From Chloroflexota bacterium (GTDB lineage: Bacteria > Chloroflexota > Anaerolineae > Anaerolineales > Anaerolineaceae), in the NCBI GenBank assembly GCA_021779955.1, contig JAJXZS010000019.1:8476-72475 (forward strand): DNA of 64,000 nt. Reading direction: 5' to 3'. The notes beneath the pieces were generated by a model that was not told the origin of the DNA, searched no databases, and saw nothing but the letters and a program-made list of their open reading frames with translations. The translations under genes and the position numbers were made by a program. Positions 1 to 64,000 of this stretch are shown here, piece by piece (positions within the stretch are counted from its first letter, which is position 1; each line of letters begins with the position of its first letter).

Positions 1-93
1 CAACCAAATGGCAGAGACGAGAAGGCGTTTCGATATAATTGCAAGGACAGCACTGGCCAGAATGCCTATTGCGATCAGCATTTGCCAAACCAT
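1..93 (-). CDS. 5' part of a membrane-protein gene running off the left edge (MVWQMLIAIGILASAVLAIISKRLLVSAIWL...)
   Basis: ATG at 93-91 on the minus strand, preceded by GGAGGA (complement of 101-106). Hydrophobic N-terminus resembles MnhB/MbhD-type (DUF4040) subunits, but 31 aa is too short to assign a family. Confidence 0.45.
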   Translation of the reverse strand, partial: MVWQMLIAIGILASAVLAIISKRLLVSAIWL

Positions 94-272
94 GAATTAT
101 TCCTCCTTGCGCGCTTCGGATTAGAACAGGCAGCAATTGTTTATACAACACTAACGCTTAATTTTCATGTGTCAGTTATCACACGTTAGGTTGTAGACCA
201 TCCCTACCAGTTCACTACAATAAGAATGTTGTGAAAATCGGGTGAATTCTTCAAATTGGTCTCATCTACATC

Positions 273-300
273 TTGAAGAAAATCCGAATGTTATTATAAT
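273..300 (+). promoter_or_regulatory. sigma70-like promoter for the ATP-grasp gene
   Basis: TTGAAG (273-278), 16-nt spacer, TATAAT (295-300), in an AT-rich divergent intergenic region. Confidence 0.5.
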
Positions 301-340
301 CAACATGTTTTGTTAAAACAAACCAGGAGTCTTAAAAATC

Positions 341-1318
341 ATGAAAGTTGCAGTATTGGCAAACCTGAAAGAAGATGCACCCGTATCACCCGACGACCCT
401 CCTGGGCGTTGGGATGATCTGGATGAAAACCTCACCATCGATACGATCCTCGAATCTTTGAGATCGATCGGTTACGAGGCAAAATATTTCCCCGCAGAGC
501 TTAAATCAATACAAGGCCTCCAGGAATTCAACCCGGATATTTGCTTCAACTCAAGCGAAGGGCATTATGGCGAATCGCGCGAAGCCCAAATGCCTGCCAT
601 TTTGGATATCCTGCGCATCCCATACACCTGTGCAGGAGTTCTCGGTATGTCGCTGGCTCACAACAAGCATATCGCCAAGCAGATGTTTCGCTATGCCGGG
701 TTGCCAACAGCCAACTTTTTTGTTCTCCACAATATACAAGAATTGGATCATCGGGAGCTCAAATATCCGCTCTTTGTGAAACCGGCAAGCGAAGGGTCTT
801 CCATCGGCATTAATACAGAAGCGCTGGTGCATAACCAAAAAGAGCTCGAACAACAAGCTTCGTACATACTGAATACAGTGCACAGCCTGGTTCTTGTCGA
901 AGAGTACATTGAGGGGCGCGAATTCACCATAGGCATTCTTGGTGATGAGGTCTTGCCCATCGTCGAAATCGTCAGCCCCACCGGCTTTTATGACCGCGAG
1001 CAGAAGGAAGATGTGGAGAGTGAAGTCTACCGTATCTGCCCTGCCGATCTTCCCCCGGAAAAGACACGCGAATTTCAGGAAATCGCCATGAAAGCGAAGC
1101 AAATCCTGGCGCTTGAAGACGTCTGCCGCATGGACCTGCGGATGGACAAAGACGGAAACGCATATATCCTCGAGGTCAATCCGATCCCATTGATGCACCC
1201 CGACCCCGAGCAGGCATCACTCGTCTACGCATCACACGCGGCCGGTTACACCTATACCGACATTGTTCGCAAGATCGTGGAATCGGCGCTTGCACGCCTT
1301 GATGCGCCTCTCAATTAG
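341..1318 (+). CDS. ATP-grasp ligase of the D-alanine--D-alanine ligase family
   Basis: 325-aa ORF. N-terminal pre-ATP-grasp segment (MKVAVLANL...), central ATP-grasp motifs (PLFVKPASEGSSIGI, LVEEYIEGREFT) and C-terminal ILEVNPIP, typical of short Ddl-like enzymes. Confidence 0.75.
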   Translation: MKVAVLANLKEDAPVSPDDPPGRWDDLDENLTIDTILESLRSIGYEAKYFPAELKSIQGLQEFNPDICFNSSEGHYGESREAQMPAILDILRIPYTCAGVLGMSLAHNKHIAKQMFRYAGLPTANFFVLHNIQELDHRELKYPLFVKPASEGSSIGINTEALVHNQKELEQQASYILNTVHSLVLVEEYIEGREFTIGILGDEVLPIVEIVSPTGFYDREQKEDVESEVYRICPADLPPEKTREFQEIAMKAKQILALEDVCRMDLRMDKDGNAYILEVNPIPLMHPDPEQASLVYASHAAGYTYTDIVRKIVESALARLDAPLN

Positions 1319-1327
1319 CGAGATTTT

Positions 1328-1365
1328 AAACAAAGAGAGCGCTGATTTCAGCGCTCTCTTTGTTT
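1328..1365. terminator. bidirectional intrinsic terminator between convergent genes
   Basis: Perfect 15-bp inverted repeat AAACAAAGAGAGCGC / GCGCTCTCTTTGTTT. A/T runs on both sides. Confidence 0.75.
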
Positions 1366-1385
1366 AAATGGCTAAATGCATTTGC

Positions 1386-3023
1386 TCAATCGGTGAAATT
1401 CCCGAAGAGGTTCTTGAATACCGTGAACTCACCTGTGCGGCCCTTATGATTCGGGTCAGAAGTCTTCCAAATCGCTGAGAAGGAAGCAACAACATCATTT
1501 GCATCGAGATAGGCCGAGTTTGAAAAGCGCACATCATAACGCAGGTGGAAGGTCCATTGAGTGAAGTCGGAATTGGATTCCCACGATTCGGCAAGCAACG
1601 GCTCGAATCCGCCTCCTTCGATCGCTGGGGTCAACAGAGTATCATAAAGAAGCCGGGTGACCTCGAAGGTATCGGCCGAGGTTTCGTCTGCCGGCCAGAA
1701 GCTCGACGGTTCGCTCCCCGAATAAATCAAGAGTTCACCTGTAGGAGAGCTCACATCTTCAAAGTTTTGATACAAGCCGTTGGTGAGCAGGTTTTTGAGC
1801 GAACTCTTGGCAAAAACGACATCGAGCGCATGACTGATCGGAACAACCGGAATCGTATCCTTCATCAGACGGTTGATCGAGTTGAAAGCTGATTGGCGCT
1901 GGTTGGCATCGTCGATGCCGCGCAGGTTATCAATGGCGCTGACGACATCGGGATAGTCTTGCCCCAAAATCCCAATATCGCTCACGAAGGGTTTCTCGAA
2001 GAAGGCCAGACCGTCAGGATAATCGACATTGAACCAATAAAGATAGAGCATTTCGCTTCCGGCAGCGATCGAAGCGCGCAGATCGACCTCAGGCAAGCGC
2101 TTGAGATCAAGAGCAACGCCGATGTCTGCCATCTCTTTTTTGATCTCCTGAGCAATCACGGCCGGTGAATCCACACCTGGCAAGCCGCTATCGGGATAAG
2201 CCAGGCTGAGGTGCTGCGTAAAGTCGAAGCCCGCTTCAGTAAGCAGAGCCCTGGCTGTTGCCGAATCGTTGGTATACCAGGGAATATTCGCGCTAAAACC
2301 CGGGTTGATTGTTGAAGGCACCAACTGGCTTGCAGATTCAGAACCTTCGATAAGGTATGACGACGAAATATACTCGCGGTTGATCAATGTAGCCAGAGCC
2401 TGGCGCACCTTGGGATTATTAAAAGGTTGGACTTTGTTGTTGATACCGATATAAATCGTGTTCAATCCAATTTGAGAGATTTCACTGAGCGATTTGTTAT
2501 CGCGGATAAGCATGATCAACCCTGCCGGAGGTGAAAGCAGCACATCGGCGTTGGCGGCTGTGAAATCGCGATATCGAACGATCGAATCAGGTACCCAGCG
2601 AAATGTGATCTTCTGCGGCTTTGGCGGCACGCCCCAGTAGGATGATGATGGCTCGAGGATGGCTTCGACTCCCGGTGAATACTTCGTCAGGCGATAGGGA
2701 CCTGTTCCATTGACCGAGGACGAAAGATTCTGCGAATCTCCGCCAGTCTGGTCAAGCGCATATTCATCCTGGACCGCAAAAATCGGCGAAGAGATTTTGG
2801 ACAGGAAGGACGTGTCCGTCTTGCAGAGGGTGAACATCACCGTATTGACATCAATGGCTTCGACGCTGCGAATTTCGCCTCCATAGCTGCAATTGGCAGC
2901 AGCCACGGTCTGCGGTACGAAATTTGCTGCGGAGGCTTGCCCAGCTTGAGGTTGGCAGCCGCTCAACAGGATTCCGATAATGAGCACAGTCGAGAACGAA
3001 ACGTGAACGCAGCGAATCTTCAT
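1386..3023 (-). CDS. ABC transporter substrate-binding lipoprotein, family 5 (peptide/nickel type)
   Basis: SBP_bac_5-like sequence over its whole length. Start moved to the internal ATG at 3023, giving MKIRCVHVSFSTVLIIGILLSGC with a lipobox Cys. The longer ORF runs to 3068. Confidence 0.8.
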   Translation of the reverse strand: MKIRCVHVSFSTVLIIGILLSGCQPQAGQASAANFVPQTVAAANCSYGGEIRSVEAIDVNTVMFTLCKTDTSFLSKISSPIFAVQDEYALDQTGGDSQNLSSSVNGTGPYRLTKYSPGVEAILEPSSSYWGVPPKPQKITFRWVPDSIVRYRDFTAANADVLLSPPAGLIMLIRDNKSLSEISQIGLNTIYIGINNKVQPFNNPKVRQALATLINREYISSSYLIEGSESASQLVPSTINPGFSANIPWYTNDSATARALLTEAGFDFTQHLSLAYPDSGLPGVDSPAVIAQEIKKEMADIGVALDLKRLPEVDLRASIAAGSEMLYLYWFNVDYPDGLAFFEKPFVSDIGILGQDYPDVVSAIDNLRGIDDANQRQSAFNSINRLMKDTIPVVPISHALDVVFAKSSLKNLLTNGLYQNFEDVSSPTGELLIYSGSEPSSFWPADETSADTFEVTRLLYDTLLTPAIEGGGFEPLLAESWESNSDFTQWTFHLRYDVRFSNSAYLDANDVVASFSAIWKTSDPNHKGRTGEFTVFKNLFGNFTD

Positions 3024-3167
3024 GATGAGTCTCGCAGTCTGATTTATTAGGTTCGAATGGGGACACACGCATCCAATTAAGGAATTATACGAGAATCAGC
3101 CTGCAATTCCTACAACCTTACTAAACTGTCGAGTGGATTTGACGGTCAAAAAGGTTAAGGTAAAATT

Positions 3168-3716
3168 GTGACCATGTTGCTGAAGCTGAACGAGATCGAT
3201 GTCACTTTAACGGAAGATGTGCGCCTGCATGATGGTAAGCCTTTGGTCAAGAAACTGCTTGCTTTTCTCGCCCACTCGGGGGATTCGTGGTTCGACCTGA
3301 TTGCACTTTTCGTTCTCTGGTTATTTGCGCCCAATCCATGGCACAGCATGGCCACCCTCATGGCGGGTTCGATCATCGTTTTGGCATTGTTCGTGCTTGC
3401 GGTCAAGTTCCTCATCGGCCGCAAACGACCTGAAGGCGAATGGGGAGCCGTCTATCGAAATACCGATCCTCATTCGTTCCCATCGGGGCATGCTGCCCGT
3501 ACTGCGATGCTCACCTTCCTGGCGTTCGCCTTTGGCACTGCCTGGCTGGGAATCGTGCTTGGGGTATGGTGCATCCTGGTCTGCCTGGCGCGAGTGAGTT
3601 TGCGGGTGCATTACATTTCGGATATCTTGGCAGGTATTCTATTGGGTATCTTCGCCGGTTGGCTGGTGACCGCCCTTGCGCCCGTGCTCATGTCTGTATT
3701 CCCGTTTCTATTCTAA
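3168..3716 (+). CDS. PAP2-family phosphatase (membrane)
   Basis: The three PAP2 motifs are present: GRKRPEG, PSGHAART and RVSLRVHYISD. Several TM helices. Confidence 0.8.
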   Translation: MTMLLKLNEIDVTLTEDVRLHDGKPLVKKLLAFLAHSGDSWFDLIALFVLWLFAPNPWHSMATLMAGSIIVLALFVLAVKFLIGRKRPEGEWGAVYRNTDPHSFPSGHAARTAMLTFLAFAFGTAWLGIVLGVWCILVCLARVSLRVHYISDILAGILLGIFAGWLVTALAPVLMSVFPFLF

Positions 3717-3793
3717 AAAGACCGCTTTGATCTCGATCTGATCTACCCAGTTGACCCTTGCAGTTTGGCATTGGCTTGAGTATGCTTACATGT

Positions 3794-3887
3794 GGGAGTG
3801 AATGGATCCCGGTGGGTTCCTCAGTCTTCAAAACTGGTGGCGGGTCGCTATGCGGGCCGCGGTGGGTTCGACTCCCATTCATTCCCG
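3794..3887 (+). tRNA. selC: tRNA-Sec (anticodon UCA)
   Basis: Hand fold. 8-bp acceptor stem (3794-3801 with 3879-3886). 6-bp D stem (3804-3809 with 3814-3819) and 4-nt loop CGGT. Anticodon loop CTTCAAA with UCA at 3828-3830. Variable arm of about 24 nt. 5-bp T stem with loop TTCGACT. Discriminator G3887. The 8/5 architecture and all three loop sequences match E. coli selC as I remember it. CCA is not fully encoded (CCT). Confidence 0.9.
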
Positions 3888-3916
3888 CCTTTCATGGATA
3901 CTGAACTGGAGTGAAA

Positions 3917-5116
3917 ATGGAAAACTTCGAGACTGTAGATTCGATCGGCCAAATTGTCAGGCGGGTTTTTGCGATCGAGGACAGCACTTTAGGCGGCGGC
4001 AAAGAAGGCTATCTCTTCCGTTACCGAGGGCATCTTATCGGACAGGATTCTGCTGCTGCGTACGATCAATTGACCGAATGGCTTGCTCAATATCAACTCA
4101 CACCGCTCTTCCGCATGGAAGATGGCAAGCAGGTGATTTTTATCGTACGCTCAAAACCAGTACCTCCACCTTCGAGACCGGCGGTGAATCTGATTTTGTT
4201 TATTCTTACCCTGCTGAGCGTTATTTGGTCTGGATGGCTATTCTCGAACCAGACTTTTTCATCGAGCGACATCTTTCAAAACATCGTGCAAGTACTACAG
4301 GCGGGTTGGCCGTTTGCAGTCAGCCTGATCGCCATCCTCGGTATTCACGAACTCGGGCACTATTTTGCGGGTAGAGCGCACGGGGTACATGTCACCTTAC
4401 CATTTTTCATCCCGCTGCCATACACCGGCTTCGGTACAATGGGCGCTTTCATCAACATGAAGGACAGCCCAAAGAATAAGAATGCCTTGATGGATATCGG
4501 CGCGGCAGGACCCCTGGCGGGAATGGTGGTGTCGGTGATCGTTATGGCGATCGGGCTATCATTGTCGAAGGTCGAGCCGATCCCGGCAAGCATTCCAGCC
4601 GGCCAGGTATTCCAGATCGAAGGCAACTCGCTGTTGTATCTGATCATGAAGTACCTGCAATTCGGACAGCTCCTGCCGACGCCGGCAAGTTACGGCAATC
4701 TAAACCCCATCCTTTACTGGATTCGCTATTTCTTTACGGGAACACCGTCTCCACTGGGAGGCCTTGATGTGATGATCAGCCCGGTAGCCTGGGCGGGTTG
4801 GGCAGGGTTCCTGGTGACTTCGCTGAACCTGCTTCCGGCTGGGCAATTGGACGGCGGGCATATATTCCACCTGTTGTTCGGAACGAAAACCACGCGAATG
4901 CTCTTCCCGATCATCCTGGTTGCCCTCGTGCTTCTCGGATTCGTATGGAACGGCTGGTGGCTGTGGGCTTTCCTGGTGTTCCTTTTCGGGCGGTTCTACG
5001 CCCAGCCGCTTGACGAGATCACCCCGCTGGATAAGAAGCGGAAGTTGATTGGAGTGATCGCTCTGATCGTATTCATCCTCACGTTTATTCCTGCTCCAAT
5101 CACTTTCCTGTTCTAG
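3917..5116 (+). CDS. site-2 protease family (M50) zinc metalloprotease
   Basis: HELGH zinc motif and NLLPAGQLDGGH motif; multi-TM. ATG at 3917 sits 5 nt after GGAG; the ORF-track start is GTG at 3911. Confidence 0.85.
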   Translation: MENFETVDSIGQIVRRVFAIEDSTLGGGKEGYLFRYRGHLIGQDSAAAYDQLTEWLAQYQLTPLFRMEDGKQVIFIVRSKPVPPPSRPAVNLILFILTLLSVIWSGWLFSNQTFSSSDIFQNIVQVLQAGWPFAVSLIAILGIHELGHYFAGRAHGVHVTLPFFIPLPYTGFGTMGAFINMKDSPKNKNALMDIGAAGPLAGMVVSVIVMAIGLSLSKVEPIPASIPAGQVFQIEGNSLLYLIMKYLQFGQLLPTPASYGNLNPILYWIRYFFTGTPSPLGGLDVMISPVAWAGWAGFLVTSLNLLPAGQLDGGHIFHLLFGTKTTRMLFPIILVALVLLGFVWNGWWLWAFLVFLFGRFYAQPLDEITPLDKKRKLIGVIALIVFILTFIPAPITFLF

Positions 5117-5138
5117 CAAAAATCAAGGATAAGTGTCA

Positions 5139-5180
5139 GAAAATCCGATGGCTTTTCACGCACCGGATTTTCTTGTTATT
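5139..5180 (+). terminator. intrinsic terminator after the M50 protease gene
   Basis: GAAAATCCG / CGGATTTTC 9-bp stem followed by TTGTTATT. Confidence 0.55.
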
Positions 5181-5261
5181 CTGAGGGGAGCAAAGAATTT
5201 TCCACTTTGACGTAAAACGCTCGGGGTCTTGATAGAAGCGTGACACCTTTGAGAGCCACTT

Positions 5262-5290
5262 GAAAATCGTTCACTGCGCTCAGGATACCA
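5262..5290 (+). repeat. REP-like dispersed repeat, copy C
   Basis: GAAAATCGTTCACTGCGCTCAGGATACCA resembles the copies at 17988-18020 and 28118-28150. Confidence 0.5.
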
Positions 5291-5341
5291 ATGAGCGCAA
5301 TGGACGCAGGCAGTAATAATTCGATGAATAAGGGAGAGTTC

Positions 5342-6478
5342 TCACGCCTGTGCGTAAGGCTTGAGCAGCGTCCTGATCTTTACGCCGCCCAGGGTCTGGT
5401 ATTGTCCCAAGGCCTGCACAGCCAGGCACGAATGGGCAGGGATCACCAAAGCCAAATCCCCGACCCTAAGCGGATTCCGCTCCATCGCGGCCAAGGGATA
5501 ATGCAAAATGCCGTGTTCCTGCGAGACGCGGGCGACATAGGCATCCTGCACAGGCTCGCTCCATCCTTCACCTTGAGGGAGAGCCACCAGTCCATAGGTC
5601 ATATCGCCATTCCACGCGATGGTTTCCTTTGACAGATGAACGGCCCCGCCATAGATGACCACTTCTTCGCGTTCCGAATGAACCGCAACCACGGGACAGG
5701 CGACAGCAACAGCGATTTCACGAAACCCGCACACGCCGAGCGAAAGCTGGTGCACATCGTAGAAAACGAAATTGCCCGGGCGGATCTCATTCGCGCCTGC
5801 GAAATCCTCGGCCAGTGTGCAGCCGGGCGTATCGCCTACGGAAATCTCGAGCGGCCCAATGCCTAACGCGTCAAGCTCGCGCTTCAGCGATTGCAGCCGG
5901 GTTAGTGTTTCGGCAAAGAGAGCCAGTATCTCCGCCTTCGAATGCGCTTCGTATGTGTGCCCTGAATGGGTGAGCAGACCGCGCAGGAACATACGGTCTG
6001 GATTGGCCTTGACAGCGCGGCAGATCTCGGCACCAGATTGGAGCTCGCGCCAGTCCAGCCCTGTTCGGTGAGCTCCGATATCAATCTTCAGCCAAACATC
6101 GACTCTTGGGCCTTCGAGTGCTGCCAGAGCGCGAACCGCTTCGATGTTTTCGACCAGCACACCCAGATGGACGCGTTTGGCGAGGGCATCGATCCGTTCG
6201 ATTTGGCGAACGTTCAACGAAAAAGCGATCAGAATATCCTGCCAACCGTTGTCTGCAAAGTACTCGGCCATTTCCACCGACGAGACCGTGATCTGCCCCA
6301 CGCCTTCCCTTTTAAACCATTCACCGATGACAGCCGATTGATGGGTTTTGAAATGAGGGCGAAAACTCAGGCGGAAACGCCGGGCCTTCTCCGCCATCCT
6401 ATGGATATTGGCCCTGGCAACCTGCTCATCGAGTAATAATGTTGGCGCTTCGATGCTGGCAAATGTGAATTTCATCAT
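5342..6478 (-). CDS. PLP-dependent D-serine dehydratase / D-threonine aldolase-like enzyme (alanine racemase N-terminal fold, D-TA family)
   Basis: 378 aa. RPHFKTHQS matches the PLP-lysine motif. Overall layout resembles DSD1/D-TA family proteins. Confidence 0.7.
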   Translation of the reverse strand: MMKFTFASIEAPTLLLDEQVARANIHRMAEKARRFRLSFRPHFKTHQSAVIGEWFKREGVGQITVSSVEMAEYFADNGWQDILIAFSLNVRQIERIDALAKRVHLGVLVENIEAVRALAALEGPRVDVWLKIDIGAHRTGLDWRELQSGAEICRAVKANPDRMFLRGLLTHSGHTYEAHSKAEILALFAETLTRLQSLKRELDALGIGPLEISVGDTPGCTLAEDFAGANEIRPGNFVFYDVHQLSLGVCGFREIAVAVACPVVAVHSEREEVVIYGGAVHLSKETIAWNGDMTYGLVALPQGEGWSEPVQDAYVARVSQEHGILHYPLAAMERNPLRVGDLALVIPAHSCLAVQALGQYQTLGGVKIRTLLKPYAQA

Positions 6479-6484
6479 TTCTGC

Positions 6485-8848
6485 TCAGGGTAACTGGGTG
6501 AATTGAACGTCATTTTGGAAGGCAATGAACATCAACCGTCCGGGCGAAACAGCGAAGGCGGAAGCGGTCAATTTATCCATTGATGCGGAATTGCTGAAAG
6601 AAGGCAGGTAAACCCTCTGCAAGTTCCGCTGGAGGCTGAAGTGATAAACGGTCTTCCCCTTCTGGTCCATAATGTAGATCGATGAATCTGGAGCAGGCGT
6701 CATATGCATCTGAATGAATTGCACTTCGGGGAAGCTAACGGCTTGCGGCGTCTGCCCGGCGCGCATATCTCCGTAGGGAGCAGGATCCTGGCATACAGTA
6801 GGCTTATAGTCCTTGAGGTAGCTGTAAGTGCATTCAACGAGTTCTCCGCTGGAGCGCAGAATATACAGCTCATCGCCGTTGATTTCGATGTCGATGGCAT
6901 TGGTGAGACTGGGAATTTGGGCGTCGAAAAACAGCATCGGTTTGTCGGGGAACTCTACGCCATTGCCTTCATACCTGTATACTGCGTTCATCGCTGAATC
7001 GAGCACATAAAGCGTACTTTGCGACAGCGTGATCGATTGGAGCTTTCCCCAACCCGAATCCGGCGCGTTGAGTGTATTTACCAGGCCTGTATCGCCAGGC
7101 ATACAGTATTCGATATTGCCTGCGCCGTCGACCGCCAGCAACGAGGCATTGAACGAGTTGCCTCCGGGCAGAGCCGTCATGTCGACGATGGCGCCGATCG
7201 GACTGCCAAGCGGACTTTGATTGGGCCCGCAATCGAAAAGCGGATCCTTTTGGAACATCGAGCCGGCGTAGAAATAGCGCAGCACTTTTCCGGTTGTGGA
7301 ATCGAGAAGATAGAGATCTGTTTGCGTTGCGATCATCTGGCTGATATTTGCCCCCGGGTCGAGCGCAACTGCCAGGGCAGGCGAAAGGGTAAGCCGCTGG
7401 ATGCCGTTGAGCGAGTCGAGGCCGGCCTGGGTTTGAGAACGCAGGTCAGTGTAGGTATCAGAAGCGCCATATTTTCCGGCAAGATCAAGCCAGTACATGG
7501 CTTGCTGCAAAGTTGCCAGCCGGGCAGTCGGGTCAGATGTCTGCGCGGCCGCCTGAACGTTGAATTCCTGTGCCTTGGCCAGGTAATTCTCGAATTCCTG
7601 GGCTCGGCCAACCCGATTGTAGAAAGACGCGCCGATGGCAACCACGAGCAAGGGAACGACGATCGAAATGATCAGCATGGCGGGCGTCGAAAGGTGTATG
7701 CCTGACTCGCGAACCCCTGGCAGCATCTGTTGTAATAGTTTAGAGCTCGAAGTCTTCAGCCGGGCAAAGAAACCGTTCAGATGACCGATTGTTCGGGCCG
7801 CGACAATCGCTGCCGGTGACGGACCCGATCTGGGCCTGGGTTGAACCGGCTTCCGATCTGCATCAGGCTCCTCGACGGGAGGTCTAACCACGATCCGCGG
7901 CGACGAGCTTGCTGAAAGATCTACCGCTGGCCGGACCGTTTGCGCAAGCACCGGTTCGGAATGCTGTTCAGCGTTTTGGACAACGGGCGTACCATTTTGA
8001 AGGGGGAACTCGCGAATAGTTGCCGGCGCCTGAGCGATGGATTGTGGAGCCGGTTGTTCAACCATAAGCATTGATTGGACAGGCAATTGATCGGGAACCG
8101 CAGGCGCTTTCACCGTGGGCTGCACGCTCGATTCAGGTTGGGTTGTCTCGCTCTGAGCGAAACGCATATTCAAAGGCAGCGCCTTACCGTTGCCTTCGAC
8201 AAAGCGGAACAATGCAGCTTTCAGCTCGGGGCCAACGCCGTTCGAAAGCCTACGACGCAAGGCTTCGATCGATAGCTCGGCGCTACCCACAAACGACCCG
8301 GATGTCCACGTCAGTGGGGGAGCAGGTGTAAAGATGATGAGGTCATTGGCGTGAATTTCCGCCTGCTGGAATTTGGGGGAGATTGCCTGGCTGATGCCCA
8401 AACCGCGAGTAGGCGGTTCAGATTCCTGGCTGTCTAGCGATTCGGTCCGGGTTATAACAAATGAGCGAATGGCGCCCAGGCCGGTGTAGAAAAGAATTCC
8501 GTGGTGAAGCACTGCAAGACATAGCGAAGCACTGCTTCGTGCGCCTTCCTTGCTGCGATCGAGGTTGCGGGTTAGTAGATCGTTGTTCAGTTTTTCGATC
8601 ACCTGGCGCATACCCGAGGTGACGGTTCCGGGGGTCTTATAGAAAGACTCCACAGTCTTCTTGAGCCATTCCTGCTGTTTTACATCGGATTCGGGCGTGC
8701 TATCCGGAGCATGATAGTATCCAAAGATAAAATCCTGCTCGCGGCCACGGGCCGCTCCTCTGGGCGGGGCGAGCACGATCAGCCCGGGTAATTCTGCTCT
8801 TTGCAGGCCGTTGAAAAGATGGATTGCGGAAAAGAGGATATCGAACAA
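6485..8848 (-). CDS. large membrane protein: N-terminal PP2C/SpoIIE-like region, Pro-rich linker, one TM, extracytoplasmic repeat (beta-propeller-like) domain
   Basis: 787-aa ORF, only 6 nt upstream of the D-TA gene. TM helix AMLIISIVVPLLVVAIGASFY. Domain calls come from sequence impression only. Confidence 0.5.
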   Translation of the reverse strand: MFDILFSAIHLFNGLQRAELPGLIVLAPPRGAARGREQDFIFGYYHAPDSTPESDVKQQEWLKKTVESFYKTPGTVTSGMRQVIEKLNNDLLTRNLDRSKEGARSSASLCLAVLHHGILFYTGLGAIRSFVITRTESLDSQESEPPTRGLGISQAISPKFQQAEIHANDLIIFTPAPPLTWTSGSFVGSAELSIEALRRRLSNGVGPELKAALFRFVEGNGKALPLNMRFAQSETTQPESSVQPTVKAPAVPDQLPVQSMLMVEQPAPQSIAQAPATIREFPLQNGTPVVQNAEQHSEPVLAQTVRPAVDLSASSSPRIVVRPPVEEPDADRKPVQPRPRSGPSPAAIVAARTIGHLNGFFARLKTSSSKLLQQMLPGVRESGIHLSTPAMLIISIVVPLLVVAIGASFYNRVGRAQEFENYLAKAQEFNVQAAAQTSDPTARLATLQQAMYWLDLAGKYGASDTYTDLRSQTQAGLDSLNGIQRLTLSPALAVALDPGANISQMIATQTDLYLLDSTTGKVLRYFYAGSMFQKDPLFDCGPNQSPLGSPIGAIVDMTALPGGNSFNASLLAVDGAGNIEYCMPGDTGLVNTLNAPDSGWGKLQSITLSQSTLYVLDSAMNAVYRYEGNGVEFPDKPMLFFDAQIPSLTNAIDIEINGDELYILRSSGELVECTYSYLKDYKPTVCQDPAPYGDMRAGQTPQAVSFPEVQFIQMHMTPAPDSSIYIMDQKGKTVYHFSLQRNLQRVYLPSFSNSASMDKLTASAFAVSPGRLMFIAFQNDVQFTQLP

Positions 8849-9012
8849 GGGATTTTCCTTTGAACGGAAGGATCATAAGTGATTATACAACGGAAGCTAT
8901 TTGGGCATGGAATGCGAGGTGCATGTTTAAAATCAAACTCATGATTCAATGTATACCGCAAATCCCATTCACTGCTTTTTAATCTATAATTGTCTTAACT
9001 TCGCTTGTAAAG

Positions 9013-11496
9013 GTGATGAATATGGGCACACAGAATTCCAACTACTTCCTCGGCAGAATATTCGATCCCAAAGCAGGGGCATTGACATCTGAGCCATTGA
9101 TGCTCGACCCGGCCAACCTGGTCACCCATGCCGTGGTCACAGGCATGACCGGCTCGGGGAAGACAGGGCTGTGCATCGGATTGCTCGAAGAAGCTGCGCT
9201 GCATGGCACGCCTGCGATCATCATCGACCCCAAAGGGGATCTAACCAACCTGCTGCTGCACTTCCCGTCCTTGCAACCCTCAGATTTCGAGCCATGGATA
9301 GACCCGGAAGCTGCCAGGATGCAGGGCAAACCGGTCCCCCAGATGGCACAGGAGACTGCGGAGAAGTGGCGTAAAGGCCTCGCGGATTGGGGACTTGGCC
9401 CAGATCAGATCAAGGAACTGGCTGAATCTGCCGAATTTCAGATCTATACTCCAGGTTCGACCTCAGGCACCCCCGTGAATATCCTCTCGTCATTCGCCGC
9501 CCCGACTATTCCGTGGGAGGAAAACAGCGAAGTACTGCGCGAACGCATCACCAGCACGGTGACGGCGCTCCTGGGATTGATCGGGCTGACGGACATTGAC
9601 CCCTTGCGCTCGCGCGAACACATCCTCCTCTCCAATCTGCTAGAGACCGCGTGGATAAACAGCAAGTCCCTCACCCTGACCGACCTGATCCTTCAAGTCC
9701 AGAATCCTCCCATGGCGAATCTTGGCGCCTTTCCCATGGAGAACTTTTATCCCGAGAAGGAGCGATTCGAACTCGCTTTAATGCTGAACAACTTCCTGGC
9801 TTCGCCATCCTTTCAAGTATGGCAGCAAGGCCAAACACTCGATATAGGTCAGATTCTGATGGCGAAATCGGGCAAACCGCGCCATGCGATCTTCTACATC
9901 GCCCATTTGAGCGAAACCGAGCGGATGTTTTTCGTAACGCTGCTCTTCGCCGCCGTCGAAACCTGGATGCGCGGCCAGCAAGGCACAGGCAATTTGCGCG
10001 CATTGCTCTATTTCGATGAGATTGTGGGCTATCTGCCTCCAGTTGCCAACCCGCCAAGCAAGACGATCATGATGCGCATGCTCAAACAAGCTCGCGCCTT
10101 TGGAGTAGGCCTATTATTGGCAACTCAGAACCCGGTCGATGTGGACTACAAAGCACTCTCGAACGCCGGAACATGGATGATCGGCCGCCTGCAGACGGAA
10201 CAGGACAAGCAGCGCTTGCTGGATGGCCTATCCTCCGCCGGCGGCACAACCGACCTGCCTGCCATCGACAAGATGATCTCTGGACTCGGGAAGCGCGTCT
10301 TCCTGTTGCACAGCATCTATAAGCCAGGCCCTGTCTTGTTCGGCACGCGCTGGACAATGAACTATCTGGCCGGACCCCTGATGCGCACCCAAATCCCTGC
10401 GCTGATGAAATTGAGCGGTGCGGTGATGCCGTCAGTTTCAGCGCAACCTGGTGCAGAGGGCGCCGTCACTGCTGCACCATCAGTAACCGCAAAAACCGGT
10501 TATTCGGGCATCAGCGACAGCCGGCCGGCGATTCCAGGCACGATCAACGAGTTCTTTATGGCCAATAACCTGGGTGTGGCTGAAGCCGCATCAAGAGCAA
10601 ATGTCAGCGGTACACCGCAAGCGGCTGGAGTAGTTTACAGGGCTGCGTTACTCGCCCAGGCGGAAGTGCGTTACGTGTCCCGCCAGTACAACCTCGATTA
10701 TGCGCGCAAGGTATCGGCAATTGTCGATGATCCAGGTTTGGGTTTGACCAAATGGGAGAACTTTGCCGGACCTGAGATCACGGCTCAGAATTTGCAGAGC
10801 CAACCCCAGCCCAACTCGCGTTTTCACCTCGTTCCCGATTTTCTGAGCCAGGAGAAAAAGCCCGCCGAAATGCAGAAGGATTTCGTCGAATGGCTGTTCC
10901 GCACGGGGACGATCAAGGTGAAATCGAACCCGGTTCTCAAAGTGTTTGCGGGGCCTGAAGTTACGGATGAGCAGTTCAAGACGCAAAACGAAGCAGCCAG
11001 CGATCAACTCAAGCAGGTTGAATTGGAAAAGGTGAATCAAAAATACGAAAGCAAGATCCAGGCGCTCGAACGGAAGATTGCCGGCCAGGACATGGACGTC
11101 ACAAATGCGGAGAAGAAGGTGAGCAATCGCACGCTCGAAAGCCTGGCGACCGGCGGATCGGCGCTGCTTGGCATGCTCTCCGGCCGCAAACGCAGCCTTT
11201 CGTCATCCATCACCAAAGTCCGCATGACTTCGGAAGCTAAAGATAAGCTGAATGCGGAAAAACAAGATCTCGAGCAATTGAAGGCACAACTCGAACAGCT
11301 CAAGAAGCAGGCTTCTTCCGAGGCTGCCGATGTCAACGAAAAGTGGACGTGCACCCTCGACGAAGTCAAGGAAATCCCTGTCAGCCCGGTGAAAAGCAAC
11401 ATCTTCATGGATATCTTTGGCGTTGTCTGGCTGCCGTATTACGCTGTGACTGTCAATGGGCAGCCAGTGGAGATACCAGCATACAAGCGAAGCTGA
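9013..11496 (+). CDS. HerA/FtsK-superfamily ATPase (DUF87/DUF853, YjgR-like) with a long C-terminal coiled-coil region
   Basis: Walker A GMTGSGKTG, IIDPKGD, LLYFDEI, ATQNPVD. C-terminal 300 aa is rich in heptad-like K/E/Q/L. ATG at 9022, after AAGGTG, is the likelier start. Confidence 0.7.
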   Translation: MMNMGTQNSNYFLGRIFDPKAGALTSEPLMLDPANLVTHAVVTGMTGSGKTGLCIGLLEEAALHGTPAIIIDPKGDLTNLLLHFPSLQPSDFEPWIDPEAARMQGKPVPQMAQETAEKWRKGLADWGLGPDQIKELAESAEFQIYTPGSTSGTPVNILSSFAAPTIPWEENSEVLRERITSTVTALLGLIGLTDIDPLRSREHILLSNLLETAWINSKSLTLTDLILQVQNPPMANLGAFPMENFYPEKERFELALMLNNFLASPSFQVWQQGQTLDIGQILMAKSGKPRHAIFYIAHLSETERMFFVTLLFAAVETWMRGQQGTGNLRALLYFDEIVGYLPPVANPPSKTIMMRMLKQARAFGVGLLLATQNPVDVDYKALSNAGTWMIGRLQTEQDKQRLLDGLSSAGGTTDLPAIDKMISGLGKRVFLLHSIYKPGPVLFGTRWTMNYLAGPLMRTQIPALMKLSGAVMPSVSAQPGAEGAVTAAPSVTAKTGYSGISDSRPAIPGTINEFFMANNLGVAEAASRANVSGTPQAAGVVYRAALLAQAEVRYVSRQYNLDYARKVSAIVDDPGLGLTKWENFAGPEITAQNLQSQPQPNSRFHLVPDFLSQEKKPAEMQKDFVEWLFRTGTIKVKSNPVLKVFAGPEVTDEQFKTQNEAASDQLKQVELEKVNQKYESKIQALERKIAGQDMDVTNAEKKVSNRTLESLATGGSALLGMLSGRKRSLSSSITKVRMTSEAKDKLNAEKQDLEQLKAQLEQLKKQASSEAADVNEKWTCTLDEVKEIPVSPVKSNIFMDIFGVVWLPYYAVTVNGQPVEIPAYKRS

Positions 11497-11514
11497 AAGT
11501 AGATCTCAAAATGA

Positions 11515-11547
11515 AGCGCCTGTCATAATCAACAGACGCTTTGTTTT
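11515..11547 (+). terminator. intrinsic terminator after the ATPase gene
   Basis: AGCGCCTGT / ACAGACGCT stem (8 of 9 bp) followed by TTGTTTT. Confidence 0.55.
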
Positions 11548-11563
11548 GCCGCGCAATGTTCAT

Positions 11564-12493
11564 TCATGGAGCCGCTTGAGGCCGGCAATGGTACGCGATG
11601 CCAATTATCCCTGGACCTGTATGCGCGACCATGACCGGCGTAAAGTCTGTGATGAAGACTTCATCGGGGTGAAGCTCGTCGACAGCCATCTGCCTGAGTT
11701 GCTCTGCCCACTCTGGCGTGTCAGCATGCATGATAGCCACCGATAGGATGCTCGAGGTACCTGCGTGTTCCTTGACATAGCGGATCATCTCGGTCATCAT
11801 CTTCGCATGCCCGAATACCTTGGCTACAGGGATCACTTCGCCATCGTCGTTCAGCGTCACCAGAGGGACGACCTTGATCGCGTCGCTGAGCAGGTAGGCT
11901 GCTTTGCCGATGCGCCCTCCCCGCGCCAGGTACTCCAGCGTTTCGAACCCGGCAATGAAGCCGACGTTTTTGCGTTCCTCCGAAATGTGCTGCACAATTT
12001 CTTCGACACCTGCGCCCTCGTCTGCCATGCGGGCAGCATCAAGGGCAAGGAAACCCTGGGCGATTGTCGCCATATGACTGTCAAATATGGTAATCTGGAC
12101 CGCACCAAAGTCGGTGTAGATCATTCGAGAGGCGGCTGTAGCGCTGTTGACCGCTCCACTTAAGTTACCTGAGACGCCAATATAGAGAATTCGCCTGGCT
12201 CCCTCCTCGCGGCAATCACCGAAAGTCTTGCAGAACAGACCTACCGATGGAGCGGTTGTCATCAGGCGAACGTCCTTCTCAACGCGCATGCGTTTGTACA
12301 ATTCATCGACGCTGAGGTCGACTCCGTCTGTATAAGTCTTTTCGGCTACTGTGACACGATATGGGATGACATGAATGCCATACTTTTTTACGAGCGCGGC
12401 CGGGATTTGTGCGATGCTGTCGGTAACAATGGCAACTTTTTCGTGTATACCTGCGTGCCATGTTTCAGGGGAAGCGGATGAACCAAGACTCAT
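11564..12493 (-). CDS. DegV-family fatty-acid-binding protein (FakB-like)
   Basis: VAIVTDSIAQIP N-terminal signature and DegV-like sequence throughout. Confidence 0.85.
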   Translation of the reverse strand: MSLGSSASPETWHAGIHEKVAIVTDSIAQIPAALVKKYGIHVIPYRVTVAEKTYTDGVDLSVDELYKRMRVEKDVRLMTTAPSVGLFCKTFGDCREEGARRILYIGVSGNLSGAVNSATAASRMIYTDFGAVQITIFDSHMATIAQGFLALDAARMADEGAGVEEIVQHISEERKNVGFIAGFETLEYLARGGRIGKAAYLLSDAIKVVPLVTLNDDGEVIPVAKVFGHAKMMTEMIRYVKEHAGTSSILSVAIMHADTPEWAEQLRQMAVDELHPDEVFITDFTPVMVAHTGPGIIGIAYHCRPQAAP

Positions 12494-12743
12494 AAGAACC
12501 TCCCTTGTGTTTGTGGAGCACCTCTACGCACATGATACAGGTAATGCAATCGCTTTTTCAATCATCAATCGAGCAGGATGTGGATCGACCGGCGGTATGG
12601 GATGAACCTTCCATTTCTTGGCGAAGACGATGACAGGCAAGAGCGTTCAGGATGAAAAATAGACACCCCCAGATGTTCCCAAGCGGGCAAAACTTGCTAA
12701 TATAGATGTATCTGTGTTCAGCTTATTCGTGAAGGAAGAGGAT

Positions 12744-13403
12744 ATGGGTGTTGCCGGTCCTTTGCTGCTGATCCTTCTCGCTTATCTGAGCGGCTCGATT
12801 CCGACCGCTTACCTGGCAGGCAAATGGTTAAAAGGCATCGATATCCGCCATTACGGCAGCGGGACTGTCAGCGGATCGATGGTCTACGAGCACGTGCACC
12901 GCTGGACCGTCGTCCCCGTGGGCATATTCGATATCGCAAAGGCAGCCGTGCCAACCTACCTGGCAATCCGATTCGGCTTTGGCGAAAACTGGGCTGCTGG
13001 CGTTGGCATCGCAGCGATCGTTGGACACAATTGGCCTGTGTTTCTTAAATTCACCGGTGGAAGAGGGATTTCGCCATTCTTAGGAGTGCTGCTTGTGCTT
13101 TTCCCGTGGGCTGACCTGTGGTTGCTGGCGTTCCTGGCAACCGGCTTTCTGCTCGGCGATTCAGCGCCATTCACGCTGGCAGGGATTGCCACGATTTCTC
13201 CCCTCGACTACTGGCTCGGAGGCCCCATAGCCATTCACTGGGTTGTAGCCGTGATGCTGATCATCACCGCGGTCAAACGAGTGGAAGCCAACCGCCGTCC
13301 ATGGCCGGATTCCTGGCAGGAGCGCTTCAAAATATTCTGGATGCGCCTAGTTTTTGACCGCGATATCTGGCAGCATGGTCAATGGATTCACCGCAGTCTT
13401 TAG
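12744..13403 (+). CDS. plsY: glycerol-3-phosphate acyltransferase PlsY
   Basis: AYLSGSIPTAYL, GSGTVSGS and GHNWPVFLKFTGGRGIS motifs. ATG at 12744 follows AGGAAGAGG. The ORF track starts at 12714. Confidence 0.85.
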   Translation: MGVAGPLLLILLAYLSGSIPTAYLAGKWLKGIDIRHYGSGTVSGSMVYEHVHRWTVVPVGIFDIAKAAVPTYLAIRFGFGENWAAGVGIAAIVGHNWPVFLKFTGGRGISPFLGVLLVLFPWADLWLLAFLATGFLLGDSAPFTLAGIATISPLDYWLGGPIAIHWVVAVMLIITAVKRVEANRRPWPDSWQERFKIFWMRLVFDRDIWQHGQWIHRSL

Positions 13404-14294
13404 GGCGCCTGCCGGCATATCTCTCAGATTTTCATCGAAAATCTGGATCAGGCTTGGCATCAGGTCGTCAAGGCCAGGCGAGCGCACCTCAGCATGAGTG
13501 GCTCCGGGTATCCAGATCATCTGCTTGGGATCGCCCGCAGCGTTGTAGAGCTCGATTGCCTGCTGCCTGTTAATCCGCTTATCCTTCGTCCCATTGATAA
13601 ACAGGATCGGCCTGGGAGCTATCTGCGCGATCACATCCAAGGGACGCACCTCCGACCGCGAGAAGCTCTTGCGCAATTCCGAAATCTTCATTCCAAGCGA
13701 ATAGACTTCCGTCGGGATGACCGATGGACGGTTTTCATCCCAAACGTCATCCAGCGTGGCAAAAGGCGCTGCAACGACAATCGCGTCCAGTTTGGGATTC
13801 CTCGCAGCGCTAAGGATGATCGAAACCGCGCCGGCCGAATGGCCGATTGCTCCGATCTTCTGCAAACCGCGCGTCTCGGAGAGGTAGCGCACAGCAGCGT
13901 CGACATCGACGCTTTCACGCGCTCCGTATGAGAACATGAAGCGGTTGCCGTCGCTATTGCCTGTTCCGCGGTAGCTGAACAGCAAAACCTGGTAGCCGGC
14001 ATTGTGCAGCGGTTCCACCAGCGAGATACCCTGGCGCTGATCTTTCGCGGTTGCCGGTGCATAGAGAATGACCGGGTTGGACGCGTTATCGGTGGGAAAG
14101 AACCACCCGCGCAGCGTCAACCCGTCTGTGGTTGGGAACGCTACATTTTCATATTTCAGATTAGTATATTGGCCGGGATAGTCCATCCACAGCGGTGAAG
14201 TCGTGGCGATCAGTTCGCCAACCATTGGGCTTGCTACCATCAAAAGTGAAAAACCTGTGAGAATACCAGTAAATGCAAAAAGGTTACCTACCAC
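13347..14294 (-). CDS. alpha/beta hydrolase with N-terminal TM/signal segment
   Basis: GHSAGA nucleophile elbow and DLH/peptidase S9-like layout. Its 3' end overlaps plsY convergently by 57 nt. Confidence 0.7.
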   Translation of the reverse strand: MVGNLFAFTGILTGFSLLMVASPMVGELIATTSPLWMDYPGQYTNLKYENVAFPTTDGLTLRGWFFPTDNASNPVILYAPATAKDQRQGISLVEPLHNAGYQVLLFSYRGTGNSDGNRFMFSYGARESVDVDAAVRYLSETRGLQKIGAIGHSAGAVSIILSAARNPKLDAIVVAAPFATLDDVWDENRPSVIPTEVYSLGMKISELRKSFSRSEVRPLDVIAQIAPRPILFINGTKDKRINRQQAIELYNAAGDPKQMIWIPGATHAEVRSPGLDDLMPSLIQIFDENLRDMPAGALKTAVNPLTMLPDIAVKN

Positions 14295-14605
14295 TATACG
14301 AGTGCTCCATCATGATGTACTCCAACCTCGGGCAAACAAATTCCCTCGGTCAGGTCTCCGGTATGCTAAAAACGGAGTCGAACTTTTTGGTTTTTGTGTT
14401 TTCTATTGACTCTGTCTGGGATCTTGCTTGAAGAGTGTCAATAATGAAACGTCTTACGCGATTTGAAGTTTACACCCGCTACTCAAAGTGTAAAGATATG
14501 CTCAGGAAACTATTAACTGATTCTTATTTTCCGATCAGGAATAAAGTGCTGCCAAACGGCAGGGATTGGCAGCAATCATTGCGTCAACAAGATAGATTTG
14601 AACTG

Positions 14606-15214
14606 CTAGCTCATATCCTGACGGCCGGACAACGCGCGCAGCAGCGTGTTCGGGTCGGCATATTCAAGATCGCCGCCCATGGGCAACCCACGCGCCAGGC
14701 GAGTAACCCTCACACCCAACGGCAGCAACTGCTGGCGTAAGTACAACGCTGTGGCGTCTCCCTCCATACTCGGGTTCGTCGCGAGGATGATTTCCTTCGC
14801 CTCCCCACTCTTCACCCTTTCGATGAGAGGACGGATGCGCAAATCGTCGGGCCCGATGCCCTCGATGGGCGAGAGCACACCCTGGAGCACATGATAGCGC
14901 CCTGTAAAACCGCCGGTGCGCTCCATGGCAAGCACATCCATGGCATCTTCGACCACGCAGATCGTGCCGTCAGCACGTTTCGGATCCGCGCACACATCGC
15001 ATAGATCCTGCCCTGCAAGCGTGATATTGTAGCAAATCTTGCACACGCCTGTGCCCGCCTTCAAGTCTGCCAGCGAAGTGGAAAGCTGCTCCAAAAGATC
15101 ATCAGGCGCCTTGAGTAAAAAGAACGCCAGGCGCGAAGCGGTCTTCGGCCCGATGCCAGGGAGCCTTTCGAGCGCCGAAACGAGATTTTGAATTGGAGCA
15201 GGAATCAGCGGCAT
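14606..15214 (-). CDS. recR: recombination protein RecR
   Basis: LPGIGPKTASRLAFFLL helix-hairpin-helix, C4 zinc finger (CKICYN...CDVC) and Toprim domain. Confidence 0.95.
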   Translation of the reverse strand: MPLIPAPIQNLVSALERLPGIGPKTASRLAFFLLKAPDDLLEQLSTSLADLKAGTGVCKICYNITLAGQDLCDVCADPKRADGTICVVEDAMDVLAMERTGGFTGRYHVLQGVLSPIEGIGPDDLRIRPLIERVKSGEAKEIILATNPSMEGDATALYLRQQLLPLGVRVTRLARGLPMGGDLEYADPNTLLRALSGRQDMS

Positions 15215-15232
15215 AAACTCGCCTTGATGAAC

Positions 15233-15577
15233 TTAGAATCCCAAACCCGGAATGCCGCCAGCAAGCGGTCCCATCTTCTGCTCGGCGAGCTTGCGCGAAT
15301 CGTCGAGAGCCAGGTTGACAGCGCTGAGCAGAAGATCCTGGAGCATTTCGGCATCGGCATCCTTGAGCAGATCAGGGTCGATTTCAACAGACCGGCAGTG
15401 CTGATCGCCGGTCATCGTCACTTTAACGGCGCCGCCCCCAACGCTCGAGGTGACGGTTTCGTCAGCCAGTTCTGCTTGAGCCTTTTCCATCTGCTCCTGA
15501 AGTTTCTTGATTTGCGACATCATGCCGCCACCGCCGCCCCCTCCCCCGCCGGCAGGTCGACCATATCCTTTTGCCAT
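15233..15577 (-). CDS. ybaB: YbaB/EbfC nucleoid-associated protein
   Basis: Conserved position between dnaX and recR. MSQIKKLQEQMEKAQAEL...GGGAVKVTMTGDQ is typical of the family. Unusual poly-Gly N-terminus. Confidence 0.9.
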   Translation of the reverse strand: MAKGYGRPAGGGGGGGGGMMSQIKKLQEQMEKAQAELADETVTSSVGGGAVKVTMTGDQHCRSVEIDPDLLKDADAEMLQDLLLSAVNLALDDSRKLAEQKMGPLAGGIPGLGF

Positions 15578-15607
15578 GATTGATCTCCTAATTGATTAAT
15601 GCCACCG

Positions 15608-17227
15608 CTATTCGCGATGGACGAGTTTTCCACCAAGGTTGATCGCCGCGCCGACGATGCCGTCATTATCGATGTCCAGGTTCGCCGGGTCGGCATTGCC
15701 CTTCGCATTGACCACCACGCAGCGAATCTGCAGATCAACGCCAGTAACTTCCCTGACTGCCTTGCGAGCAATGGCGACGTACTCATCTGACTCCATCTTC
15801 GATTTGAGCAGTTCGCTGGCAAAACCGAGGATGAGCACACCGTCTTTCACCTGGATCAGACGCTGGGAATTGAGGAGCGCGCCCACCTGCGAACGGGATT
15901 CGCGTTTGACTTCTGCCAGGATTGCGGGCCAGTTGGCGAGGATCAGTTGCGCACTTGCGGCCTGCGTGGAGGCGTTAGCCGGTTGCGCAACCGCTTCTTC
16001 AGATTTATGGGATGCGGCCTTGGCAGGTTTCGCAGGCGATTCCGCCTCTGGAACGGCGCGCATGGCTTTGATGCGAGCTTCCGGTGTCGCGGTGGGCGCC
16101 GTCTTTTGCGCGGCTTGTTCCGCTTGACTCTCCGGCTGGGCAGGTTCTTCCGCGGGTTGGATCGATTGCGCAAAAGCAAGTTCGAGCGCCAACCCGGGCT
16201 GCCAGCTTGTACGCAAGTCGTTGATGGCGTTGTTGAAGAGCTGAATCCAGTGAATCAGATCAGCGTTGCTGACTTCAGCCGCATTCGACTTCATGGTCTC
16301 TTTGGTTTCAGTCGTCGCATCCACCTTCTTCTCGTTGCCCATCTTGATCAGCAAAAGGCTGCGCAGAAATTCCACCGTCTGGCGGGCAAACTGCCTGGGG
16401 TCAGAACCGCTGTCCAGGGCTGCGTGGATCGTCTCAAGCCCTGCGGTGGTATCCTGCTTGCGGATGGCAATCACCAGGTCGATGACGAGTTGGTTGGTGG
16501 CAGTGCCGAGGACCGTCTGAGCCAGTTCGAGCGTAATGCGCGAACCTGTCGAAGCAAGCTGGTCAAGTAAGGAAATTGCATCGCGCATGGCGCCCGTTGC
16601 CTGCCGCGCGATCAAAATCAGCGCCTCGTCGTCGTACAGGATGTTTTCGGCTTTTGCCAGTTCTTCCAGCGTTTTGACAATCTCCATGACGGGGATGCGC
16701 CGGAATTCATGTCTCTGGCAGCGCGAGAGAACTGTCGCAGGGATCTTGTGAACTTCAGTGGTTGCCAGGATGAAGATGGCATGCGCGGGCGGCTCTTCAA
16801 GCGTTTTCAGCAGCGCATTGAAAGCTGCCGTCGAAAGCATGTGAACTTCGTCGATGATGTAGACCTTGAACCTCCCAACAGAGGGTGAGAAATTGATCTT
16901 GTCGCGCAGGTCGCGCACATCTTCGACGCTGGTGTTCGAAGCCGCGTCGATCTCGATCAAATCGAGGAAGCGACCTTCGTTGACCGCAACGCAATTGGCA
17001 CACACGTCGCAAGGGCGGTCAGCAAGGTCTGGCGAGAGGCAGTTGACCGCTTTCGCCAGCAGGCGCGCCGTTGTGGTCTTGCCAGTACCGCGCGGGCCTG
17101 AAAAAAGGTACGCGTGGCCAACCCGGTCGCTTGCGATGGCATTGCGCAGGGTCGTCACGATGTGATCCTGCCCTACCACCTTTTCCCATTTATGAGGACG
17201 CCATTTCCTGTAAAGTGCTTGACTCAT
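15608..17227 (-). CDS. dnaX: DNA polymerase III subunit gamma/tau
   Basis: YRKWRP, GPRGTGKTT Walker A, zinc module CDVCANC, SRCQ sensor motif. Confidence 0.95.
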   Translation of the reverse strand: MSQALYRKWRPHKWEKVVGQDHIVTTLRNAIASDRVGHAYLFSGPRGTGKTTTARLLAKAVNCLSPDLADRPCDVCANCVAVNEGRFLDLIEIDAASNTSVEDVRDLRDKINFSPSVGRFKVYIIDEVHMLSTAAFNALLKTLEEPPAHAIFILATTEVHKIPATVLSRCQRHEFRRIPVMEIVKTLEELAKAENILYDDEALILIARQATGAMRDAISLLDQLASTGSRITLELAQTVLGTATNQLVIDLVIAIRKQDTTAGLETIHAALDSGSDPRQFARQTVEFLRSLLLIKMGNEKKVDATTETKETMKSNAAEVSNADLIHWIQLFNNAINDLRTSWQPGLALELAFAQSIQPAEEPAQPESQAEQAAQKTAPTATPEARIKAMRAVPEAESPAKPAKAASHKSEEAVAQPANASTQAASAQLILANWPAILAEVKRESRSQVGALLNSQRLIQVKDGVLILGFASELLKSKMESDEYVAIARKAVREVTGVDLQIRCVVVNAKGNADPANLDIDNDGIVGAAINLGGKLVHRE

Positions 17228-17339
17228 GGTTTCATTCCATTCAAAGATGCTGCTTTTATCGCAGTATTCTGCGCAAATTGTAATCTAAAACGACCCCGAT
17301 GAAACGTTTTTTGAGATTAACCTTCATTCAGATTCGAGA

Positions 17340-17822
17340 TCAGGGGATGCTGAATTCCTGCCGTTTTTCTCCCGATGGATCGTACAAAAACACTTCATCT
17401 CCACTTTTCCAGAGAGGAGCCGCGGACGACCAGTATAGTTCGAGCGAAGTGTTGGTACCCGATTTGCTGAAGACCTGGAAGGCGCCGTTTGGAAAGACGG
17501 TGAATGCCGGAAAAGTGAAGCTGTCCCCTTTGGCATCGCGAAGGGTCCAGCCGGTCAGGTCGACGGGATTCTTACCCGTGTTCTTGAGCGTGACCACCTC
17601 GAATTCCAGGTCGCCCGCTCCGATGACAGTGAGAATCTCGATCTTGGAGTCGTTATATGATGCAGCGGCAGCGGTCGGCTGAGATGCGGAGGATACCGGA
17701 GTCAACGCGGTGAGAGGAGCTTTGGGCATGGGGTGGGCTGCCTGCCAGAGCACCAACACCAGGAGCATCGTGATCGCAGAGACGGCAACGTTCAGCAGTA
17801 GAAAGGGGAGTATGCGCTTCAT
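17340..17822 (-). CDS. lamin-tail-domain (LTD) protein with N-terminal membrane anchor
   Basis: LEFEVVTLKNTGKNPVDLTGWTLRDAKGDSFTFP matches the LTD pattern. N-terminal TM. Confidence 0.7.
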   Translation of the reverse strand: MKRILPFLLLNVAVSAITMLLVLVLWQAAHPMPKAPLTALTPVSSASQPTAAAASYNDSKIEILTVIGAGDLEFEVVTLKNTGKNPVDLTGWTLRDAKGDSFTFPAFTVFPNGAFQVFSKSGTNTSLELYWSSAAPLWKSGDEVFLYDPSGEKRQEFSIP

Positions 17823-17900
17823 GGATTCCTCATCGTCTGCTTAAAACTATAGCATAGAATGAAAGTACAATGAAACGCAGGCCGTCTCTATCCTATGCTT

Positions 17901-18020
17901 ATCATGGTGAACGAAGTGAAGCATCTTTGCTAAGCACGAGTGGACATAGATGCTTGTTGACGAGCAAAAGAGTAGAAATTGTCAGTCGAAGATCCTTCAC
18001 TGCGTTCAGGGTGACAAGAC
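17901..18020. repeat. inverted pair of REP-like elements (copies A' and A)
   Basis: 17901-17930 is the reverse-complement relative of 17988-18020, with 19 of 25 positions matching in my alignment. About 57 nt separate them. Confidence 0.55.
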
Positions 18021-18081
18021 TTTTTGAAATGTCGACGATTGTAAAGTGAACGACTCTGTCTTCCTTTAGAAAGCAATATTC

Positions 18082-18564
18082 ATGACCCTGATCATCGACG
18101 GTCACAACCTGATCCCCAAGATCCCAGGCATTTCGCTTGCGGACGAAAACGACGAGCAGCAGCTTCTCGCACTCATCAGCGAATACTGCCGGCTCACCCG
18201 CAACCACGCTGAGGTCTTTTTCGACGGCGCACCACCGCCCCAGCGATTGCCAGGCGGCGGAGGGCTGGTGCATGCGCATTACGTGCGCAAGGGGACGGCT
18301 GCAGACGACGCCATCATTGCATTTGTGGAAAAGAGCGGCAAGAACGCGAAGAATCAGACCGTCGTCAGCTCTGACAGGCACATCCAGGCGCAGGTGCGGG
18401 CGTTTGGCAGCGCAGTGGTCAGCTCTGAGACATTTGCAGCCAAGGTAATCCGCAAGTTCCGGGAATCCCCTGCCGCGAAAACCAAAGATGAACCCAGCTT
18501 GTCTGACGAAGAGGTCAACCGCTGGATGGAAATTTTCAGGGCGGGTCGGGGCCAAAATTCTTAG
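18082..18564 (+). CDS. NYN-domain protein, YacP/Rae1-like ribonuclease
   Basis: MTLIIDGHNLIP..., DDAI and VVSSD motifs typical of YacP-like NYN domains. Confidence 0.75.
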   Translation: MTLIIDGHNLIPKIPGISLADENDEQQLLALISEYCRLTRNHAEVFFDGAPPPQRLPGGGGLVHAHYVRKGTAADDAIIAFVEKSGKNAKNQTVVSSDRHIQAQVRAFGSAVVSSETFAAKVIRKFRESPAAKTKDEPSLSDEEVNRWMEIFRAGRGQNS

Positions 18565-18692
18565 GCAGGTTTAATTAAAATAGGACTATTTTGGTGTACT
18601 ATAACCCTAGACACGACATTTAGTGGTAGATAAGTGTCCGCACAAGAGCAAATTGGCAAACAACTTGCGAATGTGCTAGTTCCCTCCCTAGA

Positions 18693-18727
18693 GATTGACT
18701 GGCATACCCCCCCTATGCCGGTCAATC
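18693..18727. other. 14-bp stem-loop between convergent genes (possible bidirectional terminator)
   Basis: GATTGACTGGCATA, C7 loop, TATGCCGGTCAATC (one G-U pair). No clear U-tract on either strand. Confidence 0.4.
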
Positions 18728-18793
18728 ATCTTAAATGGGCGGAATAGCTCCCGGAAATCTCCAGGGATGCTGATCGGTTCGGCTGAGCAAACC

Positions 18794-19459
18794 TCATTGA
18801 ACAGAGACGATCCTTCCATCCGCGAGATGAACGGTGCGGTCGGCCATACTCGCCAATCGCTCGTCGTGCGTGACCAGCACCACCGTGATCCCCTCGCAGC
18901 GGTGCAGTTCGAGCAGGATTTCCATCACCTTCGCCCCGGAAGCCGAATCGAGGTTGCCGGTGGGCTCATCAGCGAGGATGACCCTGGGATGATTCGTCAG
19001 CGCGCGAGCGATGGCCACACGCTGCTGCTCGCCGCCGGAAAGCTGATCGGGTAGTTGATTGGTCTTATCTTCGAGTCCCATTTTTTGCAGCAACTCGCGG
19101 GCATGAGCGCGGTTCTGGTCCTGTTTCTTGTAGGGGATGAGCGGGTACATCACGTTTTCCAGGGCGGTGAGCTGGGGCAGCAGGTTATAGCTCTGAAAGA
19201 CAAAGCCGACGACATTCCTGCGGTAATCGGCTAGCTGATTACCGTTCAACGAGGTAACGTCGGTGTCGTCGTAGAAGATCTGCCCGCCGGTGGGCTTGTC
19301 CAGCGTGCCGATGAGATTCAGGAGCGTGGTCTTGCCCGAGCCTGAAGGCCCAGTGATGGATACAAACTCGTGGTCCTGAACGTCCAGGCAGATGCCATCC
19401 AGCGCCTGGAAGTTCACCCCATCGCCATAGGTTTTATCGACGTCGATCAAGCGGATCAT
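18794..19459 (-). CDS. ABC transporter ATP-binding protein (MacB/LolD type)
   Basis: GPSGSGKTT Walker A, LSGGEQQRVAIARAL signature, ILADEPTGNLD Walker B. Overlaps the permease stop by 4 nt. Confidence 0.9.
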   Translation of the reverse strand: MIRLIDVDKTYGDGVNFQALDGICLDVQDHEFVSITGPSGSGKTTLLNLIGTLDKPTGGQIFYDDTDVTSLNGNQLADYRRNVVGFVFQSYNLLPQLTALENVMYPLIPYKKQDQNRAHARELLQKMGLEDKTNQLPDQLSGGEQQRVAIARALTNHPRVILADEPTGNLDSASGAKVMEILLELHRCEGITVVLVTHDERLASMADRTVHLADGRIVSVQ

Positions 19460-21969
19460 GATTTCCTCCGGGTTCGAAAGATGAGTGAAGAGGTGGACGA
19501 TTTAAGTTCGATTTGCTTGCGTATGGCCAGGAACGAGGTGGCAATGCAGGCCAGTGTGGGCAGCAGCACCCCGGTGGCAAGTACGACGACCCCGGCGGTG
19601 GAAGAGACCTCCAGGCTGCCCCCCAGGGCGCGGTTGATCAGGATCGAGAGGACAACCCCGATCGCGCCACCGATCAGCCCGATGATGCCAGATTGCCACA
19701 GGTAGAGCTTGCGGACTTCCTTCTTCCTCCAGCCGATGGCGTTGGTGACGGCAATCTCGTGGTGCTCGAGTTGCACCCGGTTGCGGATGTAGATGGCAAT
19801 GGCCACCACCGCCATCAAGAGCCCCGTGAGGGTCAGGAAGAAATGGGAGGGCTGGAGTTTGACCACCAGGTACTGGCCCAGGAGCGTGCCGCCCAGGTAA
19901 CCACGCTGGCTGTCGAAGGCGATGATCAGGTAGCACAGGAGCGCCATGCTCAGCGCCACTCCCGCAATGTTGAGCAGTGATTGCAGCGGGGAACGGACGA
20001 GCGAGTTCAGAGCGATGCGCAAGATCGAATTCGATGGCAGCAGGCGCACAGTCTTGCTGTCGGCGTGGTCGCGGATCACCTCCACAGGCGCGGCGCGGCT
20101 GGCGATGAGGGCGGGAGCCAGGCTGCCCAGGATGGAAATGCCCAGTACAATGGCGGTCGCCTCAATGAAGATCAGCGGTTGCGGCATGGCGAGCTTGAAG
20201 ATCAACGCCACCGCGAGCGCGACCAGACAGGAGACCAACGCGCAGGCCAGGCTGATGCCCGCCGCCTTGCCCAGCTCGAAGCGCAGCAGACTGCCCGTGC
20301 GCCAGCCCAGGGCTTTGCTCAGGGCAAATTCGCGCCTCCGGTTATAGGCATCCATCCAGTTGTATTCGAAGATCGCCAGGAACGAGACGAAGCCGAAGAC
20401 CGACAACATCAACCGGTTGGCCAGCGAGAGCCCCTCGCTATAGTTTGTGGCCACGCCTTTCTGGATCCACATCTCCTCGACGTAACCCACCCCGGGGATG
20501 TGCACCAGCACCGGGCGGGGCGATGAGCCCACCACGATATCCACGTCGAGCCCGGTCTGTTCGTGGATGGCAGTGGCGACGGACTCGATCTTCTGCTCGG
20601 CTTCATTGGAATAGCTGTCGATGCCTGCCACGCGCACGCGAATGGCGCTGATGCAGTTGTCGCCGGCGATCGTCCGCGCTGCGGTGATGGTCGTCAGCAT
20701 CAGTGGCGGGCTGGTGAACCACGAAGAGTCAAAGGCGGAGGGCAGCACCGGCTGCGGGTCGACAGGATTGCGGTTCTCGTCGTAGAGCAGTGTGCCGCCT
20801 GGCGGAAAATAAGTTTCCACGGGTACCTGGTTGATCTCGTTGGGTTTGGGGATTCTCGCGATGTCATAGATCCCGACAGCATAGAGGCCGAATGTGATTT
20901 CTTTATAGGATGGGTCAATTGCTTTCACCTGCGGTTGAGCCTCGACCGCAAGCACCAGTTTTTCAGGGTCGGCTGCAATTGAAGGTTCCAACTGGTAGGT
21001 AACAGGGATAAAGCCCTCGAAGTTGTTGAGGTTATCGATTAGCAAACCTCCCGACTTTATCTGAAATTGCTCGATAAAGAAGGGATACGCGTCTATGCTT
21101 TCGAACGGACCAATTTGATCCACCACATGCGATGGCAATTTATCGAGGTATTCCGTGCCTCCCAAAGACACGATTGCTTCGGGTGATGAATTTTCTTCAG
21201 GCACGTCCACCTGTTCCAGTTTTACCGTAATGGAATAGGAGGTATAAGGATAATTGTTGATCACCACGGGGAACTTGCCTTCAGGCGCAGTCATTTTGCC
21301 AAGGTACAATCCCTGGATAATGCTCTGATCCAATTTGAACAGCCTGGCTTCCTGTTGCGGATCGATGCCAGCAAGAGGGATATTGGAAGGAATACCAAAC
21401 CCAGAGAAATTTTTCGATACATAAACCCCGGGGCTGACCATTTCGAAGTCCGTCTCATTGGCATCAGGCAAGACAATCTTGTAGGAGCGGTCTATCATCG
21501 ATTCAATTCGGAAGCCTTCATTCGATTTATGTTCCGTTTCGATTGCGTATACTCCAGGGCTAACTGAAACAAAGGTTTTTTCCTGTTCATCAGTTCTCAT
21601 CGCTGATTTGGCTGAAAAAAAGGGAAATGATCCGAGATTCGCGATGGGCGCAGCCACATCCACGCCTGGGATCGTCTTGATTGCTTCGTATTGCGCAAAG
21701 GAGATGGCGCCTTTGATGTTGTTCTGGTAATTCGGTTCCACCAGGTTGTATTGCGTTTCGATAGCCGAGTGCGAACCTTTTGGCCGCACCAGGATATCGT
21801 AGGATGTACGCCAGTAGTCCAAGATCGCTTTGTTCGCGGTCACCAGGCTGGTGGCTGAGAGCTGATAGAAGATCAGGGCTGAGGATGTCGCAATGATAAT
21901 GATGAGTGGTAGAAAAAGCTGTGGTTTGCCGCTCTTTTTTACAGGAATTTTGAGATGAAGTCTGTACAT
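19456..21969 (-). CDS. large FtsX/MacB-type ABC permease (837 aa) with large extracytoplasmic domain
   Basis: C-terminal FtsX-like TM bundles and a long periplasmic-type segment after TM1. AGGGGG RBS sits ahead of the ATG at 21969. Confidence 0.8.
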   Translation of the reverse strand: MYRLHLKIPVKKSGKPQLFLPLIIIIATSSALIFYQLSATSLVTANKAILDYWRTSYDILVRPKGSHSAIETQYNLVEPNYQNNIKGAISFAQYEAIKTIPGVDVAAPIANLGSFPFFSAKSAMRTDEQEKTFVSVSPGVYAIETEHKSNEGFRIESMIDRSYKIVLPDANETDFEMVSPGVYVSKNFSGFGIPSNIPLAGIDPQQEARLFKLDQSIIQGLYLGKMTAPEGKFPVVINNYPYTSYSITVKLEQVDVPEENSSPEAIVSLGGTEYLDKLPSHVVDQIGPFESIDAYPFFIEQFQIKSGGLLIDNLNNFEGFIPVTYQLEPSIAADPEKLVLAVEAQPQVKAIDPSYKEITFGLYAVGIYDIARIPKPNEINQVPVETYFPPGGTLLYDENRNPVDPQPVLPSAFDSSWFTSPPLMLTTITAARTIAGDNCISAIRVRVAGIDSYSNEAEQKIESVATAIHEQTGLDVDIVVGSSPRPVLVHIPGVGYVEEMWIQKGVATNYSEGLSLANRLMLSVFGFVSFLAIFEYNWMDAYNRRREFALSKALGWRTGSLLRFELGKAAGISLACALVSCLVALAVALIFKLAMPQPLIFIEATAIVLGISILGSLAPALIASRAAPVEVIRDHADSKTVRLLPSNSILRIALNSLVRSPLQSLLNIAGVALSMALLCYLIIAFDSQRGYLGGTLLGQYLVVKLQPSHFFLTLTGLLMAVVAIAIYIRNRVQLEHHEIAVTNAIGWRKKEVRKLYLWQSGIIGLIGGAIGVVLSILINRALGGSLEVSSTAGVVVLATGVLLPTLACIATSFLAIRKQIELKSSTSSLIFRTRRKS

Positions 21970-22215
21970 TTACGCCCCCTTGAGAGTCGGAAGTCTCAAA
22001 TGCTGTAAAAACTCTTGAATATTGCGACGAACATACGAAATTACAGAGCTACATAATAATAATAAAGAATGCTTGATGTAAAGATTATGAATGAAGTGTG
22101 AAGAATTATCGAGAACGCAAATCCAATTGGATATTTTAAGAAAGAAAATTAAAATTGCATCCAATAGAATGCAGATGATGCAAAAATCAATGGAAAATTG
22201 ATCAAGTGCACTCAC
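21970..22215 (-). CDS. questionable small hydrophobic ORF (81 aa, GTG start) abutting the permease start
   Basis: Its TAA stop touches the permease ATG. Very AT-rich with no recognisable family, so it may simply be promoter DNA. Confidence 0.2.
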   Translation of the reverse strand: MSALDQFSIDFCIICILLDAILIFFLKISNWICVLDNSSHFIHNLYIKHSLLLLCSSVISYVRRNIQEFLQHLRLPTLKGA

Positions 22216-22230
22216 TTATGCCTGAAAGAG

Positions 22231-22272
22231 CCATGACATTCTCCGAAAGATTATCATCGGAGAATGTCATGG
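22231..22272 (-). other. perfect 16-bp stem-loop 3' of the Cys-rich protein gene
   Basis: CCATGACATTCTCCGA, 10-nt loop, TCGGAGAATGTCATGG. No U-tract on the minus strand, so this may be a stabiliser, processing site or attenuator rather than a classical terminator. Confidence 0.6.
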
Positions 22273-22290
22273 CAAGACTAGACGAGTTTT

Positions 22291-22587
22291 TCAACAACCG
22301 AGACACATTCCCGCGCCATCATCATGCCAAGGTCCACAGTACGGATCACAGGTATTACAGGTCCTTACTTCCTCATGATAGTAAAAACCTGGCCTTCCAG
22401 AAGTAGCGCATGATCCGCAGGAATCCGCTGTCCAACGGGTTTGTGAATAATCCTCACAGATTACGTTGGGGCTTATCTTTCCCGCAGCAATTACTCGAGT
22501 GGCTCCAGTTGCAGCGATCGCAAGCATTGCGAGTGCAAATATAGCCAAGAAAAGCAGCACAACCTTGAAATTACGATTGACAGACAT
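22291..22587 (-). CDS. secreted cysteine-rich small protein (99 aa precursor, 8 Cys in the last ~60 aa), no recognised family
   Basis: ATG at 22587 follows AAAGGGGA. Signal-peptide-like MSVNRNFKVVLLFLAIFALAMLAIAATGA. C-terminal region ICEDYSQTRWTADSCGSCATSGRPGFYYHEEVRTCNTCDPYCGPWHDDGAGMCLGC. Confidence 0.65.
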   Translation of the reverse strand: MSVNRNFKVVLLFLAIFALAMLAIAATGATRVIAAGKISPNVICEDYSQTRWTADSCGSCATSGRPGFYYHEEVRTCNTCDPYCGPWHDDGAGMCLGC

Positions 22588-22682
22588 GTTTTCCCCTTTC
22601 GTTGAATTTCCAGAATAGTTGATCCGACGAGAATTTGTCCACCACACTGCAATTCCCACCTATTTGGTTCATTTTCCTCTTT

Positions 22683-23240
22683 TCATTCAGAAGTGCGCGG
22701 TTTGGCTAATTGCTGTAGATCCTCGAATGTTGCAGGAACCCCAGAATTCAGGATTTTGCCGCCTTTGTCGATCAGGTAAACAAACGGTGTTCCTGGAACG
22801 ATGTATTGAGTAGATATTTCTTCTTTCCATTCTGCCTCAACAAATCGAAATCCATTATCAGAGATCATTTGATTTATTTCTTCTTTTGTCCCCAAAGAAA
22901 ACATGAATATGTTATGAGTTGGATTTTTGTCTGAAAATTCCTTCAAGTACGGATATAGATACTGGCAATGGGGACAAGTAGTCGATGAAAAGATCAACAT
23001 AGTAGGTTGTGAAAAGAGATCACTTGAAGCAAACGTTTTTCCATCAATTGTATTAACTGTGAATGAAGGTGCAAGCTTTCCATCCTCCAGACCCAAGACT
23101 TGGGCAGGCTGGCCTGCAAGCCCCAACATGGACTCAATGCGATTTATCCGTATCAGGATAAAAACTATTGAGCCAATCAATATGATTACAATTCCAAGAA
23201 AAACGTACATGAACCCTTGCAATGAATCAGTCTTTTTCAT
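22683..23240 (-). CDS. membrane-anchored TlpA/ResA-like thiol-disulfide oxidoreductase (thioredoxin fold)
   Basis: N-terminal TM. FSSTTCPHCQYLYP has the CxxC active site. ATG at 23240 follows AGAGGA. The ORF track starts at 23264. Confidence 0.8.
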   Translation of the reverse strand: MKKTDSLQGFMYVFLGIVIILIGSIVFILIRINRIESMLGLAGQPAQVLGLEDGKLAPSFTVNTIDGKTFASSDLFSQPTMLIFSSTTCPHCQYLYPYLKEFSDKNPTHNIFMFSLGTKEEINQMISDNGFRFVEAEWKEEISTQYIVPGTPFVYLIDKGGKILNSGVPATFEDLQQLAKPRTSE

Positions 23241-23743
23241 AGCTATCCTCTTTGAAATGGTCAATCACAATGTAGGCTGAAGCATTAAATGGTATATAGT
23301 CATCAAATTCGATTACAAAACTCACCATGCTGCGAATTCAATAAAATCCTCACCTCCTTAATTGTTGGCTTTCTGTTTTGAACATTTAGGTCAGAAGTGA
23401 CCTGATTCTCTGTTTTTCTTTTCTCGATTACCGAAGCACTTCTGTACGCAGCCAGATAATTGGCTACTATCTCCCACCTATTGCGATTCTACTATCATGA
23501 TACAGCATGATAGAGAATGAGGTAGGATGCAAAATTGAGCTCAATAATCGGTTTTTTAAGATTACTAATGTAATAATCCAAAATCGCCACCCACATGCCA
23601 AAAAAAGTCCAAAAACATGATATTCGAATTTGTAGACCCCGCCTTCTACAATTCGATTTTCCGATCGCCAAATCACAGCTATTCTAGCTGAGGGAACATC
23701 TGGCGCTTTGTAAGAGTGTGGATTCGAACCCTTTGACCAACTT

Positions 23744-23783
23744 AAACAAAAATCCCCAGGCTCACCTTTCGACCTCGGGGATT
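23744..23783 (-). terminator. intrinsic terminator downstream of tRNA-Ser
   Basis: The minus strand reads AATCCCCGAGG...CCTGGGGATT followed by TTTTGTTT. Confidence 0.7.
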
Positions 23784-23880
23784 ACTGCACTTCCTAATCA
23801 CTAATTACTAATCACTAAGCCCTGTTCTTCTAGCGGAGAGGGCTGGGAACCGCCCTCGGAGCCGAACGAATTTTGTCTAG

Positions 23881-23966
23881 CGGAGAGGGTGGGATTCGAA
23901 CCCACGATACCTTGCGGTATACCCGCTCTCCAAGCGGGCGCGTTAGGCCAACTGCGCAACCTCTCC
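23881..23966 (-). tRNA. tRNA-Ser (anticodon GGA)
   Basis: Reverse complement folds as a class II tRNA. Acceptor GGAGAGG/CCTCTCC, anticodon stem CCCGC/GCGGG with loop TTGGAGA, 16-nt variable arm, T arm GTGGG-TTCGAAT-CCCAC, discriminator G. CCA is not encoded. Confidence 0.9.
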
Positions 23967-23990
23967 ATTTGCCTGGGATCAAGCGCGAAT

Positions 23991-24017
23991 ATTATACCAT
24001 GAGGGTTCAAAAATCAA
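23991..24017 (-). promoter_or_regulatory. extended -10 promoter for tRNA-Ser
   Basis: The minus strand reads TTGATT, 15-nt spacer including TGG, then TATAAT. It lies about 25 nt upstream of the tRNA 5' end. Confidence 0.5.
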
Positions 24018-24098
24018 GGAAAAATACCTGCCCTGCGCTTGCAATCGATTTTTATTTTTCCCCTATAATCTAGATATAGTGATTCAGGAGGTTTTCAA

Positions 24099-24617
24099 AT
24101 GACAGAATCAAACCGCGGAACCCTCATCACTGGCATCGTCTTTCTTATTTTGGGTGCCCTTTTGATCGTACTGAACCTGATCCCAGGCGTTCGTATCCAA
24201 CAATGGTGGCCATTGATCATCATCGCGCTCGGGGTGGCTTTCTTCCTGCCTGCTTTCATCTGGCCCCAATCAAAGCACGGACTTGCCGGGTTGTTCATTC
24301 CCGGGACGATCATCCTCGTGCTTGGCCTGATCTTCCTCTACAACACGCTCGCGCACGATTGGGGCTCCTGGGCGTATGCCTGGCTGCTGCTGCCCGCCGC
24401 AACTGGTTTCGGCATTTACCTGGGCGCCTGGTCCGGAGATTGGGGTAAAGGTTCGACGACCGTCGGTCTCTGGCTCGGTGTGGTGAGCCTGGCGGTCTTC
24501 TCCCTCTTTGCGGCCTTATTCGGCACCATCATTTTGAAGTCGCTCGGCGCAATATTTCTGATCCTCACAGGCGTATTGTTCGTTCTATACTCCAGCAGGA
24601 AGCCAAAGGAAATTTGA
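24099..24617 (+). CDS. integral membrane protein (about 5 TM), unknown function
   Basis: 172 aa, strongly hydrophobic, with AGGAGG RBS at 24087-24092. Confidence 0.6.
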   Translation: MTESNRGTLITGIVFLILGALLIVLNLIPGVRIQQWWPLIIIALGVAFFLPAFIWPQSKHGLAGLFIPGTIILVLGLIFLYNTLAHDWGSWAYAWLLLPAATGFGIYLGAWSGDWGKGSTTVGLWLGVVSLAVFSLFAALFGTIILKSLGAIFLILTGVLFVLYSSRKPKEI

Positions 24618-24621
24618 GCAA

Positions 24622-25044
24622 ATGTCCTCCATCACCCCCGAACTCGAACTTCCCATCTTGTATATCGACAAAGCGCACTGGCAGATCCAGAACACATCGG
24701 GCGTTGAACCACTCGAATACACCATCAGCAGCCGCAGGGGGTTCATTTTCTCCACCGAAGGGTTCGAGTTCACGCTGCCCGAAGGCGGCGATTTCACCGC
24801 GCCGAATATCATCCAGATCGTGATGGGGAAAGACCGCCTCTACGCCATGGCGTACGAGCCGGGAGTGACGCAGTACACAGTCAACGCCGCCAACCTGGTG
24901 CCACTTTACGGCTCGCTGCCTTTCAACGGCTTCGAAGCGGGGCAGAAGTTCGTCATTGCCGTGGGGCACCTCGCCCCACCTGCGAAAGACAACTCGCAGC
25001 CCAAGTTCACCGTGCTCTGGGCCGGCGTGATCAACGTTGAATAA
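24622..25044 (+). CDS. hypothetical protein (140 aa)
   Basis: Tightly follows the membrane-protein gene with a 4-nt gap. No family recognised. Confidence 0.5.
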   Translation: MSSITPELELPILYIDKAHWQIQNTSGVEPLEYTISSRRGFIFSTEGFEFTLPEGGDFTAPNIIQIVMGKDRLYAMAYEPGVTQYTVNAANLVPLYGSLPFNGFEAGQKFVIAVGHLAPPAKDNSQPKFTVLWAGVINVE

Positions 25045-25050
25045 AGAAAA

Positions 25051-25084
25051 CCGGACAGGCATGATGACCTGTCCGGTGCGTTTT
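25051..25084. terminator. bidirectional intrinsic terminator
   Basis: CCGGACAGG / CCTGTCCGG stem. TGCGTTTT follows on the plus strand and TTTTCTTTATT on the minus strand. Confidence 0.75.
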
Positions 25085-26069
25085 ACTTGCCCCAATCCAC
25101 CTGGAGGGATTTTCGCTTGCGCAGATATTTTTCGACAGCCATGCCGGCGATTGCACCATCTGCGGCGGCCACAACCGCCTGCTTTACGTGATCCTTGAGC
25201 AAGTCACCAACCGCATAAACACCCTCGAGCTCGGTCTGGTACTCCGCGTTGACCGTCAGGTAACCGTGCTCGTCGCGCTTCAACTGACCCTCGAGGAACT
25301 CGGTATCCGGTTTTCCACCCTGCAAATAAATGAACACGCCTTTGACGTCAAGCGACTGCTCGCCCACCCCGCGCAAGCCAAATTTGACGCCGCTGACCTT
25401 TCCGTCGCCGACCACTTCTCGTAGAGACGCCCCAGGGTACACCTGAACCTTGGGATGGCGCTGGATCTCTTCCGCCAGCTCGACAGGCGCCTTCAACTCC
25501 GGAGTAGGGCTGAGGAAATGCACCTTATCGGCAAACCGGGTGAGGAAAAGCGCTTCTTCGATGGATTCGTCGTTGTTGCCTGCGACAGCGACTTCCTGGT
25601 TGCGAAAGAACGCCCCATCGCAGGTAGCGCAGTAGGATACGCCGTGCCCAAGCAGATCGTCCTCGCCCTTGACCCGGGTTCCGCGCCCAAGCGAACCCAT
25701 CCCCAGGATGACCGCTTTGGCAGTATAGCTGCCGCCGTTGCCGATTAGTGTTTTGACCGGTCCAACCAGATCAACTCCAACTACCTTGTCTGTGATAAAT
25801 TTCGCGCCAAACGACGCGGCCTGGTTGCGAATGCGTTCAAGCAATTCGCTTCCGCTGACCTCTTCCGTCACGCCGGGGTAATTACCGATTTTCGAAGTGA
25901 TGCCCAGGGCGCCAACCGTCAACCCACGATCGATGACAGCGGTTTTCAGACCGGCGCGAGAGGTATAAATCGCGGCAGTGGCTCCGGCCGGCCCGCCGCC
26001 AATAATCAAAACGTCATATTCAGGCTCATCCTGCATATCGCTTTGAGGTATGTTCAAATCTAAATCCAT
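25083..26069 (-). CDS. trxB: thioredoxin-disulfide reductase
   Basis: GGGPAG FAD motif, redox-active CATCDG, NADPH-binding GGGNSA-like region. Confidence 0.9.
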   Translation of the reverse strand: MDLDLNIPQSDMQDEPEYDVLIIGGGPAGATAAIYTSRAGLKTAVIDRGLTVGALGITSKIGNYPGVTEEVSGSELLERIRNQAASFGAKFITDKVVGVDLVGPVKTLIGNGGSYTAKAVILGMGSLGRGTRVKGEDDLLGHGVSYCATCDGAFFRNQEVAVAGNNDESIEEALFLTRFADKVHFLSPTPELKAPVELAEEIQRHPKVQVYPGASLREVVGDGKVSGVKFGLRGVGEQSLDVKGVFIYLQGGKPDTEFLEGQLKRDEHGYLTVNAEYQTELEGVYAVGDLLKDHVKQAVVAAADGAIAGMAVEKYLRKRKSLQVDWGK

Positions 26070-26165
26070 CGTAAACTCCAGGAAAAATGTGTATCTAGTT
26101 GATGCAGCCGCAGGTCGAAAGGTGACATCTCAGAATTGAGAACCGGTTTGGCAGGCGGGAAATTC

Positions 26166-26194
26166 TTGTCAAGATAGTATTTCACCATTATAAT
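26166..26194 (+). promoter_or_regulatory. sigma70-like promoter for tRNA-Val
   Basis: TTGTCA (26166-26171), 17-nt spacer, TATAAT (26189-26194). The tRNA starts 12 nt later. Confidence 0.7.
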
Positions 26195-26205
26195 ATGACC
26201 ACTTC

Positions 26206-26279
26206 GGGCGGTTAGCTCAGTTGGTTAGAGCGTTGCGTTGACATCGCAAAGGCCGTAGGTTCGAGTCCTATACCGCCCA
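26206..26279 (+). tRNA. tRNA-Val (anticodon GAC)
   Basis: GGGCGGT acceptor, D arm GCTC-AGTTGGTTA-GAGC, anticodon stem TTGCG/CGCAA with loop TTGACAT, T arm GTAGG-TTCGAGT-CCTAT. CCA is not encoded. Confidence 0.92.
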
Positions 26280-26312
26280 CACCCTTAAAGAGGAGGTCAG
26301 TGAAACCCTGAC

Positions 26313-26665
26313 CCCGGGTGCTATAAGCGTCGTACTCAGGTACGGCGCTTTTTATTTGCATCTCAAAGGCCGTACCCTCCAAAGAGCAACAAGGGTTATA
26401 AGGGTTCGAGTCCTATACCGCCTCACTCCCGTAAAATCAACGGGAGCCATGGCACCCGTAAGACCCGGGTGCTAAAAGCGTCGTACTCAGGTACGGCGCT
26501 TTTTATTTGCATCTCAAAGGCCGTACCCTCGTAAGAGCAACGAGGGTTATAAGGGTTCGAGTCCTATACCGCCTCACTCCCGTAAAATCAACGGGAGCCA
26601 TGGCACCCGTAGGACCCGGGTGCTATAAGCGTCGTACTCAGATACGGCGCTTTTTATTTGCATCG
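26313..26665 (+). repeat. 151-bp tandem repeat (2 full units plus about 50 bp), each with a tRNA-Val 3'-half copy and an intrinsic terminator
   Basis: Units start at 26313, 26464 and 26615. Units 1 and 2 differ at 5 positions. Terminators AGCGTCGTA-loop-TACGGCGCT-TTTTTATTT lie at about 26326-26357, 26477-26508 and 26628-26659. The tRNA-like segment is CATCTCAAAGGCCGTA...GGGTTCGAGTCCTATACCGCCTCAC. Confidence 0.9.
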
Positions 26666-26719
26666 CAGGAACCATCACTTCACGAAACCTATGCCACCAC
26701 AACCCGTGAGCTCTCCAGA

Positions 26720-27144
26720 TCAGAATGAACCAGTTTTGATTTCTCCCGCCCGCCTGTATGAAGCCACAATCACACCGCTTGGAGTGACTTTCGATTCGAA
26801 AAGGGTAAACGCAGCAGGTATGGTGCCCCCGGCGAACAGGCCCTTCCCCTTACCCAGCGTAATGGGATAGATCTTCAACCAGTACTCGTCGATCAGGTCA
26901 TGCTTCATCAGCGTCTGCACAAGATTGGCGCTGCCCCACACTTTCAGATCGGGGCCATCCTGTTGTTTAAGCTTTTTGATCTCTTCGGGAACATCACCCC
27001 TGATGATGACCTTGTTGTTCCACTCAGCTTTGGTTAGCGTATTCGAAACAACATGCTTTCTGCTTTCGTTGACGCCGGGCCAGCCATCCGCATGTTCCCA
27101 TCACCATCTGGCGAGCATTAACCCTTTGGTTCGGCAGGCTTCTT
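26720..27144 (-). pseudogene. 5'-truncated, stop-interrupted dihydrofolate-reductase-family (RibD C-terminal domain) gene remnant
   Basis: The frame reads ...GLMLARW*WEHADGWPGVNESRKHVVSNTL...VWGSANLVQTLMKHDLIDEYWLKIYPITLGKGKGLF. In-frame TGA at 27103-27101. About 55 N-terminal residues are missing because the upstream gene ends at 27145. Confidence 0.6.
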
Positions 27145-27630
27145 CTACGGGGTGATGATCATTCCTTCCGTTGAGCGCATCGCCGACTGATAGGCCGCCA
27201 GTGTTTGAGGATCCTCGATCGACCCGCTGTGATGCACCTGGCGCCATTGGCCCTCGATGCGTTGGAATACGCGGCTTGTCCGGATGGCCAGCGGGATCAC
27301 GGTATCGCCCATGCGGGCTTCTCCCCGCTCACGCCCCACCGCGTAGAACATGTCTCCGAGCTCATGGATCGAGTAATCGAAAAACTCGACGTAGACTTCC
27401 GCCGGGCCGGTGAAGATCGCCTCGTACATCTTCTCAATTTCAGGCCAGCCGTATCGTATGCCGCCCAATGGATTGACCTCGATCACATCGGGGGATTGAG
27501 CCCAGCTTTGCGCCATCTTCTTCAGATCGCGGTTGTTGAATGCTCCGTAAAATACCGATAACGCTTGCTCCTCGGGCGATAACCTGCTCAAGTCTTCCTG
27601 CCCGCAAATTGCATCTTGTATCGTTTTCAT
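27145..27630 (-). CDS. SnoaL-like / NTF2-fold protein (DUF4440-like)
   Basis: 161 aa. FYGAFNNRDLKKMAQSW...QWRQVHHSGS pattern is typical of NTF2-like proteins. Confidence 0.6.
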   Translation of the reverse strand: MKTIQDAICGQEDLSRLSPEEQALSVFYGAFNNRDLKKMAQSWAQSPDVIEVNPLGGIRYGWPEIEKMYEAIFTGPAEVYVEFFDYSIHELGDMFYAVGRERGEARMGDTVIPLAIRTSRVFQRIEGQWRQVHHSGSIEDPQTLAAYQSAMRSTEGMIITP

Positions 27631-27866
27631 ACGTTCTCAATCCTTTCACAAGAGCATCGCTCTCGAACATCTGCTCGTTGTGACAATGATTGTACAATAA
27701 AGACATTAATTATCCATATAATTTGTTCCCATTCGCTAGAGTGAATTTCCCATTTCTCGCTTCGCGATTTCCGGCTTCCAGGCGGTTGAGAACCGCGCTT
27801 AACACGTCGACCAGCAAAAGTAATCCTCAAGCCTGCCACACTCGCAACCAACGCCCGGAGGGCGAA

Positions 27867-27955
27867 CCCGTGACGAAAAGAATCGCCAGGGTCGTGACCC
27901 GTGACGAAAAGAATCGCCAGGGTCGTGACCCGTGACGAAAAGAATCGCCAGGGTA
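27867..27955. repeat. 31-bp direct tandem repeat, about 3 copies
   Basis: CCCGTGACGAAAAGAATCGCCAGGGTCGTGA repeats start at 27867, 27898 and 27929. They are contiguous with no spacers. Confidence 0.9.
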
Positions 27956-28117
27956 TCAAGCGTTCGCGCGTTCGGGATGAAAAAATGTCTGAATTGTCTC
28001 GTATCGCTGCGCCTGGCTGACAAAATCGCGGTTTGTCAATTTGATCGAAGGGTCTTCACTGGATTCCTGCAAACATCACTGTCTTGCGCGGGTGTGTGAG
28101 GTCTTTACTTGCTATTT

Positions 28118-28150
28118 GAAGATCCTTCGCTGCGCTCAGGATGACAAGAA
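28118..28150 (+). repeat. REP-like dispersed repeat, copy B
   Basis: GAAGATCCTTCGCTGCGCTCAGGATGACAAGAA, with internal ATCCT/AGGAT stem. The reverse strand translates as ...HPERSEGS... Confidence 0.6.
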
Positions 28151-28306
28151 TTGAGCATGGGGGAAGGACGATGTTGTGACTTGTGAGCGCGCGCCGCAAA
28201 ACACATAAGGGATTGCGGAGCGGCTATTGTTGTTACCAGCGGCACCCACCCTTCACAAAAAGCTTCACCATGGCCATGGCAAAGAGTGCGGATATGGGGT
28301 GCGGCG

Positions 28307-28813
28307 TTAGCGGCACCAGGGGGCTGCAACCGTTCCGCCAAGCGAGGATTGGACAATCTTCCAGTGCGCCCAGGGGAGACTCTCATTTGCAGTATCCAGG
28401 GTGATCTGAGCGGATTCTTGTGTCGAACCATCGGGGCAGAGCGCGGTCACCTGCACCGATATCTCATCTCTTCCGGAGGCGCTCTTCGAGACAGCGCCGA
28501 AATCTGCTGCAGACAAGGTCATCGGCAACCCCCATACTCTTTGCAGGCATATTTCACTGCAACCATTCTCGAGCGAATAATAATTATTCTTGCTCCAACA
28601 GTTCATGCCGCGCATCACATCGCCGGATTCGATGGCAGCCACATAGCTCTGGACGACGGCTTGCGGCGAGCGGTCGTAACTTGCAGTACAGTTGTCATAC
28701 AAGACGGCATGGATCAGGAAGTAAATGACCGCGACCGCCAGGACTCCCCCGCCCAATACAATAAGGATTCGCATTCGTTTCCGGTGTCTTTCGACAAATT
28801 CAGCGTCTGACAT
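28307..28813 (-). CDS. membrane-anchored hypothetical protein with 6 Cys in the extracytoplasmic part
   Basis: ATG at 28813 follows AAGGGA. TM helix ILIVLGGGVLAVAVIYFLIHAVL. No family recognised. Confidence 0.5.
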   Translation of the reverse strand: MSDAEFVERHRKRMRILIVLGGGVLAVAVIYFLIHAVLYDNCTASYDRSPQAVVQSYVAAIESGDVMRGMNCWSKNNYYSLENGCSEICLQRVWGLPMTLSAADFGAVSKSASGRDEISVQVTALCPDGSTQESAQITLDTANESLPWAHWKIVQSSLGGTVAAPWCR

Positions 28814-28920
28814 GTATTCCCTTGCCTTGATAGTTTCAAATATCACATTGTCTAGAATATTCTAACAAACTATACGTACAAGCGATCATTTTTGGTGTAA
28901 ATGATCCAGCTTGCTTTTCA

Positions 28921-28949
28921 CCCTTCATCACTGTATAATACCCGCATAA
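28921..28949 (+). promoter_or_regulatory. sigma70-like promoter of the thrS leader
   Basis: TTGCTT (28921-28926), 17-nt spacer, TATAAT (28944-28949). Confidence 0.65.
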
Positions 28950-28959
28950 CATTTCGACC

Positions 28960-29194
28960 AGGACAAGTATTCGTCGAACCGGTTTCAGAGAGAGGAGGCC
29001 AGGTGCGATCTCCTCAACCGGCAGCGAAGAAAACCACCTGCGAGTGTGACCCCCAAAGGCGAGTGTCCAAATAAGGGAAACGGCCGGCCCCGTTATCAGC
29101 CCAACGAGATCACCGCGTGAAAACCACGCTGGTGAATCTGGGTGGAACCGCGTGAGACATCTCCCGCCCCAGAATTGGGTGGGATTTTTCTTTT
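28960..29194 (+). promoter_or_regulatory. T-box riboswitch leader, threonine specifier (ACC)
   Basis: Stem I elements AGAGAG and GGTGCGA. Specifier-loop GAAAACCA with ACC at 29033-29035. T-box sequence AATCTGGGTGGAACCGCG at 29135-29152. Terminator TCCCGCCCCA/TGGGTGGGA plus TTTTTCTTTT at 29162-29194. Confidence 0.85.
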
Positions 29195-29243
29195 AAATCC
29201 CCCTAAAGCCTTCAATCATGACACAGGTTCACAGGAGGACCCA

Positions 29244-31040
29244 ATGCCAGAATTAAAACAAGAGCAGTATTCAGAAACGGAGCTTTACCGCATCCGTCAC
29301 TCGGCGGCGCACATCATGGCGCAGGCTGTGCTCGAGATGTTCCCGTCGGCCAAAATCGCCATCGGCCCCCCGATCGAAGACGGCTTCTACTATGACTTTG
29401 ACCTGCCGCGCCCCTTGACCCCTGAAGACCTGGAGCATATCGAGAAGCGCATGCGCGAGATTATCAAGTCGAACGTGCATTTCACGCGCAAGGTCGTCAG
29501 CGCTGACGAAGCCAAGCAGATCTTCAAAGACCAACCCTACAAGATCGAGCTTATCGAAGGATTGGAGAAGGGTACGCTCGACGAAGACGGCAATCCAGTC
29601 ACCGAGAAGCCGGTAATCTCAATCTACACCCAGGGTATCTTCACCGACCTGTGCCGTGGACCGCACGTCGAATCCGCCTCAGAGATCAATCCAGATGCGG
29701 TCAAGTTGATGTCTGTGGCCGGTGCCTACTGGAGAGGCGACGAAAAACGCCCCATGCTGCAGCGCATCTACGGCACGGCCTGGCTGACACAGGAAGAGCT
29801 CAAGGAATACCTGTGGCGTCTGGAAGAAGCGAAAAAGCGCGATCATCGCAAGCTCGGCAAAGAACTCGGCCTGTTTTACTTCTCGGAAGATGTCGGCCCC
29901 GGCCTGCCGCTGTTCACGCCCAGGGGTGAAATGCTGCGCTATCAAATGGAAAAGTACGTCCGCGATTTGCAGACGAGTTACGGATACCAGCACGTCTGGA
30001 CAGGGCACGTGGTCAAGGAAGATCTCTACAGGCGTTCTGGCCACTATGACAATTACAAGGATGCGATGTTCCCGCCCATGGTGGACGAGAATGTCACCTT
30101 CCGACTGAAGCCGATGAACTGCCCCAGTCACATGACCCTTTACAATGAGATGGGCCTGCACTCATACCGCGAGCTGCCGCTGCGCTTCGCCGAATTTGCG
30201 ACGCTTTACCGCTACGAGAAAACCGGCGAGCTGACCGGCCTGACGCGCGTACGCTCGCTCACGCAGGATGATTGCCACATCTTCTGCACTGAAGAGCAGA
30301 TCGAAAGCGAGTTCAAGTTGGCGCTCGATCTGATCCGCGAAGTGCTCAACACCTACCACTTCAGCGACTACCGGGTGCGCCTGTCGCTCAAGGGCAAGGC
30401 TGGCAAATATGTGCAGGATGACGAGAAATGGGAGCGCGCTACATCGGCGCTGCGTTCCGCCATGGACGCGAGCGGGCTGGAATACTTCGTTGCTGAAGGC
30501 GAAGCCGCCTTCTACGGTCCCAAGGCTGACTTTATCGCCCGCGATGTGCTCGGCCGCGACTGGCAGCTTTCGACAATCCAGGTCGATTTCATCCAGCCGG
30601 GACGTCTTGGCTGCAAATACATCGGCGAAGACGGCCAGGAGCACACGCCCGTGCTGCTGCACAGGGCCGTCACCGGCTCGACGGAACGCTTCCTCGGTGT
30701 GCTCATCGAGCACTACGCAGGCGCCTTCCCCGCCTGGCTGGCGCCCGATCAGGCAGTGCTGATCCCGATTGCCGACCGCCACTTCGACTATGCGAAGGAT
30801 GTTGCAGCGAAGCTGAAGGCAAAAGGTATCCGCACCATCGTGGATGATCGCAGCGAGCGCATGAACGCCAAGATCCGCTACGCTCAGACAATGAAGATCC
30901 CCTACATGCTCGTCGTAGGCGACAAGGAGATGGAAAACGGGCAGGTCGCGCTGCGTCTGCGCAATGGCGAAAATCCTGGGCCCATGCCCCTGGAAGATTT
31001 CATCAAGCTAGCTGAAGAAGAGATCGCCAAAAAGGTATAG
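29244..31040 (+). CDS. thrS: threonine--tRNA ligase (lacks the N-terminal TGS domain)
   Basis: ATG at 29244 follows AGGAGG. Begins at the editing/SAD domain (RIRHSAAHIMAQAV). Class II motifs and anticodon-binding domain are present. The ORF-track start at 29142 lies inside the T-box. Confidence 0.95.
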   Translation: MPELKQEQYSETELYRIRHSAAHIMAQAVLEMFPSAKIAIGPPIEDGFYYDFDLPRPLTPEDLEHIEKRMREIIKSNVHFTRKVVSADEAKQIFKDQPYKIELIEGLEKGTLDEDGNPVTEKPVISIYTQGIFTDLCRGPHVESASEINPDAVKLMSVAGAYWRGDEKRPMLQRIYGTAWLTQEELKEYLWRLEEAKKRDHRKLGKELGLFYFSEDVGPGLPLFTPRGEMLRYQMEKYVRDLQTSYGYQHVWTGHVVKEDLYRRSGHYDNYKDAMFPPMVDENVTFRLKPMNCPSHMTLYNEMGLHSYRELPLRFAEFATLYRYEKTGELTGLTRVRSLTQDDCHIFCTEEQIESEFKLALDLIREVLNTYHFSDYRVRLSLKGKAGKYVQDDEKWERATSALRSAMDASGLEYFVAEGEAAFYGPKADFIARDVLGRDWQLSTIQVDFIQPGRLGCKYIGEDGQEHTPVLLHRAVTGSTERFLGVLIEHYAGAFPAWLAPDQAVLIPIADRHFDYAKDVAAKLKAKGIRTIVDDRSERMNAKIRYAQTMKIPYMLVVGDKEMENGQVALRLRNGENPGPMPLEDFIKLAEEEIAKKV

Positions 31041-31047
31041 ATATTCG

Positions 31048-31085
31048 GGCCCGCGAGAACACTCGCGGGCCTTTTGTATTTGTTT
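31048..31085 (+). terminator. intrinsic terminator after thrS
   Basis: GGCCCGCGAG / CTCGCGGGCC stem followed by TTTTGTATTTGTTTTT. Confidence 0.8.
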
Positions 31086-31097
31086 TTGCGTTTTTTG

Positions 31098-31126
31098 TTG
31101 CGGGTTACCTTCGATTGTGGTATGAT
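31098..31126 (+). promoter_or_regulatory. promoter of the infC-rpmI-rplT operon
   Basis: TTGCGG, 17-nt spacer ending in TGTGG, then TATGAT. Confidence 0.55.
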
Positions 31127-31136
31127 TTAGGCAAAT

Positions 31137-31174
31137 CAAGCCCGTTCTATGACGGGCTTGTGTTAAATATTTTT
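31137..31174 (+). promoter_or_regulatory. leader hairpin plus T-rich tract ahead of infC (possible attenuator)
   Basis: CAAGCCCGT / ACGGGCTTG 9-bp stem followed by TGTTAAATATTTTT, between the promoter and the infC RBS. Confidence 0.4.
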
Positions 31175-31189
31175 ACCAAGGAGAGTGCT

Positions 31190-31756
31190 ATCAGTACACA
31201 GAATTTTCGCGTAAATGAAATGATCCGGGTGCCTGAAGTTCGCCTGATCGGACCAAACAACGAGAACTACGGCGTGGTACCGATCGCCAAAGCTCTTCAG
31301 ATCGCCCGGGATGCAGAGTTAGACCTTGTGGAGGTATCGCCCACTTCAGACCCGCCGGTTTGCCGTGTCCTCGACTTTGGCAAGTTCCTCTATGAACGCA
31401 CCAAGAAAGAGCGCGAAGCTCGGAAGTCTCAGACCAAGATCGAAGTGAAAGAAATCCGCCTGCGGCCAAAGACGAACGAGCATCACCGCGGCTTCAAAAC
31501 CCGCGATGCACGTAAATGGCTTGGCGAAGGCAACAAGGTTCGCGTCACCATCCGCTTCAGGGGACGTGAGATCACCTATCCTGAAATCGCCCTGGAAGAT
31601 CTAAAAGAGATCGCAGAAGAGCTCTCGGATGTTTCAACGATCGAACAGGCTCCAGGCATGGAAGGCAGAACGATGAGCATGGTCCTGGCGCCAACCAAAA
31701 CCACCAAAAAGAAGTCTGTAGAGCCCGAAAAAGAGGAGACCCCACAAGGATCTTAA
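31190..31756 (+). CDS. infC: translation initiation factor IF-3, probable non-AUG (AUC) start
   Basis: AAGGAG at 31178-31183, then ATC at 31190. The N-terminus aligns with B. subtilis IF3 (ISKDQLVNEGIRAREVRLIG) from this codon. The ORF-track start at 31115 would add a non-homologous 25 aa. Confidence 0.85.
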   Translation: MSTQNFRVNEMIRVPEVRLIGPNNENYGVVPIAKALQIARDAELDLVEVSPTSDPPVCRVLDFGKFLYERTKKEREARKSQTKIEVKEIRLRPKTNEHHRGFKTRDARKWLGEGNKVRVTIRFRGREITYPEIALEDLKEIAEELSDVSTIEQAPGMEGRTMSMVLAPTKTTKKKSVEPEKEETPQGS

Positions 31757-31834
31757 TTCAGTAGCGCGATCAGAGTTTTCTGGTATAATTCGCGGTTGCG
31801 ATTACGACCGCGATTTTTGTTGAAGGAGTTCGCT

Positions 31835-32062
31835 GTGGCAAGCAAGGTAAAAACACCGAAATACAAGCTGAAGACCCATAAGGCCACCTCCAAACGGTTC
31901 CGCCTGACTGGGGCGGGCGTTTTGGTACGCACCAAGGGCGGTAAGAGCCATCTGCGCCGCCGCACTTCGGATCGCACCAAAGCGCTCTTCACTGAAATGG
32001 TCGTTGTGGAAGGCAAGAAGATCATTCAGACCGTAAGACGTCTAACCCCGAACTCGAAATAG
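31835..32062 (+). CDS. rpmI: 50S ribosomal protein L35
   Basis: GTG at 31835 follows AAGGAG. KLKTHKATSKRFRLTGAG matches the L35 signature. Confidence 0.85.
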   Translation: MASKVKTPKYKLKTHKATSKRFRLTGAGVLVRTKGGKSHLRRRTSDRTKALFTEMVVVEGKKIIQTVRRLTPNSK

Positions 32063-32168
32063 TCGTTCGGACAGACAGTTCGTACCCGATTTAGTGCAGC
32101 TGTTGGGTGCTTGCAACAGGTTGTGATCCTCAACAACCGGCGCCCAGGGGTTCGCAAAGGAGTCAGAA

Positions 32169-32519
32169 ATGGCACGTGTAAAAGGTGGCCCGCACGGTCA
32201 TCTGCGTCATAAGAGAGTTTTAGCCTATACCAAAGGCCAGTTCGGCAGCCGTCACCGCTTGATCAAGCGCGCCAACGAAGCCCGTTTGAAGAGCATGTGG
32301 TACGCCACACGCGACCGCCGTGTTCGCAAACGCGACTTGCGCCGCTTGTGGATCACGCGTATCAATGCTGGCGCCCGCATCAATGGCATTTCCTACAGCC
32401 GGTTGATCTTTGGTTTGCGCAAAGCGAACATCCTGCTCAACAGAAAAATGTTAGCCGATCTCGCTGCCCGCGACCCGCAGACTTTCGCAGCGGTCGTCGC
32501 CAAAGCAAAATCAGCCTAG
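32169..32519 (+). CDS. rplT: 50S ribosomal protein L20
   Basis: MARVKGG...RRLWITRINAGAR is canonical L20. Confidence 0.95.
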   Translation: MARVKGGPHGHLRHKRVLAYTKGQFGSRHRLIKRANEARLKSMWYATRDRRVRKRDLRRLWITRINAGARINGISYSRLIFGLRKANILLNRKMLADLAARDPQTFAAVVAKAKSA

Positions 32520-32538
32520 ACCCAAATAGACAAAGCAA

Positions 32539-32565
32539 GGGGCGGAGTATTCCGCCCTTTTTGAT
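32539..32565 (+). terminator. intrinsic terminator after rplT
   Basis: GGGCGGA / TCCGCCC stem followed by TTTTTGATTT. Confidence 0.7.
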
Positions 32566-32622
32566 TTAAATGCTCCCGAGTGTACAATAGATGGAGCCCA
32601 GGCTGTTCTCTCAGGTGGAAAA

Positions 32623-33411
32623 ATGCCCGATATCACCTCCATCCACAACCCCAGGATCCAATCGATCCGCGAGCTGCTGAGCAAGCGCGCTGCTCGCGAA
32701 GAACAAGGTTTATTTGTAGTCGAAGGCGTGCGCCTGGCTGAGGAAGCGCTGCAGCACGGCGCCATTCCCACAACGATCATTTACGCTGAATCGCTCTCCG
32801 AACGCGGCCAAACGCTTGTTCAGGATGCGCGGACCAGGGGGATCAGCGTAGTTACCATCTCGGAAGATGTGCTTCAACGCATCAGCGAAACGGAGAACTC
32901 CCAGGGGATCCTGCTCGTGCTTCCCCTGCCCGCATCACCATTGCCTGCGAATCTCGATTTTGTGCTGGTACTCGACCAAATTCGCGACCCTGGCAACGCA
33001 GGAACCATGCTGCGGACGGCCGCCGCTGCGGGCATACAGGCAGTGCTCTCAACGCCGGGCACGACCGACCTCTTTGCGCCAAAAGTGGTGCGCTCAGGCA
33101 TGGGCGCTCACTTCAGGTTGGGCTTGAAGATGTGCCCCTGGCCCGAAATCCATTCAATCTGCAAAGAGCGCGAAAATCCCCTGAAGATTCTGCTTGCCGA
33201 GTCCGGTGAAGGCGAATCCATCTGGCATCAAGACATGCGCCAACCGGTTGCGGTCGTCATCGGCGGTGAAGCTGAGGGAGCAGGCGCGGATGCAAGGCGA
33301 TATTGCGATTCTCTTGTCCGCATTCCCATGCCCGGCCAATTCGAATCTCTAAACGCCGCGGTTGCAGCGGCAATCCTACTTTTCGAAGGAGTTCGACAGA
33401 GAAGTATATGA
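32623..33411 (+). CDS. TrmH/SpoU-family RNA 2'-O-methyltransferase
   Basis: LDQIRDPGNAGTMLRTA, GGEAEG and IPMPGQFESLNAAVAAAILLFE motifs. Confidence 0.85.
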   Translation: MPDITSIHNPRIQSIRELLSKRAAREEQGLFVVEGVRLAEEALQHGAIPTTIIYAESLSERGQTLVQDARTRGISVVTISEDVLQRISETENSQGILLVLPLPASPLPANLDFVLVLDQIRDPGNAGTMLRTAAAAGIQAVLSTPGTTDLFAPKVVRSGMGAHFRLGLKMCPWPEIHSICKERENPLKILLAESGEGESIWHQDMRQPVAVVIGGEAEGAGADARRYCDSLVRIPMPGQFESLNAAVAAAILLFEGVRQRSI

Positions 33412-34637
33412 AGATACGTTCCATCACCTGTTTCCTCGATCCAACGCACGATCATGACGGTAACGTACTCGGGAATGTTGCCAAATTCAGCAGCGAAGCG
33501 ATCGAACGCCTGAGGCATCTGGGCGTCGAAGTCGAGACGACCCGACTCTCGTCCCCGCCTTTCTCAAAACTCGTCGATTGCAGCAACAGAGATAAAGCTC
33601 TCGAATTCGCAAAAGGATTTCAAGCATCCGCTGCCAGCAGCGGGTTTGCCTACGCTTCCTGCGGACCCTCGCTCCCCGATCAGCCTGCCAGTGAAGCCCT
33701 CGTTCCAGAAATCCTGAACACTGCCAGGGGCATCTTTGTCAGTACGTTCATTGCGGATTGCCGCTTCCTTTATCCGCGAGCCATCCATAGCGCGGCCCAG
33801 ACGATCAAGCAAGCCTCCACCATCACGCCGGACGGCTTCACCAATTTGAATTTTGCAGCCCTCGCCAACACCCGCCCATATGGACCTTTCTTTCCAGGCT
33901 CTTATGCCGCGGCGGGCGAGAAACCCGCTTACTCGCTTGCCATCGAATGCGCAGACGCCGTTGTCACGACCTTCGGGTCGAACGCTTCACTGCCCGAGAT
34001 GCGTGAAAATCTCCTTGCAACCCTCAATGAATTCGCACATAAAGTGAGCCAGGCGCTTAACCCGCTCGGCTACTCCCATGATGTCGAGTTCAAGGGATTC
34101 GATTTTTCACCGGCTCCCTTCCCTGAACCGGGTTGCTCGCTCGGAGGCGGCATCGAAGCATTGGGAGTGGAGTTGGGGAAAACTGGAGCGCTGGCCGCCG
34201 CTTCGATTCTGGCGCATACCCTCAACAGCGGCAGATGGAAGCACGCAGGCTACAACGGTTTGATGATGCCGGTGCTAGAAGATTCACTGCTTGCCGAGCG
34301 TGCTGCCGCAGGGCAGCTTTCTGTCAAGGATTTGCTGCTCTATTCCAGTGTCTGCGGAACCGGGCTTGACACCGTGCCCCTGCCCGGCGATATCAGCGTG
34401 GCTGAACTCGAATCCATTCTCTGGGATGTGGCAGCCCTGGCAGTGCGCCTGGGCAAGCCGCTTACCGCCCGTTTGATGCCCATTCCGGGCAAGAAAGCAG
34501 GCGACACAACTGAGTTCAAGTTTGGATATTTTGCCAACAGCCGCGTGATGAGCGTCGAAGGTCAGCAGGTGCGAGCGCCACTAGAATCCGCAGAACCCAT
34601 CCCGCTGGCGCCGCGAACACCAAACGGTCACCTATAG
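33408..34637 (+). CDS. DUF711 (UPF0210) family protein
   Basis: MKIRSITCFLDP N-terminus is typical of UPF0210. The ATG overlaps the upstream stop (ATGA). Confidence 0.65.
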   Translation: MKIRSITCFLDPTHDHDGNVLGNVAKFSSEAIERLRHLGVEVETTRLSSPPFSKLVDCSNRDKALEFAKGFQASAASSGFAYASCGPSLPDQPASEALVPEILNTARGIFVSTFIADCRFLYPRAIHSAAQTIKQASTITPDGFTNLNFAALANTRPYGPFFPGSYAAAGEKPAYSLAIECADAVVTTFGSNASLPEMRENLLATLNEFAHKVSQALNPLGYSHDVEFKGFDFSPAPFPEPGCSLGGGIEALGVELGKTGALAAASILAHTLNSGRWKHAGYNGLMMPVLEDSLLAERAAAGQLSVKDLLLYSSVCGTGLDTVPLPGDISVAELESILWDVAALAVRLGKPLTARLMPIPGKKAGDTTEFKFGYFANSRVMSVEGQQVRAPLESAEPIPLAPRTPNGHL

Positions 34638-34684
34638 TTGACCCTCAGCCTACTCATTGCTGGAATCTCGCGAAGTTTTACAAA

Positions 34685-34720
34685 GAAGCACACTTGAATT
34701 CGAAGTGCGCTTCATTTCTT
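34685..34720 (+). terminator. intrinsic terminator between convergent genes
   Basis: GAAGCACACTT / AAGTGCGCTTC stem (10 of 11 bp) followed by ATTTCTTT. Confidence 0.55.
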
Positions 34721-34750
34721 TACCCACACCAAAAAAACATTTCAAGCAGC

Positions 34751-37700
34751 TCAAGTGCTGGATGGCGTCGTTGCCGTACCTTCCGTTGTTCCGCTTGAGG
34801 ATATCTCGGTTGTGCCCGTTGGCACACCGGATGTGAATGAGGGAGTTGGCGAAGGTGTCAGCGTCGGTGTTTTTGTGGGAGTTTTTGTTTGTGTCGGAGT
34901 CGGAGTCGAAGTCGAAGTCGGTGTTGGGGTACGCGTTGGCGTCATCGTAGGAGTGGGAGTTGGCGTTGGCGCCTGAATATTCAAGCGGATGAGCTTTTCG
35001 GCAGATGTGCCATTGGTCGACTCCATAAACAGACGCAGCGTCACGATACCCGAAGGCACATTATCCAGGTTCCAGGTGAGCAGTTTTTGAGGCTGGTCAG
35101 ATGGATGCCCACCGGATTCCACAAGGCGCGTCCAGCTCGACGGACCTTCACCAACGCCGTACTCGAGATAGAAGCTCTTGAAGCCGGATGTGGCATTGAC
35201 TACTGCGTAGATGTCCAGCGGATTCTGGAAAATCGTCTGGTGATCGTTCAAACCCACAAACACGAGCGTTGGACGGGGATCGTCCTGCTTGCAAGCACGG
35301 TCGGGAGCGAAAGTCACGGGCGGGGTAAAACCGTTGTTGGTTGCCCATTTCTTCCCATCGTCAGTCTCGCTTATCCACTTCTTGGCCCACGGATCCGTGA
35401 TATTCAGCACGAACTTCTCCGTGGAAAAACCTTCGCATGCTGACGAAACGGCCAGGTTTGTCCATGAATCAACATGAACCTTCTTCCACAGGTCCTCGGT
35501 TTTGGGAAGCGGCAATTGCTCCGAATAGAAAATCTCCGTTCGCTGACTGGGACAGTAATCTGAAGGCTCGGTGCCCGAAACGCTGCAAATGACCTTGTCC
35601 ACAATTCCTGCCGGGCGAACGAATTGCGAAGGGTTGTTATTGGTGAGGTACGGTTCGGCAATTTGCATAAACTGCGACCAGATCGGCGCTGCACCAGCGA
35701 TACCAGAGATATTTTCCATTGGCGTCCAATCAGCATTGCCAATCCAGGTGCCAACGACGAGATCGGGCGTGTAGCCCATCGTCCAGTTATCCCGGTAGTC
35801 GTTGGTAGTGCCGGTTTTAGCTGCTGCCTGAAAGGGCAGATTCAGTACCGAGTTCGCGCCGAACATGGGCGTTCGGGCGGCATTGTCTGACAGGATGGAA
35901 GAGATCAGGTAAGCGTATTCAGGCTTGAGTACCCGGTTGGCTACCGGCTGGGGAGCCTGATAGATGACATTGCCTGAATAGTCAGTGATCTTGGTGATCG
36001 CCATTGGCTCGACGCGGGCTCCACTATTGGCGAAGACACCAAAGGCTGAGGTCATGTCGAGCAGGGTCACCTCACCGCCGCCGAGGGTAAGCGATAGACC
36101 GTAATCGTCGCGCGTCAGGGTGGTGATGCCCATCCGTTTGGCAAAATTGATCAGCCCGTCCGCCTGTGGAGTGCTCGGATCGTCATAGATCCCGACGAAG
36201 TCAAGCGTCTTCACCGCGGGGATATTAAAAGAGTTGGCCAGCGCGGTACGCACGGTTACAGGTCCGTGGAATTTACCGTCATAATTGACCGGCTTATATG
36301 GTTCGCGGGTATCGTTTGGATTGCCTGAGGGCGGGAATTCGCTTGGAACATCCCAGATCAGCGTAGCGGGCGTCCATCCCTTCTCGAATGCTGCCGCATA
36401 CGTCAGCGGCTTGATCGAGGAACCGGGCTGCCGGGGCTTCAGCGCCATGTTGATCTGTCCGGCGATCGCATCATTGTAGAAATCGGCAGATCCGACCATC
36501 GCCAGGATCTCACCCGTCGATGGCTTGATCGCCACCAGCGCTCCGTCGGTCACGTGCTTATCCGCCAGCCCATCCACCTGTTCCTTGACGATTCTCTCGG
36601 CTTCAGTCTGAAGCTGCGGATCGAGAGTGGTGTACACCTGGAAGCCCGAGCGGTAGATCGTCTGCGCATCATAATTCTGCTCGAGGAGGTAGCGAATGTA
36701 ATTGACCCAGTGCGGGTAAACCATCTGGTTCTCGCGCACGGTAAAAGTGTAGCTGTCGATGGCGATGTAGGCATCGGCTGCCTGCTGTGCCTCGAGGCAG
36801 ATGCGCTCTGGGCTTGTGCTCACGTAGATGCAGCCCTTTTCCTGGCTGTCTGTGTACATCAGAGTCAGCACCTGCTTCAAGCGGTAGAGTGTGGTATCGC
36901 GATTGGTGAAAATATCATAGTTGGCGGGGGATTGTGGGAGGCCTGCCAGGAAAGCAGATTGCTCAAGATTCAATGCGCCAGCGGTAGTGTTGAAATAAGT
37001 CTCTGCTGCCGCCTGGATGCCATATGCCAGGTTACCGTAATAAATCTCGTTCAAATAGATTTCAAGAATTTCATCCTTGCTATAGCGCCGGGTAATCTCA
37101 GCAGCAAGGATGATTTCGCGAGCCTTACGCCTGACAGTGATCTCCGTCCGCTCGTTTGGGTCCATCAGCAGGGCTCGCGCCAGCTGCTGTGTGATCGTGG
37201 AGGCGCCGGAAACCACCTCGCCGGTGGTATAGTTGGCGATCAACGCCCGGGCGATGGCAAGTGGATCGAAGCCGGGATGGCTGTAATACTCCTTGTCTTC
37301 CGTCGCGATGGTAGCCGCGATCACGTATGGCGAAATTTGATTCAAGGGGACGTAAGTCCTGCGTCCGGCATTCGGATCTAGGAGTTCATAGAGCAAATCG
37401 CCATTGCGATCGTAAATACGCGTCGTTTCGAATTGCGATGCTGCAGCCTTCAGCCCTTCGACGCTGGGCAGTGTAGCAGCGATCGTAAAGTATTGATAAA
37501 CCAGGAATGCGCCTGCCGCAACCAGCGCAAGCACCACCAGGAACAACATCACAATGATCACTCTTACCAGGCAGCCGCCGAAACCCATTTTCTTGCGGCC
37601 GTTCCCGTTGGCATTTCCATTCCCCTTCTTCTTGCCATTTCCGCCCCGGCTGCCTTTGCCGGTATCGCTAAACCTCACGGCTTTTTGCGGTTGTGTAGTT

Positions 37701-38401
37701 GAACCCGGCAACTTACCACTGCCGATCGCTGAGCGGCTTACCTGCGTTGCGCCAAGATCCACCTCATCGACGCGATTGGGCAATGCATCTTTGCTGCCCA
37801 TGGGCACGGGCGGCATATGCTGCGTGGCTGCCTTGGATGGGCTGACCGGATGGGTAACATCCAGATTCGGGTTCGCCCGGGAGGATTGATCCGAATTGCT
37901 TACTTTCGTCGGCTGCTCGCCCAAATAATATTCTTTTCGCGATGTCATGCGAGTCGAACCGAGATCGGGTTTCTGGGGAACGACCGTATTCGCCTGGGTG
38001 GGCAGGTCGTCAAGGTCTCGCGCACCAAGCTGCATCTCCTGCAGCGGCTGTTCGCGACTGACAGCATGGCTCGGCCTTGTTTGATCTGGTATTGCCTGCG
38101 AATTGGGCAACTTTGCTTGAGGCTGTGTCTTGCCGTAAATCGGTGAAACCTGCGTTTCAGCGTGCGCTGAATCCGCGGGGGTTACTTTCGCCAGCGGGTC
38201 GGGGATGCTCACCTTTCGCAGGGTTTCCCACGAAAATTCGATGTCATCGAAGGGAACCGGGCCATCTGTTGGCGATTGGTTCGATGTGCTCTGCTGCGGG
38301 GCTGTGCTGTTAGCGGAATTCGGACTGCCGGGTTGTGTTGCGCCTGGTTTCCCAGGATTCGGCTCGGATCCCGCGGGGTTGCTTTGTTCTGTTGTGCTCA
38401 T
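34751..38401 (-). CDS. class A penicillin-binding protein (PBP1A-type transglycosylase/transpeptidase) with long disordered N-terminal tail and PT-rich C-terminus
   Basis: Glycosyltransferase motifs (EDKEYYSHPGFD, GASTITQQ, RKAREI) and transpeptidase motifs (SSIKP, KTGTT). About 290 low-complexity residues precede the TM. PT repeats encoded at about 34838-34972. Confidence 0.9.
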   Translation of the reverse strand: MSTTEQSNPAGSEPNPGKPGATQPGSPNSANSTAPQQSTSNQSPTDGPVPFDDIEFSWETLRKVSIPDPLAKVTPADSAHAETQVSPIYGKTQPQAKLPNSQAIPDQTRPSHAVSREQPLQEMQLGARDLDDLPTQANTVVPQKPDLGSTRMTSRKEYYLGEQPTKVSNSDQSSRANPNLDVTHPVSPSKAATQHMPPVPMGSKDALPNRVDEVDLGATQVSRSAIGSGKLPGSTTQPQKAVRFSDTGKGSRGGNGKKKGNGNANGNGRKKMGFGGCLVRVIIVMLFLVVLALVAAGAFLVYQYFTIAATLPSVEGLKAAASQFETTRIYDRNGDLLYELLDPNAGRRTYVPLNQISPYVIAATIATEDKEYYSHPGFDPLAIARALIANYTTGEVVSGASTITQQLARALLMDPNERTEITVRRKAREIILAAEITRRYSKDEILEIYLNEIYYGNLAYGIQAAAETYFNTTAGALNLEQSAFLAGLPQSPANYDIFTNRDTTLYRLKQVLTLMYTDSQEKGCIYVSTSPERICLEAQQAADAYIAIDSYTFTVRENQMVYPHWVNYIRYLLEQNYDAQTIYRSGFQVYTTLDPQLQTEAERIVKEQVDGLADKHVTDGALVAIKPSTGEILAMVGSADFYNDAIAGQINMALKPRQPGSSIKPLTYAAAFEKGWTPATLIWDVPSEFPPSGNPNDTREPYKPVNYDGKFHGPVTVRTALANSFNIPAVKTLDFVGIYDDPSTPQADGLINFAKRMGITTLTRDDYGLSLTLGGGEVTLLDMTSAFGVFANSGARVEPMAITKITDYSGNVIYQAPQPVANRVLKPEYAYLISSILSDNAARTPMFGANSVLNLPFQAAAKTGTTNDYRDNWTMGYTPDLVVGTWIGNADWTPMENISGIAGAAPIWSQFMQIAEPYLTNNNPSQFVRPAGIVDKVICSVSGTEPSDYCPSQRTEIFYSEQLPLPKTEDLWKKVHVDSWTNLAVSSACEGFSTEKFVLNITDPWAKKWISETDDGKKWATNNGFTPPVTFAPDRACKQDDPRPTLVFVGLNDHQTIFQNPLDIYAVVNATSGFKSFYLEYGVGEGPSSWTRLVESGGHPSDQPQKLLTWNLDNVPSGIVTLRLFMESTNGTSAEKLIRLNIQAPTPTPTPTMTPTRTPTPTSTSTPTPTQTKTPTKTPTLTPSPTPSFTSGVPTGTTEISSSGTTEGTATTPSST

Positions 38402-38460
38402 TTTTGTCGGTTGTTCCTGATCTATGGATGAACTCTAAAACCCATTCTAGCATAATTCGA

Positions 38461-38489
38461 TTGACCTGAAAGGATTCATCTCGTAAAAT
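38461..38489 (+). promoter_or_regulatory. sigma70-like promoter placed for a leaderless transcript
   Basis: TTGACC (38461-38466), 17-nt spacer, TAAAAT (38484-38489). The ATG at 38496 is the 7th nt after the -10. No SD sequence. Confidence 0.5.
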
Positions 38490-38495
38490 GGCTGT

Positions 38496-40871
38496 ATGCC
38501 ATCTGCGGCTGAAAACCCGTATCATTCCATGTCATGCATCCTGAGTGCCGATGCACGTTTTAGCCCGGTCAACTTCGCAGACGACCAAATCTGGGAATTG
38601 ACCACCGGTCATAACGAGCCGCCTGCACTGGCCCTCCAAACGACTTACGGTCTGCGTGCGCATTGGATGCGCATCTTCCCGAGTTTCACATCATCTACTG
38701 CCACGGTTACCGATCCTCGAACGTTTGCCGTCCTGCCCACACTCGAGACCTCAACGCCCTCATATGCGCGGGTGACCTGCGCTCCCTACCAGACACTGGA
38801 CGTCAGAATGGAGTTCTGGGTTCCCGCCTCCAATATCGTCACCGGAAAGCTCAAGGTGACCAACATTGGAGACCGCTACGAGAACTGGAAGGTCGCCTAC
38901 AACGTGCTTTTGAACCCGATTATCAAGGGTCAAAAGATGACCACGTACAACTATGGTATGAACACGGTCCTGCAAGGCAATACTCAAAATGTGACGCCTG
39001 TGTTCTATGTAACCGGCGGGCCGGAACCCACGCTTTCACCTTACCCGGCATTGATCCTCTCGCTGACGCTGCAACCCGGCCAATCGCGTACTTTCACATG
39101 GGCCCTGGCATCCTTCCGTAGCCTGGAAGAATCCTTCAGCCAGGCAAGGCAAATGACCGGGCGGTCGTGGGATTCCGATCTCATGCAGGTGGAGATGGCA
39201 TTGAAACGGCATGTCTTTCAGATAAACACCTCTGAGCCCGAATGGGATCGTGTCTTCGTGCACAGCCAACGCCAGGCTCTGCAACTCCTGGTCCAGGGGC
39301 CATCCAGGCATCCCGGCAAGACTTTCGTTCTTTCCCGACGACCGGATCACGGATACTCGTTGGATGGCAACGGAAACGATTACAAACCCTCCTGGATCGG
39401 CCAGACCGCACTGGATGCCTGGGCTTTCTGCAAGTTGATGCTGCCTGGCTACCCCGAGATTGCCAGGGACATCCTCGATGCATTTGTCAATGCACAACGC
39501 CCCAACGGCTTCATAAGCAACCAGTTCGAACTCACGAATCATTTAAGCCCGGACCATGCCTTTCCGATCCTGGCTGCAACCACATCATTGATTTTCAGTT
39601 ATCTCCAGGACGGCGAATGGCTTCGCCAGGTTTATCCCGCATTGGTGCGCTATCTACGCTACTGGTTCTACGGCACTTCGAGCGAAGAGCCTGAAGAGCT
39701 TCCAACCTGGTCGAGCACAATCCAGGCTGGTTTGGATGATATCCCTGCATTCGACAATGTGAGCAAAGACCTTTTGGCGTCCATGCTCCCCCACGTCACC
39801 TCACCCGCGCTATACTCCCTGCTCTTCAATGAGTGCAGCTGCCTGGAGGAGATCGCGCAAACGCTCGATGAAAAGTCCGATCTCGCGTGGCTTGGCGGAA
39901 AGAAGACGCAGTTGCAGGCCATCCTTCGACAATGCTGGAACAGCCAGAGCAAAAGCTATCGCAGCCTGGATATCCAGGCCAAGATGATTTTGCGGCCTCA
40001 GAAGCTTGTGGGCATTCGAAAAGATGGTAAAACAGAAATCGAAAAAGAGCTCAAAGCACCCGGAAGGATCACCCTGGAAGTGACCCCCGCATTGCCGAGC
40101 CAGTCCAGCCTGCTCGTCACTCTACATGGCAGGGTCGCCGGAATTCCCGTTTCGGTCAAAATCACAGCCGCCGACTTCAAACGCACCATTGAATCCTCGC
40201 GAGCGTTTTGTCCAACGTTGTTCGATGAAGTCGACAGTATCTCCGTGCGCGGGCTGGCCGACCGCTCCAAATTGACTGTCGAACAGCCCAATTCATCGAT
40301 GGAGGAAATAACGCAGCTTCTGCCGCTTTGGGCAGGCGTTCCCGCGCCAGATGTTGCCGATCAACTCGTGCGCAAGACCATCCTGCCCCGTTATCGCACA
40401 GAGCATGGCCTGGATTTCTTCCCCAGGGCGAAAGCTGAAGGAAAGCTGCCGGAAAGTAATCACGTTTCGCTCATCTGGAATCTATTTGCCATCGCGGGGT
40501 TGGAACGATATGGATATCGTAAGGAAGCCTCGGAGATCATGCGCTCGCTGATCCTCCGCTCTTCATGGATGCTGGCGGAAATTGACGCGATCTATCCGGC
40601 AAGCCTTCCAGGTGAACCGCAGGTTGCGGGTGACCCCGATTCATTGAAAGCGCTGATCCCTGCGCTCGATTTCATCCATCTGCTCGGGGTAGATCATTGG
40701 TCAGAAGCAGATATGCTAATCTCGGATATGAATACTTTTTTTGCTCCAATTACAGTAGAATATAATCGTATCAGATGCACATTTCTTTCGACTGAAACTG
40801 TGATTCAGACCCTCAACGGCGAATCGCAAGCGGTAACCACACCGCCAACACAAAGAATCCTGTTTCCGTAA
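38496..40871 (+). CDS. large conserved hypothetical protein (791 aa), possibly (alpha/alpha)6 glycoside-hydrolase-like
   Basis: Long uninterrupted ORF. The central region (WIGQTALDAWAFCKLMLPGYPEIARDILDAFVNAQRPNGF) resembles six-hairpin glycosidases, by impression only. Confidence 0.45.
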   Translation: MPSAAENPYHSMSCILSADARFSPVNFADDQIWELTTGHNEPPALALQTTYGLRAHWMRIFPSFTSSTATVTDPRTFAVLPTLETSTPSYARVTCAPYQTLDVRMEFWVPASNIVTGKLKVTNIGDRYENWKVAYNVLLNPIIKGQKMTTYNYGMNTVLQGNTQNVTPVFYVTGGPEPTLSPYPALILSLTLQPGQSRTFTWALASFRSLEESFSQARQMTGRSWDSDLMQVEMALKRHVFQINTSEPEWDRVFVHSQRQALQLLVQGPSRHPGKTFVLSRRPDHGYSLDGNGNDYKPSWIGQTALDAWAFCKLMLPGYPEIARDILDAFVNAQRPNGFISNQFELTNHLSPDHAFPILAATTSLIFSYLQDGEWLRQVYPALVRYLRYWFYGTSSEEPEELPTWSSTIQAGLDDIPAFDNVSKDLLASMLPHVTSPALYSLLFNECSCLEEIAQTLDEKSDLAWLGGKKTQLQAILRQCWNSQSKSYRSLDIQAKMILRPQKLVGIRKDGKTEIEKELKAPGRITLEVTPALPSQSSLLVTLHGRVAGIPVSVKITAADFKRTIESSRAFCPTLFDEVDSISVRGLADRSKLTVEQPNSSMEEITQLLPLWAGVPAPDVADQLVRKTILPRYRTEHGLDFFPRAKAEGKLPESNHVSLIWNLFAIAGLERYGYRKEASEIMRSLILRSSWMLAEIDAIYPASLPGEPQVAGDPDSLKALIPALDFIHLLGVDHWSEADMLISDMNTFFAPITVEYNRIRCTFLSTETVIQTLNGESQAVTTPPTQRILFP

Positions 40872-40885
40872 AGAAAGGAGTCAAT

Positions 40886-41242
40886 ATGGATGAACAGAAG
40901 ACCCAGGTACAACTGCCCGTCAACACCATGTTCATCGCCGTGGTGCAGGCGCAGGACGCCGAGATCGCCGAGAATTCCATCGCGGCGCTTAACCTTTCCG
41001 TCACCCGGTTGCCCAGTGTGGGTGGTTTTCTTGGGCGACGAAATGCTACTTTATTGATCGGCTTACCGGCGGATCGCAAGGCTGAGATTGAATCCACTCT
41101 GCGCGAGAATTGCCGCCAACGGGTCGAATATATCGCAGTTCCCCTGGAAAGCGCACCTCTTCCCCTCCCTGCGCCAACGCCCATCACCATCGGTGGTGCG
41201 ACCGTTTTTTCGATCGAAGTTGAACATTTCGAGGAGTTTTAG
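40886..41242 (+). CDS. PII-like cyclic-di-AMP receptor family protein (DarA/PstA, DUF970), full-length paralogue
   Basis: MFIAVVQAQDAE...LPSVGGFLGRRNATLLIG...GGATVFSIEVEHFEEF parallels B. subtilis YaaQ as I remember it. Confidence 0.7.
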   Translation: MDEQKTQVQLPVNTMFIAVVQAQDAEIAENSIAALNLSVTRLPSVGGFLGRRNATLLIGLPADRKAEIESTLRENCRQRVEYIAVPLESAPLPLPAPTPITIGGATVFSIEVEHFEEF

Positions 41243-41244
41243 CC

Positions 41245-41511
41245 ATGAAATTGATCATCGCCATAGTTAAGGATGTCGATACCGAGGCCGTTTCGTCGGC
41301 GTTGACTTCGGCAAAATTCCGCGTGACGACCATTGCCTCCACCAGCGGATTCCTGCGCCGCGGATTGAATACGCTTTTGTGCGGCCTCGAAGACGAGCAG
41401 GTGCAATCTGCTCTTCAGGTGATTCGGGGGGCATTTCCTCCAGCGGAAAATACCAGCGAGACGCGCTGTACCATGTTCGTGATCAACGTGAACGAGTACA
41501 TACACTTCTGA
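41245..41511 (+). CDS. PII-like DarA/PstA (DUF970) family protein, short paralogue
   Basis: MKLIIAIVKDVDTEAVSSALTSAKFRVTTIASTSGFLRRGLNTLLCGLEDEQV is very YaaQ-like. The loop before the last strand is about 20 aa shorter. Confidence 0.7.
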   Translation: MKLIIAIVKDVDTEAVSSALTSAKFRVTTIASTSGFLRRGLNTLLCGLEDEQVQSALQVIRGAFPPAENTSETRCTMFVINVNEYIHF

Positions 41512-41554
41512 CAAAGTTGACGAGAAGCTTCTTCGTATATGCGTTGAAAATCGT

Positions 41555-41590
41555 AAGGGACAGGCATACGGCCTGTCCCTTGTGCTTATT
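41555..41590. terminator. stem-loop between convergent genes
   Basis: AAGGGACAGGC / GCCTGTCCCTT 11-bp stem. Confidence 0.55.
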
Positions 41591-41612
41591 CCGCAATCGA
41601 ACTAAAAAGCCA

Positions 41613-42188
41613 CTATTGCTCGTGGAATTCTTCCACCTGGTAGGTAAATACCTGGAGTTTCTTGTTCAACCACAGATTCCAGGCTGCCCCCATTTTCGAG
41701 CACAATTCAGACAGGAAATCTTGCGGATCGGGGATCTTTTCCCAGACCTGGGGCAGAAAGGTAGCCCTCCGCATCCCATCCCTGATAATTACCCCATCGA
41801 TTCCCGGACGCAGCCGACCAACCAATTCCTCAGGTTTGGAATATTCGAGCGGCTGGGGCTGGGTGAGCCTCGAGATCTCGATACTCAATTCAGGCACCTC
41901 TTCAGACCGCACCGGAGGAAAGCGGTAATCATCAAGGGCCGCTGCAACCGCATGCTCCTGCACATCATCCACCAGCGGCTGGTACGCCTCGAGAGCGCCG
42001 ATGCAGCCCCGCAGGTCGCCATCTATCGTGAGAGTAACAAAGGCGGCTCCTTTTTCACGAAGTGCTTCAGTGATCTCTTCGGCGGGCAAGATGGGCATGG
42101 GCTGGCGGGCTACCGCTGCTTCGATCGACTTTCGCGCCAGCTTGAGCAAGCTTTCTCGTTCTTTACTCGTCAATTGATTTGTGTTCAT
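41613..42188 (-). CDS. AMMECR1-domain protein (AmmeMemoRadiSam system protein A-like)
   Basis: LRGCIGALEAYQPL signature. Overlaps the upstream gene by 26 nt. Confidence 0.8.
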   Translation of the reverse strand: MNTNQLTSKERESLLKLARKSIEAAVARQPMPILPAEEITEALREKGAAFVTLTIDGDLRGCIGALEAYQPLVDDVQEHAVAAALDDYRFPPVRSEEVPELSIEISRLTQPQPLEYSKPEELVGRLRPGIDGVIIRDGMRRATFLPQVWEKIPDPQDFLSELCSKMGAAWNLWLNKKLQVFTYQVEEFHEQ

Positions 42189-42663
42189 TTTCCAACCTGT
42201 GGTAAGCCCGATTGAAATAGACCAGCGGCTCCATATCCTCTTCCTTGGCCATGGATATCACTTCAGCAATGAACAGGGTCGAGGCTGACATGTCGAACTT
42301 GTGAACAACCCTGCCCTCGATGTACGCCATCCCTCCGCTGATCAGAGGCACACCTGTCTTCAGCATGAAAGTTGTCACTCCGGAGAACCGGTCGACATCG
42401 CCCGACCTGCCCGCAAACCACTCGGAAAGGTCTTGCTGACCTTGATGCAGCAGGGTGATCCCCACCACTGTGCTCTTGACGACCATCGCGTGCGTGCGGG
42501 TGGTGTTTGCCAGTGTGAAAGTCACCATGGGCGGCGTCAGCGATACAGAGGTGAACGAGTCCAGGGTCATGCCGTGCTTCTGGCCTTCGTAAATGGTTGT
42601 CACGATGGCCACCCCCGAAACCCACCGGCGCATTACTACACGCAAGTCCAATTGCATCTCCAA
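42163..42663 (-). CDS. flavin reductase-like FMN-binding protein
   Basis: VSGVAIVTT...GMTLDSFTSVSLTPPMV is typical of the flavin reductase domain. Confidence 0.8.
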   Translation of the reverse strand: MEMQLDLRVVMRRWVSGVAIVTTIYEGQKHGMTLDSFTSVSLTPPMVTFTLANTTRTHAMVVKSTVVGITLLHQGQQDLSEWFAGRSGDVDRFSGVTTFMLKTGVPLISGGMAYIEGRVVHKFDMSASTLFIAEVISMAKEEDMEPLVYFNRAYHRLENEHKSIDE

Positions 42664-42813
42664 GCGGCCACCTCCGGCTCGAATCGCTTTATTAATCTTC
42701 TTTTAATAGGTTATACTGTTAGGAATCGAGCGAGTCAAGCACGAATTCGGGAAAATCGAGCGTGATTTGTATTCTGGCATGAACCTTGCTAATATTATTG
42801 GGAAGAAGTAACC

Positions 42814-43668
42814 ATGAGCGATACTCCACCCACCACTCCCTACACGCAACCTGCTGGAGGCTCGAATCCCGAACCGAGGCAAAATTCCACGCCCGTCGCC
42901 TCCAAGAAACCGCCCCGGTTTTCAGTTTTTGGCAGCGTGCAGACGATCGCCACATATGCATTTCTCCTGGCGACGCTCTTCACGCTGTTCACTCCTGACA
43001 ATCTCTTCTCTGATCAAATGCTCAACCGCGTATTCCAAGCGTGGCAGGCCAACCCCACCGAAATCGCTCAATTGGCCTCCACCGCGCAAGCTCCTGCCGC
43101 CGAATCGCTGCCCATCGGGATCGTTGCCGGGCATTGGAAGAACGATTCAGGTTCGGTCTGTTCGGACGGCACTACCGAGGAACAGGTCAACCTCACCATT
43201 GCCACGCTGGTGCAGCAGAGCCTGACAGCTCAGGGCTTCAAAGTCGATCTTCTCGAAGAATTCGATACGCGCCTTGGCGGATACAAGGGTCTCTTGCTGC
43301 TTTCCATCCACAATGACTCCTGTGACTACATCAATGATCAAGCGACCGGTTTCAAGGTGGCAGCGGCTGCGCATACCGAAAATCCCGAAAAAGCTACCCG
43401 CCTGACTGCCTGTTTGACCGATAGGTTCGCGCGGGATACCGGCCTCGGCTTTCACTCCGGTTCGATCACCAACGACATGACCTACTATCATGCATTCGAT
43501 GAGATCGATCCGCAGACCCCTGCCGCGATCATCGAAACCGGTTTTCTGAATCTCGACAAGCAGATCCTTACCCAGCATCCTGATGTGGTTGCCCAGGGCA
43601 TCGTCGATGGAATACTTTGCTATGTTCACAACGAAAGTGTTTCGACAACAGTGGTGCCAACCCCATGA
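42814..43668 (+). CDS. N-acetylmuramoyl-L-alanine amidase (Amidase_3-like)
   Basis: IGIVAGHWKNDSG...EEQVNL...LLLSIHNDSC pattern. N-terminal TM. Confidence 0.7.
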   Translation: MSDTPPTTPYTQPAGGSNPEPRQNSTPVASKKPPRFSVFGSVQTIATYAFLLATLFTLFTPDNLFSDQMLNRVFQAWQANPTEIAQLASTAQAPAAESLPIGIVAGHWKNDSGSVCSDGTTEEQVNLTIATLVQQSLTAQGFKVDLLEEFDTRLGGYKGLLLLSIHNDSCDYINDQATGFKVAAAAHTENPEKATRLTACLTDRFARDTGLGFHSGSITNDMTYYHAFDEIDPQTPAAIIETGFLNLDKQILTQHPDVVAQGIVDGILCYVHNESVSTTVVPTP

Positions 43669-44882
43669 GTGACAATCCTTCTTCATTGCAGGCCCGCCAG
43701 GCTCTCCTCAACGCCCGCGATGCACTCAAGCGCGGCGACCGCATGGAGGCTCGCCACTGGTCGCTGATCGCCATTCGCTTCGATCCCACGATCGAGGAAC
43801 CCTGGCTCATCCTGGGGGGCATCTCCAGTCCGCAAGCCAGCGTAGCTTACCTTCAGCATGCGCTCAAACTGAACCCGCAATCCGAACGCGCCATTCAAGG
43901 CATGCAATGGGCGCTCAACCGGCTCGGCAACGTCCCCTCCAAAGAGGAGATGAACCGTCCGAACAAGGTTCTGAGCGATACCCAACCGAATCTGGCGATC
44001 AAAGAAGCTGCAACACAGCCGGTAGGTGTGGTGAAACCTGAGAAGCCCACAGCAGCCCCGGTCGAAAGCACCGCACCCAGCTTTGTTGATCAATTCAGGC
44101 AGCCGCAACCAGTCCCGCACCCGTCTGCTGCCGAAGCGAGACCCGGTGCGCAAGTTCAGGCGAAACCTGAAGTAAAAACCAAAGCAAAACCGGCCAAAAA
44201 GAAACCTCAAAAGGCAGCGAAAAAAACCAGGCACAGCACCTGGCCCGCAGTCCTACTGATCACATTCTTCCTTGCCATCGGCGGAGCAATCGCCTGGGCA
44301 GCTGTGCCGCAGTTGAACGCGCTCGCACGCAGTTCATCAGCGCCGTTACCTCTCGACGTGCTTGCCAAGCCATCGCTCACCCCGACGGCTACTTCAACAC
44401 CCACGCCGACTCCCACCCCGACCCCGACACTGACGCCCACTCCAACAGCAACTGAAACCCCTCTTCCTACTGAAACTGAGATGGCGGTGCTCCTGCCAAC
44501 AGAAGAACCTCCTCCCGAGCTCGATGCTTCCGGTCATTGGATAGATGTCGACCTCAGCAGCCAGATGCTCTACGCATACGATGGCGAAACACTGGTCAAA
44601 TCTTTTCTCGTCTCCACGGGCACAGCAGCCCATCCCACGGTTACCGGTCAATACCACATCTACGTCAAATACCGATACACCCTGATGACCGGCCCCGGAT
44701 ACTACCTTCCCGATGTTCCGTATACCATGTACTTCTATGAAGGATACGGCATCCACGGCACGTACTGGCACAACAACTTTGGCCATCCCATGAGCCACGG
44801 CTGCGTGAACATGCGCACTTCAGAAGCCGAATGGGTATACGGCTGGGCACCCGTGGGAACCCTGGTCAACATTCACTATTGA
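43665..44882 (+). CDS. TPR plus L,D-transpeptidase (YkuD) protein with PT linker
   Basis: ATG overlaps the amidase stop (ATGA). TM. PT repeat encoded at about 44371-44470. Catalytic HGTYWHNNFGHPMSHGCVNM. Confidence 0.85.
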   Translation: MSDNPSSLQARQALLNARDALKRGDRMEARHWSLIAIRFDPTIEEPWLILGGISSPQASVAYLQHALKLNPQSERAIQGMQWALNRLGNVPSKEEMNRPNKVLSDTQPNLAIKEAATQPVGVVKPEKPTAAPVESTAPSFVDQFRQPQPVPHPSAAEARPGAQVQAKPEVKTKAKPAKKKPQKAAKKTRHSTWPAVLLITFFLAIGGAIAWAAVPQLNALARSSSAPLPLDVLAKPSLTPTATSTPTPTPTPTPTLTPTPTATETPLPTETEMAVLLPTEEPPPELDASGHWIDVDLSSQMLYAYDGETLVKSFLVSTGTAAHPTVTGQYHIYVKYRYTLMTGPGYYLPDVPYTMYFYEGYGIHGTYWHNNFGHPMSHGCVNMRTSEAEWVYGWAPVGTLVNIHY

Positions 44883-44889
44883 GAACGCC

Positions 44890-45939
44890 ATGTATACCAC
44901 CCAGGACATTCACTTTCTGAATCGCCGCGAATTCTTGAAACTGAGCAGCGCTGCAGTCCTTGGCTTGTTTGCACTGAACATTCTCGATCTCGACCCTGCC
45001 CTGGGTCAACCCCTGGCCACCCCAAAAATGGGCCGGATTGTATCCAACCTCGTCGATGCTTACGATACTCCATCACTCGATGGCAAGGTACTCAAGACTT
45101 TTTGGAAAGACCTCGTCCTGCCCATCACCGAAGTAGCCATTGGCACAGGGAAACCGGACCACAACCACATCTGGTATGAGATGAACCACGAGGGCTACGT
45201 GCACTCGGGCTCGGTACAACCTGTAAATATCGCTGCAAATCCCATTGCCGATTCCATTCCGGAGACCGGCGTACTCGGCGAGATCACCGTGCCCTTTACG
45301 GATGCCTGCTGGAGAACGGTTTATCCGAAGAAGATCGCCTACAGGCTCTATTACGAGACCACTCATTGGGTCACACGGTCATTCAAAGACGATCAGGGCA
45401 ATCCCTGGTATGAGATCCTGGAAGACTTCTACCAGTACAAATTCTACGTCAACGCCACTCACATGCGCATTGTCGGCAAGGATGAAGTCACGCCCCTTTC
45501 GCCAGACGTGCCCGCAAATCAAAAGCACATCGAGGTGCGCCTTAAAGACCAGGTCGTCGTTGCCTACGAATACGGCAATCCTGTTCAAATGATGCGCTGC
45601 GCTGCGGGCCTGGAAACCTGGGATGGCTACTTTACCCCAGAAGGCACTTTTTTTACGGATTACAAACGGCCCTCGCGCCACATGATCAACGGCTCTCACG
45701 CCGCAGCAAATACGTTCGACTTGCCAGGCGTTCCCTGGGTGAGCTTCATCGATGAAAATGGTATCTCTTTCCACGGGACGTACTGGCACAACGATTTCGG
45801 CCGCCCGCGGAGCCATGGCTGCATCAATCTTCCATCGAGCGCTGCAAAATGGGTCTACCGCTGGACGACGCCTGCAGTGCCTTTCGAGGAACAAAAGATC
45901 TTCAAGCGCGAAGGAACGCGGGTGGAAATCAGCGCTTGA
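44890..45939 (+). CDS. L,D-transpeptidase (YkuD) with Tat-type signal
   Basis: NRREFLKLSSAAVLG twin-arginine signal. Catalytic HGTYWHNDFGRPRSHGCINL. Confidence 0.85.
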   Translation: MYTTQDIHFLNRREFLKLSSAAVLGLFALNILDLDPALGQPLATPKMGRIVSNLVDAYDTPSLDGKVLKTFWKDLVLPITEVAIGTGKPDHNHIWYEMNHEGYVHSGSVQPVNIAANPIADSIPETGVLGEITVPFTDACWRTVYPKKIAYRLYYETTHWVTRSFKDDQGNPWYEILEDFYQYKFYVNATHMRIVGKDEVTPLSPDVPANQKHIEVRLKDQVVVAYEYGNPVQMMRCAAGLETWDGYFTPEGTFFTDYKRPSRHMINGSHAAANTFDLPGVPWVSFIDENGISFHGTYWHNDFGRPRSHGCINLPSSAAKWVYRWTTPAVPFEEQKIFKREGTRVEISA

Positions 45940-45974
45940 AAGTATGACTGTCATTGTCAGAGTTCCGTAAGAGT

Positions 45975-46004
45975 TTGAACAACCCCTGGTTACTCGCGTA
46001 TAAT
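45975..46004 (+). promoter_or_regulatory. sigma70-like promoter
   Basis: TTGAAC, 18-nt spacer, TATAAT. Confidence 0.55.
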
Positions 46005-46022
46005 TAATGTTGGAGAATGATT

Positions 46023-46463
46023 ATGAGCCAACATGCTTTATTCAAAGGCGTAATTGTTGACGAGAATAACCAACCGGTCGAGACGACATATGTCGGCGGC
46101 GAGCCCATGTACGTGGTCAACGATGCCGGGTTTTTACACCACATTCCTTCCCGCGATGTTGACTTGCAGGTGTTGCGAGAATTGGGTTCACAAATCAAAG
46201 GCAATGAAGAGTTGATCGCCGATCAGGCATCCAAGATGATGGGACAGGAAGATCTCTTCACCCATGCCATCATCGAGAATCAGCTTAAGAACATCGACAA
46301 ACAGTACGAAACCTTACTCGAGACAGGCATCCCGGAGGATACGATCGCTTACCTGGGGATGATGGGATTGCGAGTGGTCATCAACATACATGGCGACGTA
46401 ATTCGAATCGATCAGCCTGCCGCCGCATCTGGTGATGAGGGCGATCAGGGCGGCGATGAGTAA
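46023..46463 (+). CDS. acidic hypothetical protein
   Basis: ATG at 46023 is 7 nt after GGAG (the ORF track starts at 46017). No family recognised. Confidence 0.5.
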   Translation: MSQHALFKGVIVDENNQPVETTYVGGEPMYVVNDAGFLHHIPSRDVDLQVLRELGSQIKGNEELIADQASKMMGQEDLFTHAIIENQLKNIDKQYETLLETGIPEDTIAYLGMMGLRVVINIHGDVIRIDQPAAASGDEGDQGGDE

Positions 46464-46508
46464 CGCCGGCCTTGCTCTCCACCGTGAAGATGTACAAACT
46501 GGAGAAAA

Positions 46509-47345
46509 ATGCGATCCGACTACATTATTAATGTTTCAGAAACCGACTTTGACTTCGAGGTAGTTGCATACTCTCAAAACACGCCCGTGATCGTTGAATT
46601 TTGGGCGGATTGGTGCAGACCGTGCAAATTGTTGAGCCCTCTCCTTGATCAGATTGTCGCGGGAGCGAAAGGGACTTTCCGCCTTGCCCGGGTGGACGTG
46701 GACGCCAATCCTGCGCTTGCAGTACGCTGCGGAATCGCCAGCCTTCCAACGGTCCAGGCATACAGCCAGGGCAATATGGTATCGAATTTTGTAGGACTGC
46801 AGCCTGAGGAACGTGTGCGCGAGTTCTTCGAAAAGGTGTCGCCTCCCAGCCCTGCCAATCTGCAGGTGGAAAAAGGCAACAGCCTGCTGGCTTATGGCTC
46901 GGTCGATTCAGCTGAAAAGGCTTTCCGTGAAGCGCTCGTTATCGACCCCGTGCACCCCGGTGCTTCCCTGGGATTGATGAAGATAGCTCTCACACGCGGT
47001 AATGCACAACAAGCCAACCAACTCTTCCGCAGTTTCCCGCCGAGCCGCGACTATGCCGAAGCTGAGAAGCTTCAGCCTCTGATCAAAGCCATGCTCGACT
47101 TTGGCAGCAAGTCGCTTCCCGATGAGAATGACCTCGATACTGCCTTCAGCAACAGCATCCGCCTGGCCATTCGCGGTAACGTGCTGGCGAGTATCGACGG
47201 GATGATGGATATCCTCAGGGTCGATTCGCATTACCGCAAGGATAAGGCCCGCCTGACCGTTCTAGCTCTCCTCGAGTTAATGGATCCACAGGGCGATCAA
47301 ACCCTGGCCTACCGTAAAGAGTTGACCTCAATCCTTTTCAAATAG
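46509..47345 (+). CDS. thioredoxin-domain plus TPR-like co-chaperone (YbbN/CnoX-like)
   Basis: WADWCRPCKLL thioredoxin motif followed by a helical-repeat C-terminal region. Confidence 0.8.
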   Translation: MRSDYIINVSETDFDFEVVAYSQNTPVIVEFWADWCRPCKLLSPLLDQIVAGAKGTFRLARVDVDANPALAVRCGIASLPTVQAYSQGNMVSNFVGLQPEERVREFFEKVSPPSPANLQVEKGNSLLAYGSVDSAEKAFREALVIDPVHPGASLGLMKIALTRGNAQQANQLFRSFPPSRDYAEAEKLQPLIKAMLDFGSKSLPDENDLDTAFSNSIRLAIRGNVLASIDGMMDILRVDSHYRKDKARLTVLALLELMDPQGDQTLAYRKELTSILFK

Positions 47346-47371
47346 CAGATCTTCTTACGCCTTAACAAACG

Positions 47372-47410
47372 AGAGCGGCATGCGAAATGCATGCCGCTCT
47401 TCTCTTATTC
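47372..47410. terminator. bidirectional terminator
   Basis: AGAGCGGCATGC / GCATGCCGCTCT 12-bp stem with a T-rich flank. Confidence 0.7.
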
Positions 47411-47423
47411 ATAAGCTGATGTT

Positions 47424-48356
47424 TTATTTGACCAGGGTGATCCAGCCCCAGGTTGTTGGGTCTGCCAATACACGGTTGGGATCCGTGGAAATCATGGTTT
47501 GCTGGAGATTTTCTGTTTTGTTATCGTTGTCATTCACCGAAGCTGCAAATCCGAGGACCATATCTGCGGTAGGCGTGACCCCGAGAACAGACCAGGGGAT
47601 GGCTGCTTCAGCGCGATACAGCGTGCCGTCGAATTGATAGGCGATCTTGACGTTGGTCTTGTCGCCTTCCTTGGAAGTTGGGAACCACAGGTAAGCTTCA
47701 GGCTTCAGGCCTTCTGTGTTTCCTCCGGAAATACCCAACTGATAATCATCTGAACTCAATTGCTGGCTGTAGACATCACCGTATAGATTCGAATCTACAA
47801 GCAACTCCAGGCTGTCACCCTTGTACATGTTCTTGCCCGATGCGTTCTGGACGTAAATGTCATCATAGACCTTGAAAGCGACATACAAGTAATCTTTGTC
47901 CCAGCCGGCGATAAAAGCTGCTTCGAGATCCGCTTTTCCGCTCCAATTACTCCTGCCCCAAACCACGTAGTCCAGGCCATATTGCGTGGTTTTATCTTTC
48001 CACTCTGCCCAACTCCCATCGATCGTGGGTGCCGTGCTCAAGAACGCAGCCTTCATCAAGATCCCTGAGCGCTCAGGAGGCTTGGCTGTAGGCGTTGGAG
48101 TAGGAGGGACGATCTTTTGTGTTGGTGTGGGTACCAACGTTGTCGGTCCCACGGTCGGAAGGGCCTGCTGGGTGGCTGTTGCGATTCCAGGCGGGGTTGA
48201 CGACGGCAAATTTTGACTCAAATCGAATAAAGCCGTCAGCGTTGCGTTCGGAGTTCCGCTAGCCGGCGAAGGTGTGTTTTGACCCAGGAGTCCACAAGCC
48301 GTGGCCAGCAGGGAGATCATCACAAAAACGAACAAGACTTTCAGCGATTTAGCCAT
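47424..48356 (-). CDS. secreted lipoprotein with CBM9-like carbohydrate-binding domain and PT-rich linker
   Basis: ATG at 48356 follows AAGGAGGA. Lipobox LLATACG. DGSWAEWKD...YLYVAFKVYDD...DDNDNK resembles family 9 CBM-like domains. Confidence 0.65.
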   Translation of the reverse strand: MAKSLKVLFVFVMISLLATACGLLGQNTPSPASGTPNATLTALFDLSQNLPSSTPPGIATATQQALPTVGPTTLVPTPTQKIVPPTPTPTAKPPERSGILMKAAFLSTAPTIDGSWAEWKDKTTQYGLDYVVWGRSNWSGKADLEAAFIAGWDKDYLYVAFKVYDDIYVQNASGKNMYKGDSLELLVDSNLYGDVYSQQLSSDDYQLGISGGNTEGLKPEAYLWFPTSKEGDKTNVKIAYQFDGTLYRAEAAIPWSVLGVTPTADMVLGFAASVNDNDNKTENLQQTMISTDPNRVLADPTTWGWITLVK

Positions 48357-48439
48357 TTCTTCCTCCTTACAAATAGGGCGTGCCTTCAACAGAGATGACG
48401 AGAATCAGAAGTCTGTGCATAAAAAGGGTTGCAAGTTGT

Positions 48440-48469
48440 ATGCAAAAAGACCGTCCTTAAGACGGTCTT
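48440..48469 (-). terminator. intrinsic terminator after the GyrI-like gene
   Basis: AAGACCGTC / GACGGTCTT stem followed on the minus strand by TTTTTGCAT. Confidence 0.7.
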
Positions 48470-48544
48470 TAAGATTAGATTGTTCCAATAGTCTTAAACG
48501 AATTTTCGCTGACCCATCAACAAAAATACGTTTGCAGCATCTTT

Positions 48545-49009
48545 CTATTTCTTCTTGACAGGAATCTCCATGCGCGTCAACAATTCGCTTTCAGGCACTT
48601 CCATAGGCGAATTGTAGTAGAACTCGTAGTACACACCGACAGGTTCATACTGGTTATCGGCAATCCATTTGTAAATTTCGTTGTAGGCCTCTTCCATCCC
48701 CGTATACGGACCCTTGTACAGGCATGAAACGGTCGGCCCCGCCGGCAAGCTGCCTTCGATGATTTCGCCCTTGCCAGGCATCCGCTTCGATATCGGAAAC
48801 CCGAATTCAACGTCGAGATCCTTCATATCGAGGCTGTAATAGGCAGTGTACGGCTCTTGACCCGGCTGCTCACCCAGTTCTGCCATATAGTTGGCGATCT
48901 TCATGTAGCTTTCACCGATCAGCCTGGGAAGCTCTTCGACAGTGGCTTTGCAGCGAATCGCCAAAGTGGGTTGAGCATCCCGTTCCTTCAATTCGATCTT
49001 TTCATTCAT
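48545..49009 (-). CDS. stand-alone GyrI-like (SbmC/BmrR effector-binding fold) protein
   Basis: 154 aa. Duplicated beta-alpha-beta-beta pattern with FGFPI...GPY...Y.EFY, as in GyrI-like domains. Confidence 0.7.
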   Translation of the reverse strand: MNEKIELKERDAQPTLAIRCKATVEELPRLIGESYMKIANYMAELGEQPGQEPYTAYYSLDMKDLDVEFGFPISKRMPGKGEIIEGSLPAGPTVSCLYKGPYTGMEEAYNEIYKWIADNQYEPVGVYYEFYYNSPMEVPESELLTRMEIPVKKK

Positions 49010-49084
49010 CTTTCATCTCCCTGGATTTAGTTTGTCGAGATATTCATTTGGCTTGAGGTTTCCCCGTCAAGACATTCCATCAAT

Positions 49085-49113
49085 AGCATAGCATTAACAG
49101 AACATTTGTTCAA
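49085..49113 (-). promoter_or_regulatory. promoter of the GyrI-like gene overlapped by a Cheo-type LexA box
   Basis: The minus strand reads TTGAAC, 17-nt spacer, TATGCT. The palindrome GAACATTTGTTC (49100-49111) matches GAAC-N4-GTTC and covers the -35 and spacer. Confidence 0.5.
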
Positions 49114-49130
49114 GTACCAATTTCTCCGGA

Positions 49131-49169
49131 AATAAAAATCCCCTCGAACGATCAGCCGCTCAGAGGGGA
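49131..49169 (-). terminator. intrinsic terminator after the hydrolase gene
   Basis: TCCCCTC / GAGGGGA stem followed on the minus strand by TTTTTATT. Confidence 0.6.
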
Positions 49170-49199
49170 TATGATTTTGGCAATTCGCAGGCTTTTTGA

Positions 49200-50273
49200 C
49201 TACTGCAGCAGGCTTGATTCAAAGAAGCTGCCGATTTGATCCATCAATCCTGAATCCAGTTCGCTGGTTTTCCATTTATCCAGGCCTGCATACCAGGCGG
49301 CTCGAACATCTTGCGGAATATTGCCTCCAAAGCTGTCAGATATCGCTTTGCATTCCTGGTTCTTCGCTGCGCTGTACTCGAGCGCTTCTCTCGACCGAAG
49401 CAGGCTTGAGTGGCCGTCCTGACCTGCTTCGCTGCGGGTGACATACACCCCATTCGGATTGGTGATCGCATCCTTTTGTGCCATAATGCTCGCTCCATTG
49501 TACAGGATCAGGTCATCGGCTGTGCCGTGGATGATCATTACAGGCGTGCCGCTCGAGTTGATGCCATCCACTGCGGCGATGCCGGCGTCGTTGCCAAAAA
49601 GAAGCCTTTGATACAGCCATTCGTACGGATATGCGATCGTACCGAAGAAACCCGCCTGGCTTTTGCCTTGCTCATAGAAAAGTCCAAGCGGCGTGTTGTA
49701 TCCGGCAATGCTTGCCACCGCTGATATTTCGTGATTTTCATTCAGAATAGCGGTAACGGCATAGCCACCCCAACTGTGCCCGTAGAGCATCAGCGGGAGT
49801 GATCTTAATGACTCATTGTTCTTGACATAGTTCAAAGCAGCTCTCAGATCCAAGAGGGATTGGGACAAACCAACAGTGCTGGCGCCTTCGCTGGTATAGC
49901 TTCCGGTATTGTCGTAGGCGAACACCCGCCAGCCATGATCGACGAAATAAACGATCTCCGCCAGATACCTTTCGGCACCACTCCCCGACCCGTGGGAGAT
50001 GACTACCAGGCCTTTATCGTTCTGTTCACCGAATATGTACCCGGTCAGTTTGTTCATCCCCGATTCGAATTGCACCGTTGTGTATGGATAATTCGTCATA
50101 TCGTCGAACGTGAGAAAGCCCGAAAACTGAGGTCTGTCATATTGAGGGAAATTCGAGTCATACAGCGTTTTTACCAGGAACAACGACACGGCCGAAAACA
50201 AGGCCACGAACCCCAGCAGCGCAATGATGACAATTACCCATGTTTTGGTTTTTCTTGATGAACGTTCTGCCAC
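49200..50273 (-). CDS. alpha/beta hydrolase with N-terminal membrane anchor
   Basis: GHSWGG nucleophile elbow. N-terminal TM VIVIIALLGFVALFSAVSLFLV. Confidence 0.75.
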   Translation of the reverse strand: MAERSSRKTKTWVIVIIALLGFVALFSAVSLFLVKTLYDSNFPQYDRPQFSGFLTFDDMTNYPYTTVQFESGMNKLTGYIFGEQNDKGLVVISHGSGSGAERYLAEIVYFVDHGWRVFAYDNTGSYTSEGASTVGLSQSLLDLRAALNYVKNNESLRSLPLMLYGHSWGGYAVTAILNENHEISAVASIAGYNTPLGLFYEQGKSQAGFFGTIAYPYEWLYQRLLFGNDAGIAAVDGINSSGTPVMIIHGTADDLILYNGASIMAQKDAITNPNGVYVTRSEAGQDGHSSLLRSREALEYSAAKNQECKAISDSFGGNIPQDVRAAWYAGLDKWKTSELDSGLMDQIGSFFESSLLQ

Positions 50274-50414
50274 AGTGAGATAACTCCTATTTCAATGGAT
50301 TGTTTTGCATTAAGGCTTACGTAAAGAATGGTGGATTCGTTTCTTGTACTTCAGCGAGGCCAAGAGCGACATTCTATCATGTGAAAGACATTGATTTGCG
50401 GCAATAGCCAGCAC

Positions 50415-51902
50415 TTACTTGTTCTTCTGGAAAATCACTTCGGGATATGGGCTGGACAAAGACGCGAGTAGCGCCGGCGCTCCACCTCGGAGTTCTTTAT
50501 CGAAGAACGCGACAGAGTACGCATTCACGATGTTAAAACCGGTTTGAGGATTGATCGGACCCGTCTCGCCGAGCGACTTCATTAGAGGTGACCAGTAGGG
50601 TATATCCGTGAAATTCACGTGGAACATTCCCTTGATCTCAACGTAGTAACCGTCTCCCGGCAATCTTTCATAAACCGAGTGCATCGTGTCGATGGTCTCC
50701 TGGATCGAATTTCCTGTAAAAGTGCCATTGGTAGCATGCTCGAGTTCGAAAGTGGCAAGGTCCCGTGTAAGGAACATGGTGGGCTGCCGAAGCCCACGGT
50801 TGACCACATCTGCAGGGAGATTCACGTCCATGATAATGCAGGCCTTGACTCTTGGGTCAGTCAGCGCAAATTCAGCCGCATCCATGCCGCCCAACGAGAT
50901 GCCAAAGGTGCCCACTCTCGCGAAATCCATTTTGCCCGTCAGAATGCGGTTGGGGTCGCTGCCATTGATAATGGCGAGCTGGTCCAGCGCAAAGCTGGCA
51001 TCCTGTGCGAAATAAGGCACAATACCATCTGGGAGCGGAATTCCGTTGAGAATTGGCGCGGGCGATTGGGGATTGGCGCTCTGATCGATCTGAGGCTGAA
51101 GTTGCTCTCTTGAATAACCGTAAATCTGTTGGCCGTTTGGAAAACGGATCAATGGGGCAATTCCAGGTTGATCCAGCCCCACAACGATGTAGCCTTGCGA
51201 AACCAACTCCTGGATCTGGAACGTGCTGACCGAACTGAAGCCATCGACGCCGGTGAGGTAGATCAGAACAGGATAGCTGGACTGGTTGCTCGAAATCGGC
51301 GCGCCTTCGACTGCGTTTGTAGTCACGTACTTGAGCTGATCGAATAGAAACGGGGGCATGTTCAGCAATTTGGAAATCGCAGCGGTAACATTACTCGCGT
51401 CTGGAATATACGGTGCACGTGGTGCCGAGGGCTCATCGACTGCCGGATACCAGACCTGAGCCATCAGTTGCCTCTTGTCATTGGGATCAAGCGTGAAAAG
51501 TTCCGGCCGGCTTGAGTCCGTCCAATAGTAGGTTAATTCACCGATCGCATATGAGCCGGTCGGTTTTGGGAACTTGAAAACGGGGAGAATTAGCGGAAGC
51601 ACCATCGAAATCACCATTACCAGTATAGCTGCTCCTGTTGAAGCGATTTTCCCGGCTCGTCCTAAGCGCAACTTTGCCTTGACGACCGACCTGATCAGCC
51701 AAACGACCAGGAAAATGCCTGCCAGCGTATACGCCGGGATCATCTCCCATCGCCAGCCTTCAACCACGATCTGTACAATGGCCATGAGCCCTGCAAAGGG
51801 TCCGGTCAGATTGACCCACCTGTTTGCGCGCAGCCTGGGGATGGCCAGCCCCAGAAGCGCCAGCAAGTTTGCCACCGATAATACTATTTCAAACAATCTC
51901 AT
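50415..51902 (-). CDS. membrane-anchored alpha/beta hydrolase (PAF-acetylhydrolase/lipase-like)
   Basis: Four N-terminal TM helices followed by a hydrolase domain with GISLGG. ATG at 51902 chosen; the ORF track runs to 51971. Confidence 0.65.
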   Translation of the reverse strand: MRLFEIVLSVANLLALLGLAIPRLRANRWVNLTGPFAGLMAIVQIVVEGWRWEMIPAYTLAGIFLVVWLIRSVVKAKLRLGRAGKIASTGAAILVMVISMVLPLILPVFKFPKPTGSYAIGELTYYWTDSSRPELFTLDPNDKRQLMAQVWYPAVDEPSAPRAPYIPDASNVTAAISKLLNMPPFLFDQLKYVTTNAVEGAPISSNQSSYPVLIYLTGVDGFSSVSTFQIQELVSQGYIVVGLDQPGIAPLIRFPNGQQIYGYSREQLQPQIDQSANPQSPAPILNGIPLPDGIVPYFAQDASFALDQLAIINGSDPNRILTGKMDFARVGTFGISLGGMDAAEFALTDPRVKACIIMDVNLPADVVNRGLRQPTMFLTRDLATFELEHATNGTFTGNSIQETIDTMHSVYERLPGDGYYVEIKGMFHVNFTDIPYWSPLMKSLGETGPINPQTGFNIVNAYSVAFFDKELRGGAPALLASLSSPYPEVIFQKNK

Positions 51903-51912
51903 TTTTTGGTCT

Positions 51913-52065
51913 TTATCCTTTCTTTCCTGTGATCCTGATGGTGAGCCACCATCCCAGGCCGATGATCCCAACGAATCCCATGAGAATGACCCAGATCCCT
52001 ATGATTGCGTCAGCCATATAGACAATCGATGCGATCAGTATGAGGTAAAGCGATGCAATGAGCAC
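51913..52065 (-). CDS. small 2-TM ORF in the same frame as, and directly after, the XRE gene
   Basis: GTG at 52065 (or ATG at 52017). Reads VLIASLYLILIASIVYMADAIIGIWVILMGFVGIIGLGWWLTIRITGKKG. Separated from the XRE ORF only by TGA plus 8 sense codons. Confidence 0.35.
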   Translation of the reverse strand: MLIASLYLILIASIVYMADAIIGIWVILMGFVGIIGLGWWLTIRITGKKG

Positions 52066-52089
52066 CCACTTTGGCAGTCTTTTTGAGAT

Positions 52090-52431
52090 TCAGATACCCA
52101 GCGTGACCAAAACCAGGGCTCCCATTAAGTAAGCAATAAATCCCTTATTCGTCAGGTTTGGCGGAAACTTGCTTCCGCCCAAAAAAGTAACCATGATTCC
52201 CAGCACAACCAGGACGTATCCCCAGACACTTATGGGGCTTCTTGACTCGCGTATTAGTTTGCTTTCCAGTGTCTGATCTCCTCTCACCAGTTCGTCCAAA
52301 GTAATATTAAAAAGGTCGCTCAGATGGATCAGCGTCTCAAGGTCTGGATAGCCCTGCCCCGTTTCCCATTTGGACACAGCCTGCCGGCTGACATACAACT
52401 GATTGGCAAGCGCCTCTTGAGATAAGCCCAA
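52090..52431 (-). CDS. XRE-family HTH protein with C-terminal TM segments (possibly disrupted)
   Basis: LSQEALANQLYVSRQAVSKWETGQGYPDLETLIHLSDLFNITLDELV is an HTH_3 domain. HTH homology continues 12 codons upstream (TKFAERIKQERTR) with no ATG/GTG/TTG before a TAA. Confidence 0.6.
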   Translation of the reverse strand: MGLSQEALANQLYVSRQAVSKWETGQGYPDLETLIHLSDLFNITLDELVRGDQTLESKLIRESRSPISVWGYVLVVLGIMVTFLGGSKFPPNLTNKGFIAYLMGALVLVTLGI

Positions 52432-52740
52432 TCGGGTTCGTTCTTGTTTTATCCGCTCGGCGAATTTCGTTTATGACTTCCTTTCTCTTCTTGCTCCCAA
52501 TTTAATAATACAAAGCCAAAAAGATGTAAAGAACTAAACTGTTGCATTCTGTCAACTCTTGGTTGCAGTGTCGATGGTCAAGTCTGGGGTGTGAATACGA
52601 TTTTGAAAAAATTCCCCTCTGGATCCACATTTGACGATAAACAAGGCGGCCTGTTGGTAACCCCGGATTGTGGCACGGTGTAAACGGTTTTTACGGGATA
52701 TTCATGTCAATTACGAGCAGGCGTAACAATCTGCCTGACT

Positions 52741-53988
52741 TTACTGTACAGGAAGCATGTTATTCTGCTCGAATAAGGAGACCAGTTCAATGTGATATGT
52801 CTGTGGGAAGAGATCTAACGGAGTGATCAATTTAAGGTCATATCCTGCATCCACGATCTTGCGGGCATCCCGCGCAAAGGTTGAGGGATCGCAAGAGACA
52901 TAGACAATTCTCTCGGGCGCCATCTTGACCAGCGCATCCAGCGCTCTTTTTTCCAACCCAGCCCGCGGAGGATCGACGACGACTTTAGAAGGTTTCACCG
53001 CAAGCGAAGGCAAAATTTGTTCGGCAGAACCGATGTAGAGCTCGACATTATCGAATTCGTTCAGATTTTGAGCGTAATCGTTACAAGCCGATTCAGACAG
53101 CTCGACGCCAATCACCTTCTGAATGAGAGGCGCCAGAAACGCCGAAAATAGGCCGGCTCCACTATAACAATCCAAAACGGTATCCCGGCCTGTTGGCTCG
53201 AGAAGCTTCAGAACCAGTTCGACCATCTTTTCCGCCTGCGAGTTGTTTACCTGGAAAAACGAGCCGGCTGAAACGACGAAATTACGGCCTTTCACCTGCA
53301 TGACTGTGTAAGGATCGCCCGATAAAGTCAGCTCGGAGCCGCTGCCAAGATAGACTGCGGAGAGGGGAAAGTCTACCTCGAACTCAGGCGCGGTATCTCC
53401 TTTGCCCTCCAATACCAACAGCAGGTCTGCGTCCGCGCCTTCGCGCAGGGTCACTCTCTCGATTCCAGATTTCGGATCGATTTCGAGATGGGGCCAGGCT
53501 GCGTCGATGGCGGGCATGGGCAAATGGCATTCGCTGATCTCTACCACCTGGTTCGAACCGGCCTTTTCATAACCCAGCTTTCCACTCACCGAAACGTGAA
53601 ATTGCACGCTGTTGCGATAGTTCCACTCATCCGGCGAAACCATAATGGGCTCAATGGAAGGGTCGGTGAATTTACCAATCCTCCTGAGCTGGTCGGCTAC
53701 GATCGATCGCTTAAAACCGAGCTGGTCGTGGTAGCCCATATGCTGATAGTGACATCCGCCGCACACGCCAAAATGTCTGCATAGTGGCTTGATCCGTATG
53801 GGTGACACTTCGAGAATATCCAGGATGCGTCCGCGAGCGAAATTTGTCTTCTCTTCGATGAGCTCAACCCTCACCTTCTCGCCGGGAATTCCAAATGGAA
53901 CAAAGACCGGCCGGTTGTCTTTCATTCGGCCGATTGCATCGCCGCCAAATACCATATCCGTCAATTCGATCTCTGCCAAAGGTTTCAT
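52741..53988 (-). CDS. TRAM-domain, Fe-S-containing RNA (uracil-C5)-methyltransferase (RlmD/RumA family)
   Basis: N-terminal TRAM, cluster cysteines CRHFGVCGGCHYQH, SAM motif VLDCYSGAGLFS, C-terminal catalytic VSCDP. Confidence 0.85.
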   Translation of the reverse strand: MKPLAEIELTDMVFGGDAIGRMKDNRPVFVPFGIPGEKVRVELIEEKTNFARGRILDILEVSPIRIKPLCRHFGVCGGCHYQHMGYHDQLGFKRSIVADQLRRIGKFTDPSIEPIMVSPDEWNYRNSVQFHVSVSGKLGYEKAGSNQVVEISECHLPMPAIDAAWPHLEIDPKSGIERVTLREGADADLLLVLEGKGDTAPEFEVDFPLSAVYLGSGSELTLSGDPYTVMQVKGRNFVVSAGSFFQVNNSQAEKMVELVLKLLEPTGRDTVLDCYSGAGLFSAFLAPLIQKVIGVELSESACNDYAQNLNEFDNVELYIGSAEQILPSLAVKPSKVVVDPPRAGLEKRALDALVKMAPERIVYVSCDPSTFARDARKIVDAGYDLKLITPLDLFPQTYHIELVSLFEQNNMLPVQ

Positions 53989-54055
53989 GCCCGTACTCCC
54001 GGGTCAATCATATCATAATCCATACTACCTACACGCAATTTGCAGAGCTTTTCCC

Positions 54056-54084
54056 TTGCCACTACCCATCACAGATGCTATAAT
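54056..54084 (+). promoter_or_regulatory. sigma70-like promoter for tRNA-Arg
   Basis: TTGCCA (54056-54061), 17-nt spacer, TATAAT (54079-54084). The tRNA starts 10 nt later. Confidence 0.7.
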
Positions 54085-54093
54085 TTTTCTGAT

Positions 54094-54167
54094 GCCCCGG
54101 TAGCTCAATAGGATAGAGCAAAGCACTCCTAACGCTTAGGTTGAGAGTTCGAGTCCCTCCCGGGGCA
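54094..54167 (+). tRNA. tRNA-Arg (anticodon CCT)
   Basis: Acceptor GCCCCGG/CCGGGGC, D arm GCTC-AATAGGATA-GAGC, anticodon loop CTCCTAA, T arm GAGAG-TTCGAGT-CCCTC (one mismatch). One A-C mismatch in the anticodon stem. Confidence 0.85.
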
Positions 54168-54198
54168 CTTTTAGTTAATATTTTGACAGCTTTTACTC

Positions 54199-54330
54199 TT
54201 GCACTTTTGAAAAGATTCTTTTATAATGGTTTTTGATAAACATCTGAGTGCCCCCCTCACCCAGGTGTTTATCATTTAATGCAACAAATCACCCAGATAA
54301 AAAGATCTCCGGTTCACCGGAGATCTTCTA
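54199..54330 (+). ncRNA. candidate small RNA: consensus-like promoter, 5' hairpin, then a shared 10-bp terminator hairpin
   Basis: TTGCAC (54199-54204), 17-nt spacer, TATAAT (54222-54227). Hairpin GATAAACATCTG...CCAGGTGTTTATC at 54235-54273. Hairpin AGATCTCCGG/CCGGAGATCT at 54303-54326. No ORF. Confidence 0.3.
54303..54326 (-). terminator. intrinsic terminator of the 54331..54687 gene
   Basis: Perfect 10-bp stem followed on the minus strand by TTTTTATC. Confidence 0.75.
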
Positions 54331-54687
54331 TTAATTCGCCGAATAATCCTGGTCGTCATCCGATTCTGTATCGGCTTCCGACTCTTCAAGCTCGCGTCTT
54401 ACCCATAAATAAAGAAGCTGCCCATTATTGCCTTCCACCGTTCTAGCGGCAAGGATGGGAACCTTGGCTTCGAGGCCGAGTTCCGTGCGGTAATGCAGAC
54501 AAATTTCTCCATTTTTCTTCCAGGCTTTATGGCATCGTTCCACCAGAGCCGGTCCGTTGAACGTACGCAGGCGTGTAAGCGCTGTGTCATATAATGTGGG
54601 GCTCTCGTTCAATCCAAGTGCCCAACCGTCATCGATGTTTTCAAAAACAGGGGGCGGTCCTTCGATGATTGTGATTTTATCGTCCAT
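54331..54687 (-). CDS. hypothetical protein (118 aa, acidic C-terminus)
   Basis: Clean ORF with its own terminator. No family recognised. Confidence 0.5.
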   Translation of the reverse strand: MDDKITIIEGPPPVFENIDDGWALGLNESPTLYDTALTRLRTFNGPALVERCHKAWKKNGEICLHYRTELGLEAKVPILAARTVEGNNGQLLYLWVRRELEESEADTESDDDQDYSAN

Positions 54688-54853
54688 TTACAACTCCTTG
54701 CAACATCATACCACAAAGCAAATAATCCCTGCAGAGGGCGAAAAGCTTTTTTCAATTCTGATGAACCTCCAATGTTCTGTTTATTCTTTTCTTACAGACT
54801 GAAAGTAACATCATTTTAACTAAGGAATTAATGAATTCTCAAAAGATGGAGGA

Positions 54854-55276
54854 ATGATGACTTTCTATATGTATCACCCAATGAACTGGTATGAAGCTCG
54901 CCGTCAAATGATGCGCCGGATGATGGCCGAGCATGGTTTCGAGCGCACAATGTGGTTCCCGGTCGAAATCAAGGCCGCTGAGACAGAATACGTGGTCAGG
55001 GCGCTGCTCCCCGGTCAAAAAGCTGAAGACGTAAAGATCGAGTTCGAGAACAATGTGCTGAAGATCGAAGGCGAATTGAAGTTTGAGCGGAGCGAGAATG
55101 ACGAATATGTGATCGATGAAATTCCACAGGGCAAATTCAGCCGCTCATTTGAATTGAGCGATGCGGTCGAGTCGGACAATATCCAGGCGTCAATGTCAAA
55201 TGGTGTTTTGACCGTCCACATCCCCAAAGCGCCGGAAACAAAACCCCGCACGATCAAAATCAATGTAGAAGAATAA
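54854..55276 (+). CDS. Hsp20/alpha-crystallin small heat-shock protein
   Basis: Alpha-crystallin domain (VRALLPGQKAEDVKIEFENNVLKIEGE...GVLTVHIPK). GGAGG RBS. The second ATG at 54857 may be the true start. Confidence 0.9.
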   Translation: MMTFYMYHPMNWYEARRQMMRRMMAEHGFERTMWFPVEIKAAETEYVVRALLPGQKAEDVKIEFENNVLKIEGELKFERSENDEYVIDEIPQGKFSRSFELSDAVESDNIQASMSNGVLTVHIPKAPETKPRTIKINVEE

Positions 55277-55347
55277 ATTTGATGTTGGACATGCGGCGGC
55301 TCGATGAGCCGCCGCCGTTTTGTTACTCACGGGGGTAAAATAAGCTC

Positions 55348-56142
55348 GTGGATAATGAAAATCTAAATATGCACCTAAAGCAACTCCCAATTTCCGCCAT
55401 GCGCGCTTTCGACACGATCGGCTCGACGAACGATGAAGCTCTCGCCTGGCTGGAAAATGGCTGCAACGATTATTCGCTCATCATTGCAGACGAGCAAACC
55501 AAAGGCCGCGGACGGTTCGACCGCAAATGGGTCACCCGCCCTGGCGCATCCCTGGCGTTTAGCCTGGTCCTCAAACCCACCCTTGAAGAAACAGCGCATC
55601 TTCAACTATTCGCCCCCCTGTGCGGATTGGCAGTCTGGCAGGCGCTTCACGACCTCTACCGGCTGGATGCACAAATCAAGTGGCCGAACGATGTACTCAT
55701 TGAGCGGTGTAAATGCGCCGGTGTCCTTGTCGAAGCCGCCTGGACAGAAGCTGAACTAAAAGGGATCGTTTTAGGTATAGGCATAAACATTTCGGAAGGT
55801 TCGCTTCCTCCATCCACAGACCGGTTGTTCCCTGTCAGTTGCCTGGAGACCGCAATAGGGCATCCGGTCGACCGTTTCGAAGTTCTGAGCGCTGTCCTTC
55901 GCTCCATCATCACCTGGCGCAGTAAACTGAGCAATCCGGAATTCATTTCCGCATGGCAGTCGCACCTTGCATTTTTGGGAGAGCCGGTGATGATTGTGCA
56001 ATCGCCAAAATCCTCTATAATAGGGGTAGTTAAGGGTATCGACAACCACGGACGCCTGATCCTGGTACGGGAAGGCGGCATCGAAGCCGCCATCGAAGTT
56101 GGTGATGTTCACCTGCGTCTCGCAGATGATTCCATATCGTAG
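55348..56142 (+). CDS. birA: biotin--[acetyl-CoA-carboxylase] ligase (no N-terminal HTH)
   Basis: GRGRFDRKW motif, KWPND, and a C-terminal SH3-like domain. Confidence 0.85.
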   Translation: MDNENLNMHLKQLPISAMRAFDTIGSTNDEALAWLENGCNDYSLIIADEQTKGRGRFDRKWVTRPGASLAFSLVLKPTLEETAHLQLFAPLCGLAVWQALHDLYRLDAQIKWPNDVLIERCKCAGVLVEAAWTEAELKGIVLGIGINISEGSLPPSTDRLFPVSCLETAIGHPVDRFEVLSAVLRSIITWRSKLSNPEFISAWQSHLAFLGEPVMIVQSPKSSIIGVVKGIDNHGRLILVREGGIEAAIEVGDVHLRLADDSIS

Positions 56143-56156
56143 AGGAGTATTGAACC

Positions 56157-56372
56157 ATGTTGGACGATTTGAGAAATTCTGCCAGAGACTCATATGAAGA
56201 GGAAGTGCCGGTTCAGCGCAAAGCCGCCAAGCCGGTGCGTGAGGAACCCAAGTTGATTTTCGGTATGACGGCTCCCCAACGTTTCATCGTTTCGGTATTT
56301 GTTTTATTGATGGTGATCATCCTCGGACTTTTCGTCCTGATCATGTTCGGGAAGATCGTGATTCCCCTCTAG
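56157..56372 (+). CDS. small single-TM protein
   Basis: 71 aa. TM FIVSVFVLLMVIILGLFVLIMF. Followed by a strong terminator. Confidence 0.5.
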   Translation: MLDDLRNSARDSYEEEVPVQRKAAKPVREEPKLIFGMTAPQRFIVSVFVLLMVIILGLFVLIMFGKIVIPL

Positions 56373-56384
56373 TTTGTGAATCAG

Positions 56385-56417
56385 AATCGGCAGAGAAAAT
56401 TCTCTGCCGATTTTCTT
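56385..56417 (+). terminator. intrinsic terminator
   Basis: AATCGGCAGAGA / TCTCTGCCGATT 12-bp stem followed by TTCTT. Confidence 0.75.
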
Positions 56418-56521
56418 GTCGGGACCACACTTATGATTCGCAGTTCTACTTTCGTCGAACATCTCAACCGTTCAGCCTGTTGCAAACCAAAGCATCCTCA
56501 ATTCAAAAACCGTGGCTGCTG

Positions 56522-59041
56522 TTACTCTTTTTGCTCCGGTTCATCCTTCTGTTCTTCTTGATCTCTACCATTTTTAGCCTGGTAAGTATTATCCTGGTCG
56601 ATTTGAGTTGTTACATTGCGTGCAATCGAAGCCACCAAATCTCCCTCGCCCAGGTCCATCAGCCGGAATCCCCGAGTAGCACGACCGCTGCAGGAAATCG
56701 CTTTCACCTTCAGCCGCAACATGATTCCGCCGGAAGAAATGAGCGATATTTCGTTATCGTCCTGAACCACCCTGGCTTCTACAATCTGACCGACCATGTC
56801 CAGGTGTTTCTGATCGATGGTCATCACGCCGCCGGTAGCTCGACCTTTCTTGGGATATTCCTTCAAGGGTGTTCGCTTGCCATACCCATTTTCGGTGACG
56901 ATGAGCAGTGTTCCATTGTCTTCGACGACTTCCATAGCTGCCAACCGGTCTTCGCCCTTGAACTTGATGCCCGTAACACCTGCGGCGGGCCTTCCCATGG
57001 GACGGATCTCGTTTTCGCCAATGCGCAGGGCCTGCCCCTTGCGGGTGACCAGGATGACATCATCTTTTCCAGTGGTCAATTTCACCCAGCCAAGCTCGTC
57101 GCCAGAATCAAGGTTGATTGCGATCAAACCCGACGGCCGCACGCTAGAGAACTCGGATAGCGCAACCCGTTTCACACGGCCCTTGACGGTCGCCATGGTC
57201 AGATAATTGGCATCTTCGAAATTCGGTACGGATACCGCCGCGGTGATTCGTTCGCCTGAATCCAACGCCAGCACGTTGACGATAGGGATACCCCGATCCG
57301 TGCGGTTGGCGTCTGGAATCTGGTAAGCTTTTTCGGAATAGACCTTGCCTCGGTCCGAGAAGAAAAGGATCGTGTGCAGTGTTCGCGCCGGGACGAGCAG
57401 TACCACCTCGTCTTCGCCGCGTACAGTCTGGCCGGATACTCCACGTCCGCCGCGCCCTTGCGTGCGATAGATATTCGCTGCCACACGTTTGATATATCCG
57501 CGTTCCGTAAACGTGATCAAAACCGGTTCGTCCGCCACGAGGTCTTCCTCTTTCAACTCCTCATGGGTTTCGGCAACGATCTTGGTGCGCCGCTCATCGC
57601 CATACTTCTCGGCCATTTCTTTCAGATCGTCTTTGATCACGCCGAGGATTTTATGCGGACTGGCCAGCAGGTCTTCCAAGAAGGCAATACGATCCATCAC
57701 TTCGCGGTGCTCTTCCTCGATTTTCTGTCGTTCGAGAGCCGACAAGCGTCTGAGCTGCATGTCCAGGATCGCCTGCGCCTGGACTTCAGTCAACTTGAAG
57801 CGCGAAACAAGGTTTGCCTTTGCCGTTTCCGTATCTTTGGATTGGCGAATCGTACGTGTCACGTCATCCAGATTGGCAAGCGCGATCAGCAGACCATCCA
57901 GAATATGAACTCTTGCACGCGCCTTATCCAACTCGAATTGCGAACGCCGGGTAATGATTTCCTGGCGGTGTTCGATGAAGATGTGAATGGCTCGCTTCAA
58001 CGAAAGCAGCCTGGGCTCGCCATTGACGAGCGCCAGCAGATGGACGCTAAATGTACTCTGCAGCGGAGTGTACTTATAGAGCCGGTTGAGCACCTGCTTG
58101 GGTTGCGCTCCACGCCTGAGTTCGATGACAATGCTCATCCCACGCCTGTCGGACTCATCCCGCAGGTCGGAGATTTCATCGATCTTGCCTGATCTTGCCA
58201 ACTCAGCGATGCGTTCGATCAGAGTCGTTTTGTTGATCTGGTAGGGAATCTCGGTGATGACGATACGAAAGCGATTGCCCTTGAAATCTTCGATGTGCGC
58301 CATACCGCGCACGACCAAGCGCCCGCGTCCGGTGGAGTAGGCCTGCAGGATACTTTCGCGTCCTACGATCACGCCACCGGTCGGAAAATCAGGTCCCTGG
58401 ATGAACTGCATCAGGTCTTCTGTGGAAATGTCATCCACCTTGTCGAAATTGTCGATCATATAATCGACCGCGCCGATCACCTCGCGCAAATTGTGAGGCG
58501 GGATGCTCGTCGCCATGCCCACAGCGATGCCAGAAGAGCCATTGAGCAGCAGGTTTGGCAGGCGTGCAGGCAATACGATCGGCTCCTGGAGCGAGCCGTC
58601 GAAATTGTCTGTGAAGTCGACAGTATTTTTGTCGATGTCAGCAAGCATCTCTTCCGCCATGGCTGACATTCTGGCTTCGGTGTAACGCATGGCTGCAGGA
58701 GAATCGCCATCGATCGAACCAAAGTTCCCCTGCCCATCCACCAGCAAATAACGCATCGAGAAATCTTGCGCCATGCGTGCCATGGCATCATATACCGCCA
58801 TATCGCCATGAGGGTGATACTTGCCAAGCACTTCACCGACGATACGGGCGCTCTTTTTGTAAGAAGTGTTCGAGCGAATACCCATGTCTGACATGGCGTA
58901 CAAGATGCGTCTGTGCACGGGCTTCAGACCATCCTTGGCATCAGGCAAGGCGCGCGCCACGATTACGCTCATGGCATAATCAAGATACGCGCTGCGCATT
59001 TGCTCGTCGATATCAACGTGTTGAACAGAACCAAAATCCAT
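56522..59041 (-). CDS. gyrA: DNA gyrase subunit A
   Basis: Canonical N-terminus ([31 protein letters not shown]), catalytic AAMRYTE, and C-terminal beta-pinwheel repeats. Confidence 0.97.
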
Positions 59042-59159
59042 AAAAAACGTCCTCTCGGGAAATCTATAACCTTGTAATTATACCTCATCCCATCTCAAAT
59101 TGCCTGTATGGACAACCTTTTGAATTGAAATGTGCCTGCTTTCCACAGCTCGTTAAGCT

Positions 59160-59188
59160 TTGACTTGCAGTGCCCTTTGTCTTAAAAT
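59160..59188 (+). promoter_or_regulatory. sigma70-like promoter upstream of pstS
   Basis: TTGACT (59160-59165), 17-nt spacer, TAAAAT (59183-59188). I could not recognise Pho boxes. Confidence 0.5.
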
Positions 59189-59251
59189 CCAGTGACACAT
59201 TGTATGAACAGATGAGAGGATCGCCCTTCCAAATCCTTTATAATTACACTG

Positions 59252-60142
59252 ATGAAAAAGTGGTTTTTCTTCGTGCTCGCCCTCAGCCTTTTACTGACCT
59301 CATGCAACGCACCAACCACCGTTGAGGGTGATTCACCTGCTGCTTCAAGCAACGCCTACATTACCGACATGGGTTCCGACACCATCGTCAACCTGGCGCT
59401 GGCATGGGCCGAAGCTTACCAGCAAGTCCAACCGGATTTGCGCATTTCGGTCACCGGCGGCGGCAGCGGCGTGGGCATCACAGCCTTGATCAACAAGACT
59501 GCCGATATTGCCAATGCTTCACGCCAGATCACCTCAGCCGAGATGGATGCCGCGAAGAAAGCAGGCCTCAATCCGCAGGAAATCGTGATTGCCCGCGACG
59601 CCATTGCCGTAATCGTCAATCCCAACAATCCTGTCGATCAGCTCACCCTCGAGCAGCTTTCAGGAATTTACCGTGGTGAAATCAACAACTGGGAGGAAGT
59701 CGGCGGCGATGACAGGCCGATCGTCAGATTGTCTCGCGAAACCAATTCGGGAACACACGTCTACTTCCTCGAGTCGGTAGTCCGGCTTGGCAACTCGAAA
59801 GACACAGCCATCTTCTCGCGCGATACGCTGCTTCTTCCCTCCTCAGAGGGCATCATTTCAGAAGTCCGCGATAATCTGAATGCCATTGGCTATGACGGGC
59901 TGGGTTACGTTACCAGCGAAGTCAAGAAAGTCGCCATCTCATCGCTCGACACTCCAGACAACTACGTCCTGCCTTCGGCAGCGACTGTGATCGATAACAC
60001 GTATGTGATCTCGCGCAGCCTCTACATGTACACACCCAATGTGCCAACCGGAGGGGTCAAGACTTACATTGACTGGATCCTCTCACCCCCGGCTCAGCAG
60101 ATCGTTCAAAATCTGGGGTTTGTGCCCATCACAAGCCCTTAG
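59252..60142 (+). CDS. pstS: phosphate ABC transporter substrate-binding lipoprotein PstS
   Basis: Lipobox LLLTSCN. GGGSGVG and SRE.NSGT motifs. First gene of pstSCAB. Confidence 0.9.
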   Translation: MKKWFFFVLALSLLLTSCNAPTTVEGDSPAASSNAYITDMGSDTIVNLALAWAEAYQQVQPDLRISVTGGGSGVGITALINKTADIANASRQITSAEMDAAKKAGLNPQEIVIARDAIAVIVNPNNPVDQLTLEQLSGIYRGEINNWEEVGGDDRPIVRLSRETNSGTHVYFLESVVRLGNSKDTAIFSRDTLLLPSSEGIISEVRDNLNAIGYDGLGYVTSEVKKVAISSLDTPDNYVLPSAATVIDNTYVISRSLYMYTPNVPTGGVKTYIDWILSPPAQQIVQNLGFVPITSP

Positions 60143-60154
60143 CCTGGAGCAACA

Positions 60155-61045
60155 ATGAGTAAGCAGCAAGGCAATCTGGTTATCACGGGTATCATCAAAA
60201 TCGCTGGATACTCCAGCATCGTGTTCGTCACCCTCATTCTCATCTTCCTTCTACGCGAAGGATTACCCGCCCTCGGTTCCGTCCCCATTTCTCAACTATT
60301 CAGTACGATCTGGTATCCCATCCAGGGCTATTTCGGCATCCTGCCGCTGATTCTCGGGACACTGCTCGTGACGCTAGTGGCTATTTTGATCGCGCTGCCT
60401 TTCGGCGTCTGCACAGCAGTTTATCTTTCGGAGATCGCGCCAAAATGGGTCAAAGCCGTCCTCAAACCGGTGATCGAGATCCTGGCGGGTATTCCATCGG
60501 TTGTCCTGGGATTCATTGGCATCCTTGTGTTCGTTCCCTTCATACGCACCTTCTTCAACCTGCCCACAGGGCTGACAGGGCTTACGGGCGCCATCCTTCT
60601 GGCCCTGATTGCCATTCCCACCGTGGTCTCGATTGCTGAAGACGCGCTAAACACCGTCCCAGATAGCTACCGCCAGGCTGCCCTTGCCCTCGGCGTCACC
60701 AGGTGGCAAACCATTTGGGGCGTTACCCTTCCAGCGGCGAAAACAGGCGTGTTGACCGCAGTCATGCTGGGCGTTGGTCGTGCGCTCGGGGAGACCATGG
60801 CCGTGATGATGGTCACAGGCAATGCGCCAGTGATGCCCACCAGGCTTAATTCGATCCTCATGCCCTTGCGCACCATGACAGCCACCATCGCCTCTGAAAT
60901 GGGCGAAGTCGCCACAGGCAGCACACATTACCAGGTACTTTTCTTCATCGGAATCGTCCTGTTTCTACTTTCACTTGCGATCAATGTTGCTGCAAGCTGG
61001 GTGAGCATGCGCCAGCGGCAACGTTCCGAGAGGATTCTCTCTTAA
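60155..61045 (+). CDS. pstC: phosphate ABC transporter permease PstC
   Basis: Six-TM permease with the EAA-type loop (SIAEDALNTVPDSYRQAALALGVTRWQT). Confidence 0.9.
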   Translation: MSKQQGNLVITGIIKIAGYSSIVFVTLILIFLLREGLPALGSVPISQLFSTIWYPIQGYFGILPLILGTLLVTLVAILIALPFGVCTAVYLSEIAPKWVKAVLKPVIEILAGIPSVVLGFIGILVFVPFIRTFFNLPTGLTGLTGAILLALIAIPTVVSIAEDALNTVPDSYRQAALALGVTRWQTIWGVTLPAAKTGVLTAVMLGVGRALGETMAVMMVTGNAPVMPTRLNSILMPLRTMTATIASEMGEVATGSTHYQVLFFIGIVLFLLSLAINVAASWVSMRQRQRSERILS

Positions 61046-61048
61046 CCC

Positions 61049-61912
61049 ATGGACAAGTCTTCGCGCACGTCCACGCTTATTGCTGAATCGGCAGGGTACA
61101 CCCTGGTCCACCTGATCACCCTTGCCACGATCATCCCGATCCTGGGGCTGGTCGGCTACATCATCGCAAAGGGAAGCCCCGCGATCAGTTGGCAGTTTCT
61201 TACTGCAGCCCCCACCGATGGAATGCGAGCTGGCGGCATCTTTCCCGCCATCGTCGGCACGGTCTATCTCACCATCGGCACCGCCATCTTCTCTGTGCCG
61301 CTTGGAGTTGCCGCTGGCATCTACATTTCAGAGTACGCTGCGGATAATGCCGCAACCCGCCTGATCCGCCTCGCGATCATCAACCTCTCGGGCATCCCTT
61401 CCGTGGTTTACGGCCTCTTCGGGCTTGGGCTTTTCGTCATTTTCCTCAATTTCGGCACCAGCATCCTCTCTGCCTCGCTGACGCTTTCGATCATGACCCT
61501 TCCTGTGATCATCAGCACATCTGAAGAAGCAATGCACAGCGTGCCCAACTCTTTCCGTGTGGTGAGCACCTCTCTTGGGGCTTCGCGCTGGCAGACGATT
61601 CGCAAGATCGTGCTTCCCCAGGCCTTGCCCGGTATTGTCACCGGAGTCATCCTGGGATTGGAGCGTGCGGTTGGTGAGACGGCGCCCATCCTGTTCACAG
61701 GAGCAGCCTTCTACCTGCCGCAGCTCCCAAGCTCGCCTCTCGATGCGACCATGGCATTGCCCTATCACATTTTCGTGATCTCAACGCAGGTACCCGGAAT
61801 GCCTGTCGAGATCCAGTACGGCACAGTGCTCGTGCTGCTTGTCTTCGTGCTTGGCATGAACCTGATTGCCACGCTCATCCGCACCCGTGCGCGGGCAAAA
61901 CGGGTATGGTGA
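61049..61912 (+). CDS. pstA: phosphate ABC transporter permease PstA
   Basis: Permease with STSEEAMHSVPNSFRVVSTSLGASRWQT. Confidence 0.9.
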   Translation: MDKSSRTSTLIAESAGYTLVHLITLATIIPILGLVGYIIAKGSPAISWQFLTAAPTDGMRAGGIFPAIVGTVYLTIGTAIFSVPLGVAAGIYISEYAADNAATRLIRLAIINLSGIPSVVYGLFGLGLFVIFLNFGTSILSASLTLSIMTLPVIISTSEEAMHSVPNSFRVVSTSLGASRWQTIRKIVLPQALPGIVTGVILGLERAVGETAPILFTGAAFYLPQLPSSPLDATMALPYHIFVISTQVPGMPVEIQYGTVLVLLVFVLGMNLIATLIRTRARAKRVW

Positions 61913-61916
61913 GATC

Positions 61917-62672
61917 ATGAACAAGTTCCGCATCGAAGACCTCTCTGTCCGCTATTTGGACAATAACGAAAGCCTGCGCAAGATCAACATGGAGATCGAG
62001 GAGAATGCCATCACAGTGCTCTTCGGCCCTGCGAACGGTGGTAAATCCACATTCCTGCGCACGCTCAACCGCCTCAACGACCTGGCAGATGTAAAGGAGA
62101 TGAGCGGCAAGGTGATCTTTCACGAAGACAACATTCTCGAGAAGACGACCGATGTTATCGAGTTGCGGCGAAGGATCGGCATGGTCTTTTCACGCCCGGT
62201 TCCACTGCCGCTGAGCATCTACGAAAACGTTGCATACGGCCTGATCATGGAAGGCGAGCATGATAAGAAAAAGCTCGACAACGCGGTCGAAAACGCCCTG
62301 CGCAAAGCCGTCCTGTGGGACGAACTGTACGACCGCCTTCAGGATTCGGCATACGCCATCTCAGGAGGACAGCAGCAGCGATTGTGCCTGGCGAGAGTCC
62401 TTGCGCTCGAGCCGGAGGTGATCATGCTCGACGAGCCCACCTCTGCTCTTGACCCCGTAGCCACAGCCAAGATCGAGGAATTGCTCAACCAACTCAAAGC
62501 GACTTACACCATCATCCTTGCCCCGCACAATATTCAGCAGGCGGCCCGCATGGCCGATTACGCAGCTTTCTTCCTGATGGGCGAACTGATCGAGTTTTCC
62601 AGCGGTAAGGAAATGTTCCTCAACCCGCGCGACCGCCGGACACAGGAATACGTCTCCGGAAGATACGGATGA
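61917..62672 (+). CDS. pstB: phosphate ABC transporter ATP-binding protein PstB
   Basis: ATG at 61917 (MNKFRIEDLS). GPANGGKST Walker A variant, LSGGQQQRLCLARVL-type signature, IMLDEPTSALD. Confidence 0.92.
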   Translation: MNKFRIEDLSVRYLDNNESLRKINMEIEENAITVLFGPANGGKSTFLRTLNRLNDLADVKEMSGKVIFHEDNILEKTTDVIELRRRIGMVFSRPVPLPLSIYENVAYGLIMEGEHDKKKLDNAVENALRKAVLWDELYDRLQDSAYAISGGQQQRLCLARVLALEPEVIMLDEPTSALDPVATAKIEELLNQLKATYTIILAPHNIQQAARMADYAAFFLMGELIEFSSGKEMFLNPRDRRTQEYVSGRYG

Positions 62673-62690
62673 GGTCGAATATTACAGGCA

Positions 62691-62731
62691 AATTCCCGAT
62701 TTCGAAGAAACAGAAATCGGGAATTTTTTTC
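62691..62731. terminator. bidirectional intrinsic terminator
   Basis: AATTCCCGATTT / AAATCGGGAATT 12-bp stem followed by TTTTTT. Confidence 0.8.
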
Positions 62732-62745
62732 GGTATCTTCGTTCC

Positions 62746-63222
62746 TTACTTGCGATCCTGCATCAGCTTTTGCGCCATCAGCGCGCCGTCGCGGATGGGC
62801 TCATACCCCGTGCAGCGGCAAAGATGCTTGTTCAGCGCGGTCTCGATCTCTGCCTGGCTTGCGGTAGGTTTGGCTTCGAACAGCCCGTAAAGCTCCATGA
62901 TGATGCCGGGAGTGCAGAAGCCGCATTGGACGGCTCCAGATTCGGAGATCGACTTCTGGATCGGATGCAGTGTCATCCCTTTCGCCAGCCCCTCTATGGT
63001 GACCACGTCGGCTCCGGCTGCCTTTCTGACCGGCGTGATGCAGCTCTTTACCGCCCTGCCGTTCATTACCACGGTACATGAACCGCACGTCCCGTTATCG
63101 CAGCCCACCTTGGTGCCCGTCAAGTCCAGAACGTCGCGGATCACCTCAACGAGCATCGTCTCGGGATCGACCTCGACGGTGCGCGGCATTCCATTAAGTG
63201 TAAAAGTGATTTTCTCTTCCAT
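62746..63222 (-). CDS. (2Fe-2S)-binding small subunit of a xanthine dehydrogenase / CO dehydrogenase-family molybdoenzyme
   Basis: GCDNGTCGSCTV and CGFCTPG cluster motifs. ATG at 63222 (MEEKITFTLNG). Confidence 0.9.
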   Translation of the reverse strand: MEEKITFTLNGMPRTVEVDPETMLVEVIRDVLDLTGTKVGCDNGTCGSCTVVMNGRAVKSCITPVRKAAGADVVTIEGLAKGMTLHPIQKSISESGAVQCGFCTPGIIMELYGLFEAKPTASQAEIETALNKHLCRCTGYEPIRDGALMAQKLMQDRK

Positions 63223-63223
63223 G

Positions 63224-64000
63224 CTATTTCTCCTGCCTGGCATCCAACGCCTTCTTCATCTTTTCAGGCGTGATGGGGATTTCGTAAAACTCGACACCCG
63301 TGGCGTTATAGATCGCATTAAGGATCGCAGGCGCGGCGCCGATTACAGAGTGCTCACCAATGCCACGCGCTCCAAACGGGCCCACAGCATCGGGCGTCTC
63401 GACAAACTCGACGGTCATCCTGGGTGCATCTTTGTACGTGGGCAAATGGTAGTTGAAGAAGTGCGGATTGCTCAGTCTGCCCTCAGCATCGAACTCCATC
63501 TTCTCATACAGCGTCGCGCCGATGGCCATCAGTGCGCCGCCCATCACTGATCCGCGGATCTGCTTGGGATTGATCACCTGGCCAACGTCATAGCTGGAGG
63601 CGAAATGATCGACGGTGATCTTGCCGGATTTCTTTTCGATGCGGATTTCTGCAGCCTGCACGCCGAAGGTATAGCTTACGCCGATACTCCCCTGCCCGTT
63701 TTTATCAGGGTTGGAGTAGCGCGGAAGACGCGCATCAGAAACCGCCTGTGCCACATCGCCAATGGTAATGCCATCATCCGTGATGTAGCCGCGGTTGATG
63801 TCTTTCACCGCCACCCGCACGGTGGGGTCATTACGCAGGAAAACGTACTCGCCGTCATACTCGAGGTAATCCTCATCCGTCTTGAGCACCTGGGCGGCAG
63901 TGTGCTTCAGGATGGCAATCAGCTTGTCCGCAGCGCGGATGATCGCCCGCCCGCCCTGGGTGGTAAACATCGAACCGATGGTCTGCCACTCATAAGGCGA
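63224..64000 (-). CDS. C-terminal part of the molybdopterin-binding large subunit (xanthine dehydrogenase family), running off the right edge
   Basis: GPFGARGIGE and the surrounding sequence are typical of the Ald_Xan_dh_C2 domain. The frame is open to the window end. Confidence 0.85.
   Translation of the reverse strand, partial: SPYEWQTIGSMFTTQGGRAIIRAADKLIAILKHTAAQVLKTDEDYLEYDGEYVFLRNDPTVRVAVKDINRGYITDDGITIGDVAQAVSDARLPRYSNPDKNGQGSIGVSYTFGVQAAEIRIEKKSGKITVDHFASSYDVGQVINPKQIRGSVMGGALMAIGATLYEKMEFDAEGRLSNPHFFNYHLPTYKDAPRMTVEFVETPDAVGPFGARGIGEHSVIGAAPAILNAIYNATGVEFYEIPITPEKMKKALDARQEK

Follow-up and report, generated by a model that had tools for sequence, protein, structure and literature searches.

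We identified a genuine gene for a small eight-cysteine (8-Cys) protein on the minus strand of the window, the whole 64,000-nucleotide stretch of Chloroflexota DNA analysed here, which belongs to a family that is very rare even inside the Chloroflexota. The mature part of this protein diverges unusually fast and in a cassette-like manner, a behaviour that would suit a toxin-like or recognition molecule, and both its cysteine scaffold and its oxidoreductase neighbourhood are conserved. We consider the chances about even that the product is a Sec-exported, four-disulfide extracellular effector, bacteriocin-like, folded by an oxidase of its own and handled by a transporter in the window lineage. 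Chloroflexota are abundant filament formers in wastewater and anammox reactors, and to our knowledge almost nothing has been established about their secreted effectors or bacteriocins. The locus would thus provide a compact candidate: a putative four-disulfide protein of ~7 kDa, a private oxidase and, in the window lineage, a MacB-type transporter with an extracellular domain that would change in pace with the protein. The gene and the predicted parts of its precursor are as follows.

22291..22587, minus strand: 8-Cys precursor gene, from its translation (stop codon 22291-22293)
22486..22587, minus strand: predicted Sec signal peptide, residues 1-34, with a basic n-region, an 18-19-residue hydrophobic core and V-I-A
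22294..22485, minus strand: predicted mature domain of ~64 aa with 8 Cys, pI ~4.7, ~6.9 kDa

Translation and homologues together establish the ORF on the minus strand as proposed in an earlier reading made from the sequence only. Of its 99 codons the last is the stop, which leaves a protein of 98 aa and not the 99 aa given there. The N-termini of the homologues all align with the window ATG and not with the upstream GTG at 22659. Hydropathy analysis detected a single hydrophobic segment (residues 9-27) behind a basic N-terminus, in agreement with the signal-peptide-like start that had been described, and the precursor has the n/h/c organisation and the small residues at -3 and -1 of a Sec signal. 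A (V/A)-x-A motif lies at one aligned position in all homologues, providing candidate signal peptidase I sites V-I-A in the window, V-S-A in its closest relative L173, A-N-A in P0003 and P0006 and V-E-A in P0005; the cleavage site was placed by inspection and hydropathy. From these features we infer that the precursor is Sec-exported and its signal peptide cleaved. The mature part carries eight cysteines arranged as previously quoted, in the pattern C-x13-CGSC-x16-CNTC-x3-CGPW-x7-CLGC, and mature peptides across the homologues are acidic to neutral (pI 4.7-6.1). No lipobox, sortase or PEP-CTERM signal was found in the sequence of the 8-Cys protein. AlphaFold2 returned low-confidence models both for the full-length protein with a 4-sequence alignment (pLDDT 50.7) and for the mature part alone (pLDDT 47.6).

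A phmmer search over 1.84e9 representative proteins identified two small homologues, a number raised to three (P0003, P0005 and P0006) by a profile search, and inspection of the ORFs on L173, a syntenic contig, brought the number to four. In total, the 1.84 billion proteins and ORF reading gave four other distinct homologues with 30-38% identity, while L063 encodes a leader variant of P0003. The named genomes that carry them are Chloroflexota/Anaerolineae MAGs, including the MAG CFX10, which originates from an anammox/wastewater-type reactor (PMC7358590). The small gene of L173 had been overlooked by the gene caller, which called an antisense ORF instead; gene callers therefore miss members of the family and protein databases under-report it. 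We also scanned genomes with a degenerate DNA motif for [VI]R-x-C-[ND]-x-C-x3-C-G-x-W, which is blind to members like those of P0005 and L173. This gave 69 matches in the GTDB species genomes, two of them true (L046 and L063), and 93 matches in JGI metagenome contigs, none of them true. The protein search also returned two large adhesin-like repeat proteins, P0002 with 5285 aa (E = 5e-10) and P0004 with 1925 aa. As the repeats of P0002 contain no cysteine and add up weak scores repeat by repeat, both were discarded as spurious.

The family alignment contains no conserved stretch of 7-10 columns. It is held together by the scaffold C-x13-CGxC-x~15-C[ND]xC-x3-CxxW-x5-7-CxxC, from which P0005 departs at CGxC, with invariant residues at P40, C44, G58, C60, C77, C80, C84, W87, C95 and C98. 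Cysteine counts are even in every homologue (8, 8, 8, 8 and 10) and the three CxxC pairs are kept in five of the six members. In P0005 the CGxC pair has Val in place of its first Cys, and two extra cysteines occur elsewhere; like the even counts, this swap favours putative disulfides over a Cys4 metal site. As the sequence-only reading had surmised, the protein falls into no recognisable family. The best Pfam-A matches were TACI-CRD2 (E = 0.055) and FtrD-like (E = 0.1), neither of which reached its cut-off or occurred in more than one of the six members; NCBIfam gave nothing at E <= 0.1, and a PDB profile search with the family gave one match with E = 7. Likewise, tblastn of the 8-Cys protein against plasmid and phage collections gave no match. 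A mobile-element origin was rejected on this result together with the tRNA-Ser that adjoins the locus in both the window and L173, which makes the locus look vertically inherited and not like a recent island. The gene, in a locus of low GC content, occupies a constant chromosomal position, after clpX in one lineage and beside tRNA-Ser in another.

Three neighbouring genes of the window enter the interpretation of the small gene.

22683..23264, minus strand: predicted membrane-anchored thiol-disulfide oxidoreductase, TlpA/Redoxin fold, active site CPHC
19456..21969, minus strand: predicted FtsX/MacB-type (type VII ABC) permease, 837 aa, with TM1, an extracytoplasmic portion of ~480 aa and seven more TM
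18794..19459, minus strand: predicted MacB/LolD-type ABC ATPase, its start overlapping the permease stop by 4 nt

The oxidoreductase gene lies 95 nt upstream of the 8-Cys gene and probably encodes 185 aa, starting from the ATG at 23240. Its Pfam scores for Redoxin, AhpC-TSA and Thioredoxin_8 (36.7, 35.9 and 29.3 bits) exceed the cut-offs of 27, 26 and 26.6, and hydropathy places a TM segment at residues 20-38 behind a basic N-terminus, which together with CPHC points to an extracytoplasmic thioredoxin-fold enzyme of the TlpA/Redoxin type. SCO1-SenC scores 22.8 bits against an equal cut-off of 22.8. TlpA-fold orthologues, with identities of 56-57% in L173 and 37% in L006, occupy the position immediately upstream of the small gene in those two loci; in L007, L046 and L063 the second gene downstream is of the DsbA/Thioredoxin_4 type. 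An N-terminal TM anchor is present in all of these neighbouring oxidoreductases, TlpA-fold and DsbA-like. The suggestion that homologues would co-occur with TlpA-like genes was thus borne out in three loci, with a DsbA-like gene standing in for it in the fourth lineage. Between the window and L006 the oxidoreductases are 37% and the small proteins 34% identical, and by these similar values the two genes appear to be co-inherited. TlpA-fold proteins are classically reductants, and it is from the CPHC motif only that we would assign the neighbour an oxidase direction.

Downstream, as had been noted, the 8-Cys gene is followed by export-type genes, the 837-aa FtsX permease and the ABC ATPase. Pfam FtsX matched the permease with E = 2.6e-17 in two stretches, PDB searches gave a weak MacB match, and the extracytoplasmic domain (residues ~36-515 by hydropathy) had no Pfam match. 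The ATPase matched ABC_tran (E = 6e-35) and, each below its cut-off, the NCBIfam models LolD, MacB, DevA and L_ocin_972_ABC. The L173 contig carries 148 residues of the orthologous ATPase, and identity over these is 89%. Together the two genes are best classed, from these matches, as a type VII (MacB/FtsX) ABC transporter. A search with the exact ABC ATPase sequence showed one short contig of the same organism, ending short of the small gene. The gene order TlpA, small gene, FtsX, ABC is common to the window and L173, so that the predicted co-occurrence with FtsX/ABC genes held for two of four lineages (L173, the closest relative, being the only one beyond the window) and failed for the rest. 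Neither the CFX10-type lineage nor L006 has an adjacent ABC transporter or candidate immunity gene, and the transporter link is therefore not a trait of the family. An 81-aa ORF (21970-22215) immediately upstream of the permease and in frame with it was considered as an immunity gene and rejected, as it is not conserved in L173. ORFs scanned over ~17.3-27.6 kb around the locus include LTD, NYN, ABC, FtsX, TlpA-like, membrane, pyridine nucleotide-disulfide oxidoreductase and SnoaL-like proteins and a 140-aa protein with no match. In three CFX10-type genomes the small gene lies beside a DsbA-like gene and a gene for a secreted protein of 388-413 aa; the 388-aa protein has no Pfam match and no similarity to the FtsX extracellular domain.

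Four short elements flank the 8-Cys gene.

22593..22598, minus strand: Shine-Dalgarno-like AAGGGG, 5 nt before the ATG of the 8-Cys gene
22612..22641, minus strand: weak promoter candidate TGGACA-18-TATTCT, 9/12 consensus positions
22230..22273, minus strand: perfect 17-bp stem with a 10-nt loop, 22230-22246 pairing with 22257-22273
22146..22173, minus strand: second short hairpin of 7 pairs, at 22173-22156, with a T-rich tail

The ribosome binding site had been judged good and, in keeping with this, the AAAGGGGAAAA string in the Shine-Dalgarno region is kept in L173. The promoter that had been assigned to the gene did not fare as well, matching at chance level (7 sites of the 9/12 type observed in the region against 5.1 +/- 2.4 in shuffled sequences) and showing no conservation in L173. 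The perfect 3′ hairpin is real. Its folding energy of -35.2 kcal/mol compares with a mean of -14.2 +/- 2.9 in shuffled sequences (z = -7.4), none of 200 of which was as stable, and counting on the sequence gives a stem of 17 bp and not 16, which begins 17 nt past the stop and not 19. Its tail TCTTTCAGG is a poor U-tract, and a terminator pattern scan made no call there. Stem-loops of unrelated sequence stand at the equivalent position behind the homologous genes in L173, where the stem-loop bears a T-run, and in L006. The 17-bp stem-loop is probably a transcript 3′-end or stabilising element, or an attenuator before the transporter genes. The second hairpin fits the intrinsic-terminator pattern, a consensus match of a kind that occurs at chance rate in the region. 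An Rfam scan of the window gave tRNAs only.

Comparison of the window with L173 separated a fast block from a slow one. In the fast block dN reached 0.81 for the mature part of the small protein, 0.33 for TlpA and 0.41 for the FtsX extracellular domain, with dS saturated, compared to 0.11 for the FtsX membrane half and 0.06 for the ATPase in the slow block (dS 0.8-1.1). The boundary falls inside the ftsX gene, and GC content steps at one shared point in both contigs. Between P0003 and P0006 the leaders are 100% identical (dS 0.06) and the mature parts are different alleles (dS 1.19), against a dS of 0.37 in the neighbouring clpX. Two MAGs with an overall identity of 94.6% share a mature allele, which differs between them at a single position of 159 nt. 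Each lineage contributed just two alleles to these comparisons. Outside its cysteines the mature part changes very fast, with dN of 0.3-0.8. The ORF, for which a lack of relatives or of purifying selection had earlier been named as grounds for doubt, is conserved and under purifying selection, with several homologues and a dN/dS of 0.26 between the P0003 and P0006 mature parts.

The reading that we favour at about even chances would run as follows. The precursor would be exported by Sec and its signal peptide removed, leaving ~64 residues outside the cytoplasmic membrane, where the thioredoxin-fold enzyme, anchored in the membrane and bearing a DsbA-type CPHC, would oxidise the eight cysteines into four disulfides. 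The folded acidic protein of ~7 kDa would then be an extracellular effector in cell-cell antagonism or recognition. In the window lineage, the extracellular domain of the FtsX/MacB permease may handle the effector at the external face of the membrane, for release or for self-protection, and the strong stem-loop behind the 8-Cys gene may uncouple the level of peptide mRNA from that of transporter mRNA. The interaction with the FtsX domain and the biological role are both put forward here as suppositions. Several observations speak against this reading. A pI of 4.7-6.1 is unlike that of most membrane-active bacteriocins, the CFX10-type lineage and L006 have no adjacent ABC or immunity candidate, and a constant chromosomal position with absence from the plasmid and phage collections is less typical of accessory toxin loci. 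Extracellular domains can also outpace membrane and ATPase domains without co-evolution, and the oxidase direction drawn from CPHC runs against the classical role of the TlpA fold.

A further possibility, which we regard as rather doubtful, is that filamentous Chloroflexota have a polymorphic module of three parts, the secreted four-disulfide mini-protein, an oxidase private to it and the type VII permease's extracellular domain, co-diversifying as allelic cassettes, for strain-specific killing and immunity or for ‘pherotype’-like kin recognition. The FtsX/MacB scaffold would then stand where pherotype systems have a histidine kinase, and the mini-protein would use a protein fold without known relatives. 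If co-diversification were true, the locus would provide a natural system for the recognition of a folded protein ligand by type VII ABC extracellular domains, as well as one more, new disulfide-rich scaffold.

It is unlikely that the 8-Cys protein is an extracytoplasmic redox or metal accessory, with an uncleaved anchor and reduced CxxC motifs that bind Cu/Zn or relay electrons, kept reduced by the TlpA-like protein as in TlpA-ScoI-CoxB or ResA-type pathways. Such a role would suit its three CxxC motifs and acidity, the constant chromosomal position in CFX10-type genomes and a neighbour of TlpA/ResA/SCO1-like fold, classically a reductant, with SCO1-SenC just at cut-off. However, the loss of a Cys in P0005 with gain elsewhere is not expected to be tolerable in a metal knuckle, the (V/A)-x-A cleavage motif is conserved, and the turnover of non-Cys residues in the mature part is unusual for a housekeeping cofactor carrier. 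The active site of the neighbour is moreover of the DsbA type (CPHC), one lineage has a DsbA-like enzyme, and no oxidase, cytochrome or Cu genes lie adjacent among the ORFs scanned around the locus.

We also think it improbable that the product is a secreted signalling peptide, a pheromone or kin cue read by a polymorphic FtsX extracellular domain in the manner of agrD/agrC or comX/comP. The high-divergence block takes in the peptide, the maturation enzyme and, of the membrane partner, just the extracellular half, a second lineage keeps the leader and swaps the mature part, and BceAB-type relatives of MacB serve as sensors (PMC5985334), all as such a role would have it. Against it, no histidine kinase or response regulator lies adjacent in the window, other lineages are entirely without an FtsX partner, and the comparison is one of two alleles per lineage.

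Of low probability is a disulfide-stabilised mini-protein of the envelope or filament surface of filamentous Anaerolineae, without a role in antagonism or signalling and with variation driven by phage or predator pressure. Its acidity, the fast evolution of its exposed part and a core-like position in the three CFX10-type genomes, beside the secreted 388-413-aa protein and the DsbA-like gene, are compatible with this; yet the sequence has none of the anchoring motifs searched for (lipobox, sortase, PEP-CTERM), the family is rare in the motif scan (2 true GTDB species-genome matches, none in JGI contigs), and the ABC transporter linkage in two genomes would be left unexplained. A RiPP precursor modified beyond its disulfides and exported by the ABC transporter is very improbable, since, even though a short precursor rich in Cys does stand before a hairpin and ABC genes, its N-terminus is a classical Sec signal and no leader peptide, no radical SAM, LanM/LanB/LanC, YcaO or other maturase is found among the ORFs of ~17.3-27.6 kb, the FtsX/MacB-type permease has no peptidase domain and is thus no leader-cleaving exporter, and no NCBIfam RiPP model matched. 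Of the bacteriocin or RiPP layout seen by the sequence-only reading, the bacteriocin half accordingly stands as a plausible analogy and the RiPP half falls, given the Sec signal and the lack of a modifying enzyme nearby.

Among known systems, MauA/MauD resembles the locus in pairing a Cys-rich small exported protein with a membrane-anchored TlpA-fold accessory, and MauD (TIGR02661) is the best NCBIfam match of the window oxidoreductase (E = 1.6e-14). Identity with MauD was rejected, as the match reaches 53.8 bits against a cut-off of 188.6 and no mauB, mauE or mauG-type genes were found nearby among the ORFs scanned; the MauA Pfam family does not match the 8-Cys protein. Oxidoreductase genes adjoin those of disulfide bacteriocins such as sublancin (BdbA/BdbB) and enterocin F4-9 (PMC6606811). 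The loci of sublancin (sunA-sunT-bdbA-sunS-bdbB), enterocin F4-9 and PedC/BrcD share with the window the combination of an oxidoreductase, a Cys peptide and a transporter, although at 20.9 bits (E = 2.5e-4) against the 120-bit cut-off of the PedC/BrcD NCBIfam model the window oxidoreductase is not a member of that family. The sublancin, enterocin and pediocin peptides are cationic and have double-glycine leaders and peptidase-containing ABC exporters, some being glycosylated, whereas the window peptide is acidic and has a Sec signal and no glycosyltransferase; with neither a YGNGV box nor a double-glycine leader in its sequence it is not pediocin-like (class IIa).

In the Lcn972 operon, genes for a permease and an ABC ATPase come after that of a Sec-dependent bacteriocin. 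The window has the same order of Sec-signal small protein, permease and MacB-type ATPase, all on the minus strand, a resemblance of layout only. Membership of the lactococcin 972 family was rejected, since the peptide has no Pfam match and the ATPase scores 197.8 bits with TIGR03608 (L_ocin_972_ABC), below its cut-off of 254.85, and is matched better by LolD, MacB, DevA and FtsE; Lcn972 itself has no cysteines (PMC8538875). In evolutionary pattern only, the hyper-divergence of the peptide, the maturation enzyme and the extracellular part of the partner within an otherwise conserved operon recalls agrBDC and comQXP. These are polymorphic peptide-receptor (pherotype) modules, and differ in that the membrane partner in the window is an ABC permease, with no adjacent regulator, and not a histidine kinase.

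Heat-stable enterotoxin STII (STb) of E. coli requires Sec, DsbA and MacB together on its path (PMC5985334), and its components, a small precursor with a Sec signal, an oxidoreductase that folds it beyond the cytoplasm and a MacB/FtsX-type transporter that then handles it from the external side of the membrane, are of the three types that the window encodes adjacently. STII has no sequence similarity to the 8-Cys protein, two disulfides compared to the putative four, a general DsbA where the window has a dedicated TlpA-fold neighbour, and a path through MacA/TolC, neither of which was found near the window locus; the window permease has in addition a duplicated FtsX unit and its ~480-aa extracellular domain without a Pfam match. 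MacB-type transporters have roles in peptide resistance and in AS-48 export (PMC5985334). By analogy with these systems, handling of the effector by the MacB-type transporter is plausible, and in the reading that we favour it would also parallel the immunity transporters of Gram-positive bacteriocins.

The minus-strand ORF at 22291-22587 belongs to a new and very small family of eight-cysteine exported proteins that have a dedicated oxidoreductase. Its neighbours, encoding a TlpA-like thiol-disulfide oxidoreductase, an FtsX permease and an ATPase, all lie on the same strand.

Features of the small-protein locus
22683-23264, minus: TlpA-like oxidoreductase gene, upstream of the small gene (185-193 aa; N-terminal membrane anchor; Thioredoxin_8/AhpC-TSA/Redoxin domain)
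5 nt upstream of the small-gene ATG, minus: Shine-Dalgarno-like sequence AAGGGG
ATG at 22587, stop codon 22293-22291, minus: small gene, encoding 98 residues
22230-22246 with 22257-22273, minus: inverted repeat 3′ of the small gene (17 perfect pairs, 10-nt loop)
22173-22156, minus: second small hairpin with a T-run, downstream of the 17-bp hairpin
19456-21969, minus: FtsX-type permease gene (837 aa), ~320 nt downstream of the small gene
18794-19459, minus: MacB/LolD-type ATPase gene, next after the permease

The product (MSVNRNFKVVLLFLAIFALAMLAIAATGATRVIAAGKISPNVICEDYSQTRWTADSCGSCATSGRPGFYYHEEVRTCNTCDPYCGPWHDDGAGMCLGC) has an export-type N-terminus, in which a basic stretch precedes the sole hydrophobic segment (residues 9-27 by hydropathy). 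The sequence-only reading had described a secreted protein of 99 aa with eight cysteines; the ORF, the cysteines and the N-terminus stand, but the length is 98 aa. A GTG at 22659 would give a 122-aa form, although the 98-aa form is preferred because every homologue in the alignment starts at the ATG position. The good ribosome-binding site was borne out and its string is kept in the closest relative, on contig L173. The promoter proposed at 22641-22612 was not: it matches 9 of 12 positions, occurs at chance level (7 such sites against 5.1 ± 2.4 in shuffles) and is not conserved in L173, so the gene may be co-transcribed with the TlpA-like gene 95 nt upstream. The gene is real, and conservation together with dN/dS excludes a spurious ORF. 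Corrected for length, promoter and hairpin stem, the original observation was largely right.

The 3′ hairpin, read earlier as a perfect 16-bp stem, is perfect and strong (-35.2 kcal/mol against -14.2 ± 2.9 in shuffles; z = -7.4) but spans 17 bp; its tail has no good U-tract. Stem-loops unrelated in sequence lie 3′ of the homologous gene both in L173, there with a T-run, and in L006, an NCBI MAG contig with another homologue, so the hairpin is conserved by position and not by sequence. Being strong and positionally conserved, it may serve as an attenuator or 3′-end element. An 81-aa hydrophobic ORF (21970-22215, minus) lies in the permease frame with only a stop codon before the permease ATG; it is probably non-coding, since no counterpart is conserved in L173.

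None of six family members had a significant match in Pfam or NCBIfam, and a PDB profile search gave a single match (E = 7), in keeping with the earlier statement that no family is recognisable; plasmid and phage collections gave no match to the small protein. A word-indexed search, run over 5.8 billion proteins, recovered nothing but the protein itself; exhaustive phmmer against 1.84 billion representatives yielded P0003 (96 aa, E = 5e-5) and P0005 (103 aa, E = 8e-4) as small homologues, and a profile search added P0006. Two huge repeat proteins from the phmmer search were rejected; the repeats of one, P0002, are cysteine-free, with weak scores summing up. A fourth homologue, of 94 aa, was found only through the ORF listing of L173 (1330-1614, plus), where the gene caller of the public collection overlooked it and an antisense 75-aa ORF (1426-1653) is annotated instead. 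L063, a CFX10-type locus, encodes a leader variant of P0003. A degenerate DNA motif scan placed the family in two GTDB species genomes, those of Anaerolineae MAG DTUCFX7 and of Chloroflexota MAG CFX10, which derives from a freshwater anammox reactor (PMC7358590); the same scan of JGI metagenome contigs yielded no member. Records of the 98-aa protein come only from an ENA contig, with a Logan contig giving a 118-aa variant, and not from NCBI, unlike the neighbouring TlpA-like protein, whose sources include NCBI. Protein databases probably list too few members of the family.

All members align to a common layout of signal peptide, (V/A)-x-A, ~9 residues and C-x13-C-G-x-C-x~15-C-[ND]-x-C-x3-C-x-x-W-x5-7-C-x-x-C, with P40, C44, G58, C60, C77, C80, C84, W87, C95 and C98 invariant. 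The conserved scaffold is even-numbered in every case (8, 8, 8, 8 and 10 cysteines), and P0005 has one cysteine shifted out of a CxxC pair and two others added, a pattern which suggests disulfide pairing as a better fit than Cys4 metal knuckles. Large FG-GAP-like proteins on metagenome contigs L137 and L150 (open frames of 778 and 1,099 aa) carry RVRxCDPCxxxCGxWS; the resemblance to the family core R-x-C-[ND]-x-C-x3-C-G-P-W may be accidental or mark a mini-motif common to both.

Four genomic contexts of the small gene were recovered.

Gene order in the four contexts
a, window: tRNA-Ser, TlpA-like, small gene, hairpin, FtsX, ABC
b, L173: as in the window, likewise downstream of a tRNA-Ser flank
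c, L006: TlpA-like (37% identical to the window's), small gene, 890-aa double solute-binding protein; without ABC/FtsX
d, L007, L046 and L063 (CFX10-type): tig, clpP, clpX, small gene, 388-413-aa secreted protein of unknown family, DsbA/Thioredoxin_4 protein

The invariant partner is thus a membrane-anchored extracytoplasmic thiol-disulfide oxidoreductase, while the transporter is lineage-specific: of the suggested linkage to TlpA-like and FtsX/MacB genes, the TlpA-like part holds in three contexts, with a DsbA-like gene in its place in the CFX10-type loci, and the FtsX/ABC part in the window and L173 only. In the CFX10-type loci the start of the DsbA-like gene overlaps the stop of the secreted-protein gene before it. 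This secreted protein (L007 4343-5509, with equivalents in L046 and L063) has no Pfam match and evolves fairly fast (dN 0.18, dS 0.60), its N-terminus falling within the hyper-divergent segment that holds the small-protein mature part.

The remainder of the window is ordinary chromosome (dnaX, recR, thrS, class A PBP). A tRNA-Ser(GGA) lies at 23880-23966; ~150 nt downstream, a tRNA-like 3′ fragment (23700-23735, minus; GGGTTCGAATCCACACTCTTACAAAGCGCCA) with a T-arm-like stretch and terminal CCA, called by neither ARAGORN nor Rfam, may be an integration-site remnant. Beyond the tRNA-Ser, ~2 kb from the TlpA-like gene, is a 328-aa pyridine nucleotide-disulfide oxidoreductase (25083-26069, minus; Pfam Pyr_redox_2), thioredoxin-reductase-like in appearance. 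A tRNA-SeC gene (anticodon TCA; 3794-3889, plus) shows that the organism decodes selenocysteine.

Divergence between window and L173 (amino-acid identity; dN; dS)
ATPase: 89%; 0.06; 1.1
FtsX, residues 401 to end: ~88%; 0.11; 0.8
FtsX extracellular domain: ~45%; 0.41; saturated
TlpA-like: 56%; 0.33; saturated
Small protein: 37%; 0.81 (mature part); saturated

The mature part diverges fast. In both contigs GC content changes abruptly, from 56-63% to 38-47%, at one shared point inside ftsX; the low-GC block (38-47% against 55-63% around; window 20750-23750, L173 1-2750) takes in the small gene, the TlpA-like gene and, of ftsX, just the N-terminal, extracellular half. In the CFX10-type lineage the N-terminal 44 residues of P0003 and P0006 are identical and their codons differ by 2 synonymous changes (dS 0.06), against dN 0.315 and dS 1.19 (dN/dS 0.26) in their mature parts; the adjacent clpX genes show dS 0.37 and dN 0.009. 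Conversely, two MAGs with 94.6% overall identity share one mature allele (1/159 nt differs), while their leaders differ at 9 positions. The dN/dS ratio and these allele/leader mismatches point to a mature part that is scaffold-constrained yet exchangeable: its scaffold appears to be under purifying selection, and two alleles per lineage are suggestive of a deeply diverged allele that can be exchanged and is uncoupled from the rest of the genome. Several independent assemblies of the window organism (L001, L174, L175 and L176; 99.8-100% identical where compared) split into 2-3.7 kb contigs exactly around the locus, a break that could stem from strain heterogeneity or from reduced coverage of the low-GC block.

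In arrangement the small gene and its oxidoreductase gene resemble known systems of disulfide-peptide export or immunity, and any antimicrobial role would be putative. The precursor would be exported by Sec and cut after V-I-A (residue 34), oxidised to four disulfides by the neighbouring CPHC enzyme and released as an acidic ~6.9-kDa mini-protein; in the window lineage the FtsX/MacB-type transporter would act from outside the membrane in expulsion or producer protection. CPHC is the DsbA active-site dipeptide, yet TlpA-fold enzymes are often reductants, so the redox direction is uncertain. The top NCBIfam matches of the enzyme (MauD, ResA, StoA, DsbE, TrbB, PedC/BrcD) are all far under cut-offs. 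An anchored, reduced metal- or redox-active protein served by a TlpA-type reductase would accord with the fold, less well with the even cysteine counts, and is a less likely possibility. About as likely is a signalling peptide sensed by the FtsX extracellular domain; the permease has TM1, an extracytoplasmic domain of ~480 aa without Pfam match and 7 further TM segments, and two contexts do without it. A surface structural mini-protein is slightly less likely still. The exported eight-cysteine family and its layout partly uphold the sequence-only interpretation, but its RiPP component is very improbable: no radical SAM, lanthipeptide, YcaO or peptidase-ABC gene is among the ORFs scanned at ~17.3-27.6 kb.

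Lactococcin 972 loci combine a Sec-peptide, a permease and an ATPase, a layout common to the window locus, although the small protein is not homologous. Lactococcin 972 is without cysteines (PMC8538875), unlike the small protein described here. Oxidoreductase genes lie inside the disulfide-bacteriocin loci of sublancin and enterocin F4-9 (PMC6606811). The closest precedent for the proposed mechanism is E. coli STII, whose route depends on Sec, DsbA and MacB; MacB relatives also function in resistance to peptides, in sensing and in the export of AS-48 (PMC5985334).
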